From: Pseudooceanicola sp.
GTDB lineage: Bacteria > Pseudomonadota > Alphaproteobacteria > Rhodobacterales > Rhodobacteraceae
Length of the DNA: 64,000 nucleotides
NCBI RefSeq assembly: GCF_041987405.1
Contig: NZ_JBHIWR010000005.1
Span: forward strand, 150,258 to 214,257
Direction of reading: 5' to 3'
The position numbers were made by a program, and so were the translations under genes. Under the pieces are notes generated by a model that was not told the origin of the DNA, did no database searches, and was given only the letters and a program-made list of their open reading frames with translations. How positions within the stretch are numbered: position 1 is the stretch's first letter; every line of letters begins with the position of its first letter. This document shows, one piece after another, positions 1 through 64,000 of this stretch.

Positions 1-303
1 GTTCCGCTTGATCGCCGGGGGTGTGATCGTATTGTGGTAGCCCTGCCCGATCAGGCTGGTCAGGACTTTGTTCTTCTCCGCCGTCTCCCGCATCTTCTGC
101 AGCAGTTCGGATTCCGACAGGGGCGCCCCGAAATCCAGCGGTTCGGCCTGGCGGATCGCCTTGGGGACCGTCTGGTCGATCAGCTGATCGAGGGATGTGA
201 CGCCGATGGTCGCCAGCATCTCCTCCATCTCGGCCGGAGAGGGGCCGATGTGGCGGCGGTTGGCGAAGTCATAGGCGTCGTAGTCGGTCGGGGTGAAGGT
301 CAT
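1..303 (-). CDS. gcvP: Glycine dehydrogenase (glycine cleavage P protein), N-terminal part; runs off window start
   Basis: Manual translation from ATG at 303: [30 protein letters not shown]...[19 protein letters not shown], typical GcvP N-terminus; purine-rich RBS upstream; follows gcvT-gcvH. Confidence 0.93.
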
Positions 304-410
304 GTGGGGTCCTTCCGGTCAGGCATCGGGGCGGAGCGGTGGCGGGGCGGTGGCATACTCGGGCGCGGCCCGAGGGCCTGTCTGTCCCGCCCCGGTGGTC
401 GACCCGTCTT

Positions 411-434
411 CCCCGGGGTTGATACGGGGATGAC
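411..434. repeat. Degenerate half-copy of the GTCATCC-ended palindromic repeat family
   Basis: CCCCGGGGTTGATACGGGGATGAC in gcvH-gcvP spacer resembles the right arm of the 52454-52533 element. Confidence 0.4.
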
Positions 435-471
435 GCGGGGCCGGGCGGCAGAAGCGGAGACAGGCGCCCGT

Positions 472-831
472 TCAGGAGATCAGGTCGTTGTATTCCGCCT
501 CGGAGAGGTAGTCGTCCATCTGCGAGGGATCGGCGGGCTTGATCTTGAAGAACCAGGCGTCACCCATGGGGTCCTCGTTGATCTTGCCGGGGTCGTCCAC
601 CAGGGCTTCGTTCACCTCGGTGATCTCGCCATCCAGCGGGGCCAGGATGTCGGAGGCAGCCTTGACGCTCTCGATTACCACGCATTCGTCGTCCTTGGAC
701 ACTTCGGTCCCGGCCTCGGGCAGCTCGACAAAGACGATGTCGCCCAGTTGTTCGGCGGCGTGTTCTGTGATGCCGACGACGATCTCATCGCCTTCGGGGC
801 GCAGCCATTCGTGTTCTTCGGTGAATTTCAT
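472..831 (-). CDS. gcvH: Glycine cleavage system H protein
   Basis: [27 protein letters not shown], lipoyl-Lys motif IESVKAASD. Confidence 0.97.
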
Positions 832-848
832 GTGGTCCTCGTCAGCTC

Positions 849-1961
849 TCAGCGTTTGAAATTGGCAGGGGTGAAGGGCAGCGGGGCGACCTCTACGGGC
901 GCGCGTTTGCCGCGCAGTTCGGCGGATATGATGGTCCCAGGCGCGGCCATGTCAATCGGGACATACCCCATGGAGACAGGCGCCTGCACGGTCGGGCCGA
1001 AAGCGCCGGAGGTGATGGTGCCGATCTGGTAGGTCACCTCGTCGGAGGCGAATAGCGGGACCCCCTCCCGCATCGGGGCGCGGCCCTGCGGCGCAAGGCC
1101 GACACGCTTGCGGGGCGCGCCCTCGGCCAGTTCGCGCAGGATACGGTCGGCGCCAGGGAAGCCCCCTTCGCGGTCACCGCCGGTGCGGCGGACCTTCTGG
1201 ATGGCCCATTGCAGCCCGGCCTCGACCGGCGAGGTCGTGGTGTCGATGTCGTGGCCATAGAGGCAGAGCCCGGCTTCCAGCCGCAGGCTGTCGCGCGCGC
1301 CGAGGCCGATCGGCAGGGTGTCCTCGTGATCCAGCAGGGCGCGGGCGAGCGTGTCGGCGGCGCCTTCAGGGACGGAGATTTCATAGCCATCCTCGCCGGT
1401 GTAGCCGGAACGGGAGACCCAGCATTCCGCCCCGCAGAGAGTGACGGTGCGGACGTCCATGAATTTCATGTCGGCGACTTCGGGGGAAAGCGTCGCCAGC
1501 ACGGCCTCGGCTTTCGGCCCCTGCAGGGCGAGCAGGCAGCGGTCGGTGATTTCTTCCACCTCCACGCCCGTCAGGTTGGCGCGCATATGGGCAAGGTCCG
1601 CGGTCTTGCAGGCGGCATTGACAACGACAAAGAGGTGGTCGCCACGGTTGGCGAACATCAGGTCATCGAGGATGCCGCCCTCGTCATTCGTAAAGACCCC
1701 GTAGCGCTGGCGACCTTCCTTGAGGCCCAGCACATCGACCGGCACCAGCGCCTCGAAGGCGCGGGCCACATCGTCGCCGCGCAGGATCACCTGGCCCATA
1801 TGGGAGACATCGAAAAGACCGGCAGCGGCGCGGGTGTGGAGGTGTTCCTTCATCACCCCGGCGGCATATTGCACGGGCATCTCGTACCCGGCGAAGGGCA
1901 CCATCTTGGCGCCCAGTTCCACGTGAAGATCATGCAGCGGCAGGCTGTGCAGGTCGTTCAT
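849..1961 (-). CDS. gcvT: Glycine cleavage system T protein (aminomethyltransferase)
   Basis: [40 protein letters not shown] motifs. Confidence 0.97.
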
Positions 1962-2021
1962 CCCGGTCCTTCCCGACCCGGAGAGCGCCGGGCATCGCGA
2001 GGCGCGTCACGCGCCACGATG

Positions 2022-2175
2022 CCCCCTCTGTCCTTGCGCCTGAGATCGCTATCCCTTCGGCGGGCGCCTTTCGCGCCACTCTCCAGAGTTCGTCAACGGC
2101 AGGTCCCTTGGGCCTGAGAGTTTCCGGGGCGGTTGCTCCTTCGGCACCGGTGGATGACCGGTTCTCCCTGTCCGT
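2022..2175 (-). ncRNA. Tandem glycine riboswitch
   Basis: Minus strand has two aptamers, GGACAGGGAGA...GCCGAAGGAGCAACCGCCCCGGAAACTCTCAGGC...GGACC (~2098-2173) and CTCTGGAGAG...CGCCGAAGGGA...ATCTCAGGCGCAAGGACAGAGGG (~2024-2088), directly upstream of gcvT. Confidence 0.95.
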
Positions 2176-2214
2176 GGGGTCTGGTTAGCGCGGCGGCGCG
2201 GCCCGCGCAAGGGG

Positions 2215-2679
2215 TCAGGCGTGCAGGCTGCGCTGCGGACAGGTGACAGGCAGGGTCAGGATCGCATCCAGCTGATTATTGTCGCAGACCAGATCGGCCA
2301 GGGTCACATCATCCATCGAGGCATAGAAGGCCTCCGTCGCCCGGGCGATGACATGGCGCAGGCGGCATGCGTCGATCAGCGGGCAGGTGTTGTCCTCAGC
2401 GTCGAAGCATTCGGTGATCGGCACGGAGGCCTCGGTGGCGCGCATGACCTCCCCGACGCGGATATCCTCCATCGCGCGGGACAGCCGCATCCCCCCGTTG
2501 CGGCCGCGCTGCGTGTGCAGGAAACCAAGCTGGGCCAGGCGGTTGATGACCTGGGCGAGGTGGTTTTCGGAGGTATTGCAGGCTTCGGCGATTTCCGCTT
2601 TCGTGACCAGGGTGTGTCTGTTCACGCCGCAATGCATCAGAACCCGCATCGAGATGTTGGAACGCTTGGTCATTCGCAT
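2215..2679 (-). CDS. Rrf2 family transcriptional regulator, NsrR-like with three C-terminal Cys
   Basis: SENHLAQVINRLAQLGFLHTQRGRNGGMRL winged HTH; ECFDAEDNTCPLIDAC Fe-S ligand pattern; ATG at 2679 preceded by GGAGA RBS. Confidence 0.88.
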   Translation of the reverse strand: MRMTKRSNISMRVLMHCGVNRHTLVTKAEIAEACNTSENHLAQVINRLAQLGFLHTQRGRNGGMRLSRAMEDIRVGEVMRATEASVPITECFDAEDNTCPLIDACRLRHVIARATEAFYASMDDVTLADLVCDNNQLDAILTLPVTCPQRSLHA

Positions 2680-2746
2680 GGTGGTTCTCCCCCCTTGCTC
2701 CGGCCGGGCAGGCCGGGCTGCCGGGCCCGTCGACCGCGGCTTTCCT

Positions 2747-2769
2747 AAGATGTGACTTGCATGCATCAT
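2747..2769. promoter_or_regulatory. Putative NsrR-type operator
   Basis: AAGATGTGACTTGCATGCATCAT = GATGTGA-N5-ATGCATC, compared with the published NsrR consensus gATGyAT-N5-ATrCATc; lies between the divergent Rrf2 and GGCT genes. Confidence 0.55.
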
Positions 2770-2792
2770 CAGGGATCGCGGAAAACGCGTAT

Positions 2793-3395
2793 ATGACATG
2801 GATCAAACAGGAGCCGGAATTGCCCCACGACCCTTTTTTCTTTGGATATGGCAGCCTCGTGAACACCGCGACCCATGTTTATGACCGCCATCACCGGGCG
2901 CGTCTGGACGGCTGGCGGCGGGTCTGGCGGCATACGCCGTTCCGGGAAATGGCGTTCCTGACGGCGGAGCCTTTCGAGGGCAGCTATATCGACGGGCTGA
3001 TCGCCGCCGTGCCCGGGGCAGACTGGGCGGCGCTGGACCTGCGCGAGACCGGCTATGACCGGGTGCCGCTGGACCGCGGGATCAGCCATGAGGCCGTGCA
3101 GGCGGGCGAGATCGCGGTCTATCATATCCCGGAGGGCAAACATGGCCCCGCCGACGGGGACCGGCCCATCCTGATGAGTTATCTCGACGTGGTGGTGCAG
3201 GGCTATCTGCAGGTCTTCGGCGCGGAGGGCGGGCAGCATTTCTTTGACACGACCGCCGGATGGGACGGGCCGATCCTGAACGACCGGGCCCAACCGCTCT
3301 ACCCCCGCGCGCAGTTGCTGCGGGAGGAGGAGACGAGCTTTGTCGACCGGGCGCTGGCGAAGATGGGCGCGAGGATTGTGGAGGCGGAGGGTTAG
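2793..3395 (+). CDS. Gamma-glutamylcyclotransferase family protein (ChaC/GGCT-like); start uncertain
   Basis: FFFGYGSLVN motif, ARLDGWRRVW, LDLRETGY (catalytic Glu region). Confidence 0.8.
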   Translation: MTWIKQEPELPHDPFFFGYGSLVNTATHVYDRHHRARLDGWRRVWRHTPFREMAFLTAEPFEGSYIDGLIAAVPGADWAALDLRETGYDRVPLDRGISHEAVQAGEIAVYHIPEGKHGPADGDRPILMSYLDVVVQGYLQVFGAEGGQHFFDTTAGWDGPILNDRAQPLYPRAQLLREEETSFVDRALAKMGARIVEAEG

Positions 3396-3444
3396 GGGGC
3401 GAGGCAGATCTGAATTAGTTCCTATAGGTCGATCTTCATAATCG

Positions 3445-3542
3445 AGGGCTGCGCCGACCCGCGGGGTGGCGCAATTGCGCCGCCCCAGGGGGGCGGGTCG
3501 GCGCAGCCCGGCGTTGCCGCCGGGCGGGACATTTGATCAAAG
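3445..3542. repeat. Multi-hairpin palindromic element, copy 1 (intergenic)
   Basis: 17-bp stem GGGCTGCGCCGACCCGC/GCGGGTCGGCGCAGCCC enclosing palindrome GGCGCAATTGCGCC, then CCCGGCG-TTGC-CGCCGGG; near-identical to 54430-54526. Confidence 0.9.
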
Positions 3543-3643
3543 CTCCAAGGCAATGCACGGATGTACATCCCGGCTGCTGCAGGCCGACCCAAGCTTAAAC
3601 CCCGCCGACAGCCCGCCTCACCACACCACCAACCAACCCATCC

Positions 3644-4513
3644 TCAAAACCACTGCCCCGGCTCCATCAGCCCCAGCTTCAGCAACTGACTGGAGGTCCA
3701 GTCGAAGGGGGCGGAGTTGTGCCAGCGGAAGGTGTCGATCTCGTAGGTTGATCCCGGGTTCCGCTTCAGCGCCTTGGCCGCCCGGAAGGAGCAGACCGTC
3801 GCCGTCAGGTTGTTGTGCCATTTGCAGGCGTAGGTGTTGTACTCTTCGTCGTTGAAGGTGAAATCCGGGTTCATCCGCAGCCCCTGACGGGCGCGGAAGA
3901 GGGAAATCCGGTCGATGCGGCGGCGATCCGGGGGCACGTGTTCCTCGAACCGCCATTTCAGCCCGCCGTAGAAATCCAGCTGCCGTTCCTTGGGGTACCC
4001 GTGGTTGCCCGGGTCCTTGCGGGCGAGCGCGTAGTAGCCGGACTTGTCCAGCCAGGCGTCGTCCAGTGCCACCGCATTCGGCGCTTGGTCGAGATCGCCG
4101 GCGTAGAGGTCGACGACATAGGTCAGCATGGCGTCGCGCCGCTCTTCGCCGTGGAAGGTCAGCATTTCGCCAACCGTGCGGTGTTCGCAGAAGGGATGCA
4201 GCAGGTATTCGGCGTTGTAGCAGTAGTAGAGCCAGGCGCCGACGGCGATATTGGCGGCGCGGGTCACCGCCTCTTCGATCCGGTCGCCGCGGTTGAGGTC
4301 GTAGTCCACGCGGGTGGTCCAGGGCTGGACGTCGCGGGCGATGCGAAAACTCGGCGGGGCCAGCAGGATGACGGATTTGAACCCGGCCTTGTGGTGGTGG
4401 CGCAGGGTGCTGTCGATCTCCACCTCGTCCTCGGCAAAGATCATCGCCGAGGGGCCCTTGGTGAACTCTGGCGGCCGGGCGTTCAGAAACGCGTCGAGGC
4501 TATTGAACTGCAT
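3644..4513 (-). CDS. Conserved hypothetical protein, possibly glycosyltransferase family 2-like fold
   Basis: 289-aa ORF, best reading of the interval, divergent from miaB; [14 protein letters not shown] and [11 protein letters not shown] segments recall GT2-like proteins of Rhodobacteraceae (recollection, not searched). Confidence 0.6.
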
Positions 4514-4638
4514 CCCCTGTCCCGTCCGATCTGCATTGTGCCTGTGGCCCGAAGGTCCAGCCTTTTGGCCCGCATTGCAAGACCCGGTGGTTTGGGCTAG
4601 TCAGACGCCCTGATCCCCTGCCCTATTCGAGATCCGCG

Positions 4639-5955
4639 ATGACCCAGCCCAAGAAGCTTTTCATCAAGACCTACGGCTGCCAGATGAACGTCTATGACAG
4701 CGAACGCATGGCCGAGGCCCTGGGCGGCAATGGCTATGTCGAGGTCGGCTCGCCGGACGAGGCGGACATGATCCTGCTGAATACCTGTCACATCCGGGAA
4801 AAGGCAGCGGAGAAGGTCTATTCGGAACTGGGCCGGTTCAAGGGGCTGAAGTCGGAAAAGCCGGACTTGAAGATCGGCGTGGCGGGCTGTGTCGCGCAGG
4901 CCGAGGGCGAGGAGATCATGCGCCGCCAGCCCATGGTCGATCTGGTTGTCGGCCCGCAGAGCTACCATCGCCTGCCGGAGATGGAGGCCAAGGCGGGCGC
5001 GGAGAAGGTGATCGACACCGACTTCCCCGAGGAAGACAAGTTCGAGAAGTTGAAAAGCCGCCCCAAGGCAAAACGCGGGCCGACCGCGTTCCTGACCGTT
5101 CAGGAGGGCTGCGACAAGTTCTGCGCCTTCTGCGTCGTGCCCTATACCCGGGGGGCGGAGGTATCGCGCCCGGTGGAGCGGGTGCTGGCCGAGGCACGCG
5201 ATCTGGTGGACCGCGGGGTGCGGGAGATCACCTTGCTGGGCCAGAACGTCAACGCCTACCACGGCGCAGGGCCGGATGGCGGGGACTGGTCGCTGGCCCG
5301 GCTGATCCGGGAGTTGGCGGAGATCGACGATCTGGCGCGCATCCGGTTCACCACGTCGCATCCCAACGACATGGACGACGATCTGATCGCGGCGCATGGC
5401 GATTGCGAGAAACTGATGCCCTATCTGCATCTGCCGGTGCAGTCGGGGTCGGACAAGATCCTCAAGCGGATGAACCGCAGCCATGATCGCGACAGTTACC
5501 TGCGCCTGATCGAGCGGATCCGAACGGCGCGGCCCGATATCCTGATCTCCGGCGACTTCATCGTCGGCTTCCCGGAGGAGACGGACGAGGATTTCCGCGA
5601 CACGATGCGGCTGATCGAAGAGGTGAATTACGGTCAGGCCTTTTCGTTCAAGTATTCGACCCGACCCGGCACGCCCGCGGCGGAACGGTCGCAGGTGCCG
5701 GAGGATGTGAAATCCGACCGGCTGCAGGAGCTGCAGGCACTGATCACCCGCCAGCAACGCGCGGTGCAGGATGCCATGGTCGGCCGCGAGGTCGGCGTGC
5801 TGATCGAACGGCCGGGGCGGATGCCGGGGCAGATGGTCGGCAAGTCCGACCATCTGCATGCGGTGCATATCCAGTGCGATCTGGCCCCCGGGTCGCTGGC
5901 GCGCGTCCGGATCGTCGAAAGCGGGCCGAATTCCCTGGGCGGCGAGCTGCTCTGA
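4639..5955 (+). CDS. miaB: tRNA-2-methylthio-N6-dimethylallyladenosine synthase
   Basis: [24 protein letters not shown], radical [12 protein letters not shown]-terminal TRAM region. Confidence 0.97.
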
Positions 5956-6205
5956 CGCGAGCTTGACCCGGGGTGATTCCCGGCACCGCTGCAGGGTGCA
6001 CCCGTAGCCGACGACAGCGCCAACAACCGGGGCACGACCGCTATAATTCGTGCTGCCCGTCGCCGGAATAGCTATATTTCGGTATCATTTCCTCGGATTG
6101 AATCTTCACAAGTGCCCGCAAACCGCTAAAGTGTGGGCAGATAAAATGCTTGGGTCTCACCTGCTGCCAATCCGGGGGACCCTTGGGGGATGCAGAGGGA
6201 AATAA

Positions 6206-6778
6206 GTGGTGAAGCTGGATATCAGATCAGCCGGAACGATGCTGAAGGGGCTGTTTGCAGCCGCCCTCTGCGTCGTGACGGTTTCCGCCGGTCCGGCCCT
6301 GGCACAGGGCAAGGGCTACAACGAAAGATACGTCCCGACGATCTGGGTCGATCCAGATGGCTGCGAACACTGGGCCATGGATGACGGCTTGGAAGGCTAC
6401 ATGAGCCCGCATCTGACGCGTCAGGGCCTGCCGGTCTGCCACCGCAAGAACGTTTGCGGCGTGATGCAGACGGACCAGTTCTTCGCGACGGACAAATACT
6501 ACATCAGCCCCAGCAACCAGAAGCGTCTGGCGGAGTTCTTCCAGAAATCCACCGCGACGGCCTTCATTATCGCGGGTCACACCGACAGCCGCGCCTCGGA
6601 CGAATACAACATGCGCCTGTCCTACAACCGCGCCAATTCCGTGGCCAAGGTCGGCGCCGCTGTCGGGGCCAATATCGTGGACGTGCGCGGATATGGCGAA
6701 CGGATGCCGGTCGCGGCGAACAATTCCGCTGCGGGCATGGCCCAGAACCGCCGCGTCGAAATCATCTGCATTCAATGA
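6206..6778 (+). CDS. Secreted OmpA-like (peptidoglycan-binding) domain protein with N-terminal 2-Cys module
   Basis: Signal peptide (AAALCVVTVSAGPALA); GHTDSRASDEYNMRLSYNRANSV and GYGE...QNRRVEI OmpA_C motifs; GAGGG RBS before GTG 6206. Confidence 0.88.
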   Translation: MVKLDIRSAGTMLKGLFAAALCVVTVSAGPALAQGKGYNERYVPTIWVDPDGCEHWAMDDGLEGYMSPHLTRQGLPVCHRKNVCGVMQTDQFFATDKYYISPSNQKRLAEFFQKSTATAFIIAGHTDSRASDEYNMRLSYNRANSVAKVGAAVGANIVDVRGYGERMPVAANNSAAGMAQNRRVEIICIQ

Positions 6779-6792
6779 GCGGAAGGACTGTC

Positions 6793-7119
6793 ATGACACT
6801 CAAGAAGCTCATTCTCGGATGCGCCATGATCGGGGGCGTTGCCGCCTGTGGCCACCCCAGCCCGACACCGGATTTCAAGGGTGTGGACCGTGGCTTCGGC
6901 CGCAAGCACCTGAGCCAGCTGCAGGCGGGGATCTGGATCGACCCGAATGGCTGTGACCACTGGATCATCGACGATGGCGCCGAAGGCTACCTGTCCACGC
7001 GCCTCGATCCCTACGGCAAACCGGTCTGTTCCGGCACCGCGCCGCCGAACACGGCGACGGGCGGGTTCAAACGCGGCGGGCAAATCGGTGACCCGCGCAC
7101 CGCGACAGTCTCGGGATAA
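6793..7119 (+). CDS. Small lipoprotein sharing the 2-Cys module of the upstream OmpA protein
   Basis: GGAAGGA RBS, ATG 6793; lipobox-like VAAC; IWIDPNGCDHWIIDDGAEGYLSTRLDPYGKPVC. Confidence 0.8.
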   Translation: MTLKKLILGCAMIGGVAACGHPSPTPDFKGVDRGFGRKHLSQLQAGIWIDPNGCDHWIIDDGAEGYLSTRLDPYGKPVCSGTAPPNTATGGFKRGGQIGDPRTATVSG

Positions 7120-7164
7120 GCGGCGGACCGGGATGCACATCGGACCCGCATATCAAGCAAAGAG

Positions 7165-7194
7165 ATGCCGCAGGTTCACGCCTGCGGCATTTTT
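7165..7194 (+). terminator. Intrinsic terminator after the OmpA/lipoprotein pair
   Basis: ATGCCGCAGG-TTCACG-CCTGCGGCAT followed by TTTT. Confidence 0.8.
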
Positions 7195-7252
7195 GATTTC
7201 CGGCCCGGCCCGGACTGCCCTACCCTATGGATACCAACATTAGGAGATCTGC

Positions 7253-8275
7253 TTGGCTGCCACATTGCTGCCCCCCCGCGAGACCAACGCCGACACCCTG
7301 GCCGAGGTCGCTGTCGAATTCCCCGACAACTTCCTGCTGATCGAACTGTGTGGTGAGTTCGATCGCAACCTGGCCGAGATCGAACAGAAGCTGTCCGTTC
7401 AAATCCTGCGCCGTGGAAACCACCTGGTGGCCATGGGCGAAAAACCCGCGGCGGAGGAAGCGGTGCAGGTCCTGCGCAAGCTGTATGCGCGGCTGGAGGC
7501 CGGACGGCCCGTCGGCCCCGGCGATATCGACCGCGAGCTGCGGATGCCCGATGCAAACCTTGACCGGGGCAAGAGCCGGGACGGCAAGCAGATCGAGATG
7601 TTCAAGGGCGGCCCGGTGGAGATCAAGACCCGCAAGAAGGTGGTGGAGCCGCGGACGGAGGCGCAAAAGGCCTATGTCCAGAACCTGTTCCAGCACGAGA
7701 TGGCGTTTGGCATCGGGCCTGCGGGCACCGGCAAGACCTATCTCGCCGTGGCGGTTGGCGTGTCGATGTTCATCGACGGGCTGGTAGACAAGATCATCCT
7801 GTCGCGTCCGGCCGTGGAGGCGGGCGAGAAGCTGGGTTATCTGCCCGGCGACATGAAGGACAAGGTCGATCCCTACATGCAGCCGCTCTATGACGCGCTG
7901 AACGATTTCCTTCCCGGCAAGCAACTCGCCAAGATGATGGAGGAAAAGGTGATCGAGATCGCGCCGCTGGCCTTCATGCGGGGACGGACGCTGTCAAACG
8001 CCTTTGTCGTGCTGGACGAGGCGCAGAACGCCACGACCATGCAGATGAAGATGTTCCTGACCCGCCTGGGCGAAGGGTCGCGCATGGTGATCACCGGCGA
8101 CCGCAGCCAGGTGGACCTGCCGCGCGGGATGCCGTCGGGGCTGAAGGATGCGGAGGGTTTGCTGAAGGGGATCGACAAGATCAGCTTTAACTACTTTACC
8201 GCCAAGGACGTGGTGCGGCATCCGCTGGTCGCCAGGATCATCGAGGCCTACGAGGCGGCAGAGGGTAAGAGTTGA
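7253..8275 (+). CDS. phoH: PhoH family ATPase (YbeZ-like)
   Basis: GIGPAGTGKTYLA Walker A, LSRPAVEAGEKLGYLPG, LDEAQN, VITGDRSQVDLP; AGGAG RBS before TTG. Confidence 0.95.
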   Translation: MAATLLPPRETNADTLAEVAVEFPDNFLLIELCGEFDRNLAEIEQKLSVQILRRGNHLVAMGEKPAAEEAVQVLRKLYARLEAGRPVGPGDIDRELRMPDANLDRGKSRDGKQIEMFKGGPVEIKTRKKVVEPRTEAQKAYVQNLFQHEMAFGIGPAGTGKTYLAVAVGVSMFIDGLVDKIILSRPAVEAGEKLGYLPGDMKDKVDPYMQPLYDALNDFLPGKQLAKMMEEKVIEIAPLAFMRGRTLSNAFVVLDEAQNATTMQMKMFLTRLGEGSRMVITGDRSQVDLPRGMPSGLKDAEGLLKGIDKISFNYFTAKDVVRHPLVARIIEAYEAAEGKS

Positions 8276-8301
8276 GAAACGGGGGTGAGGCGCGAGGCCA
8301 A

Positions 8302-8718
8302 TCAGGCCTCGGACGCCTCGTCCTTTTTCGCCGGTCTGAACGCGCCTGTGTCCAGATCGTCGACGTTCAGCGGTTTCATGTACCAGGCGGTGCCGCAGGG
8401 CAGCCATGGGACTGTATCCCGATCGAAGGTGGACAGGACGATGATCGGCAACTGCGCCACCTTCAGTCCGCTGGCCAGATGTTCGCAGACCGCTTCCGGC
8501 TTGTGAATGTCGAGAATCACGCCTGAAAATCGCCCATGACCGGCCTGGATCGCCGAGGACACCCCCGAATAGCCAGTGAATTGCGTCGAATATCCCTGCG
8601 CATTCAAGCTCATCTCGAGATCAAGTGACAGCAGCGGGTCGTCGCTGACGATCAGCACATCCTTCGCCTCAGAGGCGAGCGCGCCGTTTGATTTCAATTG
8701 TCCGATGATTCTTTCCAT
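8302..8718 (-). CDS. Single-domain response regulator (receiver domain)
   Basis: VLIVSDD acidic pocket, GVILD phospho-acceptor, IIVLST, YMKP. Confidence 0.75.
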   Translation of the reverse strand: MERIIGQLKSNGALASEAKDVLIVSDDPLLSLDLEMSLNAQGYSTQFTGYSGVSSAIQAGHGRFSGVILDIHKPEAVCEHLASGLKVAQLPIIVLSTFDRDTVPWLPCGTAWYMKPLNVDDLDTGAFRPAKKDEASEA

Positions 8719-8908
8719 GCACCGGACATAGGCGCGTTAACTAGTTTTTTCAATGTTTTTCAGATACTTAGTTTGTAATTTTGCACCCTATACTAGAGAT
8801 TGTCACTTTACTTATTTTGCTCATAATACATATGGGTCAACTGACGGTTATTGCAAAAAGAAACGCCAAACACAGATAGAACGCTACAGATCGAGACGGA
8901 TCATCGAG

Positions 8909-9142
8909 ATGAAACAGGACCCATCAAAAAGGCTTGAACGGCTCCAGATCATGTTGACGGATGATGAACTGCGCGCGGTGGATGACTGGCGGTTCAAGTT
9001 GCATATGCCCAGTCGGTCCGCAGCGGTCCGCGAACTACTGCGGCGCGGTCTTGCGGCCGAAGGGTATTACGGGCAGGCGGAAAGCGGCTCCCCCTCCTCG
9101 AAGTTCGGCGTTCTGGATGATCCTGACAAGAACGTGCCCTGA
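8909..9142 (+). CDS. Small ribbon-helix-helix-like protein
   Basis: RLQIMLTDDELRAVDDWRFKLHMPSRSAAVRELLRRGL: beta strand plus two helices, CopG-like SRSxAVRELL pattern. Confidence 0.7.
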   Translation: MKQDPSKRLERLQIMLTDDELRAVDDWRFKLHMPSRSAAVRELLRRGLAAEGYYGQAESGSPSSKFGVLDDPDKNVP

Positions 9143-9163
9143 CGAAGGGGCGCCACCCCTCCA

Positions 9164-10078
9164 TCACAGCCTGCGCGCCGCCTGTTCGAGTTTGGCCAGC
9201 GTCTCGTAGCCCTTCTCCAGCGCCCCGAATTGCATGGCCTCCGCAGCTGCCATGTCGGCCAGGGTCATGCGCATGGTCACGCGGGTGCCCCCCGCCTCCT
9301 CCGTGAACTCCACCACCACGTCCGCATGATGCCGCATGTCGTCGAAGCCGCTCAGTCGGTAGGTCAGGCGGCGCTCCTTCTCCATCTCGCCGAAGTCGTG
9401 CAGGTTGGGATGGCGTTGCCCCTCGCCGATCATGGTGAACCGCCAGTGGCCGCCAGGACGCAGGTCGATGCTCTCGGTCTCGCAGTGATACCCCTCCGGC
9501 CCCCACCATTTCGGCAGCAATTCGGGATCGGTCCAGGCCTTCCAGGCGAGGGCCACAGGCGCGTCTATCCGGCGGGTCAGCAGGAGTTCACGGTCAGGCG
9601 CAGGGCCGGCCATGGCGGAGGCGGCGACGCCGAGCTGATCGGCCACGGTGCCCCAGCCCTCGAAGAAGCCCATCTTCTCGTGATTGTCCCGCGCCTCGGT
9701 CGAGGCATGACGGACCAGCACGTCATAGGTCGTGCCCCCGCCTTCGGCGTCCGAGAATGTCAGGATTGCAGTCATGAAGGGGCTGGGATTCATGATCCAG
9801 CCGGGGGAATAGGCATCGGTGAAGACCAGGCGGCGGGTTGGGTCGGCCTCCAGAATGACGCCGGGGCTGTCCATGATGTTGCCGTCCACATTCATCTTCG
9901 TGCGGAAGATGCCGCCGGGGCGCAGGTCGATCTCGGCCTCTTCGACCGTGTGGGGGGCGGGCATGAACCATTTGGGCAGCAGCGCCGGGTCGGTCCAGCA
10001 GGCCCAGACTAGATCGCGCGGGGCGTTGAGGGTCCGGGTGAAGGCGAGGTCGGTGTCGGGGTTCGGTGACAGGGTCAT
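9164..10078 (-). CDS. Tandem SRPBCC (AHSA1-like) domain protein
   Basis: Two repeats: TRTLNAPRDLVWACWTDPALLPKWF..IDLRPGG and TRRIDAPVALAWKAWTDPELLPKWW..IDLRPGG; ATGA overlap with the ArsR stop. Confidence 0.88.
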   Translation of the reverse strand: MTLSPNPDTDLAFTRTLNAPRDLVWACWTDPALLPKWFMPAPHTVEEAEIDLRPGGIFRTKMNVDGNIMDSPGVILEADPTRRLVFTDAYSPGWIMNPSPFMTAILTFSDAEGGGTTYDVLVRHASTEARDNHEKMGFFEGWGTVADQLGVAASAMAGPAPDRELLLTRRIDAPVALAWKAWTDPELLPKWWGPEGYHCETESIDLRPGGHWRFTMIGEGQRHPNLHDFGEMEKERRLTYRLSGFDDMRHHADVVVEFTEEAGGTRVTMRMTLADMAAAEAMQFGALEKGYETLAKLEQAARRL

Positions 10079-10416
10079 TCGGTCTGATCCTTGGCAAGTT
10101 GGGTAACAAAGGCGTCGAAACGATCGAGGCGGGCCTCCCACAGGTCACGCTGCGCGGTCAGCCAGTCCTTTGCCGGGGCAAAGGCACCGGGCACCAGGGC
10201 GCAGGTGCGGACACGCCCATCCTTTTCGGAGGAGATCATCCCCGCCGCCTCCAGTTTCTTCAGGTGGCCCATGAAGGAGGGCATGGCCATGTCGAAGGGC
10301 GCCGCAAGCTCGGAGACCGAGGCGGGCCCACGTGAGAGCCGTTCAAGGATCGCGCGCCGGGTCGGATCGCCGAGGGCGGTGAAAACGGTATCGAGGGAGA
10401 GATCATACTTAGCCAT
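10075..10416 (-). CDS. ArsR/SmtB family HTH regulator (SRPBCC-associated)
   Basis: VFTALGDPTRRAILERL, SVSELAAPFDMAMPSFMGHLKKLEAAGMI, KDGRVRTC. Confidence 0.9.
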   Translation of the reverse strand: MAKYDLSLDTVFTALGDPTRRAILERLSRGPASVSELAAPFDMAMPSFMGHLKKLEAAGMISSEKDGRVRTCALVPGAFAPAKDWLTAQRDLWEARLDRFDAFVTQLAKDQTE

Positions 10417-10479
10417 GACCCTAACTATTCACGGATGTGGAGTCGGCGCAAGTGAAAACTTAGGCCTATCCCTAAGTTT
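10407..10479. promoter_or_regulatory. Two putative ArsR operators, ACTTAG-N8-CTAA(G/C)T
   Basis: Perfect inverted repeat AAACTTAGG-N6-CCTAAGTTT at 10456-10479; second copy ACTTAG-N8-CTAACT at 10407-10426 spans the ArsR start codon. Confidence 0.65.
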
Positions 10480-10522
10480 CTGTCATCTTGCCGGGCGGGC
10501 GCGCAGGCATTAGCTGGACTGG

Positions 10523-11017
10523 ATGAGCGTGGACATCATCTATGAGGACGACCGCTGGCAGTCAGCGGGGCTGGAGCCGCTTGCCGAGGCCGCCACTGCG
10601 GCAGCGCTGTCCCATCTTGGGCTGGATGCGGAGGAATGGGAAGTGTCCCTTCTGGCCTGCGACGACGCGCGGATTGCCACGCTGAACGCGGAGTTTCGCG
10701 GCAAACCGGTGCCGACCAATGTGCTGTCCTGGCCGTCCGAGGAACGGGGGGCGGAGACACCCGGCGCGCGGCCCGATCTGCCCGAGCCTGGCTTCGATCC
10801 GGAGCTGGGGGATATCGCCATCGCCTATGACACCTGCGCGCGTGAGGCCGCGGAAGGCGGCAAACCGCTGGCGGACTATGTGACGCATCTGATCGTTCAC
10901 GCAGTGTTGCATCTTCTCGGCTATGATCACGAAAATGACCCGGATGCGGCCCTGATGGAGGGATTGGAGACGGAAATACTTGGCAAAATGGGTCTGCCGG
11001 ACCCATATGGGGCATGA
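10523..11017 (+). CDS. ybeY: rRNA maturation endoribonuclease YbeY
   Basis: LNAEFRGKPVPTNVLSWP, LGDIAI, HLIVHAVLHLLGYDH zinc motif. Confidence 0.96.
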   Translation: MSVDIIYEDDRWQSAGLEPLAEAATAAALSHLGLDAEEWEVSLLACDDARIATLNAEFRGKPVPTNVLSWPSEERGAETPGARPDLPEPGFDPELGDIAIAYDTCAREAAEGGKPLADYVTHLIVHAVLHLLGYDHENDPDAALMEGLETEILGKMGLPDPYGA

Positions 11018-11086
11018 TAGGGGGTGTTCCCCGGCACCGGACCGATTCGGCTAGCGGATCGGACAGGCGCATTATGGTAAGGATAG

Positions 11087-12037
11087 ATGGGCGACAAAAC
11101 CGACGGGTCTTCTAACGCAGCGCAGGGCGCGCTGCCTGAGGGCAAGACGACATCCAAGGACGCAGAGAGTGCCCCGAGGCGGGGTTTCTGGGCGCGTCTG
11201 TTTGGTGGGGGACCGACCCCGCAAGTTTCCACTCCGCAACCTCCGAGGGCCGAGGGCACGCCACAGCGGCAGACCCATGGCATGATCAACCTGCGCCGGA
11301 TGCGGGTTGAGGATGTTGCGATTCCCAAGGCTGAAATCGTTGCCGTGCCGGTGACGATCACGCGCGAGGATCTGGTGAAGGTCTTTCGCGACAGCGGCAT
11401 GACGCGCCTGCCGGTGTTCCAGGACACGCTGGATACGCCGGTCGGGCTGGTGCACCTCAAGGACTTTGCTCTGCGCCACGGGTTCAACGGCAAGCAGACG
11501 CGCTTTTCGATGAAGGCGATGCTGCGGCCGCTGCTGTTCGTCCCGCCCTCGATGCCGATTGGCGTGCTGCTGCAGAAGATGCAGACCGAACGGCGGCACA
11601 TGGCGCTGGTGATCGACGAATACGGCGGCGTGGACGGGCTGGTGACGATCGAGGACCTGATCGAACAGGTGATCGGCCAGATCGAGGACGAGCATGATGT
11701 CGAGGAGGGCAAGCTCTGGACGCGGGAGGCCGACGACAGCTATCTCGCCCTGGCCAAGACCCCGCTGGCAGAATTCGGCAATGAGACGGGCGTCGACCTG
11801 ACGGCAGACGACAGCGTCGACGAAGAAGAGATCGACACGCTTGGTGGGCTGGTCTTCATGCTGTCGGGCCGTGTGCCCGCGCGGGGGGAGGTCGTGCCCC
11901 ACCCCGCCGGCCATGAGTTCGAGGTGGTCGATGCGGACCCCCGCCGGATCAAGCGGCTGCGGGTGCGGCTGCGCCCCGAGGGCGCCCCGGCCCTGAGCGA
12001 CCCCGAAGAGACCCCTGCGGAGATGGCCGCCCAATGA
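11087..12037 (+). CDS. corC: CBS/CorC-HlyC domain protein (CorC/YbeX-like)
   Basis: Tandem CBS (TRLPVFQDTLD, MALVIDEYGGVDGLVTIEDLIEQVIGQIEDEHD), C-terminal DADPRRIKRLRV; conserved ybeY-corC-lnt order. Confidence 0.88.
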   Translation: MGDKTDGSSNAAQGALPEGKTTSKDAESAPRRGFWARLFGGGPTPQVSTPQPPRAEGTPQRQTHGMINLRRMRVEDVAIPKAEIVAVPVTITREDLVKVFRDSGMTRLPVFQDTLDTPVGLVHLKDFALRHGFNGKQTRFSMKAMLRPLLFVPPSMPIGVLLQKMQTERRHMALVIDEYGGVDGLVTIEDLIEQVIGQIEDEHDVEEGKLWTREADDSYLALAKTPLAEFGNETGVDLTADDSVDEEEIDTLGGLVFMLSGRVPARGEVVPHPAGHEFEVVDADPRRIKRLRVRLRPEGAPALSDPEETPAEMAAQ

Positions 12038-13596
12038 GCGACCGGCCGTCGGTCGGCGCGCACCTGGCCCGGCTGGATCGTCTGACGCCACGGCGGCGGC
12101 TGCTCTGGGCCTTTGTCGCCGGGGGCGGTGCCGCATTCGGCCACGCCCCCTGGAGCCTCTGGCCCCTGACGATATTCGGCCTGGCCCTGGTCTTTGCCCT
12201 GTCACGCCCGCTGGTGCGGTCGCGCGAAGTGGCGAAGGTATGGTGGGCCGCGGGCACCGGCTATTTCGGCGTCGCGCTCAGCTGGATCATCGAACCTTTT
12301 CTGGTGGACATCGAGGTGCATGGGTGGATGGCCCCCTTCGCTCTGGTCTTTATGGCCGGGGGGCTGGCGCTCTTCTGGGGTCTGGCAGGCGGGGCGGTGC
12401 GGCGGATCAGCCGGGGCCATGGCGCCGGGCTGGCGGTGGCGACCGGGCTGGCGCTTGTGCTCGCGGGATGGGCGCGCGGGCTGGTCTTCACGGGCTTTCC
12501 CTGGGCCCTGCCCGGTCATGTGCTGATCGCCTCTCCGGCGCTGCAACTCGCACAATTGGGCGGGGCGATGCTGCTGTCGCTGGTGGTGGTGGGGCTGGCC
12601 CTGTCGCTCTTCTTCGCGCTCGCCCGTCCCTGGCCCGGGCTGGTGATCTGGGGTGCGGCGGCAGCACTGCCATTTGCCCTTGGCGCGGCCCTTATGCCGC
12701 CGCCGGGAGAGACACAGGGCAGGCCGATTGTCCGGCTGGTGCAGCCGAACATCCCGCAGGCGGAGAAATGGGACCCGGTCAAGGCGCCGCAGCATTTCGA
12801 CCGGCTGCTGGCGCTGAGCGCGGAACCGGGGGAACCGGACCTCGTGGTCTGGCCCGAAACCGCCGTGCCCGCCTGGCTGGAGGAGGTGCCGCATCTGCTG
12901 CCCGTCTTGTCGGAGGCTGCGGGGCAGAGGCCCCTGGTCTTCGGCATCAACCGTGTCGAGGGGCAGCGGATCTATAACGCACTGGTGCTGCTTTCGCCCG
13001 GTGGCGAGGTCGCGGAGGTCTATGACAAGCACCACCTGGTTCCCTTTGGCGAATACATCCCCTTAGGCGATCTCCTGGGCCGGTTCGGGCTGCGCGGGCT
13101 GGCGCAGCGCGACGGCGGCGGGTTTTCCCCCGGGCCGGGTGCGCGGCTGATTGATCTGCCGGGGATCGGGCCGACCCTGCCGCTGATCTGCTACGAGGGG
13201 ATCTTTCCCGGCGATATCGCGGCCAGCCCGGCGCGGCCGGAGGTGCTGCTGCTGATCACCAATGACGCCTGGTTCGGCACGGTCTCCGGCCCCTATCAGC
13301 ATCTGGCGCAGGCGCGCTTGCGATCGGTGGAACAGGGGCTGCCGATGGTGCGGGTGGCCAATACGGGCGTGTCGGCCGTGATCGACCCGGCCGGGCGGCT
13401 CAGCGGCGAGATGCCGCTTGGCACGGCAGGGATCCGGGATGTGCCCCTGCCCCCGCCCCTTGGTCCGACGCTTTACTCCCGCAGTGGCGACTGGCCCTGG
13501 GCGTTGCTGATGATGCTGGGGCTGGTGGTGCTGGCCCTCCGCAGCCGGAAAAATCCTACCGATAAGGGCGTTGACGCCCCCGGCGGCGGGGTCTAA
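12034..13596 (+). CDS. lnt: Apolipoprotein N-acyltransferase
   Basis: Multi-TM N-terminus, VVWPETA, YDKHHLVPFGEYIP, PLICYEGIFP, ITNDAWFG. Confidence 0.96.
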   Translation: MSDRPSVGAHLARLDRLTPRRRLLWAFVAGGGAAFGHAPWSLWPLTIFGLALVFALSRPLVRSREVAKVWWAAGTGYFGVALSWIIEPFLVDIEVHGWMAPFALVFMAGGLALFWGLAGGAVRRISRGHGAGLAVATGLALVLAGWARGLVFTGFPWALPGHVLIASPALQLAQLGGAMLLSLVVVGLALSLFFALARPWPGLVIWGAAAALPFALGAALMPPPGETQGRPIVRLVQPNIPQAEKWDPVKAPQHFDRLLALSAEPGEPDLVVWPETAVPAWLEEVPHLLPVLSEAAGQRPLVFGINRVEGQRIYNALVLLSPGGEVAEVYDKHHLVPFGEYIPLGDLLGRFGLRGLAQRDGGGFSPGPGARLIDLPGIGPTLPLICYEGIFPGDIAASPARPEVLLLITNDAWFGTVSGPYQHLAQARLRSVEQGLPMVRVANTGVSAVIDPAGRLSGEMPLGTAGIRDVPLPPPLGPTLYSRSGDWPWALLMMLGLVVLALRSRKNPTDKGVDAPGGGV

Positions 13597-13599
13597 TGC
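13571..13599 (+). promoter_or_regulatory. Possible sigma70 promoter for metK within the lnt 3' end
   Basis: TTGACG at 13571-13576 and a TCTAAT/TAATGC-like -10 just upstream of the riboswitch. Confidence 0.45.
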
Positions 13600-13606
13600 G
13601 ATAGGA

Positions 13607-13657
13607 CTGCTGCTCCAACGGCTTCCTGACGGAGCGGTCTAACACCTATCGGAGCAC
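13607..13657 (+). ncRNA. SAM-SAH riboswitch
   Basis: CTGCTCCAACGGCTTCCTGACGGAGC...ACCTATCGGAGCA contains the CAACGGCUUCCUGRCG core of this Rhodobacterales class and overlaps the metK RBS. Confidence 0.85.
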
Positions 13658-13662
13658 TTTTC

Positions 13663-14844
13663 ATGACCCGCAAGAACTATATCTTCACCTCGGAATCCGT
13701 TTCCGAGGGGCATCCGGACAAGGTTTGTGACCGGATTTCCGATGCCGTCCTCGATGCGCTTCTGTCGGAAGAGCCGCAGGCGCGCGTCGCCTGTGAAACC
13801 TTTGCCACCACCAACCGCGTCGTGATCGGTGGCGAAGTGGGCCTCGCGGATCAGGAAAAGCTGCAGGATTACATGGGCCGGATCGACCAGATCGCCCGCG
13901 CCTGCATCAAGGACATCGGCTACGAGCAGGACAAGTTCCACCACGAGACGGTGGAGGTGACCAACCTGCTGCACGAGCAATCCGCCCATATCGCCCAGGG
14001 CGTCGATGCCGGCGACAACAAGGACGAAGGCGCCGGCGATCAGGGCATCATGTTCGGCTATGCCACGACCGAGACCGATGATCTGATGCCCGCGCCGATC
14101 CAGTTCGCGCACCGGATCCTCCGCCGTCTGGCCGAGGTGCGCAAGGATGGAACCGAACCGACCCTGGGGCCGGATGCGAAATCCCAGGTCTCCTTGCGGT
14201 ATGAAGACGGTCGCCCGGTGGAGGTCACGCAGCTGGTTCTTTCGACCCAGCACAATGACGCGAACCAGACCTCGGAGGATATCCGCGAAATCGTCATGCC
14301 CTACATCCGCGAGGTCATCCCGACCGAGTGGCTGACCGCCAATACCGAATACTGGATCAACCCGACCGGCAAGTTCGTCATCGGCGGTCCCGATGGCGAC
14401 GCGGGTCTGACCGGGCGCAAGATCATCGTGGATACCTACGGCGGCGCGGCGCCGCACGGTGGCGGCGCGTTTTCGGGCAAGGATCCGACCAAGGTCGACC
14501 GCTCTGCCGCCTATGCGGCGCGCTATCTGGCGAAGAACGTCGTTGCGGCGGGCATGGCCGAGAAGTGCACCATCCAGCTGTCCTATGCGATCGGGATTTC
14601 CCGGCCGCTGTCGATCTACGCCGACACCTACGGCACCGGCCAGGTCGACGAGGCCGAGATTGAACGCGCCGTGGCGCAGGTAATGGACCTGACCCCCCGC
14701 GGCATTCGCGAGCATCTGGAGCTGAACAAACCGATCTACCAGCGCACCGCGGCCTACGGGCATTTCGGCCGCAAGCCGGAGGCAGACGGCGGGTTCTCCT
14801 GGGAGAAGACGGATCTGGTCGAGGCGCTGAAAAAAGCGGTCTGA
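13663..14844 (+). CDS. metK: S-adenosylmethionine synthetase
   Basis: [35 protein letters not shown]. Confidence 0.98.
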
Positions 14845-14870
14845 GCGCGACCGGACAGTGAAACGGATGT

Positions 14871-15016
14871 GCCCCGGCCTTGCGCCGGGGCCTTCTTGTT
14901 TGCGACCCGATACTGCCGCGGCCAGGTCCAGGCACCACCCACGCCCCGGCCTCGTGCCGGGGCCGTTCAGTATCATGACGTCAGCACGAGCGAGGCCCCG
15001 GCGCGGGGGCAGGGGC
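14871..15016. repeat. Cluster of REP-like hairpins GCCCCGGC-N5-GCCGGGGC; first copy may act as the metK terminator
   Basis: 14871-14891 (loop CTTGC, followed by CTTCTTGTTT), 14943-14963 (loop CTCGT), degenerate third copy ~14994-15016. Confidence 0.75.
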
Positions 15017-15056
15017 ATGTTTCTCACTCCGCCGGAGAGGCAGCACCACGGCTGGC

Positions 15057-15806
15057 TTATCGAGCCGTGTACCCGCCATCGAGTGGATAAACCCCGCCGG
15101 TCGCAAACCCCGCATCCTCGGACAGGAGAAAGGCCACAAGGGCCGCGACTTCCTGCCTGCGCGCCATCCGTCCGAGGGGGTGCATGGCGGCCAGGGCAGC
15201 GTGCTCTTCTTCGGGCATGGCCTTCATTGCGGGTGTATCCACGAAGCCGGGCGCGACGGCGTTCACCCGGATACCTCTCTTGGCGCAGTCCAACGCAGCT
15301 TCGCGGGTCAGCCCGATCACCCCGTGTTTCGCGGCCGTGTAATCCGCCATGCCTCCAAAGCCGACCAACCCGTTTGCCGCGGCCATGTTGACGATCGCCC
15401 CGCCCCCGCTCGCCTCGATGGCGGGTATCTCGTGCTTGAGGCAGAGGAAACAGCCGGTCAGGTTTGTCGCAATCACCGCACTCCATGTATCGGCTGATTT
15501 ATCTGTCAGCGGGATCGGGCCTTCCGCAGGCCCGCCCGCATTGTTGACCGCAAGATGCAGGCCGCCAAAGCGGTCGCAGACCGCCTTGACCATCCACATC
15601 ACGGCATCTTCGTCAGTCACATCACAGGCCATGCCGAAAGACCGCGCCCCTGTCGGGTCCAACCGGTCTGCGGTGGTCCGGGCGTCGTCTTCGTCCCTGC
15701 TGCACAGGGCCACGTTGGCGCCGAGGTTGAACAGATGCGCCGCGATCGCTTCGCCATTTCCGCGCGTACCGCCGGTGACCAGCGCCGTTTTCCCTGTCAG
15801 CTTCAT
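15057..15806 (-). CDS. Short-chain dehydrogenase/reductase
   Basis: TGGTRGNG cofactor motif, NNAG, YTAAK catalytic motif, NAVAPG. Confidence 0.9.
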   Translation of the reverse strand: MKLTGKTALVTGGTRGNGEAIAAHLFNLGANVALCSRDEDDARTTADRLDPTGARSFGMACDVTDEDAVMWMVKAVCDRFGGLHLAVNNAGGPAEGPIPLTDKSADTWSAVIATNLTGCFLCLKHEIPAIEASGGGAIVNMAAANGLVGFGGMADYTAAKHGVIGLTREAALDCAKRGIRVNAVAPGFVDTPAMKAMPEEEHAALAAMHPLGRMARRQEVAALVAFLLSEDAGFATGGVYPLDGGYTAR

Positions 15807-16006
15807 ACCCTGTTCTCCGCCTGCTCCGTGATTGCGGAATGGTCAGTCGAAGCACAGTCGAGATCAAGTCTGTGGCGAGCAGGCTGTTGACAGCGTGGTG
15901 TCAGGAGGCGTGCTATTTCGGAGCGCAGAGACACACGTCCGCCCCGCCTCAGGGCGGGACGGAGCGAGCGAGGGCGCAGGGCCTTCGGATGTAGAAAGTG
16001 CGGGTG

Positions 16007-16426
16007 CTATTCCGCCGGGACAGCGGCACCGCGCTTGTCGACGGACAGGGCGCCGGGGCCGAAGGCGACGACCATCAGCATGCCGCCCGCGATGGTGACG
16101 TTCTTCATGAAGCTAATCACTTCGCCCTGTGCGGCCATTCCTTCCATGCCGAAGGAGGGCACGAGGTGGAACAGCAGGCCGGAGACGAGCGAGAAGCCCG
16201 CCAGGAGGAAGGCCGCGGGGCGGGCCTGCCAGCCGATGAGCAGGGCGATGCCGCCGACGACCTCGACCAGGATGACGATCGGCAGAAGTGCGCCGGGGAC
16301 GCCCATCATCTCCATGTAGCCCTGGGTCCCGGAATAGCCGGAGATCTTTTGCAGACCGGAGAGGATGAACATGAAGGAAAGAAGAAGACGGCCAAGCGGC
16401 GCGGCATAGTTGAGCATTTGAGACAT
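16007..16426 (-). CDS. DoxX family membrane protein
   Basis: LGRLLLSFMFILSGLQK, EVVGGIALLIG, FMKNVTIAGGML...GPGALSVD. Confidence 0.88.
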   Translation of the reverse strand: MSQMLNYAAPLGRLLLSFMFILSGLQKISGYSGTQGYMEMMGVPGALLPIVILVEVVGGIALLIGWQARPAAFLLAGFSLVSGLLFHLVPSFGMEGMAAQGEVISFMKNVTIAGGMLMVVAFGPGALSVDKRGAAVPAE

Positions 16427-16660
16427 GGTAGGTTCCTTGGGTTTCACTGCCCTTGCGGGTATGGCGGGTGTATGCCAGTTGCGCGTGATCGCCGATATTC
16501 CAATAAATTCGACAGCCCTTGTGCGCAGATGCGCAGAGACGCCCGCCTCGTCTCAACTGGTCACCCCTCAGGCTGGCGTAAGATGGTGCCCGCGGCGGTG
16601 TCGGCCCGCACCCGTCGAGCCGCGGTTGATCCGGCCCCGCGCCGGAGCTATGGGGACGGG

Positions 16661-17371
16661 ATGAGCACTCAGCACCCCTCCGGCGCCCCCTGGCGCAACT
16701 TCTACGGCCGGTTCAAGGGCAAGGGCCTGCGCAAGTCGCAGGAGGCCTACCTCGACGAGGACCTCGACGCGCTGTCCCCTGGCCCGGTTGGCTGGGACGT
16801 GAACCCCGACCGAAACCCGCTGGACCTGGAGGCGCTCTTCGGCGAGCGGGATGTCTGGCTGGAGGTCGGCTTTGGCGGCGGCGAGCATCTGGTGCACCAG
16901 GCCGCGCAGAACCCGCAGGTCGGGATCATCGGGGCCGAGCCCTATATCAACGGCGTGGCGATGCTGTTGGGTAAGATCCGCGAGGCCGGTGTCGAAAACC
17001 TGCGGGTGCATCCCGGGGATGCGCGCGATCTGTTTGACGTGCTGCCGAACGGGTCGCTGTCGCGGGCCTTTCTGCTGTACCCCGATCCCTGGCCGAAGAA
17101 GCGCCACCACCGCCGCCGTTTTGTCACCCCGGAACATCTGGAGCCGCTGGCGGCCAAGCTGAAGCCCGGGTCGATCTTTCGCGTGGCGACCGATATCCCC
17201 GATTACGTCCGCCAGACGCTGGAACAGGTGCCGCGCCACGGGTTCGAGTGGCTGGCCGAAGGGCCCGCGGACTGGCGCGAACCCTGGGACGACTGGATCT
17301 CCACCCGCTACGAGCAGAAGGCGCTACGCGAGGGTCGTGTGCCGCATTACCTGACTTTCCGACGGCGCTGA
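16661..17371 (+). CDS. trmB: tRNA (guanine-N7)-methyltransferase
   Basis: LEVGFGGGEHL, IGAEPY, LLYPDPWPKKRHHRRR, RVATD, TRYEQKA. Confidence 0.96.
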   Translation: MSTQHPSGAPWRNFYGRFKGKGLRKSQEAYLDEDLDALSPGPVGWDVNPDRNPLDLEALFGERDVWLEVGFGGGEHLVHQAAQNPQVGIIGAEPYINGVAMLLGKIREAGVENLRVHPGDARDLFDVLPNGSLSRAFLLYPDPWPKKRHHRRRFVTPEHLEPLAAKLKPGSIFRVATDIPDYVRQTLEQVPRHGFEWLAEGPADWREPWDDWISTRYEQKALREGRVPHYLTFRRR

Positions 17372-17422
17372 GACTGGACGGAGGGCGGGTTCGGCCCCTA
17401 GGGTCGTGCCGCGAGGTGCCCC

Positions 17423-17851
17423 ATGTCCGACCAGAAGACACAACCGACCGATGTCACGCCCGAGGCCTTTCTGTCCGGGGTGCAGCCGCCCCGACGGCAG
17501 GCGCAGGGACAGGAGTTGCTGGAGCTTTTCGGTCAGGTCACTGGCTGGCCGGCGCGGATGTGGGGGCCCAGCATCGTCGGCTATGGCGTCTATGACTACA
17601 CGTACAAGAGCGGACGGACCGGCACCTGGATGGCGACGGGGTTTTCCCCGCGCAAGGCGGCTTTGTCCGTCTATATCATGCCGGGTTACCAGAATTACGG
17701 CGCGATCCTCGACCGGCTCGGCCCGCACAAGATGGGGAAATCCTGTCTCTACATCACCCGGCTCGATGCGGTGGACAAGGGGGTGCTGGCCGAGCTGATC
17801 GGCACCGGGATCGACGATCTGGCAAAAATCTGGCCGGTGCGGGCGCAATAG
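17423..17851 (+). CDS. DUF1801 (YdhG-like) domain protein
   Basis: MWGPSIVGYG.Y.Y.Y, GFSPRKAALSVY, LGPHKMGKSCLYI. Confidence 0.8.
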   Translation: MSDQKTQPTDVTPEAFLSGVQPPRRQAQGQELLELFGQVTGWPARMWGPSIVGYGVYDYTYKSGRTGTWMATGFSPRKAALSVYIMPGYQNYGAILDRLGPHKMGKSCLYITRLDAVDKGVLAELIGTGIDDLAKIWPVRAQ

Positions 17852-17914
17852 CCCCCGCAAGATGGACATTTCCGCCGGTTTGTGACAAAGCCCCCGGGCA
17901 CTCAGGAGCCCAGC

Positions 17915-19240
17915 ATGACCGTCACCCGTTTCGCCCCCTCGCCGACCGGCTTTATCCACGTCGGCAATCTGCGCACCGCGCTCTTCAACTTCCTGATCGC
18001 CCGCAAGCAGGGTGGCACTTTCATCCTGCGGATCGACGACACCGATCCGGAGCGATCGAAGGAGGAATATGTCGACGCGATCAAGCAGGATCTGGAGTGG
18101 CTGGGCCTGCACTGGGACCGGGTGGAGCGGCAGTCGGAACGGCTGGACCGCTATGCCGAAGCCGCAGACAAGTATCGAGAGATGGGCCGCTTCTACGAGG
18201 CCTTCGAGACGCCGACCGAGCTGGACCTGAAACGGAAGAAACAGCTGAACATGGGCAAGCCGCCGGTCTATGACCGCGCCGCGCTGGCGCTGTCGGAGGA
18301 CGAAAAGGCCAAATTGCGCGCTGAGCGGGGCGATGGCGTCTGGCGGTTCAAGCTGGATCAGGAGCGGATCGAATGGACCGACGGCATCCTCGGCGATCTG
18401 TCGATCGACGCGGCCTCGGTGTCTGACCCGGTGCTGATCCGGGCAGATGGTCAGGTGCTCTATACGCTGGCCTCTGTCGTGGATGATACGGATATGGGCG
18501 TGACCCATGTCGTGCGCGGCTCGGACCATGTGACCAATACGGCGACGCAGATCCAGATGATCGCGGCCCTTGGCGGCACCGCGCCCGACTTCGCGCATCA
18601 CTCGCTGCTGACCGGCCCGCAGGGCGAGGCGCTGTCGAAACGTCTGGGCACCCTGTCGATCCGTGACCTGCGCGCGCGGGGGATCGCCCCGATGGCGCTG
18701 CTGTCGCTGATGGCGCGGCTCGGGTCGTCGCAGCCGGTGGAGCTGCGGTCGTCCATCGACGAGTTGGTCGAGGGGTTCGATCTGACCACCTTCGGTTCGG
18801 CCCCGACGAAGTTCGACGAAAACGACCTGCTGCCGCTGACGGCGCATGTGCTGCAGGCGACGCCCTTTGACGCGGTGAAGGACCGGATCGCCGCCGCCGG
18901 TGTGCCCGATGACAGGGCCGAGGCCTTCTGGGCCGTGGTGCGCGACAATATCTCCGTTCTGGACGAGGTCGACGGGTGGTGGGCCCTGATGCGCGACGGG
19001 GCGGAGCCGCTGGTAGAGGCGGAGGACGAGGCCTTCATCCGCGAAGCGATGGCGATGCTGCCCGCTGAAGTCGATGGCGAGACTTGGGGCCAGTGGACCG
19101 CCGCCGTGAAGGAGGCGACGGGCCGCAAGGGCAAAGGGCTCTTCATGCCGCTGCGCAAGGCGGTGACGGGGCGGACGAATGGGCCGGACATGGCGTCCTT
19201 GCTGCCGCTTTTGCAGGTGATCCCGGCGCGGGAATTCTGA
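17915..19240 (+). CDS. gltX: Glutamate--tRNA ligase
   Basis: TRFAPSPTGFIHVGN (HIGH), LRIDDTD, RGSDH, LSKRLG (KMSKS variant), FMPLRKAVTG. Confidence 0.93.
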   Translation: MTVTRFAPSPTGFIHVGNLRTALFNFLIARKQGGTFILRIDDTDPERSKEEYVDAIKQDLEWLGLHWDRVERQSERLDRYAEAADKYREMGRFYEAFETPTELDLKRKKQLNMGKPPVYDRAALALSEDEKAKLRAERGDGVWRFKLDQERIEWTDGILGDLSIDAASVSDPVLIRADGQVLYTLASVVDDTDMGVTHVVRGSDHVTNTATQIQMIAALGGTAPDFAHHSLLTGPQGEALSKRLGTLSIRDLRARGIAPMALLSLMARLGSSQPVELRSSIDELVEGFDLTTFGSAPTKFDENDLLPLTAHVLQATPFDAVKDRIAAAGVPDDRAEAFWAVVRDNISVLDEVDGWWALMRDGAEPLVEAEDEAFIREAMAMLPAEVDGETWGQWTAAVKEATGRKGKGLFMPLRKAVTGRTNGPDMASLLPLLQVIPAREF

Positions 19241-19247
19241 TCCTAGC

Positions 19248-19341
19248 GGTGCGTGCAAGCACGCACCCTACGGGCGGGATGTAGGGTGCGTGCAAGCACG
19301 CACCCTACGGGCGGGATGTAGGGTGCGTGCTTGCACGCACC
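19248..19341. repeat. GTAG-family REP cluster: three palindromic units with a 37-bp period
   Basis: GTAGGGTGCGTGCTTGCACGCACC on minus (19248-19271) and plus (19318-19341), with a double-ended middle unit (19281-19308); identical GGGCGGGAT spacers. Confidence 0.9.
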
Positions 19342-19354
19342 GCCATGCACGCAG

Positions 19355-20143
19355 TTAAAGGTTCTCCGGCTGCGGCATCCCCAGCACGTGGTAGCCGCCG
19401 TCGACGCGGATGATCTCTCCGCTGGTGAAGGCGCCGGCATCCGAGGCCAGATAGACCGCCGTCCCGCCGACTGCCTCCAGCGTCGCATTGGCGCGGAGGG
19501 GGGAGTTCGACTCGGTCTGGCGGAAGGTCTTGCGCGCGCCGGAAATCGCGGCGCCGGCCAGGGTCTTCATCGGGCCGGGGGAGATGGCGTTGACGCGGAT
19601 GCCATCGGGGCCCAGGTCGTTGGCCAGATACCGAACTGCGGATTCCAGCGCCGCCTTGGCCACGCCCATGACGTTGTAATAGGGCGTCACGCGAGTGGAG
19701 CCCTGGTAGGTCAGGGTCAGGATCGTGCCGCCCTCCTTCATCAGGGGGGCCGCGCGGCGCGAGACGTCGATCAGGGAATAACAGGAAATATCCAGCGAAT
19801 TCTTGAAGTTCTCGCGGCTGGTGTTGATGAACCGACCCGCCAGTTCGTCCTTGTTGGAAAAGGCGATGGCATGGACGAGGAAGTCGATCCTGGGCCATTT
19901 GGCTTTCAGTTCGGCAAAGCCCCGGTCCATTGCGGCGTCGTCGGTTACATCCATGTCGACCATGAAGTCGGAGCCTAGCGACTGGGCCAGCGGCAGGACG
20001 CGTTTGCCAAAGGCCTCGCCCTGGTAGCTGAAAGCCAGCTCGGCCCCGGCCGCGGCCATTTCCTTTGCGATGCCCCAGGCGATCGACCGCTCGTTGGCGA
20101 CCCCCATGATGAGCCCGCGCTTGCCTTCGAGAAGTCCTGCCAT
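19355..20143 (-). CDS. fabI: Enoyl-ACP reductase (NADH)
   Basis: LIMGVANERSIAWGIA, YNVMGVAKAALE, NAISPGPMKTLA. Confidence 0.96.
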   Translation of the reverse strand: MAGLLEGKRGLIMGVANERSIAWGIAKEMAAAGAELAFSYQGEAFGKRVLPLAQSLGSDFMVDMDVTDDAAMDRGFAELKAKWPRIDFLVHAIAFSNKDELAGRFINTSRENFKNSLDISCYSLIDVSRRAAPLMKEGGTILTLTYQGSTRVTPYYNVMGVAKAALESAVRYLANDLGPDGIRVNAISPGPMKTLAGAAISGARKTFRQTESNSPLRANATLEAVGGTAVYLASDAGAFTSGEIIRVDGGYHVLGMPQPENL

Positions 20144-20156
20144 CTGTCTACCCGTC

Positions 20157-21386
20157 TTACCCGTTATAGCGGCTCAGCAGCATGGACCCGTTGGTCCCGC
20201 CGAAGCCGAAGCTGTTGGTCATCACCGTATCGAGGCCCGCGTTTTCGACAAGGGCGGTCGCGATCTCTTCGGGCTTCAGCTCGGGATCGAGGGTTTCGAC
20301 ATTGATCGAGGGTGTGATGAAATCGTCCTTCAGCATGAGCAGGCAGAAGATCGCCTCCAACGCGCCGGCCGCGCCTTGGGCGTGGCCCGTCATCGACTTG
20401 GTAGAGCTGATCGGCGGGGTCTGCCCCTCGCCGAAGACGCGGCGCACGGCCTGCACTTCGCCCACATCGCCGACGGGGGTGGAGGTGCCGTGGGCGTTGA
20501 TATAGCCGACCTTGCGGCCCTCGGGCAGCGTGTCGAGGGCAAGGCGCATGGCACGTTCACCGCCCTCACCCGAGGGGGCAACCATGTCGTGGCCATCGGA
20601 GGTCGCGGCATAGCCGGTGACCTCGGCATAGATCTTCGCCCCGCGCGCCAGGGCGTGGTCCAGATCCTCCAGCACCACGATGCCGCCGCCGCCGGAGATG
20701 ACAAAGCCGTCGCGGCTTTCGTCGAAGGCGCGGGACGCCTTGTCGGGCGTGTCGTTGTATTTGGAGGACATGGCGCCCATGGCGTCGAAGAGGCAGGACA
20801 GCGTCCAGTCCAGTTCCTCGCCGCCGCCGGCAAACATCATGTCCTGCTTGCCCAGCATGATCTGTTCCGCCGCATTGCCGATGCAGTGCAGCGAGGTCGA
20901 GCAGGCGGAGGTGATGGAGTAGTTGATGCCCTTGATCTTGAAGGCCGTCGCGAGGTTGGCCGAGACTGTGGAGGACATGCATTTCGGCACGGCGAAGGGG
21001 CCGATCCGCTTGGTCGCGCCGGATTTCAGCACGGTCTGATGGGCGGCCAGCATGGCGGAGGTGGACGGCCCGCCGGACCCGGCCACGAGGCCGGTGCGCG
21101 GGCTGGTGATGTGGCTTTCATCCAGGCCCGCATCCTCGATCGCCTGTTGCATGGCGATATAGGCATAGGCGGCACCCGGCCCCATGAAGCGCAGGGTTCG
21201 CTTGTCGATATGGTCTGCCGGGTCGATCTTGAGCGTCCCGGCAATCTGGCTGCGGAACCCGTGTTCCGCCATTTCGGGGGAGGCCACGATGCCGGATTTT
21301 CCGGCCTTGAGCGAGGCGGTGACCTCTTCGGCAGTGTTGCCGATGCTGGAGACGATCCCCAGACCGGTTACGACGACTCGGCGCAT
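20157..21386 (-). CDS. fabB: Beta-ketoacyl-ACP synthase I
   Basis: [18 protein letters not shown] active-site Cys, [22 protein letters not shown]. Confidence 0.95.
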
Positions 21387-21589
21387 GTCATATCCCTAGT
21401 TGTGTTGGCAGTCTGTGTAGGACATGGGGACGGTCGGGCGCAAGGACGAGAGGCAGCGGCGCGCGAATGTCGCGATCCGCCGACGCGGGGGCCTTTCCGG
21501 ACGAGGCGTGACGTGCCGAGGCGCGACGATATCACTTGCCGGCGCGGAGGATCCGAGGCTTAGCTGATCCGTCACTCAGAGGCGCTTCC

Positions 21590-21985
21590 ATGGACAAATC
21601 GGACTTTGCCACCCTCGTCGCGAACGAGATCCTGCCGGAGGGCCGCATGGGCCACGCGCTGGACATCCACCGAAACCCGCCGGGGCGGGGTGTGTCGGCC
21701 GAGCGGCGTGCCATGGCGGCCTGGCTCAGCGCGTTGACGGAGGAGGACCGCGCCCGGATCGAACACCTGATGGCAGATGCGCGGGAGGCGGCGGTCTTCG
21801 GCATGCTGGTGCTGCTGGATGACGCCACCCAATATCGCGACGGCGAGGAGGTCGGCGAACTGCGGCTGGAATATCGCGACCGGGATGGCGGTGTGACTCA
21901 TCTGAACGCCCCGCGCGGCGAGGACCTTCACGATCTGTTCAAATGGGCGCTGAAGGACCGGGAGACTAACCGGACACCTTCTTGA
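21590..21985 (+). CDS. Hypothetical protein (131 aa)
   Basis: AGAGG RBS and ATG 21590; protein-like composition (VFGMLVLLD...GELRLEY...LN...EDLHDLF); 20-bp convergent overlap with the next gene. Confidence 0.6.
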   Translation: MDKSDFATLVANEILPEGRMGHALDIHRNPPGRGVSAERRAMAAWLSALTEEDRARIEHLMADAREAAVFGMLVLLDDATQYRDGEEVGELRLEYRDRDGGVTHLNAPRGEDLHDLFKWALKDRETNRTPS

Positions 21986-22301
21986 CGAACTGCGACTTCA
22001 ACCCGATCTGGCCGATGCCGGGGATCTTGCAGTCGATGTCATGATCGCCGGGGACGAGGCGGATATTCTGGACCTTGGTGCCGACCTTCACGGTCTGCGA
22101 GGTGCCCTTGAGCTTGAGGTCCTTGATCACCGTCACCGTGTCGCCATCGCTGAGGACGTTGCCGACACTGTCGCGGATCACCTCTTCTACCGTCGCCGCA
22201 GCGGACCACTCATGCCCGCATTCGGGACAGACGAGCAGCGCATCCATCGCGTAGGTGAAGGCAGAGGCGCAGTCGGGGCATGGCGGCAGGGTTTCGGTCA
22301 T
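21966..22301 (-). CDS. Zinc-ribbon protein, YjdM/PhnA family
   Basis: CPDC..TY..DALLVCPECGHEW; RDSVGNVLSDGDTVTVIKDLKLKG; HDIDCKI. Confidence 0.9.
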   Translation of the reverse strand: MTETLPPCPDCASAFTYAMDALLVCPECGHEWSAAATVEEVIRDSVGNVLSDGDTVTVIKDLKLKGTSQTVKVGTKVQNIRLVPGDHDIDCKIPGIGQIGLKSQFVKKVSG

Positions 22302-22355
22302 GCGCCCGCTATGATCAGCGGAAGGCACCCCCGCCAGCGCAACAAGGTCGCAGGC

Positions 22356-22865
22356 TTAGCTTTCCGACAGCGCGACCTTCATGTCCTTCACGACGTAGAT
22401 CTCTTCTCCATCGGCCTCGACCCGGCCGTCGGCGACGCCCATGGTCAGGCGGCGGGTCTGGATCGCCTTGGTGAAGTCGACGTAGTAGGTCAGCATCTTG
22501 CGTTCGGGACGGACCATTCCGGTCAGCTTTACCTCGCCCACGCCGAGGGCATAGCCCCGCCCCTGCCAGCCGCGCCAGCCGAGGTTGAAACCGGTCAGCT
22601 GCCAAAGGCCGTCGAGGCCGAGGCAGCCGGGCATGATCGGGTTGCCGGGGAAGTGGCATTCGAAAAACCACAGGTTGGGCGTGATGTCGAATTCGGCCCG
22701 GACATGGCCCTTTCCGTGCAGGCCGCCGTCACCGGAGATATCGGTGATCCGGTCCATCATCAGCATCGGCGGCGCCGGAAGCTGCGCATTGCCGGGGCCG
22801 AAAAGCTCGCCCCGCGCACATTTCAGAAGATCTTCCTTGTCGAAGCTGGACGGATAGTCGGCCAT
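22356..22865 (-). CDS. fabA: 3-hydroxydecanoyl-ACP dehydratase/isomerase
   Basis: [41 protein letters not shown]. Confidence 0.96.
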
Positions 22866-23031
22866 GCAGTCGGACCCTTTCCCCTTGGGCTGAACATTGC
22901 CCCCTCTATCACCCGGGTCGCGCGCCATGCAAGGGGCGGGGCCGGGGCGCGGCAATCGGACCCTTGCGTGGTGCATTGAAACCGGGGGCATAGACGGGCT
23001 ATAGTGCGGGCCGAGCAAGGGATTGAGACCA

Positions 23032-23448
23032 ATGTCCGGTAGCGAACACGCAATTGTAACGGATTGGCTGGCAGGCGGCGGGCTGCGCCCGACGCGGCAG
23101 CGGGTTGCGCTGGCAGAATTGCTGGTCGGCGATGGCAAGCATCGGCATGTCACGGCCGAAAGCCTCTATGCCGCGGCGCAGACCGGCGGGCAGTCGGTGT
23201 CGCTTGCAACGGTCTACAACACGCTCAAGGCCTTCTGCGAGGCCGGTCTGATCCAGGAAATCACCGTCGACGGGTCGAAAAGCTATTTCGACACCAACAT
23301 GCATGACCACCCGCATTTCTTCTGGGAAGACACCGGGCAGTTGACGGATGCGCCCGCAGATCAGCTGGAAATCACCCGCCTGCCGGATCTGCCGGAGGGC
23401 GCGGAACTAGCCAAGGTTGACGTCGTTATCCGCCTGCGCCGGGGCTGA
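23032..23448 (+). CDS. irr: Fur-family iron response regulator Irr
   Basis: [42 protein letters not shown]; divergent from fabA as in many alphaproteobacteria. Confidence 0.88.
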
Positions 23449-24045
23449 TCGCGGCGGCGTACCGATCTCCTGCATCCTGCGCCGGGCGATCTTGAGCCCT
23501 TCGGCATAGGCCTCCCCGTCGCCGTATTCCATGAACTGATCGTAGTGCCGGTGGCGTCCCTGAACGCGGGCGGCGTGTTTGATGGGGCACCAGTAAGCCT
23601 CTGTCCGGCCCGCAATTTCGGCGACATAGGCGATCAGCCCGTTGACGTAGCCGCAGTAGAAACAGTTCACCTTCTGGATGGAGTTCAGATAGGCCAGGTG
23701 GTGCCGATCGAACCGGATATACTCGGCGCGCCGGACCCTTGGGATGCCATAGGCCCGGAAACAGATCGCTTGGTAGAGGCTGACGAAAAGATCCAGCAGC
23801 GCGAAGGGCACGATCAGGGAATAGATCACCGGCGCCGTCAGCAGGTGGCGCGGAGGGCTCTTGACCAAATAGGGGGCAAGCCGGGCGCGCAGGTTTCGAT
23901 GACGACGACGCACACCCTCCTCCCAGACGACGCGGTTGTTGTCCAACCGATAGCGCATCGCGGACCGGGCGCTTTCGAATTCCGCCTCCAGCTGGTCCTG
24001 AAGCTGACCTATTCTTTCGCGTAGGGATTCGACGGTGTTGGACAT
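23407..24045 (-). CDS. Conserved hypothetical membrane protein with CxYC and YWCPIKH motifs
   Basis: One hydrophobic segment (APVIYSLIVPFALLDLFVSLY); FDRHHLAYLN..QKVNCFYCGY.NG; GGAG RBS. Confidence 0.7.
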   Translation of the reverse strand: MSNTVESLRERIGQLQDQLEAEFESARSAMRYRLDNNRVVWEEGVRRRHRNLRARLAPYLVKSPPRHLLTAPVIYSLIVPFALLDLFVSLYQAICFRAYGIPRVRRAEYIRFDRHHLAYLNSIQKVNCFYCGYVNGLIAYVAEIAGRTEAYWCPIKHAARVQGRHRHYDQFMEYGDGEAYAEGLKIARRRMQEIGTPPRSAPAQADNDVNLG

Positions 24046-24190
24046 GGCGGTCTCCGGATTACGGCTCCAAAAATAAGGTCTCTCGCAGCTTTGTCACCTG
24101 CTGCGCCGCCCCGCGCTTATGACAAATTTCACACAGGCCCCCTTCCCCCCCGGCGAGCGCGACCGTAACCTTGCCGCAGGGGGTGACCAA

Positions 24191-24874
24191 ATGCCGATAA
24201 CGACCTGTGTTTTTGATGCCTATGGCACCCTCTTCGACGTCAGCGCTGCGGCCCGGCTGGCGGCGCAGGAGCCGGATATGCAGCCGCTGGCCGAATGCTG
24301 GGCCGCGCTGGCGGAGGATTGGCGGCGCAAGCAGCTGGAGTATTCCTGGCTGCGCGCGGTCACGGGGGTGCATTGCGACTTCTGGCAGGTGACGCAGGAC
24401 GGTCTGAACTGGGCGATGGAGGCGCGGGGGATCACCGACGCGCCGATCCGGGACCGCCTGCTGCAGCTTTATCGCGAACTTGCCGCCTATCCGGAGGTGC
24501 CGGGGATGCTGGCGCAGCTCAAGCAGATGGGGCAATCCACGGCGATCCTGTCCAACGGCTCGCCGGGCATGCTGGCGGATGCGGTGGCCTCGGCCGGGGT
24601 GGGCGATCTGCTGGATGACGTGCTGTCCGTCGAACGTGTGGGCATCTTCAAGCCCGCCGCCCAGGTTTATGATCTGGTGGAGGAGCGGTTCGGGACACGG
24701 GCCGATCAGGTGCTCTTTGTCTCCTCCAATGGCTGGGATGCGGCCTCGGCCAAGGCCTACGGCTTCACGGTGGCCTGGGTGAACCGGCGCGGCGATCCCG
24801 TGGACAGGCTGCCGGGACGTCCGGATCATGTGCTGTCCGATCTTTCAGGAATTACGGAATTGAAGGTTTTCTGA
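24191..24874 (+). CDS. Haloacid dehalogenase type II
   Basis: VFDAYGTLFDV, WRRKQLEYSW, ILSNG, FKP, FVSSNGWD. Confidence 0.92.
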   Translation: MPITTCVFDAYGTLFDVSAAARLAAQEPDMQPLAECWAALAEDWRRKQLEYSWLRAVTGVHCDFWQVTQDGLNWAMEARGITDAPIRDRLLQLYRELAAYPEVPGMLAQLKQMGQSTAILSNGSPGMLADAVASAGVGDLLDDVLSVERVGIFKPAAQVYDLVEERFGTRADQVLFVSSNGWDAASAKAYGFTVAWVNRRGDPVDRLPGRPDHVLSDLSGITELKVF

Positions 24875-25696
24875 GTGCCCCATTTCACGACTGCGGACGG
24901 GGTCCGCATCTACTACGAGGACGAGGGCGCGGGACTTCCCCTGTTGTGCCTCGCCGGTCTGACACGCAACGCCCGCGATTTCGATTTCGTCGCCCCGCAT
25001 CTGGATGGGGTGCGGATGATCCGCATCGACAGCCGGGGGCGCGGGAAGTCGGGCTGGGCCGATTACAAGACCTACGAAGTGGTGCAGGAGGCGCGGGATG
25101 CGCTGGCACTGCTCGATCACCTGGGGGTCGCAAAGGCGGCGGTTCTGGGCACCTCGCGCGGCGGGCTGATGGCGATGCTTCTGGCGGCGACGGCCAAGGA
25201 GCGGCTGCTTGGCGTGGCGCTGAACGATGTGGGTCCGGTGATCGAAACCGCGGGGCTGAACGCGATCAAAGGCTACCTGGGCAAGGCCCCGCCCTTCGCC
25301 ACGCTGGCCGAGGCGGCGGAGGACAAGATGGCCCATGACCCGCGGTTCGCCAATGTGCCGAAGGCGCGCTGGATCACCTTTCTCTCGCATGTCTACGACG
25401 AGACGCCCGAGGGGCTGACGATCACCTATGACCCCAAGCTCTATGACGCCGTCGCACCCGGGCTGGAGCAGCCCGCGATGGAGGCCTGGCCGCTGTTCGA
25501 CGCGATGGCCGGGCTGCCCGTCGCGGTGATCCACGGGGCCAATTCGGATCTGCTGAGCGCGGCGACCGTCGCGCAGATGCAGGACCGGCATCCGGGGTTG
25601 ATCGTCGCCCAAGTGCCGGATCGCGGGCATATCCCGTTTCTGGACGAACCTGCGGCACTGGCGGCCCTGGCGGAATGGAAAGGACTGATGGCATGA
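24875..25696 (+). CDS. Alpha/beta hydrolase
   Basis: CLAGLTRNARDF, GTSRGG nucleophile elbow, RGHIPFL. Confidence 0.88.
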   Translation: MPHFTTADGVRIYYEDEGAGLPLLCLAGLTRNARDFDFVAPHLDGVRMIRIDSRGRGKSGWADYKTYEVVQEARDALALLDHLGVAKAAVLGTSRGGLMAMLLAATAKERLLGVALNDVGPVIETAGLNAIKGYLGKAPPFATLAEAAEDKMAHDPRFANVPKARWITFLSHVYDETPEGLTITYDPKLYDAVAPGLEQPAMEAWPLFDAMAGLPVAVIHGANSDLLSAATVAQMQDRHPGLIVAQVPDRGHIPFLDEPAALAALAEWKGLMA

Positions 25697-26673
25697 ATAT
25701 CGAGATGATCGAGGCCGCGCGGCGGCGGCTTAACGGCCATCTGCGGCAGACGCCCCTGCTGAGCTCGCCCTTTCTAGACGAGATCGCGGGGCGGAAGGTC
25801 TATATCAAGCCGGAGTGTCTGCAGCATACCGGCAGCTTCAAGGCGCGCGGCGCCTGGTCGGCCATCTCCGCGATGGAGCCTGCGGTGCGCGAGGCCGGGG
25901 TGATGGCCTATTCCTCCGGCAACCATGCGCAAGGCGTGGCCTGGGCCGCGGCGCAGCACGGGGTGCCCTCGGTCATTCTGATGCCAAGCGATGCGCCGGC
26001 CCTGAAACGCGCCAACACCCAGGCGCTTGGCGCGCGGGTGGTCCTTTATGACAGGGAAACGGAGGATCGCGAGGCGAAGGGCGAGGAACTGGCGCGAGAT
26101 CTGAACCTCACCCTCGTGCGCCCCTATGACGAGCCGCAGGTAATCGCCGGTCAGGCCAGCGTCGGGCTGGAGATCGCGGAACAGGCGGCGGAGGCGGGGA
26201 TCAGCCGGGCCGACGTGCTGGTCTGTTGCGGCGGCGGCGGTCTGACCTCCGGCATCGCCCTGGCGCTGGAGGCCCATGCCCCGGGGCTGCGCGCGCGGCC
26301 GGTGGAGCCCGAGGGGTTCGAGGATGTCGCGCGGTCGCTGGACCGGGGCGAGATCGCCCGCAATTCCAGGATGGGCGGATCGATCTGCGATGCCATCGTG
26401 ACACCGCAGCCGGGCAATCTGACCTTTCCGATCATGCAGCGTCTTTGCGGGCCGGGGCTGGTGGTGAGCGATGACGAGGCGCTCTATGCCATGGCGCAGG
26501 CGTTCCTTCGGCTGAAGCTGGTGGCGGAACCCGGCGGGGCCGTCGCCCTGGCGGCGGCGCTGTGCCGCAAGGACCAGATCGAGGCGGAGGCGGTGATCGC
26601 CGTGATCTCCGGCGGGAACGTGGACCCGGTGATGTTCACCCGGTCGCTGATCACCCATGCGGAAGCGGTCTGA
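25693..26673 (+). CDS. PLP-dependent threonine/serine dehydratase family protein, no regulatory domain
   Basis: KPECLQHTGSFKARG, SSGNHAQG, CGGGGL, EPGGA, SGGN; ATGA overlap with upstream gene. Confidence 0.9.
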   Translation: MNIEMIEAARRRLNGHLRQTPLLSSPFLDEIAGRKVYIKPECLQHTGSFKARGAWSAISAMEPAVREAGVMAYSSGNHAQGVAWAAAQHGVPSVILMPSDAPALKRANTQALGARVVLYDRETEDREAKGEELARDLNLTLVRPYDEPQVIAGQASVGLEIAEQAAEAGISRADVLVCCGGGGLTSGIALALEAHAPGLRARPVEPEGFEDVARSLDRGEIARNSRMGGSICDAIVTPQPGNLTFPIMQRLCGPGLVVSDDEALYAMAQAFLRLKLVAEPGGAVALAAALCRKDQIEAEAVIAVISGGNVDPVMFTRSLITHAEAV

Positions 26674-27113
26674 TGTTCTTTGAAGATTTCGAGGTGGGGT
26701 TCCAATTCACGACCCCGACCCGCAGCCTGAGCGAGGCGGAGATCATGGAGTACGCTCGCGTCTATGATCCGCAGCCCTTCCACATCGACCCGGGGGCGGC
26801 GGCGCGGTCGATCTACGGCGGGATCATCGCCAGCGGGTTGCAGACCTGCGCCGTGGCATTTGCCCAGACGCTGAAGGCCAATGTGCTGAACGAAAGCTCC
26901 CTCGGCTCGCCGGGCATGGACAAAATCCGCTGGCTGAAACCCGTGCGGCCCGGCGACGAGATCGGGGTGACCGGTACTGTGCGCGAGGTCACCCCCTCCG
27001 CCACGCGCCCCAGGGGCCGGGTGGTGATCGACTATGAGGTCACGAACCAGGCGGGAGAAGTCGTGCTCAGCTATTCGATCACTCATATGCAGCGGCGGCG
27101 CAGCGAAAAGTAG
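26673..27113 (+). CDS. MaoC family dehydratase
   Basis: FFEDFEVG, YDPQPFHID, GIIASG, IRWLKPVRPGD; TGATG overlap. Confidence 0.88.
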   Translation: MFFEDFEVGFQFTTPTRSLSEAEIMEYARVYDPQPFHIDPGAAARSIYGGIIASGLQTCAVAFAQTLKANVLNESSLGSPGMDKIRWLKPVRPGDEIGVTGTVREVTPSATRPRGRVVIDYEVTNQAGEVVLSYSITHMQRRRSEK

Positions 27114-27126
27114 TTGTCATTGATAA

Positions 27127-28355
<1,229 letters not shown>

Positions 28356-28356
<1 letters not shown>

Positions 28357-29144
28357 TGCAGATTGCCGATCTGGACGGGTTTCGGGTGCACTACCGGGTC
28401 GATGGCGATCCGGAGGGGCCGCCGGTGGTCTTTGCCAATTCGCTCGGCACCGACCTGCGGCTCTGGGACAAGGTGATCCCGCTGCTGCCTGCGGGTCCGC
28501 GCTATATCCGCTATGACAAGCGCGGGCACGGGCTGACCGATGCGACACCGCAGCCCTATGCCATGGGAACGCTGGTGCGCGATGCGGAGGCGCTGCTGGA
28601 TCATCTGGGCGTGCGGGATGCGTTGTTTGTCGGCCTGTCGATTGGCGGGATGATCGGACAGGGGCTGGCGGTCAAGCGGCTGGATCAGGTGCGGGCGCTG
28701 GTGATCTCCAATTCCGCCGCCAAGATCGGCGTGCCCGCGATGTGGCAGGAACGGATCGAGACGGTGAACCGCGACGGGATCGCGGCGCTGGCGGATGCGG
28801 TGATGGAACGGTGGTTCGGACGCGCCTTCCGTCAGACGGCGGAGCTGGCAGCCTGGCGCAACATGCTGATCCGGCAGCCGGTGGAGGGTTATGCGGGCTG
28901 TTCCGCCGCCATCTCCGGCACGGATTTCTACACGCCGACCTCCGGCCTGCGCCTGCCGGTGCTGGGCATCGCAGGAAGCGAGGACGGATCGACCCCGCCG
29001 GATCTGGTGCGCGAAACGACCGAATTGGTTCCCGGGTCACGCTTCGCGCTGATCCGGGGGGCCGGGCATCTGCCCTGCGTGGACCAGCCCGAAGCCTATG
29101 CCAATGTGCTGACTGACTTCATGCGCGAGACCGGGCACATCTGA
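28356..29144 (+). CDS. pcaD: 3-oxoadipate enol-lactonase
   Basis: FANSLGTDLRLWD, YDKRGHG, GLSIGGMI, GHLPCVDQP. Confidence 0.92.
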
Positions 29145-29282
29145 TCGCGTCGGTTCGCCCGGTTACATCGGGCGTCACAGCCACGCGCCCTGTCCCGACT
29201 GATTGCGTTGCCGCCCCACCCTCGTCACTATGCTGGAGGCGGCCGCCGGGGCGCGGCTCATTCATGCAGCAACAGGACCCTC

Positions 29283-29978
29283 ATGACCCAATTCATTCTC
29301 GTTCACGGAGCCTGCCACGGGGCGTGGTGCTGGCGCGATGTGGTTCCCGCATTGGAAGCCTTGGGTCATCAGGCCAAGGCAATCGACCTGCCGGGGCGCG
29401 GCGGCGGCATCGCCGGGCTGAGCCTGGCCGATCAAGCAGAGGCGATCCTGTCGGCCTATGAGGGCGAGGCGGTGCTGGTCGGACATTCCGCCGGAGGGTT
29501 CGCCATCTCCGCCGCCGCCGAGGACGCGCCCGAGCGGGTTTCGCGGTTGATCTATGTCGCCGCGCTGGCGCCGCGGGATGGCGATGTGCTGGGCCGGGTC
29601 ATGCAGGGGCTGACCGGGCCGCGTGCCGATCTGCCGCTGGTGGTGGCCGAGGACCGGCTGTCCTATTGCTTCGATCTGGCGGGCGCGGGGCCGGTTCTGT
29701 ACAACGGGGCGTCGCAGGAAGTGATCGACTGGGCCTTGCCGCAGATCACCTTTGAGCCCTCCGCCCCGCATCGCGAGGCGATCCGCCTGGGTGCGGCGTT
29801 TGCCGGTGTGGCGAAATCCTATGTGGTTTGCACCGAGGACCGGATGATCCCCGAAGAGGATCAGCAGCGGATGGCGGCGGGAATGGCAGAAATCGCAGCC
29901 ATCGACACCGGCCATTCCCCCTTCCTGTCGGAACCGGACGCCCTGGCCCGAGATCTGGTGCATCTGGCCGTGACGTGA
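29283..29978 (+). CDS. Alpha/beta hydrolase, methylesterase (SABP2/MES-like)
   Basis: FILVHGACHGAWCW, GHSAGG, DRMIP, GHSPFLS catalytic triad pattern. Confidence 0.85.
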   Translation: MTQFILVHGACHGAWCWRDVVPALEALGHQAKAIDLPGRGGGIAGLSLADQAEAILSAYEGEAVLVGHSAGGFAISAAAEDAPERVSRLIYVAALAPRDGDVLGRVMQGLTGPRADLPLVVAEDRLSYCFDLAGAGPVLYNGASQEVIDWALPQITFEPSAPHREAIRLGAAFAGVAKSYVVCTEDRMIPEEDQQRMAAGMAEIAAIDTGHSPFLSEPDALARDLVHLAVT

Positions 29979-30150
29979 GAAAAATCATCTGCAGCCAATA
30001 CGTTACCGCTATCATTCGCTATTTATCAACCAATTTGCCGCGCCACTCCTCCTGACGTAACGGAAAATCATTCCGACATGTGGAATATCTTTCCGCGCTT
30101 GCCTATGGTGCGCGCAACGAGTCACGCTTCATTGGATACGGGAGGTCCAT

Positions 30151-31236
30151 ATGCAAACAATTCGCGCCGCGGTATGTCGGGAAAACAACGCACCGCTCAC
30201 CATCGAGGAGGTCCAGCTTCGCGCCCCGGAAACGGGTGAGGTCGAAGTGGAGATCGAGGCGGTCGCCATCTGTCATTCCGACATTTCCTTCTGGCAAGGC
30301 GGGTTCGGCGGGTCCCTTCCGGCGGTCTATGGACACGAAGCGGCCGGAACCGTGACCAAGGTGGGCGATGGCGTGGTGGGCATCAAGGAAGGCGACAGCG
30401 TCTGCGTCACCCTGATCCACGCCTGCGGCCATTGCACCACCTGCCAGTCCGGCAAGCCGACGATCTGCGAAACCCCGGTGGACAATGTCGCGACCTCTCC
30501 GATCTCGGACGCCGAGGGCGCGCCGGTTTACAAGGCCATGGCCACCGGTGCCTTTGCCGAAAAGGTCGTCGTGGACCAGTCGCAGCTTTGCGTGATCCCG
30601 GCGGACATGGCCAAGGACGTGGCTTCGCTGATCTCTTGCGGGGTGATCACGGGTGTGGGCGCGGCGGTCTTTGCCGCGGATATCGAGGTTGGCCAGGACG
30701 TCGTCGTGATCGGCGCGGGGGGCGTTGGCCTGAACGCCATACAGGGGGCCAAGATCGCCGGTGCACGGCGGGTCGTGGCCGTCGACATGCTGCCCGAGAA
30801 ACTGGAAGTGGCCAAGGAATTCGGCGCAACCGACGTGGTGCTGGCCGAGGGCAAGCCCTGGGCTGAGGTCAAGAAGATCCTCGGTGGCGGGGCCGATGCG
30901 GTGCTGGTCACCGTCGGCGTCGCGCAGGTCTATGACCAGGCGCCGCGCTACCTGGGCTGGGGCGGCAAGGTCGTGATGGTCGGGATGCCCCATGGCGACA
31001 AGACCTCCTCCTACTCGCCGCTGATCATGGCCAACCAGGGTCAGGGCATCGTCGGGTCCAAGATGGGCGACATGGTGATCAAGCGGGACATCCCCTGGAT
31101 CATCGACATGTACCAGCAGGGGCGACTGAAGCTGGATGAGCTGATCTCGGGCCGCTGGACGCTGGATCAGATCAACGAAGCAATGGAAGACACGAAGTCG
31201 GGCGCGGCCCGGCGCAATGTCATCATGATGAAGTAG
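30151..31236 (+). CDS. Zinc-binding alcohol dehydrogenase (class III-like MDR)
   Basis: AICHSD, GHE, CGHCTTC..C structural Zn site, SCGVITG, GAGGVG. Confidence 0.92.
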   Translation: MQTIRAAVCRENNAPLTIEEVQLRAPETGEVEVEIEAVAICHSDISFWQGGFGGSLPAVYGHEAAGTVTKVGDGVVGIKEGDSVCVTLIHACGHCTTCQSGKPTICETPVDNVATSPISDAEGAPVYKAMATGAFAEKVVVDQSQLCVIPADMAKDVASLISCGVITGVGAAVFAADIEVGQDVVVIGAGGVGLNAIQGAKIAGARRVVAVDMLPEKLEVAKEFGATDVVLAEGKPWAEVKKILGGGADAVLVTVGVAQVYDQAPRYLGWGGKVVMVGMPHGDKTSSYSPLIMANQGQGIVGSKMGDMVIKRDIPWIIDMYQQGRLKLDELISGRWTLDQINEAMEDTKSGAARRNVIMMK

Positions 31237-32460
31237 GTGCGGCTCGAGAGCTGCGATATCATCGTGACCGCCCCGCCCGCTCCGGGCTGGGGCGGTCGCT
31301 ACTGGATCCTGGTCAAGCTGACGACCGACACCGGGATCACGGGCTGGGGCGAATGCTATGCCGCCTCCGTCGGGCCCGAGGCGATGCGGGCGGTGATCGC
31401 CGATCTCTTCGACCGGCATATGGCCGGCGAAAACCCTGAAAATATCGAGCTGATGTTCCGCCGCGCCTATTCAGCGGGGTTCACGCAGCGGCCCGACCTG
31501 ACGGTGATGGGCGCGTTCTCGGGGCTGGAGATCGCCTGTTGGGACATCCTGGGCAAGCACCGTGACCGGCCTGTCTGGGCGCTTCTGGGCGGGAAGATGA
31601 ACGAGAGGCTGCGCGCCTATTCCTACCTCTATCCCCTGCCCTCCCATGACATTTCCGCATTCTGGACCGCGCCGGAGATGGCCGCCGAAAGCGCCGCCGA
31701 TCTGGTGGCGCGCGGCTATACGGCGGTCAAGTTCGACCCGGCGGGGCCTTACACGATCCGCGGCGGACATATGCCCGCGCTGAGCGACATCGACCTCTCG
31801 GCGCGGGTCTGCGCGGCGGTGCGCGGGGCGGTCGGGACAAAGGCCGATCTGCTCTTCGGGACGCATGGGCAGTTTACGCCCGACGGGGCGATCCGGCTGG
31901 CGCAGGCGATTGCCCCGCATGATCCGCTGTGGTTCGAGGAACCGGTGCCACCGGACGATATGGCGGCCATGGCGGCGGTCGCACGTGCCACCACGATCCC
32001 AGTGGCGGCGGGCGAGCGGCTGACCACAAAGGCGGAGTTTGCGGCGCTGCTGCGCGCCGGGGTGCGCATCCTGCAACCGGCGCTCGGTCGCGCCGGCGGC
32101 ATCTGGGAGGGCAAGAAGATCGCCACCCTGGCGGAGGCGTCTAGCGCGCAGATCGCCCCGCATCTCTACGCCGGGCCGGTGGAATGGGCGGCCAATATAC
32201 AGCTCGCAGCGACCTGCCCGAACCTGCTGATGATCGAAACCATCGAAACGCCCTTCCACAGCGATCTGATCCGCGGCGCAATCACGGTGGAGGATGGCCA
32301 TGTCCGCCCCTCCGACCGCCCCGGCCTGGGTATCGAGGTGGACGAAGACCTGGCCCGCGCCCATCCCTACACCGGGACCGCCCTGCATCTGGAGATGCAG
32401 GAGGCACCCTGCGACTACGCATCGGGCAATGCCTTTCAGGGCGGGGCCCCGCGCGACTGA
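31237..32460 (+). CDS. Mandelate racemase/muconate lactonizing enzyme family protein
   Basis: TGWGE, LEIACWDILGK..PVWALLGG, AVKFDP, WFEEP, AAGE, APH, PGLGIEVD. Confidence 0.9.
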   Translation: MRLESCDIIVTAPPAPGWGGRYWILVKLTTDTGITGWGECYAASVGPEAMRAVIADLFDRHMAGENPENIELMFRRAYSAGFTQRPDLTVMGAFSGLEIACWDILGKHRDRPVWALLGGKMNERLRAYSYLYPLPSHDISAFWTAPEMAAESAADLVARGYTAVKFDPAGPYTIRGGHMPALSDIDLSARVCAAVRGAVGTKADLLFGTHGQFTPDGAIRLAQAIAPHDPLWFEEPVPPDDMAAMAAVARATTIPVAAGERLTTKAEFAALLRAGVRILQPALGRAGGIWEGKKIATLAEASSAQIAPHLYAGPVEWAANIQLAATCPNLLMIETIETPFHSDLIRGAITVEDGHVRPSDRPGLGIEVDEDLARAHPYTGTALHLEMQEAPCDYASGNAFQGGAPRD

Positions 32461-32524
32461 GCGAGTTCTCGCCAAGGGCGCGGCGACATGATAAACCCGC
32501 CAAAACGGATCAAGGACCCGACGT

Positions 32525-32848
32525 TTGGCCGAGTTGCAGACCCCCGTTCCGCCGCAGGAAATGGCGGAAAACGCCCAAGGCGCCGCCGCCTTTCTCAAGA
32601 CCCTCGCGCATGAAGGTCGCCTGATGATCCTGTGTCACCTGGGCAGCGGCGAAAAGTCGGTCGGCGAGCTGGAGGAGCTGCTGGACATGCGTCAGGCGGC
32701 GGTCAGCCAAATGCTGGCGCGGCTGCGGGAAGAGGGGTTCGTCTCCACCCGGCGGGAGGGCAAGACGGTCTACTATCGCCTCGCCAATGAGAATACGCAG
32801 GAGGTCATCGGCCTGCTGCACCGCCTGTTCTGCAAGGTGCCGGAATGA
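32525..32848 (+). CDS. ArsR family regulator, SqrR/BigR-like (two-Cys persulfide-sensor pattern); start may be 32561
   Basis: LKTLAHEGRLMILCHL...SQMLARLR...RREGKTVYY...LFC. Confidence 0.82.
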   Translation: MAELQTPVPPQEMAENAQGAAAFLKTLAHEGRLMILCHLGSGEKSVGELEELLDMRQAAVSQMLARLREEGFVSTRREGKTVYYRLANENTQEVIGLLHRLFCKVPE

Positions 32849-33315
32849 GCGCCGCCCTGCCCGCCCCGGGCCTGTCTCATGTCTGCGACCTGCATGTCGA
32901 ACTGGACCCGATCCGCGAAATGGGCCAGGGCCGCGCCGGTCATCGCCGGATCATCCCGATCATCGGCGGCACGGTGACGGGGCCGCGGCTCAACGGGCGG
33001 CTGCTGAACCTGGGCGCGGACTGGCAGACGATCTGGCCGAATGACGTGGCAGAACTGGATACGCGCTATGCGATGGAGACCGAGGATGGCGCGGTAATCG
33101 AGATCATCAATTACGGTTACCGCCACGGCCCGCCAGAGGTGCTGGCCAAGCTCATGGCCGGAGAGATCGTGCCCGCCGATCAGTATTACATGCGGACGCA
33201 GGCAAGGCTGGAAACCGGCGATCCGCGCTATGACTGGGTGAACCGGACGTTGTTCCTCGGCACCGGGACCCGCCAGAAGCTGGGTGTGACGGTCTCTCTC
33301 TACGCGGTGGAGTAA
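32845..33315 (+). CDS. DUF3237 domain protein
   Basis: RRIIPIIGGTVTGPRLNG, GADWQ, LDTRY...TEDGAVI, YYMRT..RLETG..RYDWVN. Confidence 0.85.
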   Translation: MSAALPAPGLSHVCDLHVELDPIREMGQGRAGHRRIIPIIGGTVTGPRLNGRLLNLGADWQTIWPNDVAELDTRYAMETEDGAVIEIINYGYRHGPPEVLAKLMAGEIVPADQYYMRTQARLETGDPRYDWVNRTLFLGTGTRQKLGVTVSLYAVE

Positions 33316-33331
33316 GAGGGAGCGCTATCGC

Positions 33332-33385
33332 GGGATATTTTCAGCAAAAAGAAGGGCCTTGCTTTCTTTTTGCCTCAAATATCTC
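33332..33385. repeat. Inverted pair of the GRGATATTT-NN-RGCAAAAAGAA repeat
   Basis: GGGATATTTTCAGCAAAAAGAAG (33332-33354) and the reverse complement of 33362-33385; third copy at 42697-42720. Confidence 0.7.
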
Positions 33386-33412
33386 CGCCGGAGGCCACGC
33401 GGCGGAGCCGCG

Positions 33413-34177
33413 TCAGTCGAAGCGCGCCTTCAGGGCCGAAACCTCGCGCATCAGCGACGAGATATCGGTGCCGATGGCCGTGAAACCTGCGCCGAGGGTG
33501 CCGAGGTGTTTCGCGAAGTCCTCGTTCAGCGTCAGGATGCCGGAGGGCACGCCGATCTTGTCGAGGCGGCGAAACGCGTCCTCGATCGCGGCGACCACAT
33601 CGGGATGGGCCTGATTGCCCGGGTGACCCATGGAGCCTGACAGATCCGCCGGGCCGATGAAGACGGCATCCACACCATCCACCGTCGCGATCTCTTCCAA
33701 CCGGCCCAGGGCGTCGATGGTTTCGACCTGCACGATCAGGCAGAGCTCTTCCTCCGCCCGTTTCAGGTAGTCCTTGACGAGGCCGAAGCGCGAGGCGCGG
33801 GAGCCGCCTGCCATGCCGCGGATGCCGTGCGGCGGGTAGCGCATCGCGGTGACGGCGGCGCGGGCTTCCTCCGCGGTCTGGACATAGGGGATCATCAGGG
33901 TCTGTGCGCCCATGTCGAGGTAGCGCTTGATATAGGCCGCGTCGTTGGAGACAGGGCGCACCACGGCGGAGGTTTCGGGATAGGCGGCGATGGCCTGTAG
34001 CGAGGCATGGACCTGGAAGGCTTCGGTCGTGGTGTGTTCGGTGTCGACCACGATCCAGTCGAAACCCAGGGTGGCCAGGGCCTCTGGCACGATCGGGCCC
34101 GCGATGGTGTTCCAGAAGCCAAGCTGGTGACGGCCTTCCTTCAGCGCGGCCTTGAAGCGGTTCTTGGGCAGGTCCAT
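33413..34177 (-). CDS. HpcH/HpaI aldolase family protein
   Basis: FDWIVVDTEH, KRYLDMGAQTLMIP, VQVET, VFIGPADLS. Confidence 0.9.
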   Translation of the reverse strand: MDLPKNRFKAALKEGRHQLGFWNTIAGPIVPEALATLGFDWIVVDTEHTTTEAFQVHASLQAIAAYPETSAVVRPVSNDAAYIKRYLDMGAQTLMIPYVQTAEEARAAVTAMRYPPHGIRGMAGGSRASRFGLVKDYLKRAEEELCLIVQVETIDALGRLEEIATVDGVDAVFIGPADLSGSMGHPGNQAHPDVVAAIEDAFRRLDKIGVPSGILTLNEDFAKHLGTLGAGFTAIGTDISSLMREVSALKARFD

Positions 34178-34180
34178 GGG

Positions 34181-34621
34181 TCAGTCCTTCAGCAGGGTGG
34201 CGATACGGTGCAGGGCCAGCGCGTAGCCCTGGGTGCCACAGCCCGCGATGACCGCGTCGGCGCGGGTGGAAACGTAGGAGTGGTGGCGGAAGGCTTCGCG
34301 CTTGTGGACGTTGGAGAAATGCACCTCGATCACCGGGCCGTCGAAGGCATTAAGCGCGTCGAGGATGGCAACGGAGGTGTGGGTATAGGCGGCGGGGTTG
34401 ATGACGATGGCGGCGGCCTCGTCCCGGGCGCGGTGGATCTGATCGACGATCTCGCCCTCGTGGTTGGACTGGTGGAAGGTCGTCTGCAGGCCGAGCGCGG
34501 CTGCGGCATCGGCGCAGAGGGTTTCGACATCGGCGAGCGTTTCGCGGCCGTAGATCTCCGGCTGGCGCTTGCCGAGGAGGTTGAGGTTCGGGCCGTTCAG
34601 GATGGTGACGGTCTTGGTCAT
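34181..34621 (-). CDS. aroQ: Type II 3-dehydroquinate dehydratase
   Basis: [51 protein letters not shown]. Confidence 0.95.
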
Positions 34622-34700
34622 TCGGGGTCTCCGCTGCCGCGTGGTGATGCGGTGATAGCATAGAAATTGCGGTCTGCCATGGGGTTGGGTGTTATGGATG

Positions 34701-34791
34701 GGGGCGCCGTCCCCCCTCACCCTAGCCCTCTCCCCCGGGGGGAGAGGGGATCCGTCGAGTGGGTGGCGGGCGTCATCCTCGGACTCGATCC
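34701..34791. repeat. Composite of two palindromic repeat types
   Basis: CCCCCTCACCCTAGCCCTCTCCCCCGGGGGGAGAGGGG (~34711-34749) plus GTCATCCTCGGACTCGATCC (34772-34791), which contains the dipeptidase stop codon. Confidence 0.6.
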
Positions 34792-35849
34792 ATACGGCGG
34801 CCTGCTACTCCCCCCAAGGTCTCTCTCAACACCCGCATCCAGTTGCGCCAGAGCAGCTTCTCCATCAGCGCCTCGCCGATACCATGAGCTACCAGCGCGT
34901 CGCGCAGCGGGGCGAGACCGGAGACGTCCTTCATCCAGTTCGGCAGGATCGCGCCGTCGAAGTCCGAGCCGAAGGCCACGCCATCTTCGCCCATGATCGA
35001 CAGCAGGTGGTCGAGGTGGCGCAACAGATAGTCGACCGGGCAGTCGGAGATGAACCGGCCGTCGGGCCTCAGGAAGCAGGTGCCATAGTTGATGCCGACC
35101 ACGCCGCCCGTCGCCGCGATGATGCGCAATTCGTCATCGGTCAGGCAGCGGGCGGAGGGGGTGACAACCCAGGCGTTGGAATGCGTGGCCACCAGCGGCG
35201 CGTCGGAGATCGCGGCGACATCCTCCAGCCCCTTCATGTTGAGGTGGCTGAGGTCGATCATGATCCGGCGGCGGTTGCAGTCGCGCACCAGCGCCTTGCC
35301 CGCCTCGGTCAGGCCCGGGCCGATGTCGGAGGTGGAGGGGAAGCGGAAGGGGACGCCGTGGCCAAAGATGGTCGAACGGCTCCAGACCGGGCCGATGGAG
35401 CGCAGACCGGCGGCGTAAAGTTCGTCCAGTTCGGCAAGGTCCGGCCCGATGGCCTCCGCCCCCTCCATATGCAGGACGGCGGCAAGGGTGGGGCCGTGCA
35501 GCGCCTCTTCGACCTGGGCGGCGGTGGTGCAGGGGGTGATCACGCCAAGCTCCGCCAGGCGGTTGAAATGGGTGATCCCCTCGCGGACACCCGCCATCGC
35601 CGTTGGCTGATCCACTTCCGGCGGCAGGGGCAGGTCGTAGCTCTCCTGACGCATGGCGGCCATGTTCAGGCCCGGCGCGCCGGGGGTGGGCACGAAGAGG
35701 GCGAAGAAGCCGCCGCCAAGCCCCCCTGCCCTTGCGCGCGGCAGGTCGATCTGGCCCTTGCCGTGACCGTCGCGGACGTCCTCCGCCGTCACGCCACGCA
35801 GGGTCATCTTCAACAGGAGGTCGTTATGGCCGTCGAAGAAGGGTGTCAT
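34773..35849 (-). CDS. Membrane/renal dipeptidase family (M19); C-terminus probably extended by a +1 frameshift
   Basis: [33 protein letters not shown]. Confidence 0.88.
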
Positions 35850-37492
35850 TTTCCATCCCGGATTTCGGACAGTGTCTTGCCGATGGTCAGCGCCTCGGGA
35901 TCGAGGAAGCAGTGCAGCAGGGCGGGCTTGCCGCTGGCCCGGGCGCGGTCGAAGGCGGCGGGGAAGTCATTGCTGTCGCGCAGGGTTTCCGCGTGGCAGC
36001 CCATGGCAGCCGCCATGGCGGCGAAGTCGGGGTTCCTGAGGTCCGTGGCGGAAAGGCGGCCGGGATATTCCCTCTCCTGATGCATGCGGATGGTGCCGAA
36101 CATCCCGTTGTCGATCACCAGGACGATCAGGGGGATGTCGAATTGCACCGCCGTGGCCAGTTCCTGCACCGTCATCATGATATCGCCGTCGCCCGCCACG
36201 CAGATCACGTCGCGCTCCGGCCGGTGGCGTTTCGCCATCACGGCGGCGGGCAGGCCGTAGCCCATGGAGCCGGAGGTCGGCGCCAGTTGCGAGGCGTGGT
36301 CGCGGAAGTGGTAGTGGCGGTTGATCCAGGTGGCGAAGTTGCCCGCGCCGTTGGTGATTGCCGCATCCGGGCCCAGGGTGTCGCGCAGCCAGCTGATCAC
36401 CTCTCCCATCTGGAAGCCGCCGGGCAGCGGCAGGGGATCGGTGGACCAGTCGAGATAGGCCTGGCGCAGGGTGTCGACCCATTCACTTTGCCGGTTCGGG
36501 CCGGGCAGATCCGCCACGGCCTCGGCAAAGCCGCCTGCCGTGCCGATCAGGCCCAAGCCAGGCTGATAGACGCGGCCGATCTCCTCCGGATCGGGGTAAA
36601 GGTGAACAAGCCGGTCGTCGCCCGGGCCGATGTCGAGCAGGGTGTAGTTCTGCGACGGCATCTCCGACATGCGGCCACCGAGCATGAGGACCAGGTCCGC
36701 ATCCTTGATCGCCGTCACGAGCTTCGGGTTCGCGCCGATGGACAGATCGCCGACATAGTTCGGATGATCCGCTGGAAAGCTGCCGCCGCGGCGGAACTCG
36801 ACGCAGACCGGCAGGGCATGACGTTCGGCGAAGGCGATCATGCGCTCGCGGGTCTCCCCGCGCCACCCGCCGCCGCCGAGGATGGCGAGGGGGCGCTCTG
36901 CGCGGTCGAGGCGGTCCGCTAGGGCGGCGATGCCGCTGGCCGAAGGGGCCATCTCGATCGGCTCGGCCTTCGGGGCATCGGGCACATCGGCGGTGTCGAC
37001 CAGCATGTCTTCGGGCAGGGCAATGACGACGGGGCCGGGGCGGCCCTGGGTCGCCACGCGGAAGGCGCGGGCGATCAGTTCGGGGATCCGGGCGGCATCG
37101 TCGATCTCCACCGCCCATTTGGCGATGGTCCCGAAGACGGCAGAATAATCGAGCTCCTGAAAGGCCTCGCGATGTTTCATGCTGCGCGCGACCTGGCCGA
37201 CGAAGAGGATCATCGGCGTGCTGTCCTGCGCCGCGACATGAACGCCCGCCGCGGCATTGGTCGCGCCGGGGCCGCGCGTGACGAAGCAGATGCCGGGCCT
37301 GCCGCTCATCTTGCCATAGGCCTCCGCCATCATGGCCGCCCCGCCCTCCTGACGGCAGGTGAGCAGATCGACGCCGGAGCCGATCAGCGCATCGAGCACG
37401 GCGAGATAGCTTTCGCCAGGCACGCAGGTGGCGCGCTCGACCCCCTGAATAACCAGTTGATCCACAAGAATACGTGCGCCCGTTCGGTCCAT
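35846..37492 (-). CDS. Thiamine pyrophosphate-binding enzyme (acetolactate synthase-like)
   Basis: CVPGESYL, RQEGGAAMMAEA, TRGPGATN, SGSMGYGLP, GDGD...NGMFG. Confidence 0.9.
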   Translation of the reverse strand: MDRTGARILVDQLVIQGVERATCVPGESYLAVLDALIGSGVDLLTCRQEGGAAMMAEAYGKMSGRPGICFVTRGPGATNAAAGVHVAAQDSTPMILFVGQVARSMKHREAFQELDYSAVFGTIAKWAVEIDDAARIPELIARAFRVATQGRPGPVVIALPEDMLVDTADVPDAPKAEPIEMAPSASGIAALADRLDRAERPLAILGGGGWRGETRERMIAFAERHALPVCVEFRRGGSFPADHPNYVGDLSIGANPKLVTAIKDADLVLMLGGRMSEMPSQNYTLLDIGPGDDRLVHLYPDPEEIGRVYQPGLGLIGTAGGFAEAVADLPGPNRQSEWVDTLRQAYLDWSTDPLPLPGGFQMGEVISWLRDTLGPDAAITNGAGNFATWINRHYHFRDHASQLAPTSGSMGYGLPAAVMAKRHRPERDVICVAGDGDIMMTVQELATAVQFDIPLIVLVIDNGMFGTIRMHQEREYPGRLSATDLRNPDFAAMAAAMGCHAETLRDSNDFPAAFDRARASGKPALLHCFLDPEALTIGKTLSEIRDGK

Positions 37493-37624
37493 GGTCCCCT
37501 CCGTCTTTGGCGCACATTGACGGCTTTGACGCGGATTGGCCAGAGAGGTCGATCGCGATGGCCGGGCGGTACGGAGGCGGCGGGGGTTCAGCGCAACCGA
37601 ACTGCCGTTCCTCTGCGGATCGCG

Positions 37625-37701
37625 TGGTGACCCCGACAGGATTCGAACCTGTAACCTGCCCCTTAGGAGGGGGCTGCTCTATCCAGTTGAGCCACGGGGC
37701 C
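37625..37701 (-). tRNA. tRNA-Arg (anticodon CCT), CCA encoded
   Basis: Minus strand GGCCCCGTGGCTCAACTGGATAGAGCAGCCCCCTCCTAAGGGGCAGGTTACAGGTTCGAATCCTGTCGGGGTCACCA folds as a 77-nt cloverleaf. Confidence 0.97.
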
Positions 37702-37924
37702 ACGCGCGGCGTGTTTAGCTGAGCAGGTCGGGCTTGTCATGCCCGTCCGGGGCGGTCCGGACCGGAAAGTCGCGGGTTTGTGGCAAATCCTCGGGAAAAT
37801 CTGCGGTGGTGAAGGCTGTTATTAAGAAGTTTGCGGTCAAAGTCGCGACGAGCCGTGCGGAATCGATGCGGCACTCCTGTCATGTGGGGCTGCGCCTCAT
37901 GCCAAACGGATAAAGGTGAACTTC

Positions 37925-40318
37925 ATGGCCGCTTCCGCGTCGACCGTTCCTGATCATACCCCCGGCATCCTGCGGCTGATGTCACCGCTGCACTGGCTGT
38001 CCAACATGCGACTGGCGGTGAAATTGCCGCTGATCATCTCGGCTCTGGGGGCGCTTGTCGCGACGGTCCTGTCCGTCTCCTCCTACTTGAATGCGGAGAA
38101 GATCCTGTCGGCGGAGATCGAGCAGAAGTTCACCTCGGCCCTGAAGTCCCGGACCACTCAGCTTGCCCAGGCGATGTATGCGACGGAAGAGGACCTGCTG
38201 ACCCAGGTCAACAACCCGACCACCCATCTTGCCTTGGGCAGTTTTTCCCTGGCGTGGCGCACCTTTGGCGAGGGGCAGACGCGCGAGTTGCAGTCCGCCT
38301 ACATCGAGGGCAATACCCACCCCGCCGATCAACGAGAGGCGTTGACAAACGCCGGGACGGGCAGCCAGTACGATGCCTTCCACGCGAAATTTCATCCCTA
38401 TTTCCGGCGGGTTCTGAAGGCACGGCATTACAATGACATTCTGCTGGTCGATCCCAATGGCAACGTGGTCTACAGCACCGCCAAGGGCCAGGATTTCGCG
38501 ACAAATCTGATCAGCGGCCCCTGGCGCGACACGCCGCTGGCCGCGATCTATCACCAGGCACGCGAGGCGCAGGCGGGAACGGCGGCATTCTCCGATTACC
38601 AGGCCTACGCCCCGAAAGACGGCGCCCCGGCCGCTTTCCTGGCCGCCACCGTGAAGGTCGGGGATGAGTTGCGGGGTGTGCTGATCTATCATCTGCGGAC
38701 AGGCGGGATCAACGCAGTGCTGAACGATGCTTCCGGTCTGGGCGACACCGGGGAAAGTTACGCGGTCAGCAGCGGTTATGAAATGCGCTCTGATAGCCGG
38801 TTCGAAGGCCGCCCTCCCATGTTGGGCAAGGTGACGGAAACCCCCTTCCTCGCCGCGGTTTTCGATGGTGCGCCGCCGTCGTTTACCTCGATCACTTCCG
38901 AAACGGGGAACCCGGCCCATGTGATGGCAGATCTGATCAAGTATCGCGATGTGACCTGGGCGGTCGTGATCACGCAGGCCGACAGCGAGTTGATGGCGCC
39001 GGTCATCAAACTGCGCAACAGTCTCGCGTTGCAGCTTGGCGCATTGGTTGGGGTCCTGCTGATCATTGGCTGGCTGGTCGGGCGGGGTATTGCGCGACCG
39101 ATCCAGCGGATCAACGAAAGCCTGCGCGGGGTAGCCGAGGGCGATCTGACCTCGCCGATCCCGATGACCGGGCGTCGTGAGGACGTGGGCGATCTGGCGC
39201 GGAACCTCGACAACCTGCGGGTCAAGCTGGGCGATGCAGAGGCTGACAGGTTGGTCGCCGATCAACGGGCCCGGGATCAGCAGGTGGTTGTTGAACATCT
39301 GACCGCCAGCATTCGGCATCTGGCCGATGGCGATCTGACCGCCCGGATCGACGTGGATTTCGCGGCCGATTACGAGACCCTGCGCACCGCTTATAACTCC
39401 GCGGTCGAGCAGTTGCACGATACGGTGTCTTCGCTGCTCAGCGCGGCGCAGGAAATCGACGGGAATGCGCGGGATGTGGAGAATGCCTCCAACGATCTGA
39501 GCCAGAAGGCCATCGAACAGGCCGCCAGCCTCGAAGAAACCGCGGCCGCGATCACCCAGCTTTCGGCCTCGGTCAAGTCAACTGCCGACTCCGCGGGGGA
39601 TGCGGATACGGTCATGAACCGGGCCAAGGCGGATGCGCAGGAAAGCGGCCAGGTCGTGACCCGCGCCATGGGGGCGATGGACAAGATCTCCTCCTCCTCG
39701 CAGAAGATCACCCAGGTGACCTCGGTGATCGAGGATCTGGCCTTCCAGACCAACCTCCTGGCGCTCAACGCGGGGGTCGAAGCCGCCCGGGCAGGCGAGG
39801 CCGGGCGCGGCTTTGCCGTGGTCGCCTCCGAAGTTCGGGCGCTGGCACAGAGGTCGTCTGAAGCCGCGAAGGAGATCAATTCGCTGATCCAGGAAAGCGC
39901 GGAGAACGTCGTCAGCGGGGTGGAGCTGGTGGAGCGGGCCGGCGCCTCCTTCGACAATCTGATCGGGGAGTTCGACAAGGTCTCCGTCTCCGTCTCCGTC
40001 TCTGCCATCGCTTCCGCCGCGCGGGAACAATCGGTCGGTATCCAGGAAATCAGCACCGCGGTCGATCAGCTCGACGGTGTCACGCAGAAGAACGCGGCCG
40101 TAGCGACGCAGGTCCATGGCACCGGCAAGGTCATGGTCAACGAGGCGGCGCGGCTGATGCAGGTCTCCTCCGCCTTCCGGGTGGACGGATCGAAACCGCC
40201 TGCCGCGGCGGTCCGCCCTCCGGTGACGGCTGGCGGCCAGACAAAGGTGCGGCAGTTGGCCAATGGTCCGATTGCCACCGCCGATGACATGTCGGACGAG
40301 TCCTGGTCGGAATTCTGA
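37925..40318 (+). CDS. Methyl-accepting chemotaxis protein (Cache-type sensor, HAMP, signalling domain); start uncertain (37916/37925/37979)
   Basis: Two TM segments, [20 protein letters not shown] with [44 protein letters not shown]. Confidence 0.93.
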
Positions 40319-40425
40319 GGTTAAGGGGCTGAATCAGTGCGCTGAGGCCGAGGCACGGGCCTTGCCGCTTGATCGCTGCAGGGCCTCTCTGTAACACTCG
40401 GGGCATTCACTCAGGACGATAGACA

Positions 40426-41448
40426 GTGCCCCCATCAGACCGACGACCGCTCACCCTTCGCGATGTTTCCGAAGCCTCGGGGGTGTCAGAAATGACGGTC
40501 AGCCGGGTCTTGCGTAATCGCGGCGATGTCTCTGCCGCGACACGGGAAAAGGTGTTGGAGGCGGCGAAACGCCTGGGCTACGTGCCCAACAAGATCGCGG
40601 GCGCCCTGGCGAGCCAGCAGGTCAACCTGGTGGCGGTGATCATCCCTTCAGTCGCGAACATGGTCTTTCCGGAGGTGCTGGCGGGGATCAGCCGCGCGCT
40701 GGATGATACAGAGCTGCAGCCGGTTGTCGGGGTCACGGATTACTTGCCGGAGAAAGAGCAATCCGTGCTCTACGAAATGTTGTCCTGGCGGCCGTCGGGC
40801 GTGATCATCGCCGGGCTGGAGCATACGGATGCCTCGCGCGCCATGCTGGCCGCCGCAGGTATTCCTGTGGTCGAGATCATGGATACGGACGGCGACCCTG
40901 TCGATGCGGCCGTGGGAATTTCGCATCGGCGCGCCGGGCGGGAAATGGGCAAGGCGATCCTGGATGCCGGGTATCGCAAGATCGGCTACATGGGCACGAA
41001 ACTGGGCCTGGACCGCCGCGCGCGCAAAAGGTTCGAAGGCTTCACCGAAGCGCTCGCCAAGGGCGGGGTGGAGATCGCGGATCAGGAGTTCTATTCCGAC
41101 GGCTCGGCGCTCGCCAAGGGGCGCGAGATGACCAAGAACATGATGGAACGCTCGCCCGACCTGGATTTTCTGTACTATTCCAACGACATGATCGGTGCGG
41201 GCGGCCTGCTCTGGCTGACCGAGATGGGCTATGACGTGCCCGGAACGGTCGGCTGCGCGGGGTTCAACGACGTGCAACTGCTACAGGGTCTGCCGCGCAA
41301 GCTGGCCACGATGGACAGCTGCCGCCGCGAGATCGGCAGCCGGGCGGCGGAGATCATCCTGGCCCGGCTGGCGGGGGAGCAGGCGCCCACTGGCAAGGTG
41401 GAACTGACCCCGACGATCAATCCCGGCGACACGCTGCGCCAGCGGTAA
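40426..41448 (+). CDS. LacI family transcriptional regulator
   Basis: TLRDVSEASGVSEMTVSRVLR HTH, LGYVPN..A..L, C-terminal sugar-binding domain. Confidence 0.92.
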   Translation: MPPSDRRPLTLRDVSEASGVSEMTVSRVLRNRGDVSAATREKVLEAAKRLGYVPNKIAGALASQQVNLVAVIIPSVANMVFPEVLAGISRALDDTELQPVVGVTDYLPEKEQSVLYEMLSWRPSGVIIAGLEHTDASRAMLAAAGIPVVEIMDTDGDPVDAAVGISHRRAGREMGKAILDAGYRKIGYMGTKLGLDRRARKRFEGFTEALAKGGVEIADQEFYSDGSALAKGREMTKNMMERSPDLDFLYYSNDMIGAGGLLWLTEMGYDVPGTVGCAGFNDVQLLQGLPRKLATMDSCRREIGSRAAEIILARLAGEQAPTGKVELTPTINPGDTLRQR

Positions 41449-41451
41449 CCC

Positions 41452-42654
41452 ATGGCGCGGCCGGTGCTCGACAATCGTGCCGCGCGACGGCTGTTCCTAC
41501 ATCGCCACCTGTTGGGCGACGCGCCTAAGGGCCCGGGCAAGGGGACGGACCTGTTGGGCGTGATCCGGGACCTCGGCTTTGTCCAGGTGGACAGCGTGAA
41601 CACGCTGGAACGCGCCCACCACATGATCCTGTTTGCCCGGCGTCCGGCCTATCGGCCCGCTGCCCTGCACCGGCTGATCGAAAAGGACCGGGTGCTTTTC
41701 GAACACTGGACGCATGATGCCTCCGTCATCCCGACGGAGTTCTACCGCTACTGGCACCTGCCTTTCGACCGGGCGCGGGCCCGGCTGACGGAGCGGTGGA
41801 AGGACTGGCAGGGCGCGGCTTATCTGGGTGAGCTGGACCGGGTGCTGACCCATGTGGCGGATCACGGGCCGGTCCGGTCGTCCGACCTGATCGCGGAGGA
41901 GCACAGGGGCCAGTCGGGCGGCTGGTGGAACTGGCATCCCTCCAAGGCGGCTTTGGAGTACCTATGGCGGACCGGGGCGCTGGTGATTTCGGGGCGGCGC
42001 GGGTTTCAGAAGCTCTATGACCTGCCGGAGCGGGCCTATCCCCTGCCCTGCGCGGAGGCCCGGCCGGAGCCGGAGGAGGCGGTGGAGTGGTTCTGCCAGG
42101 CGGCGATGGCGCGGCTTGGCTTTGCCACCAGCGGCGAGATCGCGGCCTTCTGGGATCACGTCACCCCGGCGGAGGCCAAGGCCTGGGTCGCGCGGGGGCT
42201 GGCGGCGGGCGCGTTGCAGGAGATTGACGTGCTGGGCCATGACGGGAAGGCCCGACGCTGCGTCGCGCGCCCCGGCGTGGTGGAGGAGGCCGCGGCGCTG
42301 CCCGAAGCCCCGGCGCGCGTGCGGGTCTTGTCGCCCTTCGATCCGGCCCTGCGCGACCGCAAACGGGCGGAGCGGCTGTTCGGGTTCTTCTACCGGATCG
42401 AGATATTTGTTCCGGCGGAGAAGCGGCAATACGGCTATTACGTCTTCCCCCTGCTGGAGGGGGAGCGGCTGATCGGGCGGATCGACATGAAGGCAGATCG
42501 CGAGGCCGGGGTGCTGGAGGTCAGCAAGCTGTGGCTGGAGCCGGGGGTGCGGCCTGCCAAGGGACGGCTGGCCAGGCTGGAGGCGGAGCTGGAGCGGATG
42601 GCGCGGCTGGCAGATGTCGGCGCGGTGCGGATCGCGCCGGACTGGGTGCAATAG
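41452..42654 (+). CDS. YcaQ/HTH_42 family winged-helix protein (putative crosslink-repair glycosylase)
   Basis: VQVDSVNTLERAHHMIL, FEHWTHDAS, LSPFDP, YRIEIFVPAEKRQYGYYVFP. Confidence 0.85.
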   Translation: MARPVLDNRAARRLFLHRHLLGDAPKGPGKGTDLLGVIRDLGFVQVDSVNTLERAHHMILFARRPAYRPAALHRLIEKDRVLFEHWTHDASVIPTEFYRYWHLPFDRARARLTERWKDWQGAAYLGELDRVLTHVADHGPVRSSDLIAEEHRGQSGGWWNWHPSKAALEYLWRTGALVISGRRGFQKLYDLPERAYPLPCAEARPEPEEAVEWFCQAAMARLGFATSGEIAAFWDHVTPAEAKAWVARGLAAGALQEIDVLGHDGKARRCVARPGVVEEAAALPEAPARVRVLSPFDPALRDRKRAERLFGFFYRIEIFVPAEKRQYGYYVFPLLEGERLIGRIDMKADREAGVLEVSKLWLEPGVRPAKGRLARLEAELERMARLADVGAVRIAPDWVQ

Positions 42655-42670
42655 ACGCCCGCCATGACAT

Positions 42671-42741
42671 GAGGGGCGCTGCCCCTCACACTCCCCGGGA
42701 TATTTCCGGCAAAAAGAAAGAGGGGCCGCATGGGCCCCTCT
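42671..42741. repeat. Hairpin, AT-tailed repeat and hairpin; probable cox operon terminator on the minus strand
   Basis: TGAGGGGC-GCT-GCCCCTCA, then GGGATATTTCCGGCAAAAAGAAAG, then GAGGGGCC-GCATG-GGCCCCTC; on minus the last hairpin is followed by TTTCTTTTT. Confidence 0.65.
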
Positions 42742-42763
42742 CGCACTGGTCTTCCGGAGTGGT

Positions 42764-43552
42764 TTACTGGCAGCCCGCGACGGCGCGGCCGGTGAGCACC
42801 TTGGTCAGATGCGCGCGGTACTCCGCACTGCCGTGCAGGTCGGAGATCATGTCGTCGGACGGCACGCTCAGCCCCGAAATGGCATCGGCGGAGAAGGTGC
42901 CCGCCAACGCCTCTTCGGCCTCTTTCCAGCGGAAGACACCGTCGTTGGAGGCCCCGGTCACGCCCACGCCGACACGGTCGCCGTATTTCGCTACGAAGAC
43001 CCCGGTGAGGGGGAAGCGGGACGCGGGCTGTTCGAACTTGATGTAGCAGGCCGCCTCGGGGATCGGGAACCTGACCGCGGTGACGATCTCGCCCTCGTCC
43101 AGCGCGGTGGCGAACATCCCCTGGAAATAGTCGTCCGCCGCGATTTCACGCGTGTTGGTGACGATGGTCGCCTGACAGGCCATGGCCGCCGCCGGGTAGC
43201 AGGCGGAGGGGTCGTTGTTGGCCAGCGAACCGCCGATCGTACCCCGGTTGCGGACCGCCGGGTCGCCGATCCTCGATGCCAGATAGGCAAGCGCCGGGAA
43301 GGAGGAGGCTGCCTCCTTCATGACGGTGGCATGGTTGGTCGCGCCCTTGATGGTGAGCGTGCCACCCTCGGCGGAGACACCGACCAGATCGGCGATGCCA
43401 AGCAGGCTGACCAGCGTGCCGGGCTGGTTCAGGCGCTGTTTCATCGTGGGGATCAGGGTCTGACCGCCCGCCAGTGCCTGGGCATCCTCATTGGCGAGGG
43501 CCTTGACGGCCTCGTCCAGGGTCGAGGGTTTGACGAATTCGAAATTATACAT
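42764..43552 (-). CDS. coxM: Molybdenum hydroxylase FAD subunit (CoxM-like)
   Basis: ALAGGQTLIP, IGDPAVRNRGTIGGS, SDLHGSAEYR. Confidence 0.88.
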   Translation of the reverse strand: MYNFEFVKPSTLDEAVKALANEDAQALAGGQTLIPTMKQRLNQPGTLVSLLGIADLVGVSAEGGTLTIKGATNHATVMKEAASSFPALAYLASRIGDPAVRNRGTIGGSLANNDPSACYPAAAMACQATIVTNTREIAADDYFQGMFATALDEGEIVTAVRFPIPEAACYIKFEQPASRFPLTGVFVAKYGDRVGVGVTGASNDGVFRWKEAEEALAGTFSADAISGLSVPSDDMISDLHGSAEYRAHLTKVLTGRAVAGCQ

Positions 43553-43600
43553 CTTTTCAACTTCCTATTGGGGTGCGCCGCCCTTTCGGGGCAGCGTAAA

Positions 43601-45967
43601 TCATTTGTTCATGGCGGACCAGACACGGGACGGCGACAGCGGCATGTCGATATGCGCAATGTCATGGCCGTTCCGGTTCAGCGCATCCAGCACCGCATTG
43701 ACCAGCGCCGGCGGCGAGCCGATCGCCCCGGCCTCGCCACAGCCCTTCACGCCAAGCGGGTTGTGCGTGCAGGGGGTCTGGCAGGAGTGGTCGACCGTGA
43801 TCATCGGCAGATCGGACGCGCGCGGCATGGCGTAATCCATGTAGGAGGCCGAGAGGAGCTGACCGTCGTCGTTGTAGACGCAGCTTTCCAACATGGCCTG
43901 ACCGATCCCCTGACCGACGCCGCCATGGACCTGGCCCTCGACGATCATCGGGTTCACCACATTGCCGAAGTCATCGGCGGCGGTGAATCTCAGGACCTCG
44001 ACCTTGCCGGTGCCCTCGTCGACCTCGACCTCGCAGACATAGGTGCCGGCGGGATAGGTGAAGTTGGCCGGGTCGTAGAAGGCCGTCTCCTCCAGCCCCG
44101 GTTCGATCTGGTCGAGCGGGTAGTTGTGCGGCACATAGGCGGCCAGGGTCACATCGCCCCAGGCGAGGGATTTGTCGGTGCCTGCGACAGTGAATTGCCC
44201 GTCCTTCAGCTCGATGTCCGACTCGGAGGCTTCCATGATATGGGCCGCGATCTTCTTGGCCTTGTTGATGATCTTTTCCGTCGCCCGGAACATGGCAGAG
44301 CCGCCGACGGCGAGGGAACGCGACCCGTAGGTGCCCATACCCATGGGGGTGTTGGCGGTGTCGCCGTGGACGATTTCCACCTGATCCGCGCTGATCCCGA
44401 TCATGTCGGCGATCACCTGCGGGAAGGTGGTTTCATGCCCCTGCCCGTGGGAGTGTGAGCCGGTCATGACCACGATGCCGCCGGTCGCATTGACCCGCAC
44501 GGTCGCGGATTCGTAGAGGCCCGCGCGGGCGCCCAACTGGCCGACGAGGTTGGAGGGCGCGATGCCGCAGGCCTCGATATAGTTGGCGATGCCGAGGCCG
44601 CGGAGCTTGCCGTTCTTCTTCGATTCGGCCGCGCGGGCTTCGAACCCGTCCACGTCGGCCAGCTCCAGCGCCTTGTCCATCGTGGCGTCGTAGTTGCCGG
44701 TGTCGTATTCCACCGCGACCGGGGTCGCATAGGGGAACTGGTCGGGCTTGATGAAGTTCTGGCGGCGCAGTTCCACCGGGCTGACCTTGAGCTCGCGGGC
44801 CGCCTGGTCGATCAGGCGTTCCAGCTGAAAGGTCGCCTCGGGTCGGCCTGCACCGCGATAGGCATCGACCGGCACGGTGTTGGTGAAGACGGCCTTCACG
44901 TTCACGTAGATCACCGGCGTCTTGTAGTTGCCGGCCATCAGCGTGCCATGCAGCCAGGTCGGAACCGAAGGCGCGAAGGTCGAGAGATAGGCCCCCATGT
45001 TCGCGTAGGTCTCCGTCCGGATCGCGGTGAAGTTGTTGTCGCCGTCCAGCGCCAGTTCGATCTTGGTCACGTGGTCGCGGCCATGGGCGTCGGACATGAA
45101 GGCCTCGGACCGGGTGGAGGTCCATTTGACCGGGCGCTTCAGCTGTTTGGCCGCGAAGGTGCAGAAGGCTTCTTCGGCATAGTGGAAGATCTTCGTGCCA
45201 AAGCCGCCGCCCACGTCCGGGGCCACGACGCGCAGCTTGTGTTCCGGAATGCCCAGGACGAAGGCGCCCATGAGCAGGCGGATGACATGCGGGTTCTGCG
45301 AGGTGGTGTAGAGCGTGCTCTCGTCGTTGTGGGCCGAATAATCGCCCACGGCCACGCGCGGTTCCATCGGGTTGGCGACGAGGCGGTTGTTCACCAGTTC
45401 CAGCGTGGTGACATGGGCGGCGTTGGAGAAAGCCTCGTCCACGGCGGCCTTGTTTTCCTCTACGAAGCCCCAGTCGTAGCAGAGGTTGGAGGTCAGGTCG
45501 TCATGCACCTTGGTGCTGCTGTCGGACACGGCCTTCTTCATGTCGATGACGGCCGGAAGCTCGGTCAGGTCCAGCTCGATCGCCTCGGCGGCGTCGCGGG
45601 CCTGTTCCAGCGTTTCCGCTACGACCCCGGCGATGATCTCGCCGACATGGCGGATCTTGCCCTCGGCCAGGATCGGGTGCTTCGGCTCCTGCATGGGTTG
45701 GCCGTGCTTGTCCGTCACCTGCCAGCCGCAGGGCAGGCCGCCGATGGCTTCGAAATCCTTGGCGGTGAAGATGCGGACGACGCCGGGCATGCCCTCGGCC
45801 GATGTGGTTTCGATGCCGTTGATCGTCGCGTGGGCCACGTCGGAGCGCAGGAAATGCACGTGGAACTGGCCGTTGAGATTGATGTCATCCGTGTACCGAC
45901 CGGTACCGGTCAGGAAACGCAGGTCTTCGCGCCGCTTTGTGCTGGCGCCGATGCCGTCTTTGGGCAT
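43601..45967 (-). CDS. coxL: Molybdenum hydroxylase large subunit, form II CoxL-like
   Basis: VGGGFGTK, AYRGAGRPE (form II signature), HGQGHET, GSRS, KGCGEAG. Confidence 0.9.
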   Translation of the reverse strand: MPKDGIGASTKRREDLRFLTGTGRYTDDINLNGQFHVHFLRSDVAHATINGIETTSAEGMPGVVRIFTAKDFEAIGGLPCGWQVTDKHGQPMQEPKHPILAEGKIRHVGEIIAGVVAETLEQARDAAEAIELDLTELPAVIDMKKAVSDSSTKVHDDLTSNLCYDWGFVEENKAAVDEAFSNAAHVTTLELVNNRLVANPMEPRVAVGDYSAHNDESTLYTTSQNPHVIRLLMGAFVLGIPEHKLRVVAPDVGGGFGTKIFHYAEEAFCTFAAKQLKRPVKWTSTRSEAFMSDAHGRDHVTKIELALDGDNNFTAIRTETYANMGAYLSTFAPSVPTWLHGTLMAGNYKTPVIYVNVKAVFTNTVPVDAYRGAGRPEATFQLERLIDQAARELKVSPVELRRQNFIKPDQFPYATPVAVEYDTGNYDATMDKALELADVDGFEARAAESKKNGKLRGLGIANYIEACGIAPSNLVGQLGARAGLYESATVRVNATGGIVVMTGSHSHGQGHETTFPQVIADMIGISADQVEIVHGDTANTPMGMGTYGSRSLAVGGSAMFRATEKIINKAKKIAAHIMEASESDIELKDGQFTVAGTDKSLAWGDVTLAAYVPHNYPLDQIEPGLEETAFYDPANFTYPAGTYVCEVEVDEGTGKVEVLRFTAADDFGNVVNPMIVEGQVHGGVGQGIGQAMLESCVYNDDGQLLSASYMDYAMPRASDLPMITVDHSCQTPCTHNPLGVKGCGEAGAIGSPPALVNAVLDALNRNGHDIAHIDMPLSPSRVWSAMNK

Positions 45968-46057
45968 GGTATCCTCCCTTGGGTGAGGGTGTCCTCCTCC
46001 GACACCCGTCTCGTCTCGCGGCGCACCGCTGCGCCGGGATGATGCGCTTTGGGTCGC

Positions 46058-46540
46058 TTATTCGGCGGCGACCGCCGGGACCTCTTGCCCGGAGGCTGCC
46101 AGCACGGCCTTGACGATATTGTGGTAGCCCGTGCAGCGGCAGATATTGCCTTCGAGGTGATGGCGGATCTCGGCCTCGGTCGGCTTGGGGTTCTGTTCCA
46201 GAAGCGACGTCGCCGCCATCACCATGCCGGGAGTACAGAAACCGCACTGAAGCCCGTGATGGTCCTGGAAGGCCTGCTGCACTTTGGACAGGGTGCCGTC
46301 GGCATTGGCCATGCCTTCGATCGTGGCGACCGTGGCGCCGTCGGCCTCGGCCGCGAACATGGTGCAGGATTTGATCTGCTTGCCGTCGACATGGACCGTG
46401 CAGGCGCCGCACTGGCTGGTGTCACAGCCGATGTGGGTGCCGGTCAGGCCCAATTCCTCGCGCAGGAAAGTCGACAGGAGCGTGCGCCCCTCGGCCTCTC
46501 CGGACATTGTCTTGCCGTTGACCGTCATTGAAATTTTCAT
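46058..46540 (-). CDS. coxS: 2Fe-2S small subunit (CoxS-like)
   Basis: [15 protein letters not shown]; [14 protein letters not shown]. Confidence 0.92.
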
Positions 46541-46581
46541 GTGTTCCTCCCGATGCTTGCTTTTGTCTGCTGGCGGATGGG

Positions 46582-47097
46582 TCAGCTTGTCAGGCGCTTG
46601 AACCAGCCCTTCTTGGGCTGATCGCCCGGCCCTTCCTCTGCCGCCTCTTCGTCCTTCGGACCTTCGACGGCATTTGCGAAATTCTCAAAAAACTGGTCCG
46701 CCATCTTCTTGGCGAAACCGTCGATGATGCGGCTGCCGAGCTGGGCAAGCTTGCCGCCGACCTTGGCCTCGACCTCGTAGTGCAGGCGCGTGCCGCCCTC
46801 AATCTCTTCCAGTCTGACGTCCGCGCCGCCCTTGGCAAACCCGGCCGCGCCGCCCTTGCCTTCCCCGGCGAGGGTCAGGCTTTCGGGTTCGTTCATGTTG
46901 GTCAGGGTGACATCGCCCTTGAAGGTGGCTTTCACCGGGCCGACCTTCTGAACCACGGTGGCCTGGAACCCCTCTTCGGGGGTGCCGGTCAACTCCTGAC
47001 ATCCGGGGACGCATTGTTTCAGCACCTCGGGCGAAAGCAATGCCGCATAGACGGTTTCCCGATCCGCAGAGATGTCGCGTGAATCAGTCAGTTGCAT
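46582..47097 (-). CDS. coxG: CoxG family protein
   Basis: [35 protein letters not shown]; GGGAG RBS before ATG 47097. Confidence 0.88.
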
Positions 47098-47176
47098 TTG
47101 ATGTCTCCCTTTCGAGGGAGAGTAACGCCTCGCGCTTGGGCTGCAAATGGAAAGCACCACGGAATGTCGGCCCGAT

Positions 47177-47196
47177 CTGTCTCAAGGCTGAGACAG
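47177..47196. promoter_or_regulatory. Perfect inverted repeat in the coxG/serC divergent region, possible operator
   Basis: CTGTCTCA-AGGC-TGAGACAG. Confidence 0.4.
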
Positions 47197-47327
47197 GTCA
47201 TCGGTCGGCGGCCGGGCGCCAGTAGTTCCCGACAGGAGAGGCAAACGGTCCTACGACACGGAATGCGACCAAAAAGCTTGCGAAACCGCCATCTCCTTCA
47301 TTGCGCCTTCATGGAATCACCCGTATA

Positions 47328-47384
47328 TCCGGCAGCGGGACACCCCTCCCCAACGAGGGGCGTATGACTGGAAGGTTACTACCA
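47328..47384 (+). ncRNA. Probable serC leader RNA element
   Basis: Nested stems TCCGG/CTGGA and ACACCCCT/AGGGGCGT immediately before the serC ATG; a serC 5' element is known in alphaproteobacteria, but no covariance match was run. Confidence 0.5.
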
Positions 47385-48539
47385 ATGGCGAACAACGCAC
47401 CGGCATCGCGGCCGGCCAATCCGCGATTCTCCTCTGGCCCCTGTGCCAAAATCCCCACTTTTGAATTGACCAAACTCTCCGACGCCGCTCTGGGCCGGTC
47501 GCACCGCGCCGCCATCGGCAAAGAGAAGCTGAAGACCGCGATCGAAGAGACACGCGAGATCCTGGGCATCCCCTCCGAGTACAAAATCGGCATCGTGCCC
47601 GCGTCGGATACCGGCGCCGTGGAAATGGCGATGTGGTCGATGCTGGGTGCCCGCAAGGCGACGATGCTGGCCTGGGAAAGCTTCGGGTCGGGCTGGGTCA
47701 CCGATGTGGTGAAGCAGCTGAAGATCGACGCCGAGGTGAAAGAAGCCGGATATGGCGAGATCGTCGATTTCGCGGAGGTCGATTTCAACACCGATGTCGT
47801 CTTCACTTGGAACGGCACGACCTCCGGTGTGCGGGTGCCGAACGGCGATGCGATCCCCGCGGATCGTGAGGGGCTGACCATCTGCGACGCGACCTCTGCC
47901 GCGTTTGCGCAGGATCTGCCGTGGGACAAGCTGGATGTCGTGACCTTCTCCTGGCAGAAGGTGATGGGCGGCGAAGCGGCGCATGGGATGCTGATCCTGT
48001 CCCCGCGCGCGGTGGAACGACTGGAGGCCTACACCCCCGCCTGGCCGCTGCCGAAGATCTTTCGCATGACCAAGGGCGGCAAGCTGATCGAGGGCATTTT
48101 CAAGGGTGAAACGATCAACACGCCGTCGATGCTGGCGGTCGAGGATTACTTGGTGGCGCTGGATTGGGCGCGGTCCGTCGGTGGCCTGAAGGGTCTGATG
48201 GCGCGGGCGGATGCCAATGCCAAGGTGATCTGGGATTTCTGCGAGGCCAACGGCTGGATCGCCAACCTCGCCGTAGATCCGGCGACGCGGTCGAATACCT
48301 CCGTCTGTCTGAAATTCACGGACGACCGGATAAAGGATGGTGCCACCTTTGCCAAGGCCGTGGCCAAGCGGCTGGAGAAGGAAGGCGTGGCGCTGGACAT
48401 CGGGGCCTATCGGGATGCCCCCGCCGGTCTGCGGATCTGGTGCGGCGCGACAGTCGAGACCTCGGATCTTGAGGCGTTGATGCCCTGGCTGGCTTGGGCG
48501 TTCGAGGCCGAGATCGAGGCGCAGTCCGAGACCGCGTAG
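47385..48539 (+). CDS. serC: Phosphoserine aminotransferase
   Basis: [40 protein letters not shown]-Lys, NTPSML. Confidence 0.95.
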
Positions 48540-48542
48540 CAC

Positions 48543-48613
48543 AGATGGGTGCAGAGCACCCATCCTACGCCCCCCTTATCCAAACTCGTAGGATGGGTGC
48601 TCTGCACCCATCT
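48543..48613. repeat. GTAG-family REP doublet (REPIN-like)
   Basis: Two identical 27-bp copies of CGTAGGATGGGTGCTCTGCACCCATCT in inverted orientation (48543-48569 minus, 48587-48613 plus), 17-bp spacer. Confidence 0.9.
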
Positions 48614-48640
48614 TCCCCACCCCATCCAAGGAGCGCCAAA

Positions 48641-50236
48641 ATGGCCCCCAAAGTACTCGTTTCCGACAAACTCAGCGAAACCGCCGTGCAGATCTTCCGC
48701 GATCGCGGCATCGACGTTGATTTCATGCCCGACCTGGGCAAGGACAAGGACAAATTGGCCGAGGTGATCGGCCAGTATGACGGTCTCGCCATCCGGTCCG
48801 CCACCAAGGTCACACCGTCCCTTCTGGAGCACGCCACGAACCTCAAGGTCGTCGGCCGCGCCGGGATCGGCACCGACAACGTCGACAAGGACGCCGCCTC
48901 CAAGAAGGGCGTGATCGTCATGAACACCCCCTTCGGCAACATGATCACCACCGCCGAACATGCCATCGCGATGATGTTCGCCGTGGCACGTCAGATCCCC
49001 GAGGCCTCGGCCTCGACCCATGCGGGCAAGTGGGAGAAGTCGAAGTTCATGGGGGTCGAGCTGACCGGCAAGACCCTGGGCGTGATCGGGGCCGGCAATA
49101 TCGGCGGCATCGTCTGCGACCGCGCCCGTGGGCTGAAGATGAAAGTCGTGGCCTATGACCCCTATCTGGGTGAGGAGAAAGCCGACAAGATGGGCGTCGA
49201 GAAGGTCGAGCTGGAGGAGCTGCTCACCCGTGCCGACTTCATCACCCTGCATGTCCCGCTGACCGATGCGACGCGCAATATCCTCAGCAAGGAAAACCTG
49301 GCCAAGACCAAGAAGGGCGTGCGGATCATCAACTGTGCCCGCGGCGGTCTGGTGGACGAGGCGGCGCTGGCAGAGATGCTGAAATCCGGCCATGTCGCCG
49401 GGGCGGCCTTCGACGTCTTTGCCGAAGAGCCGGCGAAGGACAACGTCCTCTTCAACCTGCCGAACGTCGTCTGCACCCCGCACTTGGGCGCCTCGACCTC
49501 GGAGGCGCAGGAAAACGTCGCGCTTCAGGTGGCCGAGCAGATGTCGAACTATCTGATCGACGGCGCGGTGGAGAACGCGCTGAACATGCCCTCGATGACC
49601 GCCGAAGAGGCAAAGGTCATGGGCCCCTGGGTCAAGCTGGCCGGGCATCTGGGCGCCTTCATCGGCCAGATGACGGATGAACCGGTCAAGGCGATCAATA
49701 TACTCTACGACGGGACGGTCGCGGATATGAACCTGGCGGCGCTGAACTGCTCGGTCATTGCCGGGATCATGAAGCGGGCCAACCCGGATGTTAACCTCGT
49801 CTCCGCGCCTGTCGTGGCGAAGGAGCGGGGCATCCAGATTTCCACCACCAACCAGGACAAATCGGGCGCATTCGACGGTTATATCAAGGTGACCGTGGTG
49901 ACCGAAAAGCGCGAACGCTCCATCGCCGGCACCGTCTTCTCCGACGGCAAGCCGCGGTTCATCCAGATCAAGGGTATCAACATCGACGCCGAGGTGGGCG
50001 AGCATATGCTCTACACCACCAACGAGGACGTGCCGGGCATCATCGGCACCCTCGGTGCGACCATGGGCAAGGGCGGCGTGAACATCGCCAACTTTACCCT
50101 GGGCCGGGCCAATGCCGGCGGTGAGGCGATTGCGCTGCTCTACCTCGATGAGGCGCCGAATGCGGCGGTTCTGAAGGAGCTGGAGGGCACCGGCCTCTTC
50201 CGTCAGATCAAGCCGCTGGAATTCGATCTGGCCTGA
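48641..50236 (+). CDS. serA: D-3-phosphoglycerate dehydrogenase
   Basis: IRSATKVT, GRAGIGTDNVD, GAGNIG, NCARGG, TPHLGAST, C-terminal ACT region. Confidence 0.96.
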   Translation: MAPKVLVSDKLSETAVQIFRDRGIDVDFMPDLGKDKDKLAEVIGQYDGLAIRSATKVTPSLLEHATNLKVVGRAGIGTDNVDKDAASKKGVIVMNTPFGNMITTAEHAIAMMFAVARQIPEASASTHAGKWEKSKFMGVELTGKTLGVIGAGNIGGIVCDRARGLKMKVVAYDPYLGEEKADKMGVEKVELEELLTRADFITLHVPLTDATRNILSKENLAKTKKGVRIINCARGGLVDEAALAEMLKSGHVAGAAFDVFAEEPAKDNVLFNLPNVVCTPHLGASTSEAQENVALQVAEQMSNYLIDGAVENALNMPSMTAEEAKVMGPWVKLAGHLGAFIGQMTDEPVKAINILYDGTVADMNLAALNCSVIAGIMKRANPDVNLVSAPVVAKERGIQISTTNQDKSGAFDGYIKVTVVTEKRERSIAGTVFSDGKPRFIQIKGINIDAEVGEHMLYTTNEDVPGIIGTLGATMGKGGVNIANFTLGRANAGGEAIALLYLDEAPNAAVLKELEGTGLFRQIKPLEFDLA

Positions 50237-50267
50237 TCCGGATCGATCCGGCATCAACAACATCAGG

Positions 50268-50295
50268 CGCCGCCCGGTCTGTCGGGCGGCGTTTT
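50268..50295 (+). terminator. Intrinsic terminator after serA
   Basis: CGCCGCCCG-GTCTGT-CGGGCGGCG-TTTT. Confidence 0.8.
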
Positions 50296-50318
50296 GATTG
50301 GACAGGCAAGGTGAGACG

Positions 50319-51074
50319 ATGACGATCTATGCGGTTGGCGACATTCACGGGCATAGGGCATTGCTGGACGACGTCATTGCCCGGATCGACCGGGATGGCG
50401 GCACCAAGGCGGAGGTCGTCTTCATCGGCGATTACATCGACCGCGGGCCGGACAGTCGCGGCGTGATCGAGACGCTGATCCGGGGTCAGCAGGAGGGGCG
50501 GCGCTGGACCTGCCTGCTGGGCAATCATGACCGGATGTTCGGAAATTTCCTCGACAGCGGCACCATCTCACACCCCAGCATCAAGAGCGGGCTGGGATGG
50601 ACGCACGACAGGCTGGGCGGGCTGGAGACGCTGGCCAGTTATGGCCTCGACGCGGGTGCGGGGCGGGACATCCTGGCCCTCTGGTCCGAGGCGGCAGAGG
50701 CCGTGCCGCAGGCGCATCGCGATTTCCTGGGCTCCTGTCCGTTATTTGCGGAACGCGACGGGCTGCTCTTCGTTCATGCGGGGATCCGGCCGGGTGTCGC
50801 CCTGGCAGATCAGTTGGAGGAGGATCTGATCTGGATTCGCGACGATTTCCTGATGCACCGGGCGGCGCATGACTGGATGGTCGTGCATGGGCATACCGCC
50901 GTGCAGGGTGCCGATCATCGGGGCAACCGGGTCAATCTGGATGGCGGGGCGGGTTATGGCCGACCGCTGCGCGTGGCGGCCTTCGAGGCGGGCGAAGTGT
51001 TTGAACTGACGCCACAGGGGCGAGAGAAGCTGACCCCGGGAAGCTGGGGCGCCGCGCCCGACTGGGCCGCCTGA
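50319..51074 (+). CDS. Metallophosphoesterase (Ser/Thr phosphatase family)
   Basis: GDIHG, GDYIDRG, GNHD, FVHAG, HGHT. Confidence 0.92.
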   Translation: MTIYAVGDIHGHRALLDDVIARIDRDGGTKAEVVFIGDYIDRGPDSRGVIETLIRGQQEGRRWTCLLGNHDRMFGNFLDSGTISHPSIKSGLGWTHDRLGGLETLASYGLDAGAGRDILALWSEAAEAVPQAHRDFLGSCPLFAERDGLLFVHAGIRPGVALADQLEEDLIWIRDDFLMHRAAHDWMVVHGHTAVQGADHRGNRVNLDGGAGYGRPLRVAAFEAGEVFELTPQGREKLTPGSWGAAPDWAA

Positions 51075-51188
51075 GAATGCGCCTGCGACAGGTCGCCCCC
51101 GCCCTTCGCGTTGCATGTGCCGGGTGAAAGGGGAATAACACTGCCAACTGCGCCGGGGACAGCCCCCGCGCCCGAACGGGAGGTTTCC

Positions 51189-52367
51189 ATGGAAGATATC
51201 GTCATTCTCAGCGGTGCTCGGACTGCGATCGGCACATTCGGCGGCAGCCTGGCTGCCCTGCCCCCGATCGAAACCGGCACCGCCGTCGCCAAGGCCGCTC
51301 TGGACCGCGCCGGGGTCGAAGGCGCGCAGATCGGCCATGTCGCCTATGGCCATGTCATTAACACCGAGCCGCGCGACATGTACCTGTCCCGCGTGGCGGC
51401 CATGCAGGCTGGCATTCCCGACAGTACGCCGGCGATGAACGTCAACAGGCTGTGTGGGTCCGGCGCGCAGGCCATCGTGTCGGTGGTTCAGTCGCTGATG
51501 CTGGGCGATGCGGACTTTGGCCTGGCCGGCGGGGCGGAGGCGATGTCGCGCTCGCCCTATATCGTGCAGGACCAGAGGTGGGGCGCCAAGATGGGCGACA
51601 TCCGCACGCTGGACATGATGCTGGGCGCGCTGAACTGCCCATTCGGCACCGGGCATATGGGGATCACGGCGGAGAATGTCTCGGCCGAGCATGACGTGAG
51701 CCGCGCCTCCCAGGACGCCTTCGCGCTGGAGAGCCAGCAGCGGGCAGCCAAGGCCATCGAAGAGGGCCGCTTCAAGGAGCAGATCGTGCCCGTCACCATC
51801 AAGGTGAAGCGGCAGGAGGTGGATTTTGACACCGACGAACACGTGAAGCCCGGCACCACGCTGGAAGGGCTGGCCGGCCTGCGCCCCGCCTTCCAGAAGG
51901 ACGGGACGGTCACGGCGGGCAATGCCTCCGGCATCAATGACGGGGCGGCGGCGCTGGTGCTGGCGCGGGCCTCGGCGGCGGAGAAGGCGGGGCTGAAACC
52001 GCGGGCGCGGGTGCTGGGCTATGCCCATGCCGGCGTGCGCCCCGAGGTCATGGGCATCGGCCCGGTGCCGGCGGTGGAAATGCTGCTGAAACGCACCGGC
52101 CTGTCGGTCGAGGATTTCGACGTGATCGAGTCGAACGAGGCTTTCGCGGCGCAGGCACTTGCCGTGAACGCGGGTCTGGGGCTGGATGCGGCCAAGGTGA
52201 ACCCGAACGGCGGCGCGATTGCCCTTGGTCACCCGGTCGGGGCGACCGGCGCGATCATCACGGTCAAGGCGATGTACGAGCTGGAGCGGATCGGCGGGTC
52301 CAAGGCGCTGATCACCATGTGCATCGGCGGCGGCCAGGGGATTGCGCTGGCGATTGAGCGGATCTGA
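51189..52367 (+). CDS. Acetyl-CoA C-acyltransferase (thiolase, BktB-like)
   Basis: [42 protein letters not shown]. Confidence 0.94.
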
Positions 52368-52390
52368 CCGGCGGTCGGATAGGGCTTTGG

Positions 52391-52416
52391 CGGGCGTCCT
52401 TCGGGGCGCCCGTTTT
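52391..52416 (+). terminator. Intrinsic terminator after thiolase
   Basis: CGGGCGTCC-TTCG-GGGCGCCCG-TTTT. Confidence 0.8.
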
Positions 52417-52453
52417 GGTTTGGGGGGCGATGACGGCAGCCCATCAAAGGCGC

Positions 52454-52533
52454 GTCATCCCCGGGCTTGACCCGGAGATTTCCGGCCAGTGGCGCTTGGG
52501 GTGGGAGGTCCTCTGATCAAGTCAGAGGATGAC
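52454..52533. repeat. Two-armed palindromic element with GTCATCC/GGATGAC ends
   Basis: GTCATCCCCGGGCTTGACCCGGAGAT...GGTCCTCTGATCAAGTCAGAGGATGAC; each arm is a hairpin with a CTTGA loop. Confidence 0.8.
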
Positions 52534-52571
52534 GCCGCTCCCACGCATGTCGCGCCTCACCCCACCACGGC

Positions 52572-54767
52572 TTACTCCAGCACAACCTCCACCCGCGCGG
52601 ACCGCCCCGCCCCGTCGATCACCGCGATCTCGGTGAACCCCCGCCCGAGACCCTGCAACAGCAGCTCCCGTCCACGCGCGCCGGTCTGCATCGGGCGACC
52701 GTTGACGAGCCATGTGAACGGCGCCACCCCGTCGCGGACCCGCACCGGCACCACGCCGGCCGCGGCCAGCACCGCGCCATCGGGCGGGAAGGCGACCTGG
52801 GGCAGGTCTCGGTCTTCCACCACGCCGCGCGGACGGAAGCGTTTCAGCGGTTCCGGCAGGAGGGTCGCACCGACCAGCAGGGTTTCCGGGGGCGGCGGCG
52901 GCGGTGTCTCCAGCGTGGGCTTCAGGCGACCGAAGGCCTCGAAAAGGATCGGCGCGGCGAGGTCCCCGCCGAAGGCGCCGGGCACGGGCGTCCCGTCCGG
53001 GCGGCCCATCCAGACGCCGATCACATGCGCCCCGTCATAGCCGATGGCCCAGGCATCGCGGTGGCCGTAGCTGGTGCCGGTCTTGTAGGCCAGCCGGTTG
53101 GCGGGCGCGCCGGGCGGCGGGGCGAGACCGGCGAGGATATGTCCGACCTGCCAGGCCGAGGCGCGGGAGATCAGGCGCGGCGCGTCCACCTCCGCCACCG
53201 CGCGCCAGTGCAGGGGCCGGGTCACACCGCCATTGGCGAGGCTGGCATACAGCTGCGTCAGATCGGTGAGGGTCAGCCCCACCCCGCCCAGGGCCACGGC
53301 GAGGCCGGGCTTTCCGGTAAGGTCCGGGCGCGTGCCGGCGCGGCGCAGCGCAGCCATGAGGTTTTGCGGGCCAAGTGCTTCGGTCAGTTGCACGGCGGGC
53401 AGGTTGAGCGACAGGCGCAGGGCGTCGGCGATGCGGACCTCGCCCCGGAATTCGCCATCGAAGTTCTGCGGCGCGTAGCCGTCGAACTCCATCGGGCGGT
53501 CGGCGATCAGGGTTTCGGGATGGGCCAGACCCTGATCGAAGGCGAGGCCGTAGATCAGCGGCTTCAGGGTCGAGCCGGGCGAGCGCAGGGCTTGGGTCAT
53601 GTCGACAAAGCCCTGCCCCCGGTCGGTCAGCCCGGCAGAGCCGACGGAGGCCAGGATCTCTCCGTTACGGTGATCGGCCACAAGGATCGCGATGGATAGC
53701 CGGTCAGAGCGATTGCGCAGGCTGCGGGTGGCGAGGTCTTCGAGGCTGGCTTGCAGGGTGGCGTCGAGGGTCAGGGTCTGGAGCGGCGCATCGGGGGCTT
53801 CGGACAGTGCGCGGTCGGTCAGATGCGGGGCCAGCGCGGGGAACGGGCGGCGCGCACGGGGGGCGGTGTCTGTCATGGCGGCCCGGGCTTCGGCGGGAGT
53901 CAGGATATTTTCGGTGACCATACGCGCCAGGACGCGGTCGCGTGCAGCGGCGGCCTGCAGCGGGTGACGGTCGGGACGCCGGGCCTCGGGCGATTGCGGC
54001 AGGGCGACCAGCAGCGCGGCCTCGGCCGGGGTCAGGCGTTTCGGTTCCTTGCCGAAATAGGCGAGGGTCGCGGCGCGGATGCCTTCCAGGTTGCCGCCCA
54101 TGGGGGCGAGGTGGAGGTAGAGGGTCAGGATCTCCGCCTTGGTCATCCGCCGTTCGAGGGCGAGGGCCAGGCGGATCTGGCGCAGTTTGCCGGACCAGCT
54201 GCCGGTGCCGCTGTCCTCCAGCAGGCGGGCAGTCTGCATCGTCAGGGTAGAGCCACCGGAGACGATGCGCCCGGCCCAGAGCGACTGCCAGGCGGCACGG
54301 GCCATGGCGTAGGGATCGACGCCGGGGTGGGTCAGAAAGCGGCGGTCCTCGTAGGCCATGAGCATGGCGAGGTAGAGGGGGTCGACGCCCTTTGACGTGA
54401 TCGGAGCAGGTTGATTGCGGTTGTCGTCAAGGGCTGCGCCGTCCCGCGGGGTGGCGCATATGCGCCGCCCCAGGGGGGCGGGACGGCGCAGCCCGGCCTG
54501 CGGCCGGGCGGAACACTCTATCAAAGGTGCACCAAGAACTTTTCCTGGCCGGAGGTTTGCCATCGAACCCGCCCCGACCCGCAACCGCCAGCGTCCATCC
54601 GCCACCGTATAGACACGCAGCAGATCGCCGTCCCGATCGCGCACCTCGGCTGAGGTATCCAACAGAAGCGGCGGCAGGTCCGTCCGGTCGATCCACAGAT
54701 CGACCCGGTCCCGCGTCAGCGCCCCGGCCCAAAGGACCAGGACAAGGGCCAGCAGCGCCCGTGTCAT
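52572..54767 (-). CDS. pbpC: Penicillin-binding protein 1C with an apparent in-frame ~59-aa insertion
   Basis: ATGA overlap with the A2M stop; YEDRRFLTHPGVD, SGGSTLTMQTARLL transglycosylase motifs; SPGSTLKP, YKTGTS transpeptidase motifs; C-terminal BiPBP region. Confidence 0.93.
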   Translation of the reverse strand: MTRALLALVLVLWAGALTRDRVDLWIDRTDLPPLLLDTSAEVRDRDGDLLRVYTVADGRWRLRVGAGSMANLRPGKVLGAPLIECSARPQAGLRRPAPLGRRICATPRDGAALDDNRNQPAPITSKGVDPLYLAMLMAYEDRRFLTHPGVDPYAMARAAWQSLWAGRIVSGGSTLTMQTARLLEDSGTGSWSGKLRQIRLALALERRMTKAEILTLYLHLAPMGGNLEGIRAATLAYFGKEPKRLTPAEAALLVALPQSPEARRPDRHPLQAAAARDRVLARMVTENILTPAEARAAMTDTAPRARRPFPALAPHLTDRALSEAPDAPLQTLTLDATLQASLEDLATRSLRNRSDRLSIAILVADHRNGEILASVGSAGLTDRGQGFVDMTQALRSPGSTLKPLIYGLAFDQGLAHPETLIADRPMEFDGYAPQNFDGEFRGEVRIADALRLSLNLPAVQLTEALGPQNLMAALRRAGTRPDLTGKPGLAVALGGVGLTLTDLTQLYASLANGGVTRPLHWRAVAEVDAPRLISRASAWQVGHILAGLAPPPGAPANRLAYKTGTSYGHRDAWAIGYDGAHVIGVWMGRPDGTPVPGAFGGDLAAPILFEAFGRLKPTLETPPPPPPETLLVGATLLPEPLKRFRPRGVVEDRDLPQVAFPPDGAVLAAAGVVPVRVRDGVAPFTWLVNGRPMQTGARGRELLLQGLGRGFTEIAVIDGAGRSARVEVVLE
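54430..54526. repeat. Multi-hairpin palindromic element, copy 2 (inside pbpC coding sequence)
   Basis: Aligns with 3445-3542, and substitutions in all three stems are compensatory. Confidence 0.9.
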
Positions 54768-57700
54768 TCGCTGATCGTCACGCGGCCCGCGTCGGTCCGG
54801 GCGCGGTAGCGCGGGCGGTACATGTCCTCGACCGTGGCGGCGGGGTGGTGGTAGCTGCCCGGCGTGATGGCGCGGACGATATAGGCCAGTTGGAAGGGCT
54901 CGTCGGACCGCCATTCGATTGCCGTCAGGAACCGGTCGGAGCGGAATTCGCTATGCTCGCCCTCCTGCGGTTTCAGCCAGTCGAGGGCGCGGATGTCGCC
55001 CGCGCGCAGCAGGTTGGGGTTGTCGATCTCGAACCCGGCCGGCAGCGGGTCGTCCACCATCAGCCGCGCGCCGGTCTTCTCGAAGGGCACCACGGTCAGG
55101 ACGGTGACCAGACGATCCCCCTGCGCCACCTGCGCGGGATCGACCCTGTCACCCTCGGTCGTGAAATATTCGCGTTTGATCGCATAGCCATAGCCCCCCG
55201 CCTCGACCGGGGTGGCGGTTACGCCGATGGTGGTCAGGGTGACATCTGTCTGCGCGCTCCCCTCGTTGCGGATCGCCATGGGGGTAAAGGCCTGCGCCGC
55301 GGTCGTGCGGACGAAGGGGCCGGTGACCGGCGCGCCGTTGAGCGAGAGGTTCGCTGCGACCGGATCGTCGATCAGGGCCTTGGCGGCCAGCAGGGTCCAG
55401 GCGCTTTCCTGCGTGGACATCGGGCCGTCGCGGCTGACCACCCGCGAGATCAGGGATTGCCGGTCAATGGCGGTGGAGCCGGATTCGACGGCGAGCGAAA
55501 GAACCCCGGCCGTGTCGCGCAGGTTGGTTCCATAGTCAGCGCGGAACACCCGCTCCTCCGGCGTTTCCTGGCGTTTGGCCAACATTTTGCCCGCGATGGC
55601 GAACATGGCATCGGCGCGGGTCTGGTCGCCATACATGGCAAGCGCCGCGCCAAGCTGGGCGGCGGCGAGCGGCGTGGCAAAATCTTCGCCCTTCACGTCG
55701 GAATAATAGCGCAGGTCGCCCATATTGGCCGCCCCTTCGCGGGCGAGGACCATGAGGGCATAGGCCACGTCCTCTCCGCCGCCGTTGGTGGAGGCGTCGA
55801 AATCCGGGGCATAGTTGACCCGGTTGCGCAGGTTGTCCACCGCCATCTGGAAGGCGAGCGGGTTGACCCCGTGCCCCTCGGCGCGGGCGCGCGACAGGAA
55901 GTCGGTCACATAGGCATCCAGCCAGAAATCACCTGACGCCGCGCGCCAGAGACCGAAGGCGCCATTGGTCGCCTGCCGGGTCAGGATACGGTCGACGGCC
56001 TGGCTGATCCGTTCCTCCACCTGGCCGGGCTGGGCGAGGCCCATGGCCTGGGCCACCGACGACAAGTAGAGCAGCGGCATGGCCTTTGACGTAATCTGCT
56101 CCGTGCAGCCGTAGGGATAGCGGCTGAGCGTGGCCAGCAGCGCGGGCGCATCGACCCGGGCGAGCGGCCCGGCGGAAACCACCGCCTCCCCCGTCCCGGC
56201 GCGGTACCCGGCGAAGACATTGCTGTCGAGGGTGAAGGTATCCCCTGCCGCAAGGGTGAAGCGGCGGGTTGTCGCGACCTCCGGATCGTTGACGCGGACC
56301 GGCATGGTCAGCGTCTTGGTCAGCTGTTTGCCCGCCGGTGTGGTCAGGGCCACGGTGATTGCGTGATCCCCGGTGTCGGTCGCAGTAAAGGGGATGCGAT
56401 AGCTCTGCTTGGCCTTCTCGCCGAGGTCGAAGCCGGAGGGCACAGCGCCGGTCAGGGTCACCCCATTGGCCGCCACGTCCAGCCCCATGCGTCCCGTCGG
56501 TCCGGTGGCATGGACGATCTCCAGCAACATGGATGATTGATCGCCCGGCTGCAGGAAGCGCGGGAGCGAGGCGGTGACGACCACCGGGTCGCGGACCAGC
56601 ACATCGGCCTCCGCCGCGCCGACGCCGGATTTGCTCCAGGCGACGGCCATCAGGCGGACGGTGCCGTTGAATTCGGGCATGTCGAAGGTGACCTGCGCCG
56701 TGCCGTCAGGGCCGATGGTCAGCGGGCCGGTGAAATAGGCGACGAGGTCCTCGGTCGGCGGGGGAGACTGCAACCCGGCCGAAGAGGCCGCGTCGCCGCC
56801 GGAGCGGACCCGGCCCATGGCGCCCTGGGTGCTGTCGATCAACCGGCCATAGAGGTCGCGGATATCCATTCCGAGCCGCTGCTGGCCGAAGTAATGGCCC
56901 TGCGGATCGGGCGTTTCAAAGCCGGTGAGGTTGAGGATACCGACGTCGACGGCGGCGACCGTGACATAGGCCTCTTCACCCGAAGTGATGCCATTGACCT
57001 GGACCGTGGCGGTCAGCGGTTCACGCGGGTCAGAGGTTTCAGATGTTTCGAAACTGACAGACAGCGCCTTCTCCGCCGGGTCTACCTTGGCATGGCTCAG
57101 CCCCATGGCGCGGGTCGGCATCTGGCCTGCGGGCGCATCCATCGGACGCATGACGGAGGCGGTGACATAAGCGCCGGTGCCCCAGTCCTCGGTCACGGGA
57201 AGGTCGATCAGGTTTTCGCCCTCGACGACCTCGACCGCCTTCATGTCGATCAGCCTGTTGGCGACGACCGTCACCAGCGCGGTCCCCGCATGACGCGGCA
57301 CGAGGCGAAGCTGCGCGGTGTCGCCCTGTCGGTACTCCTCGGCGTCCAGAGACAGCTCCAGCATATCCGGCGTGGTCGTGGCGTCGGCGGGGGCGTACCA
57401 GCCGGCGTGGAAATCCTCGCTCGCAGCAATGTAGGTGCCAGCGGAGCTCTCCACGACGATCTCGTAACGGCCCCAGTCCGTGGGGGCTTCGACTTCCACC
57501 GGGTCGGTGCCGAGCGTGACGGTGCCGGAGGCGACCTCGGCCCGCGTCGTGTAGGGCTCCCACTGCCAGTTACCGTATTGGCGATACCATTGGTAGCGGG
57601 TGGTGACGCGGTTGACGGTCCAGGTGACCAGCATCTCCTGCGGGGCGAGTGCGGCGTTCAGCGCGATGAGCGAGAAGCGGGCCGTTTCACCCTCCGGCAG

Positions 57701-60202
57701 GCCGCCGTCGAACAGGGGTTTGATGCCGATGGCGGGGCCATCGGGGCCGATGACGCGGGTGATCTGGCGTTCGACGGGGCGACCGGAGCCTTCCTTGACG
57801 CGGACCGTGGCGGTCAGGTCGAAGGGGGTGCCAAGCGTCTCCTCCGGGAACTCAGGGTCCATGGCCAGCGTCGCCTTGCCTGCCGCATCCGTCGTGCCGC
57901 CGACAAAGGCGGTGCGGGCATAGCCGCGCGCGTCGTGACGTCCGAAGACATAGCCAGGGAAGCTGGAAAGACGGCGCGCCTTGGACAGGCGGATCTCGCC
58001 CTCGACATCGAGATCGGCCCCGGGCGCGCCAAAGAGGTAATCGGCCTGCACATCCAGCAACGGCAGGTCTGCCACAGCCAGCGGACCCTCGGGCAGATCA
58101 AGCGTGACGTCGATGCGTTCGGGTAGGAAATCCTCCACCAGCACCTTGGTCGTGGCCAGGGCGGGCGCGTCGAGATCGGCCTTGATGTCGATCCGCCAGC
58201 TGCCGCGCGGTACGGTCTGGCCAAGCGGCATGGCAAAGACATGGCCCCCGGCCGCATCGCGGGTTGAGGTCATGCGGGCATATTCCACCCCGTCCGGGCG
58301 GGTCAGGATGGCGGTGACCGGCAGGCCGTCGATGGCCGTCGCGGTGCCATCGCGGGCGAGCGTGGTCAGGTGGATCGTCTCCCCCGCCCGGTAGGCGCCC
58401 CGGTCGGTGGTTAGGAAGACGTCGATCGGCGGCGCGGGTTCGCGCCCGGCAACGCCACGGTCGGACAGGTCAAAGGCCGGATCGGTCAGCGACAGGAAGG
58501 CCAGGTCATCACCCGCACGCGCCGTCACCATGGCCGGGGCCGATCCGCCGGTGCCGCGGGTCAGCCCGGCATCGAATGTCGCATAGCCCTGCGCATTAGT
58601 TGTCGTGGTGCCCAGAACGCGGTTTGCGCTGTTCAGCAGCGCGACCTCGACCCCGTCGCGCGGCTGCGCATCGCCCAGACCGCGCAGGAAGACATGCAGA
58701 CCGTCGCCGCCCTGCATCGTGGTCATGCCGATGTCGGTCAGGATGAACCATTGGGTGGCCGGATCGGCCTCCTCATCCCCGGGTACGGCAGCGTTCAGCG
58801 CGTAGGCCCCCGGCGCCATGCCCTGCAGCACCTCGCCCAGGGGCAGGCGCGTGGTGAGGGTGCGGTTCAGCTCCTGCCCGGTTTCGGCGGTGCCCTCCCA
58901 GACCTTCTCGGCGATGGTCGCGGCGAAGTGTCCTTGATCCCAATTGTAGATGCGTTGTCCGAAATAGCCCTCCTGGATCGACCGCAGCAGGTTCCGGTCG
59001 GTCACGCGGTAGAGGGTCAGGTCCAGTTCTGTCAGGTTGACCGTCTCGACCGGCAAGGCGGCATCCCCGGCGGCAGGCAGGACATAGGCCCGGCCCGGGA
59101 AGTTCACCATGGGCGAGCGGTCGCGGACATAGGCGCGGATCTCGGTGTCCTTGGCCAGTTGTTCGCCGCTTTCGGCGGGCAGGCCTTCGCGGAAGGTCAG
59201 GCTGTAGCGTTCGCCATGATTGATGCCGGTGACGCAGATCCGGTTGCCCGAGGCCTCCACCGCCATGCTGCGATCGGGGAGTTTGACGTAATCGGCATAG
59301 GTCACCCCGCTGCGGGCGAGAGGTTCGTTGAATTCGGCGCAGATGCGCGGATCGGCAAGGTCGCTCTCCACCCGATGTTCGGAAATGCGTAAGCCATATT
59401 TGGCAATCGCATCCTCCAGCTTGGCGGTGATTTCCTCTCGCGGTTGCAACCGTTCGGCCAGGCGCAGGGCCGGGATCGTGTCGCGCCCACGGTCGTTGGC
59501 CAACAGCGCATCGGCCAGGGTTGTCAGGGCGTTGACCCGGGCCGGATCACTCGCGGCGCGCAGGTAGGCATTGGTCGCGGCGGTCAGGGCGCGGCGGGTG
59601 TAGCTGCGGGTGTTTTTCTTGTCCTGGGGCGCGACGATCATGAGCAGCCGGGCATATTCCGCCCAGAGGTCCGAGGCATCGGAGGCCGCGACCGCCCCGC
59701 CCGTCCAGCGCATCGCATCCACCATGTTGCCAGACGCGCGGCGGTCGCGCGCCGTGTCGATCATGGACTGGAGAGTGAATTGGCCGCCGGGATGGATCCA
59801 GCCGATCTGCCGCGCCAGATCCCGCGCGTCGGACAGGGTCCCCGTGCCCAGAAATGCCAGATCATCGGCCCGGGTCGTTGCCAGTGCCTTGGCCTCGGCC
59901 GTCACGGCGATGACGCGGGCGGATTGTGCGCCCTGATAGTCGCTGGTGCCGGTCACGCCGGTCTTGGGGAAACAGGCGTTGGAGCGGGCGTTGAAGGTGA
60001 AGGCGGTGCAGGCATCGTCGCTTTCACAGGCGGTGCGACAGGCCTCAAAGGTCGTGTCGAAAAGCTGGGCCAGATCCTGCCCCGCGAAATCCTGATCCAA
60101 GGTCACGACAATCCGCTTGTCCGGAATGGGCGGTGTCTGGGCCGCGACGCCGGTGGCGATCAGGGCGAAAACGGCGGCAAGCGTGGCGATGAAACGGGTC
60201 AT
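54764..60202 (-). CDS. Bacterial alpha-2-macroglobulin (YfhM-like) with N-terminal PAN/apple-like domain
   Basis: Signal peptide MTRFIATLAAVFALIATGVAAQ; CRTAC..C..F....C PAN pattern; TTDRGAYRAGE; thioester YPYGCTEQ; ATVEDMYRP; adjacent to pbpC. Confidence 0.93.
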   Translation of the reverse strand: MTRFIATLAAVFALIATGVAAQTPPIPDKRIVVTLDQDFAGQDLAQLFDTTFEACRTACESDDACTAFTFNARSNACFPKTGVTGTSDYQGAQSARVIAVTAEAKALATTRADDLAFLGTGTLSDARDLARQIGWIHPGGQFTLQSMIDTARDRRASGNMVDAMRWTGGAVAASDASDLWAEYARLLMIVAPQDKKNTRSYTRRALTAATNAYLRAASDPARVNALTTLADALLANDRGRDTIPALRLAERLQPREEITAKLEDAIAKYGLRISEHRVESDLADPRICAEFNEPLARSGVTYADYVKLPDRSMAVEASGNRICVTGINHGERYSLTFREGLPAESGEQLAKDTEIRAYVRDRSPMVNFPGRAYVLPAAGDAALPVETVNLTELDLTLYRVTDRNLLRSIQEGYFGQRIYNWDQGHFAATIAEKVWEGTAETGQELNRTLTTRLPLGEVLQGMAPGAYALNAAVPGDEEADPATQWFILTDIGMTTMQGGDGLHVFLRGLGDAQPRDGVEVALLNSANRVLGTTTTNAQGYATFDAGLTRGTGGSAPAMVTARAGDDLAFLSLTDPAFDLSDRGVAGREPAPPIDVFLTTDRGAYRAGETIHLTTLARDGTATAIDGLPVTAILTRPDGVEYARMTSTRDAAGGHVFAMPLGQTVPRGSWRIDIKADLDAPALATTKVLVEDFLPERIDVTLDLPEGPLAVADLPLLDVQADYLFGAPGADLDVEGEIRLSKARRLSSFPGYVFGRHDARGYARTAFVGGTTDAAGKATLAMDPEFPEETLGTPFDLTATVRVKEGSGRPVERQITRVIGPDGPAIGIKPLFDGGLPEGETARFSLIALNAALAPQEMLVTWTVNRVTTRYQWYRQYGNWQWEPYTTRAEVASGTVTLGTDPVEVEAPTDWGRYEIVVESSAGTYIAASEDFHAGWYAPADATTTPDMLELSLDAEEYRQGDTAQLRLVPRHAGTALVTVVANRLIDMKAVEVVEGENLIDLPVTEDWGTGAYVTASVMRPMDAPAGQMPTRAMGLSHAKVDPAEKALSVSFETSETSDPREPLTATVQVNGITSGEEAYVTVAAVDVGILNLTGFETPDPQGHYFGQQRLGMDIRDLYGRLIDSTQGAMGRVRSGGDAASSAGLQSPPPTEDLVAYFTGPLTIGPDGTAQVTFDMPEFNGTVRLMAVAWSKSGVGAAEADVLVRDPVVVTASLPRFLQPGDQSSMLLEIVHATGPTGRMGLDVAANGVTLTGAVPSGFDLGEKAKQSYRIPFTATDTGDHAITVALTTPAGKQLTKTLTMPVRVNDPEVATTRRFTLAAGDTFTLDSNVFAGYRAGTGEAVVSAGPLARVDAPALLATLSRYPYGCTEQITSKAMPLLYLSSVAQAMGLAQPGQVEERISQAVDRILTRQATNGAFGLWRAASGDFWLDAYVTDFLSRARAEGHGVNPLAFQMAVDNLRNRVNYAPDFDASTNGGGEDVAYALMVLAREGAANMGDLRYYSDVKGEDFATPLAAAQLGAALAMYGDQTRADAMFAIAGKMLAKRQETPEERVFRADYGTNLRDTAGVLSLAVESGSTAIDRQSLISRVVSRDGPMSTQESAWTLLAAKALIDDPVAANLSLNGAPVTGPFVRTTAAQAFTPMAIRNEGSAQTDVTLTTIGVTATPVEAGGYGYAIKREYFTTEGDRVDPAQVAQGDRLVTVLTVVPFEKTGARLMVDDPLPAGFEIDNPNLLRAGDIRALDWLKPQEGEHSEFRSDRFLTAIEWRSDEPFQLAYIVRAITPGSYHHPAATVEDMYRPRYRARTDAGRVTISE

Positions 60203-60374
60203 GGAACTCTCCTCTGCCCCATGGGACCGGACCTGCCCGGTCTGGGGCGACATTGGGAAAGGGTGCCATGGGGTTTCCGCAACTGACAAGGATTCGCTCC
60301 GCCAGGGCCCTAACCTAAACGGATTTTTCACCAAGATGCCGGAGACTGGCCGCGCGGGTCGATGGAGAGACAGG

Positions 60375-62552
60375 ATGAGCCTCGCCAACAAGCTTGCGGA
60401 GGAACGCCGCGCGCGGCTCGCCGCAGAGCAGCTCTTGGAACAGAAGCAGGCCGAGCTTCACGCCGCTAACCGCAAGCTGGACCGCCACGCGCGCGCCCTG
60501 TCCGAGGAGATCGTGGAAACCCGCGCCCAGGTGCAGACGGTGCGCGATGAAAACCAGCGGGTGAAGCTGGATCTGTCGGTTGCCAACCAGAAGGTCGAGG
60601 TGGCGGAGCGGCGGCTGTGGCAATCCATTCAGGCGATCGAGGACGGCTTTGCCTTTTTCGATTCCGACGGCAACATGATCGCCGCCAATGACGCCTGGAT
60701 CGGCGTTTTTGACGGGATCGAGGAGGTCAGGCCCGGTGTCTCCTTTGTGCGGTTGCTGCAATTGGCGACGGAGGAGGGGATCGTCGACATCGGCACGGCC
60801 GACCCGGCGGACTGGCGCCGAGACATCATGGAGAGATGGGAGGCCCACGGGCTGGAGCCGGTCATCTTTCGCCTGTGGAACGGCGTTTGGATCAAGCTGA
60901 TCGAACAACGCGGCCATGACGGCGATATCGTCTGCCTGGCGCTCAACATCACCGACACGGTGCGCTACGAAAAGGTCCTGAAGGCCGCGCGCCGGAAGGC
61001 GGAGGCGGCGAGCCGGGCGAAAAGCGCCTTCCTCGCCAATATGAGCCATGAGATCCGCACGCCGATGAACGGCGTTGTCGGCATGACGGAACTGTTGTCG
61101 GACACCCCGCTGAGCGATGAACAGCGCCTTTATGTCGAAACGATCCGCAACTCCGGCGAGGCGCTGCTGGTAATCATCAACGACGTTTTGGATTACTCCA
61201 AGATCGAGGCAGAGAAACTGGTCCTGCATCCTGAACCCTTTGATCTGGAACGATGTATTCACGAGGTCATCCTGCTGTTGCAACCCGCCGCGCGGGACAA
61301 GGGGATCGAACTGATCGTGGATTACGACCTGTTCCTGCCGACCAATTTTCACGGCGATCCCGGGCGGATCCGGCAGGTGCTGACCAACCTTCTGGGTAAT
61401 GCGGTGAAATTCACGATGGAGGGGCATGTGCTGGTCCGGGTCGTCGGCCTGCCGGAGCCGGAAGAGGGGCGCGTGCATCTGCATCTGACGGTCGAAGATA
61501 CTGGGATCGGCATTCCGGCGGGCAAACGGGACAGGGTGTTTTCGGATTTCGCCCAGGTCGAGGACAGCAAGAAACGCCAGTTCGAGGGGACGGGCCTGGG
61601 GCTGGCGATCTCACAACGGCTGATCCGGCTCATGGGCGGGCAGATCTGGTTCGACAGCGAGGAGGGGGTCGGCTCCTCCTTCGGGTTCCAGATCACGCTG
61701 CCGGTGGCGGAGGACGGGCCCGGCGTCGATGCGGGCGTGGCACCGGGGCAGCTTGGCCGTGTCCTGTTGGTGGACGATCACGCGGCCAATCTCGCGATCC
61801 TGGAAAAACAGATCGGCATCCTGGGGGCGGAGACCGTCTGCTGCACTTCCGGTGCCGAGGCGATGGAGCGGATCGGCGAAGGCTTTGACCTGATCCTGAC
61901 CGATCACAACATGGCCGGGATGGACGGGATGGAACTGGCCGAGGCGGTGCGCGAGGCCGACTATGATGTGCCGATCGTCGTGCTCTCCTCTTCCAGCGGG
62001 TTTGCGGATTCCGACCCGGCACGCCGCCATGTGGCCGCTGTCCTGCAACGGCCCACGCCGCGCCGCGACCTCTTTGTCGCGCTGCGCGAGATCGGTTTCA
62101 CCGCGGACCGGCCGCCGCAGATCGCCCCCCCTGCCGTAGCGAAAAATCGCAGCCAACCTCTTGTTCTCGCGGCGGAAGATAACGCGACCAACCGGCTCGT
62201 CCTGTCCAAGATGCTGGCGGACGAGGCCCTGACACTGGTCTTCGCCGAAGACGGGGCGGAGGCCGTCGCCCAGTGGGAGGCAGAGCACCCCGACCTGATC
62301 TTCATGGATCTCTCCATGCCGGGGATGGATGGGACCGAGGCGACCGGCCTGATCCGTGCAGCGGAGGCAGAACGCGGCCTGCCCCGCACCCCGATCATCG
62401 CCGTCACCGCCCATGTTCTGAAGGACACGGAGGAGGAGACGAAACTGGCGGGTATGGACGGATATATCGGCAAACCGATCCGCAAGTCGGCGATACTGGA
62501 GACGATCCGCGACTGGCTGCCCACGGCCTTTCCGCAGGGTCGACAGGCGTGA
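60375..62552 (+). CDS. Hybrid sensor histidine kinase with PAS-like region and two receiver domains
   Basis: [16 protein letters not shown]-box, [21 protein letters not shown]; REC1 LLVDD..LTD; REC2 AEDN..FMD..KP; no TM segment. Confidence 0.93.
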
Positions 62553-62656
62553 CCGAACCGGCGGAGCTTTGCGGAAATCGCAAGCTATGCTTCCGATTCG
62601 GCAAGAATAGGGGTAGGATTGGAAACAATGACAAAGAATACAGGCCGGCGGTTCCC

Positions 62657-64000
62657 ATGCGCATTCTTCTGACCGCGACAGCTCTGTCGCTCGGTGTCGT
62701 CACATCCTTTTCCGCAGGTGCCGCGGAACCGGTGAGCAGTTCGCTGCGCCCGGTCCTGCGCCCGACCCCGGTGGCCTATGTCAGCCCGGAAACCGGCGCG
62801 GCGGCGGCCGCTCTGGCGGCGGAAACCATGTCACAGCTGAACATCGCGGCGGAAAGCCCGGCGCCCGCACGCAGCCTGCGCCCGCGGCTGCGCCCGGCCA
62901 CCCTCGGCAGCAGCACAGCCGCGCCCGTTGCCCATTCGGCCGGGTTCCAATCCTGGATCGACGCCTTCAAGCCGCGCGCCCTGGCCAAGGGGATTTCCGC
63001 CCCGGTCTTTGACAGCGTCATGGCGCGGGTGCGCTACCTGCCCGACGTGATCCGACTGGACCGCAAGCAATCGGAATTCACCAAATCCACGGGTGAATAT
63101 CTGGCCAGCGCGGTGTCGGACACGCGGGTTACCAACGGGCGCAGCAAGGCGGGACAATATGACCGCACCCTGCGCGCGGTCGAGGCGAAATATGGTGTCG
63201 ACCGCAATGTCGTCGCGGCGATCTGGGGGATGGAAACGAATTACGGCAGCTATCGCGGCAAGACTCATACGCCCTCGGCCCTTGCGACACTTGCGTACGA
63301 CGGGCGGCGGGCCACGTTTTTCGAGGCACAGCTGATCGAGGTGCTCAAAATCCTGCAGCACGGCGACACTACGCCGGACAACATGACAGGAAGCTGGGCC
63401 GGCGCCATGGGGCATACCCAGTTTATGCCGACCTCCTATGCCGACTATGCGGTGGATTTCACCGGCGACGGGCGGCGCGACATCTGGTCAGAGGATCCGA
63501 CGGATGCGCTGGCCTCGACCGCCGCCTATCTCGACCGGATGGGCTGGCAGACTGGAATGCCCTGGGGGAAAGAGGTGGTTCTGCCCGCCGGGTTCAACTT
63601 CATGCTGGCCTCGGGCCCGATGAAACTGCCATCGGAATGGGCGCGGCTTGGCGTGCGTCCGGCGGATGGCAGCACGCTGAGGGATCATGGTGAAGCCCGC
63701 ATCCTGTTGCCCGCGGGGGCCAAGGGCGCGGCCTTCCTGGTCTTCCGGAATTTCGACGTGATCAAGCGCTACAACAACTCCGACGCATATGCGATCGGGG
63801 TCGGGCACCTGGGCGACCGGATCGGTGGCGCCGGGGGGCTGCGCGGTGCCTGGCCGCCGGGGGAACGGGCGTTGAAACGGGCGGAACGGCAGGAGCTGCA
63901 GAGCCTGCTGACCCGCGCCGGGTTCGCCACCGGGGGGGTCGATGGCAAGATCGGGCCGAATACGGTCGAGGCTATCAGAGGCTATCAGAAACGCATCGGG
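62657..64000 (+). CDS. Lytic murein transglycosylase (MltB/SLT_2 family with PG-binding domain), runs off window end
   Basis: Manual translation: signal peptide, AIWGMETNYG, GSWAGAMGHTQFMPTSY, DFTGDGRRDIWS, RYNNSDAYA, DGKIGPNT. Confidence 0.92.
   Translation, partial: MRILLTATALSLGVVTSFSAGAAEPVSSSLRPVLRPTPVAYVSPETGAAAAALAAETMSQLNIAAESPAPARSLRPRLRPATLGSSTAAPVAHSAGFQSWIDAFKPRALAKGISAPVFDSVMARVRYLPDVIRLDRKQSEFTKSTGEYLASAVSDTRVTNGRSKAGQYDRTLRAVEAKYGVDRNVVAAIWGMETNYGSYRGKTHTPSALATLAYDGRRATFFEAQLIEVLKILQHGDTTPDNMTGSWAGAMGHTQFMPTSYADYAVDFTGDGRRDIWSEDPTDALASTAAYLDRMGWQTGMPWGKEVVLPAGFNFMLASGPMKLPSEWARLGVRPADGSTLRDHGEARILLPAGAKGAAFLVFRNFDVIKRYNNSDAYAIGVGHLGDRIGGAGGLRGAWPPGERALKRAERQELQSLLTRAGFATGGVDGKIGPNTVEAIRGYQKRIG

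Follow-up and report, generated by a model that had tools for sequence, protein, structure and literature searches.

A probable REP/REPIN-like family of dispersed palindromic DNA repeats in the Roseobacter group

In this study, we analysed a stretch of 64 kb from a Pseudooceanicola sp. genome (hereafter the window), in which an earlier note had described two copies of a palindromic element of about 97 bp. Both copies are present where they had been placed, at 3445-3542 (copy A) and 54430-54526 (copy B), with about 88% identity in a global alignment and 93% identity over the central 71 nt in a repeat search of the window. The 22-base core pattern GGGGTGGCGCANNTGCGCCGCCCC occurs at only two places in the 64 kb, which are copies A and B, and none is expected from 100 shuffles. 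Copy A lies between convergent genes, as had been reported, and copy B, in a point absent from the earlier note, lies in frame inside pbpC. The features at the two loci are as follows.

2757 to 3395, forward strand: convergent neighbour of copy A, an open reading frame (ORF) of 212 aa with a weak GGACT match; its stop is 49 nt ahead of the element.
3445 to 3539, forward strand: copy A in full, AGGGC...GCCGGGCGGGAC followed by the tail ATTTGATCA, which is specific to the lineage, from an nhmmer profile match (3445-3529) and from contig divergence in the organism's own samples.
3446 to 3462, forward strand: 5' arm GGGCTGCGCCGACCCGC of the 17-bp outer stem, partner 3493-3509, from the fold and from two pairs that covary in alignment A3 (10:66 and 17:59); A3 comprises 54 full-length copies of other genomes.
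3451 to 3472, forward strand: 5' unit GCGCCGACCCGCGGGGTGGCGC, a 22-nt near-palindrome inverted with respect to the 3' unit, read from the sequence and at least 90% conserved in 54 copies.
3463 to 3472 with 3477 to 3486, forward strand: inner stem of 10 bp with one T.G, and a 6-nt bulge in the hairpin, from the minimum-energy fold.
3473 to 3476, forward strand: loop, AATT in copy A and ATAT in copy B, variable and non-palindromic in other copies.
3477 to 3504, forward strand: 3' unit, 28-nt core GCGCCGCCCC-AG-GGGGGCGGG-T-CGGCGC, which is also able to fold by itself (CCGCCCC/GGGGCGG), from the pattern scan; it stands without the 5' unit in the type-3 copies described below.
3507 to 3524, forward strand: small 3' hairpin CCCGGCG-TTGC-CGCCGGG, whose first CCC also belongs to the outer stem, from covarying A3 pairs 73:81 and 74:80.
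3644 to 4513, reverse strand: convergent neighbour of copy A, an ORF of 289 aa with a weak glycosyltransferase-2 match; its stop is about 104 nt past the element.
52572 to 54767, reverse strand: pbpC (PBP1C, 731 aa), with copy B in frame by translation; its ATG overlaps the stop of an upstream alpha-2-macroglobulin-like ORF (ATGA).
54399 to 54575, reverse strand: 59-codon insert missing in homologues, from a protein alignment, consisting of copy B between two unique stretches of about 37 and 41 nt, about 78 nt in all.
54430 to 54526, forward strand: copy B, whose family-shared part stops at about 54514, from the profile match and from loose contig ends at 54428-54430 and 54497-54514.

When the forward strand is folded as RNA, the 5' and 3' units pair over 27 bp, and the folding energies are -74.3 kcal/mol for copy A and -76.1 kcal/mol for copy B (z = -5.7 and -5.9 against shuffles); the reverse strand of both copies folds nearly as stably and far better than shuffles. 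In the organism's own samples, other copies cease to resemble copy A ahead of 3443-3445 and past 3538-3539. The end of the family, when genera are compared, is at ...GCCGGGCGGGAC (3530), and likeness as far as 3538/3539 is found within the organism's own samples. The ending ATCAAAG that had been described is indeed shared by copies A and B, but TTTGA/TCAAA stands in the 3' flank of only 8 of 68 copies elsewhere. The sequence of copy B is confirmed by a 3709-bp contig from run X15 that covers 54150-54850 with no differences.

Copy number was read from Logan contigs of the public metagenome runs that contain the window, that is, the organism's own samples. Contig pieces matching 3444-3539 numbered 84 in run X1 and 74 in run X4, and the depth of each element-bearing piece matched that of the unique flanks, at about 10x in X1 and about 49x in X4, indicating that the pieces come from the same organism. 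In X1 and X4 these pieces lead into at least 19 different left flanks, and the same picture was seen in X12, X14, and X15, so that the element is present in more than the two copies first recognised. Relative to the unique flanks, the depth of the 5' half is about 20-25x and that of the 3' half up to about 90x, a figure inflated by overlapping unitigs. This suggests that the organism holds tens of full copies and further copies with the 3' part alone.

Outside this organism, a scan with the pattern GCGCCGCCCCNNGGGGGCGGGNCGGCGC, which fixed most 3'-arm positions and covered one genome per species, found the 28-nt core in at least 118 stretches of at least 69 species-level genomes. Among the matches listed, all carriers belong to the Roseobacter group or Rhodobacteraceae; they cover more than 15 named genera, including Pseudooceanicola, Maritimibacter, Ruegeria, Leisingera, Sulfitobacter, Aliiroseovarius, Marivita, Shimia, Oceanicola, Cribrihabitans, Pseudoruegeria, Poseidonocella, Actibacterium, Tritonibacter, and Tropicibacter, and many metagenome-assembled genomes (MAGs). 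A profile built from full-length copies matched 149 places in about 1 Mb of fetched loci, each chosen for carrying the core pattern, and 84 of these matches, from 44 genomes, are full length. In the plasmid collection there were only a few Leisingera matches, all of them without annotation. Rfam gave no match at 3445-3542 or 54430-54526 at gathering thresholds, and at E<=10 the best scores were at most 20 bits against cut-offs of 35-100 bits, with nothing meaningful among them; this agrees with the earlier view that the element belongs to no named family. We found no paper tying REP, REPIN, or RAYT to repeats of Roseobacter or Rhodobacteraceae. With no Rfam match, no paper, and plasmid records devoid of annotation, the family, which is real and well supported, is apparently undescribed so far.

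The cross-genus consensus reads AGGGC-a-GCGcCG-n-CCCGCGGGGtGGCGC-(loop)-GCGCCGCCCC-at-GGGGGCGGG-t-CGGCGC-t-GCCCGGC...GCCGGGCGGgac, and it is made of a 22-nt near-palindromic 5' unit, a slightly longer inverted 3' unit of 28 nt, and a terminal hairpin that differs by subfamily. The flanks carry less than 0.6 bit at any 5' position and about 0 bit past the 3' end, from which it follows that the ends of the element are sharp and that no target motif is visible. RNAalifold favours a three-way-junction alternative for the interior, and the invariant columns fit either fold equally. Beyond this standard form, the family is modular. Type 2 has its units split by about 72 nt holding a conserved TGGCAGTTTAT, and the pairing between units is kept across this distance (T:A in six copies, A:T in six, and G:T in one). 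Type-2 copies beside ribosomal-protein genes were considered as a leader or small RNA, and this was rejected, as these copies are made of the two usual units with a spacer in the middle and lie between convergent genes. One orthologous type-2 copy is kept between convergent genes, beside a highly conserved gene block, in Leisingera and Tritonibacter (L002, L007, L029, L054, and L103). Type 3 consists of the 3' unit and the terminal hairpin without the 5' unit, and in strain CCMM004 and O. granulosus it is often repeated in tandem about every 215 nt. Direct tandem arrays of this kind lie at L015:563-1046, L118:161-432 and 2291-2565, L039:5258-5529, and L014:1251-1528 in CCMM004 and in L043 of O. 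granulosus, and each of the repeats of about 215 nt carries an additional GCGGCGCG...CGCCGC palindrome and a G-run of variable length. In type 4 the element is set within a longer palindrome. In four further copies from different genomes (L052:3992-4111, L026:942-1060, L047:1735-1855, and L105:4978-5088) an extra small hairpin is nested exactly at the CCCC/GGGG tip of the 3' unit; nested hairpins are exemplified by GTCGCCATTGG...CCAATGGCGAC and, in the window's organism, by GTCACGCCAAAGGCGTGC, and a loose contig end at 3485 in that organism's own samples falls at the same position. Judging from these sequences, the CCCC/GGGG tip of the 3' unit is probably an insertion hot spot or the seat of an optional module. 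Local tandem duplications also occur, as do internal deletions and duplications between GCGCC repeats.

The two copies had been said to covary in every stem. This holds for the outer stem (3457:3498, A:T in copy A versus T:A in copy B) and for the third stem (G:C versus C:G), and both of these compensatory pairs also covary among the 54 copies of other genomes. It does not hold for the inner palindrome: what had been read there as a difference that preserves pairing, AATT versus ATAT, is the 4-nt loop at 3473-3476, and it is not covariation because loops elsewhere are non-palindromic (AAAA, ATAA, GATA, and AATC). Likewise, the view that structure rather than sequence is maintained is half right, as most stem positions are near-invariant over 44 genomes and only four to five pairs covary. 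In A3, 95.2% of the cells form standard pairs versus 91.3% when the partners are shuffled, with 0 of 500 shuffles as high as observed, and sliding the partners by one to three columns leaves 38-51% paired. Two-sided changes are found at four pairs, namely 10:66 (AU 26, UA 10, GU 7, CG 3), 17:59 (AU 22, GU 13, UA 9, GC 2, with TT in 6), 73:81 (CG 47, UA 5), and 74:80 (GC 32, CG 17, UA 3, AU 1). The search pattern fixed A3 columns 38-47, 50-58, and 60-65, whose partner columns can show one-sided change only, and the invariance of these 3'-arm columns is thus due to how the copies were selected. The 5' unit lies outside the pattern, and its conservation of at least 90% in 54 copies from about 40 genomes is free of that selection bias.

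Two further results escape this selection bias. In a subfamily from MAG J06614_7, recovered by the profile search (L104:5064-5146 and L057:4984-5067), GCGCC/GGCGC has become GCCCCC/GGGGGC in all four arms with every pairing kept, a concerted variant showing that arm complementarity is re-established in one unit. Three Aliiroseovarius species share an orthologous site (L048 vs L065) at which the immediate flanks are 49-69% identical and the element 83%; there, G:T has become T:A, and the small stem carries changes that are compensated. In 41 of 54 copies the T.G at 3467:3482 is kept, and wobbles on the forward strand number 49 versus 16 A.C or C.A, which would be wobbles on the reverse strand; this sequence asymmetry hints that the element may be strand specific. 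Covariation in a DNA palindrome is, in itself, no demonstration of RNA function, since selection on a single-stranded DNA (ssDNA) hairpin, template-switch correction, and replacement by other copies give the same pattern. Template-switch correction of quasi-palindromes is well established. For a purely selfish repeat, so high a degree of sequence conservation over many genera is unusual, and it could be a sign of a host function.

The genomic context of the copies was summarised with a crude GC3-based ORF finder, by which 79 of the 84 full-length copies were called intergenic. Four of the five in-gene calls proved to be wrong-frame ORF artefacts on inspection, leaving the pbpC copy as the one copy of 84 that is truly in a gene. 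Intergenic copies with both neighbours called (69 in all) lie between convergent genes in 32 cases, between co-directional genes in 23 (antisense to the genes) and 12 (sense), and between divergent genes in two. The side with the small hairpin faces the 3' end of a gene in 60 of 74 cases. This distribution at gene 3' ends is the classic REP pattern and, together with the occurrence of both orientations, it argues against an RNA specific to the transcript strand. The structured RNA that had been offered as one option is accordingly disfavoured, with 23 antisense and 12 sense copies in co-directional pairs. Orientation has no consistent link to local GC skew: 32 of 84 copies agree with it (nominal p = 0.04, in the opposite sense), as do 19 of 42 where the skew is strong. 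At 3300-3750 there is no terminator-like site on either strand and no promoter consensus at copy A; past the stems the sequence reads GGCG... on one strand and CTCGATT... on the other, with no T/U run. The element is present with varied flanks in unstranded contigs from metatranscriptomes and probable single-organism RNA runs, RNA libraries X20, X23, and X24 among them, which is consistent with, though not decisive for, co-transcription in 3' untranslated regions; metatranscriptomes X17-X19, from the window's own study, gave no RNA coverage of the locus.

The pbpC copy deserves separate consideration. The product retains intact Pfam Transgly, Transpeptidase, and BiPBP_C domains, its homologues are 672-680 aa long, and the frame is open throughout the 59-codon insert. 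The unique 37 and 41 nt beside copy B are not common to other copies. In Pseudooceanicola onchidii, exactly this point of PBP1C, after WRLRV, carries an insert of 48 residues (L001:3204-3347) that is unrelated to the one in the window. That gene was considered as an empty site for copy B, and it does not serve as one, its own 48-aa insert there being different and unalignable. Distinct inserts at one point of PBP1C make the linker seem tolerant of insertion, and from the sequences compared it seems to be an insertion-tolerant hot spot in this clade. Copy B demonstrates that a coding gene can accept the element in a tolerant linker, with the reading frame continuing through it, and this cell-wall synthase offers a natural case of in-frame tolerance of a palindromic repeat. 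In-frame coding insertion is not a habit of the family, as the pbpC copy alone qualifies among 84 copies.

Comparison with relatives bears on mobility. Orthologous loci of relatives (L120-L124) and the P. onchidii pbpC locus (L001) gave no profile match at E<=10; in the four relatives' loci compared, P0003 homologues are 78-86% identical, and L123 has both genes that flank copy A, with a spacer of 85 nt versus 248 nt in the window. The absence of the copies from relatives' loci indicates that copies are gained or lost over the time in which species diverge. Other copies are retained at the orthologous place in different species, as in the Aliiroseovarius trio. The orthologous spacers of L120-L124 have no element and are too diverged for a junction to be placed. 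No empty-site joints were found in the related metagenome runs X12, X14, X15, and X16, and there was no empty site among the fetched loci, each of which had been chosen for the core pattern. A search for the partner enzyme, made in all six reading frames of about 1 Mb surrounding 149 copies, gave no HUH plus Y..NP motif, and the ORFs between copy pairs include no transposase and no Y1 domain. Recurrent neighbouring genes were considered as mobilisers and set aside, being only ABC transporters, dehydrogenases, LepA, RF, and similar housekeeping genes. The element has no terminal GTAG or CGTC; it opens with AGGGC and closes with GGGCGGGAC. Being multi-copy, located at gene ends, and absent from relatives' orthologous sites, it is in keeping with the non-autonomous REP-like palindromic repeat that had been proposed.

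The element comes closest to the REP/BIME elements of Enterobacteriaceae and to the REPINs of Pseudomonas, which are mobilised by RAYT transposases (TnpA-REP, Y1 HUH) (PMC3116915; PMC3337134; PMC5581495). Like these, the element has short GC-rich imperfect palindromic units whose inverted doublets give a long hairpin, it is found in tens of extragenic copies per genome at gene 3' ends, and its arrangements are mosaic or clustered; its split, truncated, tandem, and nested forms recall the modularity of BIMEs, and single copies persist vertically across species, as those of REPs and REPINs do. Unlike REPs and REPINs, it has no GTAG-type 5' tag, its units differ in length (22 nt versus 28 nt, the longer one having a 6-nt bulge), and it has an extra variable hairpin. 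In addition, its clusters are direct rather than alternating, the family is common to many genera, and no RAYT was found in the loci around its copies. The REP-associated RAYT groups 2 and 3 have been described from Enterobacteria and Pseudomonas. As a rule a RAYT (PF01797) is encoded by a single-copy gene of the genome that carries its repeats, and the repeats typically stand beside that gene. The GTAG/CGTC REP superfamilies are defined by a terminal tag and a CCA tail, with an 8-9-bp stem that starts with A/T pairs and a loop of 4-5 nt; those with the CGTC tag are common among alpha-proteobacteria (Di Nocera et al., 2013; PMC3733652). The present element resembles them as a small palindromic repeat of alpha-proteobacteria that often forms dimers, but their defining features are absent and its stems are GC-only, of 10 and 17 bp. 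Two other comparisons are instructive. With intrinsic (Rho-independent) terminators the element shares GC-rich hairpins just past stop codons, frequently between convergent genes; it differs in having no U-tract, in near-identical copies across loci and genera, and in its modular multi-hairpin form. Rickettsia palindromic elements (RPE) are reportedly selfish palindromes located in frame within protein-coding genes, as Ogata and colleagues are said to have found in 2000. Copy B is like them, a palindromic repeat of about 97 bp read in frame in pbpC with the protein domains intact, but it is unrelated to them in sequence, and its family is overwhelmingly intergenic, with only one copy in 84 inside a gene.

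Taken together, these observations make it probable that the element is a REP/REPIN-like family of dispersed palindromic DNA repeats in the Roseobacter group (Rhodobacteraceae sensu lato), that is, a known kind of bacterial repeat in a new example and not a new kind of system. The units are short (22 and 28 nt, within the 20-40 nt of REP units), present in tens of copies and mostly extragenic, and the inverted pair forms a long hairpin, as a REPIN doublet does, with pairing kept in 54 copies. The likeness lies in units, doublet, and distribution; the tag of the RAYT-mobilised class is lacking, and membership in that class is putative and unproven. Three other explanations were weighed. That the copies are functional RNA hairpins of 3' ends, either bidirectional or U-tract-less terminators or mRNA stabilisers, whose structure is selected by the host and whose spread is secondary, would fit a distribution that is strongly enriched at the 3' ends of genes and in convergent intervals and nearly absent from divergent regions, the very stable folds of both strands, and the element contigs in RNA libraries X20, X23, and X24; moreover, the empty spacer of L123 bears a GC hairpin of its own, GTCCCGGC...GCCGGGAC. 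However, the stems are followed by no T/U run and match no terminator consensus, sequence identity is far above what a terminator needs, one copy lies within a coding gene that is still open, tandem and nested forms occur, and the RNA contigs are unstranded with DNA carry-over possible. We consider this explanation unlikely.

A domesticated protein-binding DNA site, recognised by a nucleoid-associated protein, gyrase, or a dedicated hairpin binder and held by purifying selection across the Roseobacter group, would account for a 5' unit conserved outside the search pattern, for units that stay alike while spacers and flanks diverge, and for the strand asymmetry (T.G in 41 of 54 copies; wobbles 49 vs 16). 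We think it rather improbable, as no partner protein was found, copy number and positions differ between relatives, orientation is unlinked to local GC skew, and the conservation can equally be explained by gene conversion or recent spread. A related and speculative reading, to which we give a small chance, is that the units, rather than being carried along by a RAYT-type system, are recognition sites of a Roseobacter-wide strand-specific protein that binds or cuts hairpins, a pairing of repeat and enzyme that would be new in alpha-proteobacteria, or that the element has been domesticated for a host role at convergent gene ends; it is allowed by units near-invariant in dozens of genera beside decaying spacers and flanks, by the conserved T.G, and by the lack of a GTAG/CGTC tag. 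Finally, the MITE option of the earlier note, taken here in the classical sense of an insertion sequence deletion derivative that is moved by a DDE transposase acting on terminal inverted repeats and leaves target-site duplications, draws on the size of about 90-100 bp, the multiple copies, and a presence that differs between relatives. It is very improbable, given that the ends AGGGCAGCGCCG... and ...GCCGGGCGGGAC are not mutual inverted repeats, that the flanks carry about 0 information and no duplicated target, and that no transposase lies near the copies examined.

In its anatomy, as the sequences show, the element has two GC-rich palindromic units in inverted orientation that can pair into a long nested hairpin, with a variable small hairpin after them. 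If it is a REP/REPIN-like repeat, its life cycle may be pictured as follows. New sites would be gained as DNA, probably by means of a putative trans-acting enzyme that recognises the ssDNA hairpin. Copies would then survive where they do the least harm, just past stop codons and above all between convergent genes, and the resident ones are probably co-transcribed in 3' untranslated regions, where they may stabilise RNA or block read-through. REPs of enterobacteria are known to act as RNA-stabilising or read-through-blocking hairpins. The upkeep of pairing may reflect selection for a foldable hairpin, or hairpin-templated correction combined with gene conversion among copies.

The finding is useful but ordinary and opens no long-standing question. 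For annotation, the family with its split, truncated, and nested variants accounts for many orphan GC-rich hairpins in Roseobacter-group genomes, and apparent covariation in such palindromes is not to be taken as evidence for an RNA gene. Short-read assemblies are broken by the element, and Logan contigs stop within it. The family also extends REP/REPIN-like repeats to an ecologically important marine clade without a known mobilising enzyme. The window itself contains, at 19246-19342, three tandem perfect palindromes GTAG-GGTGCGTGC-AA-GCACGCACC-CTAC with the spacer GGGCGGGAT, a classical GTAG-type REP cluster distinct from copies A and B; going by its sequence, the cluster suggests a second REP family in this genome, perhaps the one served by a RAYT. 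Matches above the Rfam gathering score in the window, which are in keeping with an origin in Rhodobacterales, comprise a glycine riboswitch (2091-2179, reverse strand), a SAM/SAH riboswitch (13607-13656, forward strand), a serC leader (47333-47384, forward strand), and a tRNA (37628-37701, reverse strand).

Follow-up and report, generated by a model that had tools for sequence, protein, structure and literature searches.

What joins two small neighbouring genes of Pseudooceanicola sp., which encode an OmpA-type protein and a lipoprotein that share a 33-residue module with two cysteines? Enterobacteria attach their outer membrane to the wall in ways that are well understood (Lpp, Pal, OmpA); for the Alphaproteobacteria the understanding is partial. 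The roseobacters and their relatives count as some of the most abundant heterotrophs in the sea and shed vesicles of ecological weight; the Rhodobacteraceae are not known to have Braun's lipoprotein. The pair represents a strongly conserved, wholly uncharacterised envelope unit of about 60% of Rhodobacteraceae genera, and its shared module is a domain without a curated family. The window analysed is a 64,000-nucleotide stretch of contig NZ_JBHIWR010000005.1, and all positions below refer to it. The locus is laid out as follows.

4639-5955, MiaB-type open reading frame, flank of the pair
6105..6132, + strand, promoter-like TTCACA, 16 nt, TAAAGT (9 of 12 positions of the sigma-70 consensus; putative promoter)
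6194..6200, + strand, RBS-like AGAGGGA, 5 nt ahead of the GTG of the OmpA-type gene
6206..6778, + strand, gene 1, predicted secreted OmpA-like peptidoglycan-binding protein, 190 aa (Pfam PF00691)
6781..6787, + strand, RBS-like GGAAGGA, 5 nt ahead of the ATG of the lipoprotein gene
6793..7119, + strand, gene 2, small lipoprotein, 108 aa, mature form about 90 aa
7165..7199, + strand, terminator with a 10-bp stem and a 6-nt loop, then TTTTGATTT
7253-8275, PhoH-type open reading frame, flank of the pair

The two genes form a unit of their own, inserted between miaB and phoH. The orthologues of the flanking genes in related loci carry the Pfam domains UPF0004, Radical_SAM and TRAM on the MiaB side and PhoH on the other, and in E. 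coli miaB adjoins the phoH-like gene ybeZ. A sequence-only reading of this DNA had placed the pair between these flanks, with the genes 14 bp apart and an RBS on each; the flanking frames, the gap of 14 nt (6779-6792) and the two RBS-like tracts bear this out. The same reading had ended a terminator at 7194. A GC-rich hairpin (7165-7190) and a T-run are indeed present, but position 7194 falls inside the run, as TTTTGATTT occupies 7191-7199 of the + strand directly after the hairpin. With the hairpin and the downstream run on the same strand, the element should be able to act as an intrinsic terminator.

Fifteen upstream regions taken from different genera, when aligned, show little or no variation in the CTTCAC core and in the -10 TAA, and a GTG stands opposite the GTG start of gene 1 in all 15. 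An AAAGGA- or AGAGGA-like tract takes the position of the gene 1 RBS in related loci. Boxes of the EcfG type (7 of 160 loci) and of the CtrA type (0/160) upstream of the pair were considered and rejected, and an Rfam search of the two-gene unit with its leader gave no match. The layout is consistent with an autonomous bicistronic operon, and we include this in our best reading of the pair, a split Pal-like tether, to which as a whole we give about an even chance.

The features of gene 1 are given below.

6206..6304, + strand, signal peptide, residues 1-33, A-L-A before Q34 (type I, predicted cleavage)
6341..6439, + strand, two-Cys module, OmpA-type copy, residues 46-78, with Cys53 and Cys78
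6479..6751, + strand, OmpA-like domain, residues 92-182 (PF00691)

The signal peptide has a hydrophobic core followed by A-x-A-Q, both conserved in 62 orthologues (alignment A3). It holds no lipobox: its sole cysteine, C22, is preceded by A-A-L and is not conserved in the same alignment. Residues 42-66 are almost invariant among the 62 orthologues. OmpA (PF00691) was the only family found by Pfam; its score of 46.1 bits (47.8 when the whole genome was scanned) exceeds the cut-off of 27.2, and nearly all of the 481 relatives with the same N-terminal module carry it as well. The domain aligns to the C-domain of OprF (5U1H) with an E-value of 8e-14, and AlphaFold2 models residues 83-189 with a pLDDT of about 80-95. 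G124-H-T-D127 and R142-A143 are invariant in A3 and align with HTDS...RRA of OprF 5U1H; Asp127 and Arg142 are thus the likely counterparts of the diaminopimelate-binding pair of solved OmpA-like domains.

Gene 2 encodes a much simpler protein, with the following features.

6838..6849, + strand, lipobox V-A-A-C with Cys19 (putative lipidation site)
6931..7029, + strand, two-Cys module, lipoprotein-type copy, residues 47-79, with Cys54 and Cys79
7030..7095, + strand, conserved C-terminal tail, SGTAPPNTATGGFKRGGQIGDP

Cys19 is invariant in 66 orthologues (alignment A2), and a lipobox is present in the partner open reading frame of 160/160 loci. The residue after the lipid cysteine is G in the window, D or E in many relatives, and also V, Q, T, A or S; given this variation, outer-membrane sorting cannot be read from the sequence. 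The protein is rich in Cys and Gly and is predicted to form beta strands. In the tail S80, G81, A83, P85, G90 and D100 are invariant (A2), and akin tails occur as PP..G...D in a divergent clade and as G.(F/Y)K.G in metagenomic partners. A Pfam search of gene 2 found no family, nor does any family occur on those listed among its 1611 relatives.

The module was recognised in the sequence-only reading as common to both proteins and ungapped. The translations match the peptides quoted there, and residues 46-78 of the OmpA-type protein align without gaps to residues 47-79 of the lipoprotein with 20/33 identical and 25/33 positive positions (BLASTP E 7e-15, for a single protein-against-protein comparison). 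The signature is W-x-D-x2-G-C-x-H-W ... D-G-x-E-G-Y ... G-x-P-x-C, with 24 (or 25) residues between the cysteines. Both window copies fit the module signatures of 80 related loci, and the A1 profile, built with both of them included, gives each about 81-82 bits. Searches among 1.84 billion proteins returned the module in 242 representative proteins at E up to 1e-3.

The module had been described as not assignable to a named domain, and to the extent that no Pfam or NCBIfam model reaches its threshold there, this stands. It needs amending for divergent relatives, where DUF6440 (PF20037) falls just below its cut-off of 26.5 bits: P0244 and P0246, relatives with two modules, score 26.0 and 25.4. 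With E up to 10 allowed, DUF6440 finds 12 of 38 family modules, and PF20037 gave no match to either window protein (E up to 1) or to the window copies genome-wide (E up to 10). The only other curated profiles to touch the module are PHROGs 11767 and 8801; all three are families without an assigned function. The match of phrog_11767 to the window lipoprotein covers nearly its full length and is weak (E 0.004), and a tblastn search of phage records with a two-module relative gave no match. A search of PDB sequences with the module profile returned noise only, from PDG-turn repeats of designed propellers, and in the AlphaFold2 models of the two proteins the module stays unfolded (pLDDT below 50). 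Metal binding by acidic residues was rejected as a function, D15 and D4 being replaced in whole clades. A third copy of the module, probable and distant, sits in a SPOR-domain protein encoded elsewhere in the genome (hhalign probability 64.6%, E 6e-5).

A disulfide-bonded linkage of the two proteins had been proposed, and no sign of an intermolecular disulfide was found. Every module, including those of proteins with two or three in tandem, has exactly two cysteines at a fixed spacing, for which a single disulfide within each module is the simplest reading.

The co-occurrence of the two genes, which the sequence-only reading had named as a check, proved strict. In a sample of 401 Rhodobacteraceae genomes, one per genus, the module is present in 248 (about 60% of genera), nearly always as two copies and no more, separated by about 580-640 bp; a single copy occurs in five genomes, three of these being assemblies of 200 or more contigs, and three copies occur in one. 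A class-wide sample of 401 alphaproteobacterial genomes contained it in the four Rhodobacteraceae and in none of about 397 others. The OmpA-type gene precedes the lipoprotein gene in 160/160 scorable loci, and the order miaB, OmpA, lipoprotein, phoH holds in all 80 named loci. Within pairs both modules are of 33 aa (105 pairs) or both of 34 aa (46 pairs), with no case of 33 with 34, for which a single event or gene conversion may be the cause.

Since the copies are adjacent paralogues, the sharing could be no more than the relic of a tandem duplication or of gene conversion, with products that do not cooperate. The divergent clade offers this explanation some support, as concerted evolution is seen there in the C-terminal third of the module, with 51% identity between paralogues of one genome against 44% between OmpA orthologues of the two clades. 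We nevertheless consider it very improbable. Each copy shows strong purifying selection over about 250 genera, with mean orthologue identities of 86% and 91% in the main clade, and independent loss of one partner is rare, being confined to the five single-copy genomes. The window copies share 67/99 bases and use the same codon at 12 of their 20 identical residues, which gives no sign of recent conversion. The pairing is also kept after relocation and reversal of gene order, as seen in more distant relatives.

In these metagenomic relatives a single-module lipoprotein is still adjacent to its partner, in other gene neighbourhoods. In L118, a lipobox-module-OmpA protein is followed by the module lipoprotein, and the two lie between an M20 peptidase gene and a NUDIX gene. 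In L121 the order is reversed, and the module lipoprotein overlaps a three-module OmpA protein by 4 bp. A single-module lipoprotein follows a two-module OmpA protein in L182 and a module-OmpA-OmpA protein in L184, and in L183 it adjoins a three-module protein that has no OmpA domain. The proteins P0243-P0250 carry two or three tandem modules, with or without OmpA, and P0247 is a fusion that combines a lipobox, a lipoprotein-type module, an OmpA-type module and OmpA. The number of modules in the partner is 1, 2 or 3, and that in the lipoprotein always one. Functional coupling of the two genes is supported by their strict co-occurrence, their adjacency in unrelated contexts and the fused form.

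Based on these comparisons, we read the pair as a split, Pal-like tether between membrane and wall, joined through the homologous modules, and regard this as about evenly poised between right and wrong. After type I signal peptide cleavage the gene 1 product would be a soluble periplasmic protein, in which a beta-rich 33-aa module with a putative disulfide of its own precedes an OmpA-like domain that would bind peptidoglycan non-covalently. The gene 2 product would be lipid-anchored, most likely in the outer membrane, and would consist of the module with short conserved flanks and little more. The two modules would pair with each other, and the lipoprotein would thereby give the OmpA-like protein the membrane anchor missing from its own chain. 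An envelope tether had already been suggested from the architecture, and the architecture does fit one. The complementarity of the predicted parts argues for it, gene 1 having the module and PF00691 without an anchor and gene 2 a lipobox and the module only. So do the homology and the matched lengths of the modules, the strict co-occurrence, the persistence of the coupling through changes of context and architecture, and the P0247 protein, which can be taken as a Rosetta-stone fusion. The partner's module number, unmatched by the lipoprotein, counts against it, as do the unfolded module in the AlphaFold2 models, the weak co-change signal described below and the variable residue after the lipid cysteine. 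If the modules dock, the pair would be a Pal-type tether in two pieces, an anchor and a wall-binder that meet through homologous modules, and the module might serve as a compact heterodimerising tag for the periplasm.

The unmatched module numbers would be expected if the modules each bound the same third envelope component and not each other, an explanation that we hold possible, if somewhat unlikely. An outer-membrane protein, lipopolysaccharide, a glycan or a peptidoglycan feature could tentatively be named as the ligand, of which the two proteins would be parallel or competing readers. The tandem modules of P0243-P0250 are typical of ligand-binding repeats that gain avidity, and the conservation of nearly every module position and the probable copy on the SPOR-domain protein point the same way, as does the absence of robust covariation between the partners. 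In a tree-based co-change test of module-by-module columns the excess was weak (mean z 0.39), and control classes reached z 7.4. The top pair, position 23 with position 23, had 13 joint changes against 3.3 expected (z 5.3), which lies within the range of the controls (up to z 7.4). Position 17, the x of DDGxEGY, was tried as a size-compensating contact, and an OmpA-side Trp stood opposite a lipoprotein Leu or Val in 0/25 cases; absent from the top co-changing pairs after tree mapping, it was dropped as a clade signal. A common ligand leaves unexplained why a single-module lipoprotein stands beside every module-bearing secreted protein examined, in five contexts, and why P0247 is fused, and no third partner is conserved in the neighbourhoods of L118, L121 and L182-L184. 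Should the modules not dock, the module would still be a new envelope ligand-binding domain worth defining.

The closest named matches of the gene 1 OmpA domain in NCBIfam and PDB are the OmpA-like lipoproteins YiaD, YfiB and PA1041, with scores far below the respective cut-offs (91 against 175, 76 against 128 and 76 against 250 bits). Unlike these, gene 1 has no lipobox, and the two-Cys module replaces their N-terminal parts. That YfiB structures are among the best sequence matches raises a regulatory alternative, in which the lipoprotein would control the OmpA-like protein or the reverse, for example by sequestration and release on envelope stress, as YfiR acts with YfiB, an OmpA-like lipoprotein, or as lipoproteins do that activate wall enzymes. 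In favour are the conserved promoter region proper to the unit and the conserved flanks of the lipoprotein outside the module, which leave room for another function. We judge this improbable: the YfiB score is 75.7 against the cut-off of 128 bits, no signalling or enzymatic domain is found in the pair or conserved beside it, and the permanent fusion in P0247 suits a structural link better than a switch.

The tether reading draws on a likeness to Pal, which also combines a lipid anchor with an OmpA-like domain for non-covalent peptidoglycan binding; the conserved Asp/Arg pair is present in gene 1, and the relatives P0316, P0350 and P0247 carry lipobox and OmpA in one chain. The window pair differs in that anchor and wall-binding domain are on two polypeptides, each with the additional 33-aa module. 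Gene 1 has no lipobox and scores 59.8-61.4 bits with TIGR02802 against a cut-off of 125.35, and the pair lies outside any tol-pal cluster. The true Pal is encoded elsewhere in the genome (C1:1011731-1012039; 137.3 bits against the same cut-off), and the pair is accessory to it.

The predicted architecture of gene 1 fits that of RmpM (PIII) of Neisseria, an unanchored protein with a cleaved signal peptide, in which a short N-terminal part clings to partners in the outer membrane and an OmpA-like domain forms the C-terminus; the comparison is one of architecture. RmpM, the class 4 protein, associates non-covalently with peptidoglycan and interacts with porin complexes (PMC4226279). Its partners are porin complexes and not a co-encoded lipoprotein with a homologous module.

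Another small outer-membrane lipoprotein, DalA (RSP_1200) of Rhodobacter sphaeroides, is widespread in the Rhodobacterales; non-covalent binding to peptidoglycan and a part in envelope division are described for it (PMC10470522). It is of about 18 kDa, has homologues in Actinobacteria and Cyanobacteria, and is encoded beside an L,D-transpeptidase gene. An identity of the window lipoprotein with DalA was rejected on size, distribution and gene context, the DalA gene not having miaB and phoH as its neighbours. Co-precipitation with DalA brought down RSP_1033, an 'OmpA family protein'; the literature gives neither a sequence nor a gene neighbourhood by which it could be mapped to gene 1.

A wider form of the tether reading, which we think unlikely, would make the lipoprotein an outer-membrane socket, with the two-Cys module as the plug of several wall-binding proteins, among them the OmpA-like partner and the SPOR-domain protein. 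The SPOR-domain protein would then target septal peptidoglycan, and plug and socket might both tether and constrict the outer membrane of the Rhodobacteraceae. If true, this would be a modular tether built from a previously unnamed mini-domain.

Braun's lipoprotein, a helical trimer covalently linked through its C-terminal Lys, is of a very small and abundant type of lipoprotein that ties the outer membrane to the wall, and the window lipoprotein resembles it in size and in its proposed role. It differs in its Cys- and Gly-rich make-up with predicted beta strands and in having no C-terminal Lys or Arg: its own C-terminus reads ...TATVSG, that of most orthologues DPI, DPL or DPV.

The OmpA-domain gene (gene 1) and the small lipoprotein gene (gene 2) are found in the following setting.

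4639-5955, MiaB-type gene, upstream of the pair
6105-6132, sigma-70-like site (TTCACA, 16 nt, TAAAGT)
6206-6778, + strand, gene 1, 190-aa OmpA-domain protein (translation)
6793-7119, + strand, gene 2, 108-aa lipoprotein (translation)
7165-7190, GC-rich 10-bp hairpin, followed by TTTTGATTT on the + strand
7253-8275, PhoH-type gene, downstream of the pair
10523-11017, ybeY, with three ORFs between it and the end of phoH (8275)

The two-gene layout claimed in the sequence-only reading was confirmed: the genes are 14 nt apart, a purine-rich tract resembling a ribosome-binding site lies 5' of each, a terminator follows, and miaB and phoH form the flanks. Gene 1 starts with GTG, which is kept in 15 aligned upstream regions. 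The sigma-70-like site is the only one of its kind in the 250-nt spacer and falls on the best-conserved columns of the cross-genus upstream alignment. On the basis of this promoter-like site and the terminator, the pair is predicted to be an independent bicistronic unit. The upstream region (6085-6132) contains an invariant CTTCAC core, with a semi-conserved ACAATAT.TGGTG about 15 nt 5' of it in many genera; this region could be a regulator site and not merely a -35 element. Upstream of gene 1, boxes matching the EcfG or CtrA consensus are absent, and the leader of the pair matched no Rfam family.

The 33-aa two-Cys module said to be shared without gaps by the two products was verified in every detail by BLASTP (gene 1 residues 46-78 against gene 2 residues 47-79; 20/33 identical, E 7e-15). 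In the gene 1 product the module follows a type I signal peptide (A-L-A before Q) and precedes a short Cys-containing linker and the OmpA-like domain. OmpA is the sole Pfam family matched (residues 92-182, 46.1 bits), and the NCBIfam models for the OmpA-like lipoproteins YiaD, YfiB, PA1041 and Pal all match below threshold. The motifs G-H-T-D127 and R142-A143 are invariant in 62 orthologues; the D127/R142 pair is the diaminopimelate contact of OmpA-like domains. Both motifs align with their counterparts in solved domains of this type, such as that of OprF (5U1H). The gene 2 product, which has no match in Pfam or NCBIfam, carries a lipobox (V-A-A-C19) whose Cys is invariant in orthologues. Its mature form of about 90 residues is conserved nearly throughout, including the stretch before the module (D-R-G-x-D-x-K-H-L-S-Q-L) and the tail after it (S-G-T-A-P-P-N-T-A-T-G-x-F-K-x-G...D-P). 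Judged by these signals and domains, the processed gene 1 product should bind the wall as a soluble periplasmic protein that has no anchor, and the processed gene 2 product should be an anchor with the module and nothing else.

Two further cysteines of gene 1, Cys84 (6455-6457) and Cys188 (6767-6769), flank the OmpA-like domain and are each at least 90% conserved. Proteins of the signal-peptide type conserve both, and the lipobox-fused types lack both; this joint pattern points to a second disulfide, which would hold the first strand of the OmpA domain to its last.

Relatives numbered 1611 for the lipoprotein and 481 for the module-bearing OmpA protein; those with names belong to Rhodobacteraceae-type organisms or unclassified Pseudomonadota MAGs, Pseudooceanicola being the closest (84-91% identity). 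The order miaB, OmpA-module gene, lipoprotein, phoH was found in 80/80 named genome loci, with both modules visible in 79 and the remaining locus cut by a contig end. With one genome taken per genus, the module is present in 248 of 401 Rhodobacteraceae genomes, and in nearly all of these there are precisely two copies, separated by 580-640 bp (the exceptions being one copy in five genomes and three in one). The OmpA gene precedes the lipoprotein gene in all 160 scorable pairs and every partner has a lipobox. Co-conservation of the two genes, proposed earlier as a check, holds. A class-wide sample of 401 alphaproteobacterial genomes gave the module in four, all Rhodobacteraceae, and in none outside the family. 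Among 16 family genomes that lack the pair, miaB and phoH are direct neighbours (120-275 bp apart) in at least 8; the pair has thus either been inserted into the conserved miaB-phoH-ybeY-corC-lnt block or been cleanly lost from it.

The phoH-ybeY-corC-lnt block is broken a second time (8302-10500) by ORFs of 138 aa (- strand) and 129 aa (+ strand), each without a Pfam family, and by a 325-aa double AHSA1/SRPBCC protein (- strand); phoH, ybeY, corC and lnt are contiguous in a metagenomic relative (locus L184). The 615-aa ORF right after lnt (13639-15486, - strand) has no Pfam family (E up to 1e-3). In the genome of one genus (G702, locus L152) the OmpA-type module, 319 bp away from the lipoprotein-type copy, belongs to a short ORF that lacks an OmpA domain, and a third, partial copy is found on another contig (G702:C1:246330-246410).

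A 33-column profile of the module, searched against 1.84 billion proteins (E up to 1e-3), matched just 242 representative proteins, with the following architectures.

Signal peptide, module, OmpA
Lipobox, module
Lipobox, module, OmpA (P0316, P0350)
Lipobox, module, module, OmpA (P0247)
Two or three modules and OmpA (P0248, P0250, P0245)
Two or three modules without another domain (P0243, P0244, P0246, P0249)
Module, OmpA, OmpA (P0329)

All of these have two Cys per module at constant spacing. P0247 looks like the two window genes fused into one: the flank and signature of its first module are of the lipoprotein type, and the signature of its second is of the OmpA type. On the contigs of five variants, each has an adjoining small lipoprotein with exactly one module. 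This adjacency is kept away from miaB/phoH (in M20 peptidase and NUDIX, and DUF3179 and LysE, neighbourhoods), where the two genes stand in reverse order and overlap by 4 bp, and where OmpA has been lost entirely from the multi-module protein. Of all the evidence, its survival argues most strongly that the system has at its core the pairing of a secreted protein that bears the module with the module lipoprotein.

The best-supported reading is that the pair would act as a split Pal-like tether, in which the lipoprotein would supply the membrane anchor, the OmpA-like protein the wall binding, and the homologous modules would join one to the other. That the modules dock on each other is, in our estimate, an even chance. 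The main rival, that they bind a common third ligand instead, is favoured by proteins with several modules and by partners whose module numbers do not match, whereas the invariable lipoprotein adjacency and the fused P0247 favour docking; we regard this rival as about half as likely as docking. The putative split tether is an accessory unit, since the genome encodes a true Pal elsewhere (137.3 bits) and other OmpA-like domains (ten matches in the genome, nine above the Pfam cut-off).

Non-covalent membrane-to-wall linkage via an OmpA-like domain is already well known. The closest functional analogue of gene 1 is RmpM/PIII of Neisseria, which is not known to have a membrane anchor of its own and grips its porin-complex partners with a small N-terminal part. 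RmpM/PIII associates non-covalently with peptidoglycan and interacts with porin complexes (PMC4226279). The literature searched contained no description of such a two-protein split sharing a dedicated uncurated mini-domain, nor of the system's restriction to one bacterial family.

The earlier view that the module belongs to no named domain stands at threshold, where no known domain was matched; NCBIfam gave no match, nor did the PDB by sequence. It is weakened just below, as the two-module relatives P0244 and P0246 reach 26.0 and 25.4 bits against DUF6440 (Pfam; cut-off 26.5). With E values up to 10 allowed, 12/38 family modules match DUF6440, the best at 0.007, and the window proteins give no match. 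PHROGs 11767 and 8801 give weak matches, much as DUF6440 does, with phrog_11767 spanning the window lipoprotein nearly end to end (E 0.004). The module may be distantly related to DUF6440-like small proteins, as a branch of them that bears Cys; the DUF6440 and PHROG families have no assigned function, so kinship would not give the module one.

AlphaFold2 models built with family alignments have pLDDT values of ~80-95 for the OmpA domain (residues 83-189) and below 50 for the module in both proteins. Taken with the sequence pattern, they point to three or four short strands connected through PDG, DDGxEG and xxG turns; positions 2, 10 and 12 of the lipoprotein module co-change, as would be expected if a hairpin formed at the PDG turn. 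The intermolecular disulfide put forward in the sequence-only reading was not sustained: because the two-Cys pattern is fixed in single, double and triple modules, one disulfide within each module is the simpler reading.

Module lengths are matched between partners, both being 33 residues in 105 pairs and 34 in 46, which form two clades; there are no mixed 33/34 pairs and one odd pair of 34 and 35. The extra residue lies in the same last loop in both partners. Such matching is what an interface would produce, and may equally stem from a single event or gene conversion. The window copies are identical at 67/99 bases and recent gene conversion was not seen between them. A tree-based count of joint changes between module columns gave a slightly raised mean z of 0.39 against ~0 for controls. 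The top co-changing pair joins position 23 of one module to position 23 of the other, with 13 joint changes against 3.3 expected, but the control classes reach higher maxima.

When the entire genome was scanned for Cys pairs spaced as in the module, a probable third copy emerged outside the window.

C6:113705-115117, - strand, SPOR-domain protein (locus L187), 456 aa from the first Met, SPOR 38.8 bits

Behind its signal peptide is a QYVDSRGC-x24-C segment with the same 24-residue Cys spacing as the module, conserved in 107/151 family genomes. Profile-profile comparison with hhalign (probability 64.6%, E 6e-5) makes it a plausible distant homologue. The segment and the pair tend to occur together: raw counts over 150 genera, which ignore phylogeny, are 92 with the pair and the SPOR segment, 4 with the pair alone, 14 with the segment alone and 40 with neither. 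Counting this probable copy, two of the three module carriers here, the OmpA and SPOR types, would be fused to non-covalent peptidoglycan-binding domains, the third being the lipoprotein. Loci L218 and L221 of other genera have small secreted ORFs of ~100-130 aa with a segment like the SPOR module (e.g. YVDNQGCLYERANVGGWTLWVQRLDKSTVGC); a free-standing SPOR-type variant thus occurs in some genomes, that of the window excepted.

Follow-up and report, generated by a model that had tools for sequence, protein, structure and literature searches.

An in-frame insert in pbpC of Pseudooceanicola sp., probably a tolerated passenger built around a REP/REPIN-like repeat

The gene pbpC of Pseudooceanicola sp. 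encodes 59 extra residues, part of them specified by a palindromic repeat, close to the transglycosylase catalytic motif. This raises the questions of how such a sequence entered a gene for a cell-wall enzyme, why it persists there, and whether the repeat is adapted to coding regions. The locus was analyzed within a 64,000-nucleotide stretch of contig NZ_JBHIWR010000005.1, hereafter the window. The gene, its neighbour and the insert are positioned as follows:

52572..54767, minus strand: pbpC, class A PBP 1C, 731 aa, N-terminus MTRALL
54764..60202, minus strand: bacterial alpha-2-macroglobulin gene, 1812 aa, from gene calls and Pfam families (L004)
54390..54566, minus strand: in-frame insert in pbpC, 177 bp, codons S67-K125, SMANLRPGKV...NQPAPITSK, from the ORF and orthologue alignments

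The assignment to PbpC is based on the three-domain set Transgly (PF00912), Transpeptidase (PF00905) and BiPBP_C (PF06832), together with the adjoining alpha-2-macroglobulin gene. The latter is located upstream, and its stop shares 4 bp with the pbpC start, which bears out the partnership of the two genes assumed in the first-pass annotation of this DNA. The gene pair, the domain architecture and the full set of catalytic motifs (EDRRF, GGSTLTMQ, STLK, SLN and KTGTS, all complete in the translation) match the PbpC-YfhM system; the difference is the extra loop of 59 residues, predicted to be disordered, that separates transglycosylase helix 1 from the N-terminal beta-hairpin. The AlphaFold model of the protein is a match to the fold of E. 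coli PBP1b, and the gene has no lesion besides the insert.

The 59 codons of the insert are stop-free, and pbpC reads through them without a frameshift, exactly over the stretch SMANL...ITSK (codons 67-125) that had been bracketed earlier. The junctions can be slid by a few nucleotides because the flanking linker codons vary. The insert is located 14 residues upstream of the catalytic Glu in the transglycosylase EDxxF motif. In the set of the 120 nearest PbpC homologues, the distance from WR[L] to [Y]EDxxF amounts to 17 residues for 106 members and to 15-20 for 11 more. The window protein has 76 (17 + 59) residues there and its P. onchidii counterpart 65; removal of the insert therefore restores the orthologue spacing, as anticipated. 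The alignment of orthologues, proposed at the outset as a check, revealed the same extra length nowhere in the 118 of 120 homologues that lack a large insert, P0085, whose spacing is not scorable, being counted as insert-free. The nearest insert-free orthologue, P0002, consists of 672 aa, that is, 731 minus 59.

The identical 731-aa protein is encoded by two NCBI assemblies and a 3.7-kb Logan contig, and insert-bearing sequence was found in at least 15 DNA metagenome runs. Every assembly and run examined has the insert. Support by reads had also been named as a check: in the metagenome runs both junctions were backed, and zero contigs bypassed the insert. The insert is real and fixed. A repeat collapsed or mis-joined in pbpC during assembly has virtually no chance of being the explanation: short-read contigs do end inside the repeat, and junction contigs overlap by 22 nt only, but the full gene was recovered in the two assemblies and the Logan contig mentioned, both junctions occur in at least four runs at flank depth, and the repeat is shorter than the read length. 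The tryptic peptides predicted from the insert are VLGAPLIECSARPQAGLR, ICATPR, DGAALDDNR and NQPAPITSK.

The insert is composed of a repeated core and two arms, and a second copy of the core is present elsewhere in the window:

54430..54527, plus strand: repeat core in pbpC, matched by covariance model R1 at 54424-54531 with 106.6 bits
3445..3542, plus strand: intergenic repeat copy (copy A), between convergent ORFs 2757..3395 (plus) and 3644..4513 (minus), 114.6 bits
54390..54429, no strand assigned: left arm of the insert, single-copy, AT-richer, with depth equal to that of the flanks at >=80% likeness
54528..54566, no strand assigned: right arm of the insert, single-copy, AT-richer

The pbpC core and the sequence at 3445-3542 were aligned over ~98 bp, and a 28-mer with one N matches these two places alone (0.00 expected in shuffles). 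In pbpC the R1 model strand is antisense to the gene. The repeated part of copy A spans 3443/5-3539, and the arms of this copy are single-copy as well. The element shared with 3445-3542, to which the first-pass annotation had drawn attention, is thus confirmed, but it makes up only the central ~86-98 bp of the 177-bp insert, and the 40- and 39-bp sequences on its sides are single-copy. In metagenome contigs the depth over 54429-54516 was 17-27 times that of the flanks, and it reached up to ~70x at copy A. About 20-70 copies of the repeat are estimated for these contigs, and tens for this marine Roseobacter-group genome.

The repeat was found in Pseudooceanicola, Leisingera, Marinovum and Pontibrevibacter. 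Exact-pattern scans matched only 13 loci in genomes, from a species-representative collection that does not include the window's own genome, and 7 in metagenomes. About 90% of the roughly 35-40 copies inspected are intergenic or intercistronic, including plasmid copies between rfbB and rfbD and between betC and betB. Some intercistronic copies are co-oriented within operons, and the orientation of copies relative to neighbouring genes is mixed. Paired inverted copies (L015, L026) enclose only housekeeping genes and no transposase. No Rfam family was matched at the gathering and E-value thresholds (the best sub-threshold hits, to unrelated families, had E-values of 0.6-8), and the protein database contained no match to the core translated in all six frames and joined into one chimeric query. 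Short-read contigs break at copies of the repeat family, with which at least one rearrangement breakpoint also coincides.

The core encodes two hairpins:

54431..54494, plus strand: main nested hairpin, with a 17-bp outer stem, an AGGGGG bulge, a 10-bp inner stem and a 4-nt loop
54496..54509, plus strand: second small hairpin, CCGGC-CUGC-GCCGG

The main hairpin has a predicted folding energy of -76.9 kcal/mol (z -6.2). In it, an imperfect palindrome of 22 nt occurs as an inverted doublet and pairs into a 27-bp nested stem: GCGCCGACCCG/CGGGGTGGCGC is a 9/11 palindrome, and its inverted copy follows the 4-nt loop. The inner stem carries a fixed U.G pair, present in 20 of 21 aligned copies from several genera. 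In these 21 copies 97.6% of the model pairs are paired, and double changes occur at seven pairs; the covariation score was 0.195, vs 0.084 in shuffles and 0.026-0.041 when the partners were slid. Compensatory changes across copies affect five of the seven helix pairs of the second hairpin. One-sided changes on the model strand comprise 8 G.U vs 2 A.C. Neither a terminator-like nor a promoter-like site was found on either strand of 54200-54800, and an intrinsic terminator (a hairpin followed by a U tract) was rejected for this reason.

Among described systems, the repeat most resembles REPs (repetitive extragenic palindromes) and REPINs, their inverted doublets, which are moved by RAYT transposases (PMC3116915, PMC3337134, PMC3733652). 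The common properties are a GC-rich 22-nt imperfect palindrome whose two inverted units pair into a single long hairpin, a copy number in the tens for each genome with mostly extragenic or intercistronic positions, conservation across related genera, and the absence of terminal inverted repeats and target-site duplication. Unlike REPs and REPINs, the window repeat has no GTAG or CGTC tag (the flank consensus in aligned copies is RAGGGC), contains an AGGGGG bulge that is conserved and a second hairpin that covaries, and has one window copy inside a gene. Rhodobacterales are not among the hosts described in the three cited papers. Apparently, this is a previously undescribed REP/REPIN-like repeat family of Rhodobacterales.

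Two other groups of elements share some of these features. Like Rickettsia palindromic elements (RPEs; Ogata 2000, 2002, reviewed in PMC10969869), the window repeat is a palindromic sequence of ~100-150 bp located in frame in conserved genes, to which it adds a peptide predicted to be compatible with the fold. RPEs have a conserved peptide and a fixed frame and are frequently intragenic, whereas the window repeat is used in three frame/orientation combinations, about 10% of its inspected copies are intragenic, and its host is a free-living, high-GC bacterium; the two were set apart by the description of RPEs, not by sequence. MITEs such as ERIC, Correia and QMITE of Coxiella are likewise small structured non-autonomous repeats, mostly intergenic, with some in-frame ORF fusions (PMC10969869, PMC5896051, PMC3184786). 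The window copies differ from them in the absence of terminal inverted repeats and target duplication and in having a conserved interior and variable ends, the reverse of MITEs. In-frame insertion of repeats is a kind of event already known in other bacteria.

The arms of the insert are not part of the repeat. Both look non-coding: the in-frame GC3 is 0.62 in the left arm and 0.41 in the right arm, compared to 0.86 in the rest of pbpC. Together they comprise ~80 bp, so that nearly half of the insert is non-repeat DNA. Compared with the arms of 11 other copies, they are not significantly similar to any, except for a weak match of the left arm to Leisingera, and no donor was found among metagenome contigs, plasmids, phages and the P. 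onchidii insert. Since the arms are non-repeat and donorless, simple transposition of a ~95-bp unit fails to explain the whole insert. No direct repeat of at least 4 bp with a period of 177 is present at the junctions, where a short target duplication could have been erased by the variable linker. The TCGA pair (period 181) and the CGCCC pair (period 184) were rejected as target duplications, since they do not fit the 177-bp length difference. The left arm and the reverse complement of the right arm share a 7-nt match, not above shuffles, and inverted arms of ~26 bp with TA on both sides were found only in copies of MAG P01_D01_bin.133. The palindrome had initially been called mobile; the window copies, for which no target duplication, terminal inverted repeats or transposase were found, are at most putatively mobile.

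Other intragenic copies, whose existence had been suspected, were found in relatives. In-frame copies in cobN were detected in MF1-13 (68.8 bits) and in a Paracoccaceae MAG (30.7 bits) with model R1, while the nearest CobN orthologue has no insert. One more in-frame copy is located in an ORF with the arrangement HTH_3-element-DUF815 (L022). Altogether, four in-frame copies in three genes (pbpC, cobN and HTH-DUF815) occur among the roughly 35-40 inspected. They are read in three frame/orientation combinations: antisense in pbpC, in another antisense frame in L022, and in the sense orientation in cobN. Therefore, there is no conserved element peptide. In the core an average of 5.1 of the six frames is open vs 3.7 in random 90-nt genomic windows, owing to its GC content of ~78%. 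In the 177-bp insert as a whole only one of the six frames is open, the one in use, which points to a selective filter rather than to design. Coding compatibility looks like a by-product.

The effect of the insert on the protein was assessed with an AlphaFold model, a check that had been suggested from the start. The mean pLDDT is 85.6; residues 67-123 are below 50 and lack secondary structure, and the flanks are confident. The model predicts that the insert is a disordered 59-residue loop leading from the N-terminal beta-hairpin to the first transglycosylase helix. The site was also compared with that of the UB2H domain insertion in E. coli PBP1b, but the two were not equated: by sequence alignment and the PBP1b domain borders, it is roughly 15-20 residues downstream of that junction. 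An intein or a self-splicing intron was also rejected in view of the length of 59 residues, the predicted disorder and the lack of a match to any Rfam intron family. The dN/dS of pbpC relative to P0002 is 0.15, and the lineage-specific N/S amounts to 0.51 for the window lineage vs 0.54 for its insert-free sister. By these substitution ratios, selection on pbpC is not relaxed. Metatranscriptome contigs of the same study contained nothing from the pbpC locus; the intact ORF and the selection statistics suggest that the insert is probably kept in mRNA and protein.

P. onchidii PbpC contains a different insert, of 48 aa, at the same site, and no other homologue among the 120 has one there. Its best pairwise alignment to the core runs in the reverse sense, with z-scores of 3.6-5.5 that are suggestive of family membership, but neither the covariance model nor nhmmer matched it to the repeat family, and the arms of the window insert have no similarity to it. 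In the first 198 nt of pbpC, informative sites are divided 20:20 between onchidii-like and P0002-like states, vs 38:84 downstream, and substitution counts place the insert-free P0002 as the sister of the window gene, with P. onchidii outside. Two inserts at one site may reflect target preference or shared ancestry, as opposed to chance use of a permissive site.

Taken together, the pbpC core is probably a REP/REPIN-like copy and the insert a tolerated passenger that came in with ~80 bp of single-copy DNA. According to this proposal, a repeat copy and the AT-richer single-copy DNA would have entered pbpC in the stretch coding for the short variable linker that connects the N-terminal beta-hairpin to the first transglycosylase helix, by a route leaving no trace in the form of a target duplication or terminal inverted repeats. 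The insert would have persisted because its length is divisible by three, the only open frame is the one used, and the site tolerates extra residues. The product would be a normal class A PBP to which a disordered loop of 59 residues is added, 14 residues ahead of the catalytic Glu. Most likely, the insert is not adaptive but a passenger that is neutral or carries a slight cost. Intragenic copies would lose their hairpin with time, as the cobN copies suggest.

Several other explanations were considered. An old insert inherited from a common ancestor with P. onchidii, with arms produced by neutral decay, a core kept or renewed by gene conversion, and loss in the insert-free relatives, is unlikely. 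The occupation of one site in these two species of the Pseudooceanicola clade and in none other of the 120 homologues, the single-copy arms that look non-coding, and the mosaic of informative sites in the first 198 nt are consistent with it; however, the position of P0002 as sister to the window gene requires precise losses, and the P. onchidii insert resembles neither the arms nor, by model or nhmmer search, the repeat, aligning best to the core in the opposite orientation. Quite unlikely is the proposal of the first-pass annotation that the element is RPE-like, i.e., a mobile palindrome adapted to genes and adding a defined peptide module. Four in-frame copies in three genes, with CobN copies old enough to have diverged, speak for it, but the three frame/orientation combinations leave nothing conserved at the peptide level, extragenic copies account for about 90% of the total inspected, GC content explains the open frames, and the hairpin decays in intragenic copies (68.8 and 30.7 bits in cobN, no match in P. 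onchidii).

The status of pbpC as a nascent pseudogene, inactivated by the insert or dispensable, with an ORF intact only through recency, is very unlikely. PbpC is non-essential in E. coli, the locus is missing from the metatranscriptome contigs, and the still perfect hairpin (106.6 bits) suggests a young core; against this, the transglycosylase and transpeptidase motifs are intact with no second lesion, N/S is equal in the window lineage and in the sister without the insert, and the insert is fixed in all runs. We regard as highly improbable that the hairpin is regulatory, acting as an RNase III or ribosome-pausing site or through an antisense transcript that tunes pbpC vs the alpha-2-macroglobulin gene. 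Such a role would agree with covariation across genera, the U.G pair fixed in 20 of 21 copies, the excess of G.U over A.C among one-sided changes and the co-oriented intercistronic copies inside operons, but the model strand is antisense to the pbpC mRNA, orientation relative to neighbouring genes is mixed, and no terminator-like or promoter-like site was found at 54200-54800.

In-frame capture of palindromic repeats has been documented mostly in obligate intracellular or pathogenic bacteria, e.g., Rickettsia and Coxiella, and pbpC provides a clean case in a well-understood enzyme of a free-living, high-GC marine alphaproteobacterium. It identifies the linker that precedes transglycosylase helix 1 in PbpC as permissive for insertions, and covariance model R1 could serve for annotation of the repeat family. 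The intact hairpin in pbpC, the decaying hairpins in cobN and the unrecognisable P. onchidii insert form an age series that shows a route from such inserts to ordinary disordered loops. A further view, to which we likewise assign a low probability, on a par with the inherited insert, is that the core is more than selfish DNA: a structured nucleic-acid module of the Roseobacter group, hitherto undescribed and kept by selection, which would repeatedly enter loop-coding sites by a targeted, scar-free mechanism. A nucleic-acid module is suggested by the covariation, the fixed U.G pair and AGGGGG bulge, the cross-genus conservation and the frequent intercistronic position, and targeting by the presence of two unlike inserts at the same point of pbpC and of two or three in a single cobN loop. 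If so, protein loops would be a regular sink and source of such modules.

The pbpC gene (class A PBP 1C) carries a 177-bp (59-codon) insert at 54390-54566 and is preceded by an alpha-2-macroglobulin gene, with a 4-bp overlap between the stop of that gene and the start of pbpC:
52572-54767, minus strand: pbpC, 731 aa, from MTRALL
54764-60202, minus strand: bacterial alpha-2-macroglobulin gene, upstream of pbpC
Translation showed that the pbpC ORF crosses the insert without a stop or frameshift. Searched against 5.8 billion proteins, the window PbpC matched itself and homologues of 652-690 aa; P0002 (672 aa), the closest of these, is shorter by exactly 59 aa, the length of the insert. In the alignment of the 40 best hits, a gap lies opposite SMANL...ITSK in 38 sequences. 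Among 120 PbpC hits (homologue P0085 unscored), 106 have a WR[L]-to-[Y]EDxxF spacing of 17 residues and 11 more one of 15-20, versus 76 in the window PbpC and 65 in Pseudooceanicola onchidii. Two NCBI assemblies and one contig from Logan encode the identical 731-aa protein. The insert-bearing sequence was found in at least 15 DNA metagenome runs, in four of which both junctions are covered at flank depth, and none of the DNA metagenome contigs checked skips the insert. The in-frame insertion proposed in the first-pass annotation is thus genuine and fixed in the sampled population, and an assembly artefact as its source is effectively excluded.

The central part of the insert, hereafter the core (54430-54527), aligns in the same orientation to an intergenic copy at 3445-3542 (copy A), located between two convergent ORFs. 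Within the 64 kb, a 28-mer containing one N occurs at these two sites and nowhere else (0.00 expected), which bears out the earlier observation of a 97-bp element shared with the intergenic site. In both copies, the predicted fold is a hairpin with an outer stem of 17 bp, an AGGGGG bulge, an inner stem of 10 bp, and a loop of 4 nt, and a second, small hairpin comes after it; fold energies are -75 to -77 kcal/mol, with z-scores of -5.3 to -6.7. The two halves of the main hairpin are both 22-nt imperfect palindromes, so the repeat is a REP-like inverted doublet. No Rfam family matched the repeat; the elements found in the window at the gathering threshold were as follows:
2091-2179, minus strand: glycine riboswitch
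13607-13656, plus strand: SAM/SAH riboswitch
37628-37701, minus strand: tRNA
47333-47384, plus strand: serC leader

Metagenome contigs aligned to the pbpC copy at ≥90% and then ≥80% likeness gave a depth of 48-56x on pbpC and on both insert arms (54390-54429, 40 bp, and 54528-54566, 39 bp), versus 800-1370x over 54429-54516. In copy A, the repeated part spans 3443/5-3539, with a relative depth of ~30x in the first half and up to ~70x in the second. By these depths, the repeated unit is ~90-95 bp long and present in tens of copies in this organism, while the arms are single-copy. A weak hit of the covariance model of the family, R1 (16.4 bits, E 0.028), at 58606-58697 on the minus strand, within the alpha-2-macroglobulin gene, probably reflects chance resemblance in a GC-rich stretch, since the gene has the length of its insert-free orthologue.

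Exact-pattern scans revealed copies in Pseudooceanicola sp. MF1-13, P. onchidii, Leisingera, a Marinovum MAG, two further MAGs (one with seven copies), and seven metagenome contigs, as well as on Leisingera and Pontibrevibacter plasmids and three IMG/VR contigs. R1, built from 13 copies, recovers members of the family at 61.9-125 bits. Across 21 aligned copies, pairing is retained in 97.6% of cells, with both-sided changes at seven pairs and a covariation score of 0.195, compared to 0.084 for shuffles and 0.026-0.041 with partners slid. In 20 of the 21, one pair of the inner stem is U.G. Where only one side has changed, the model strand shows G.U in eight cases and A.C in two, which weakly hints that one strand matters. 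In MAG P01_D01_bin.133 (loci L009, L011, L013, L014, L015, L017, and L018), the core is bordered by conserved terminal inverted arms of ~26 bp, with TA on either side, forming a MITE-like unit of ~185 bp; this pattern is absent from the window copies. Deletion, nested, and truncated variants were also observed at L012:1023-1212 (inner hairpin deleted), L015:3330-3499 (insertion of ~60 nt), and L018:52-176. Two metagenome contigs with copies at L020:1407-1512 and L021:913-1022 have a common left flank and diverge directly past the copy, marking a rearrangement breakpoint at the element.

The best-supported explanation is that a REP/REPIN-like copy entered a permissive linker of pbpC and survives as a passenger loop; flanking DNA may have been captured on entry, or an older insert renewed. 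The AlphaFold model of PbpC (56 homologues, mean pLDDT 85.6) agrees with structures of E. coli PBP1b. In it, residues 67-123 have a pLDDT under 50 and lack secondary structure; this predicted loop follows the N-terminal beta-hairpin (strands 40-43 and 49-53) and leads into the first transglycosylase helix (130-139). The invariant E140 comes after that helix. Alignment to solved class A PBPs begins just past the insert. Another homologue, P0017, carries an unrelated low-complexity insert of ~80 aa (GGTSTGGTSTGG...ANPYSANPYSAN, residues 478-558) in the transpeptidase half.

A nascent pseudogene is less supported: the translation contains every transglycosylase and transpeptidase motif, dN/dS relative to P0002 is 0.15, and, with P. 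onchidii as outgroup, 46 non-synonymous and 91 synonymous changes fall on the window lineage and 46 and 85 on the insert-free sister lineage, giving no sign of relaxed selection. A regulatory hairpin is likewise less supported. Plasmid copies do fill the rfbB-rfbD and betC-betB intercistronic spacers:
L030:2501-2586 and L031:2501-2580, co-oriented with the operons: spacer copies on the Leisingera and Pontibrevibacter plasmids
The orientation of the repeat relative to neighbouring genes is mixed, and no promoter-like or terminator-like sites were found in the insert region. An RPE-like coding element had been suggested, with further intragenic copies elsewhere, and such copies do exist. In cobN of MF1-13, an in-frame sense copy (L007:4817-4922, minus strand) accounts for ~33 residues beyond those of the closest orthologue (L029), which has no insert. 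A Paracoccaceae MAG has a diverged in-frame sense copy at the same CobN loop (L027:624-740, plus strand, 30.7 bits), and a third CobN, P0127 (L028), has an unrecognisable insert there. In metagenome contig L022, a copy (980-1088, plus strand) lies in frame and antisense within a single ORF (141-1325, minus strand), where it separates an HTH_3 domain from a DUF815 ATPase, in a frame differing from the other copies; the element may have mediated a gene fusion here or have landed in a natural linker. In total, ~4 of the 35-40 copies inspected are in frame within genes, and because these use three frame/orientation combinations, there is no conserved element peptide. The core is ~78% GC, with a mean of 5.1 of 6 frames open versus 3.7 for random 90-nt windows of the genome. 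All stops of the insert lie within the AT-richer arms, leaving one of six frames open in the 177 bp, the frame in use. Random insertions passed through a selective filter would give such a result, and an element designed to code is not required. The in-frame palindromic repeat stands; the RPE-like coding element is less supported.

An old insert shared by ancestry was also considered. The P. onchidii pbpC carries a different 144-bp (48-aa) in-frame insert at the same site (L001:10190-10350), which weakly matches the window core in pairwise comparison, best in the opposite orientation (z 3.6-5.5), and gave no match by covariance model or nhmmer. By substitution counts, the sister of the window gene is the insert-free P0002, a placement in favour of independent events or loss, and shared ancestry is less supported. 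The 5' part of pbpC gives a weak hint of mosaicism: onchidii-like versus P0002-like sites are 20:20 in the first 198 nt and 38:84 downstream. Together with the cobN copies, the P. onchidii insert suggests that intragenic copies lose the hairpin over time. The window arms look like non-coding DNA, with an in-frame GC3 of 0.41 and 0.62 versus 0.86 for the rest of pbpC; searches against plasmids and phages found no donor. Apart from one weak Leisingera match, they show no likeness to the arms of other copies beyond chance. They are not inverted repeats of each other, and no direct repeat fitting the 177-bp period occurs at the junctions.

The family resembles REPINs, inverted REP doublets persisting for long in lineages (PMC3116915, PMC3337134), in doublet architecture, copy number, and extragenic habit, but has no GTAG or CGTC tag (PMC3733652). 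Unlike MITEs, the repeat in the window genome shows neither terminal inverted repeats nor target duplication, and unlike RPEs, the family has no fixed-frame peptide. RPEs, ERIC, Correia, and QMITE elements are documented examples of small structured repeats that insert in frame (PMC10969869, PMC5896051, PMC3184786). Such capture is thus already known, and the repeat family described here represents a further case.
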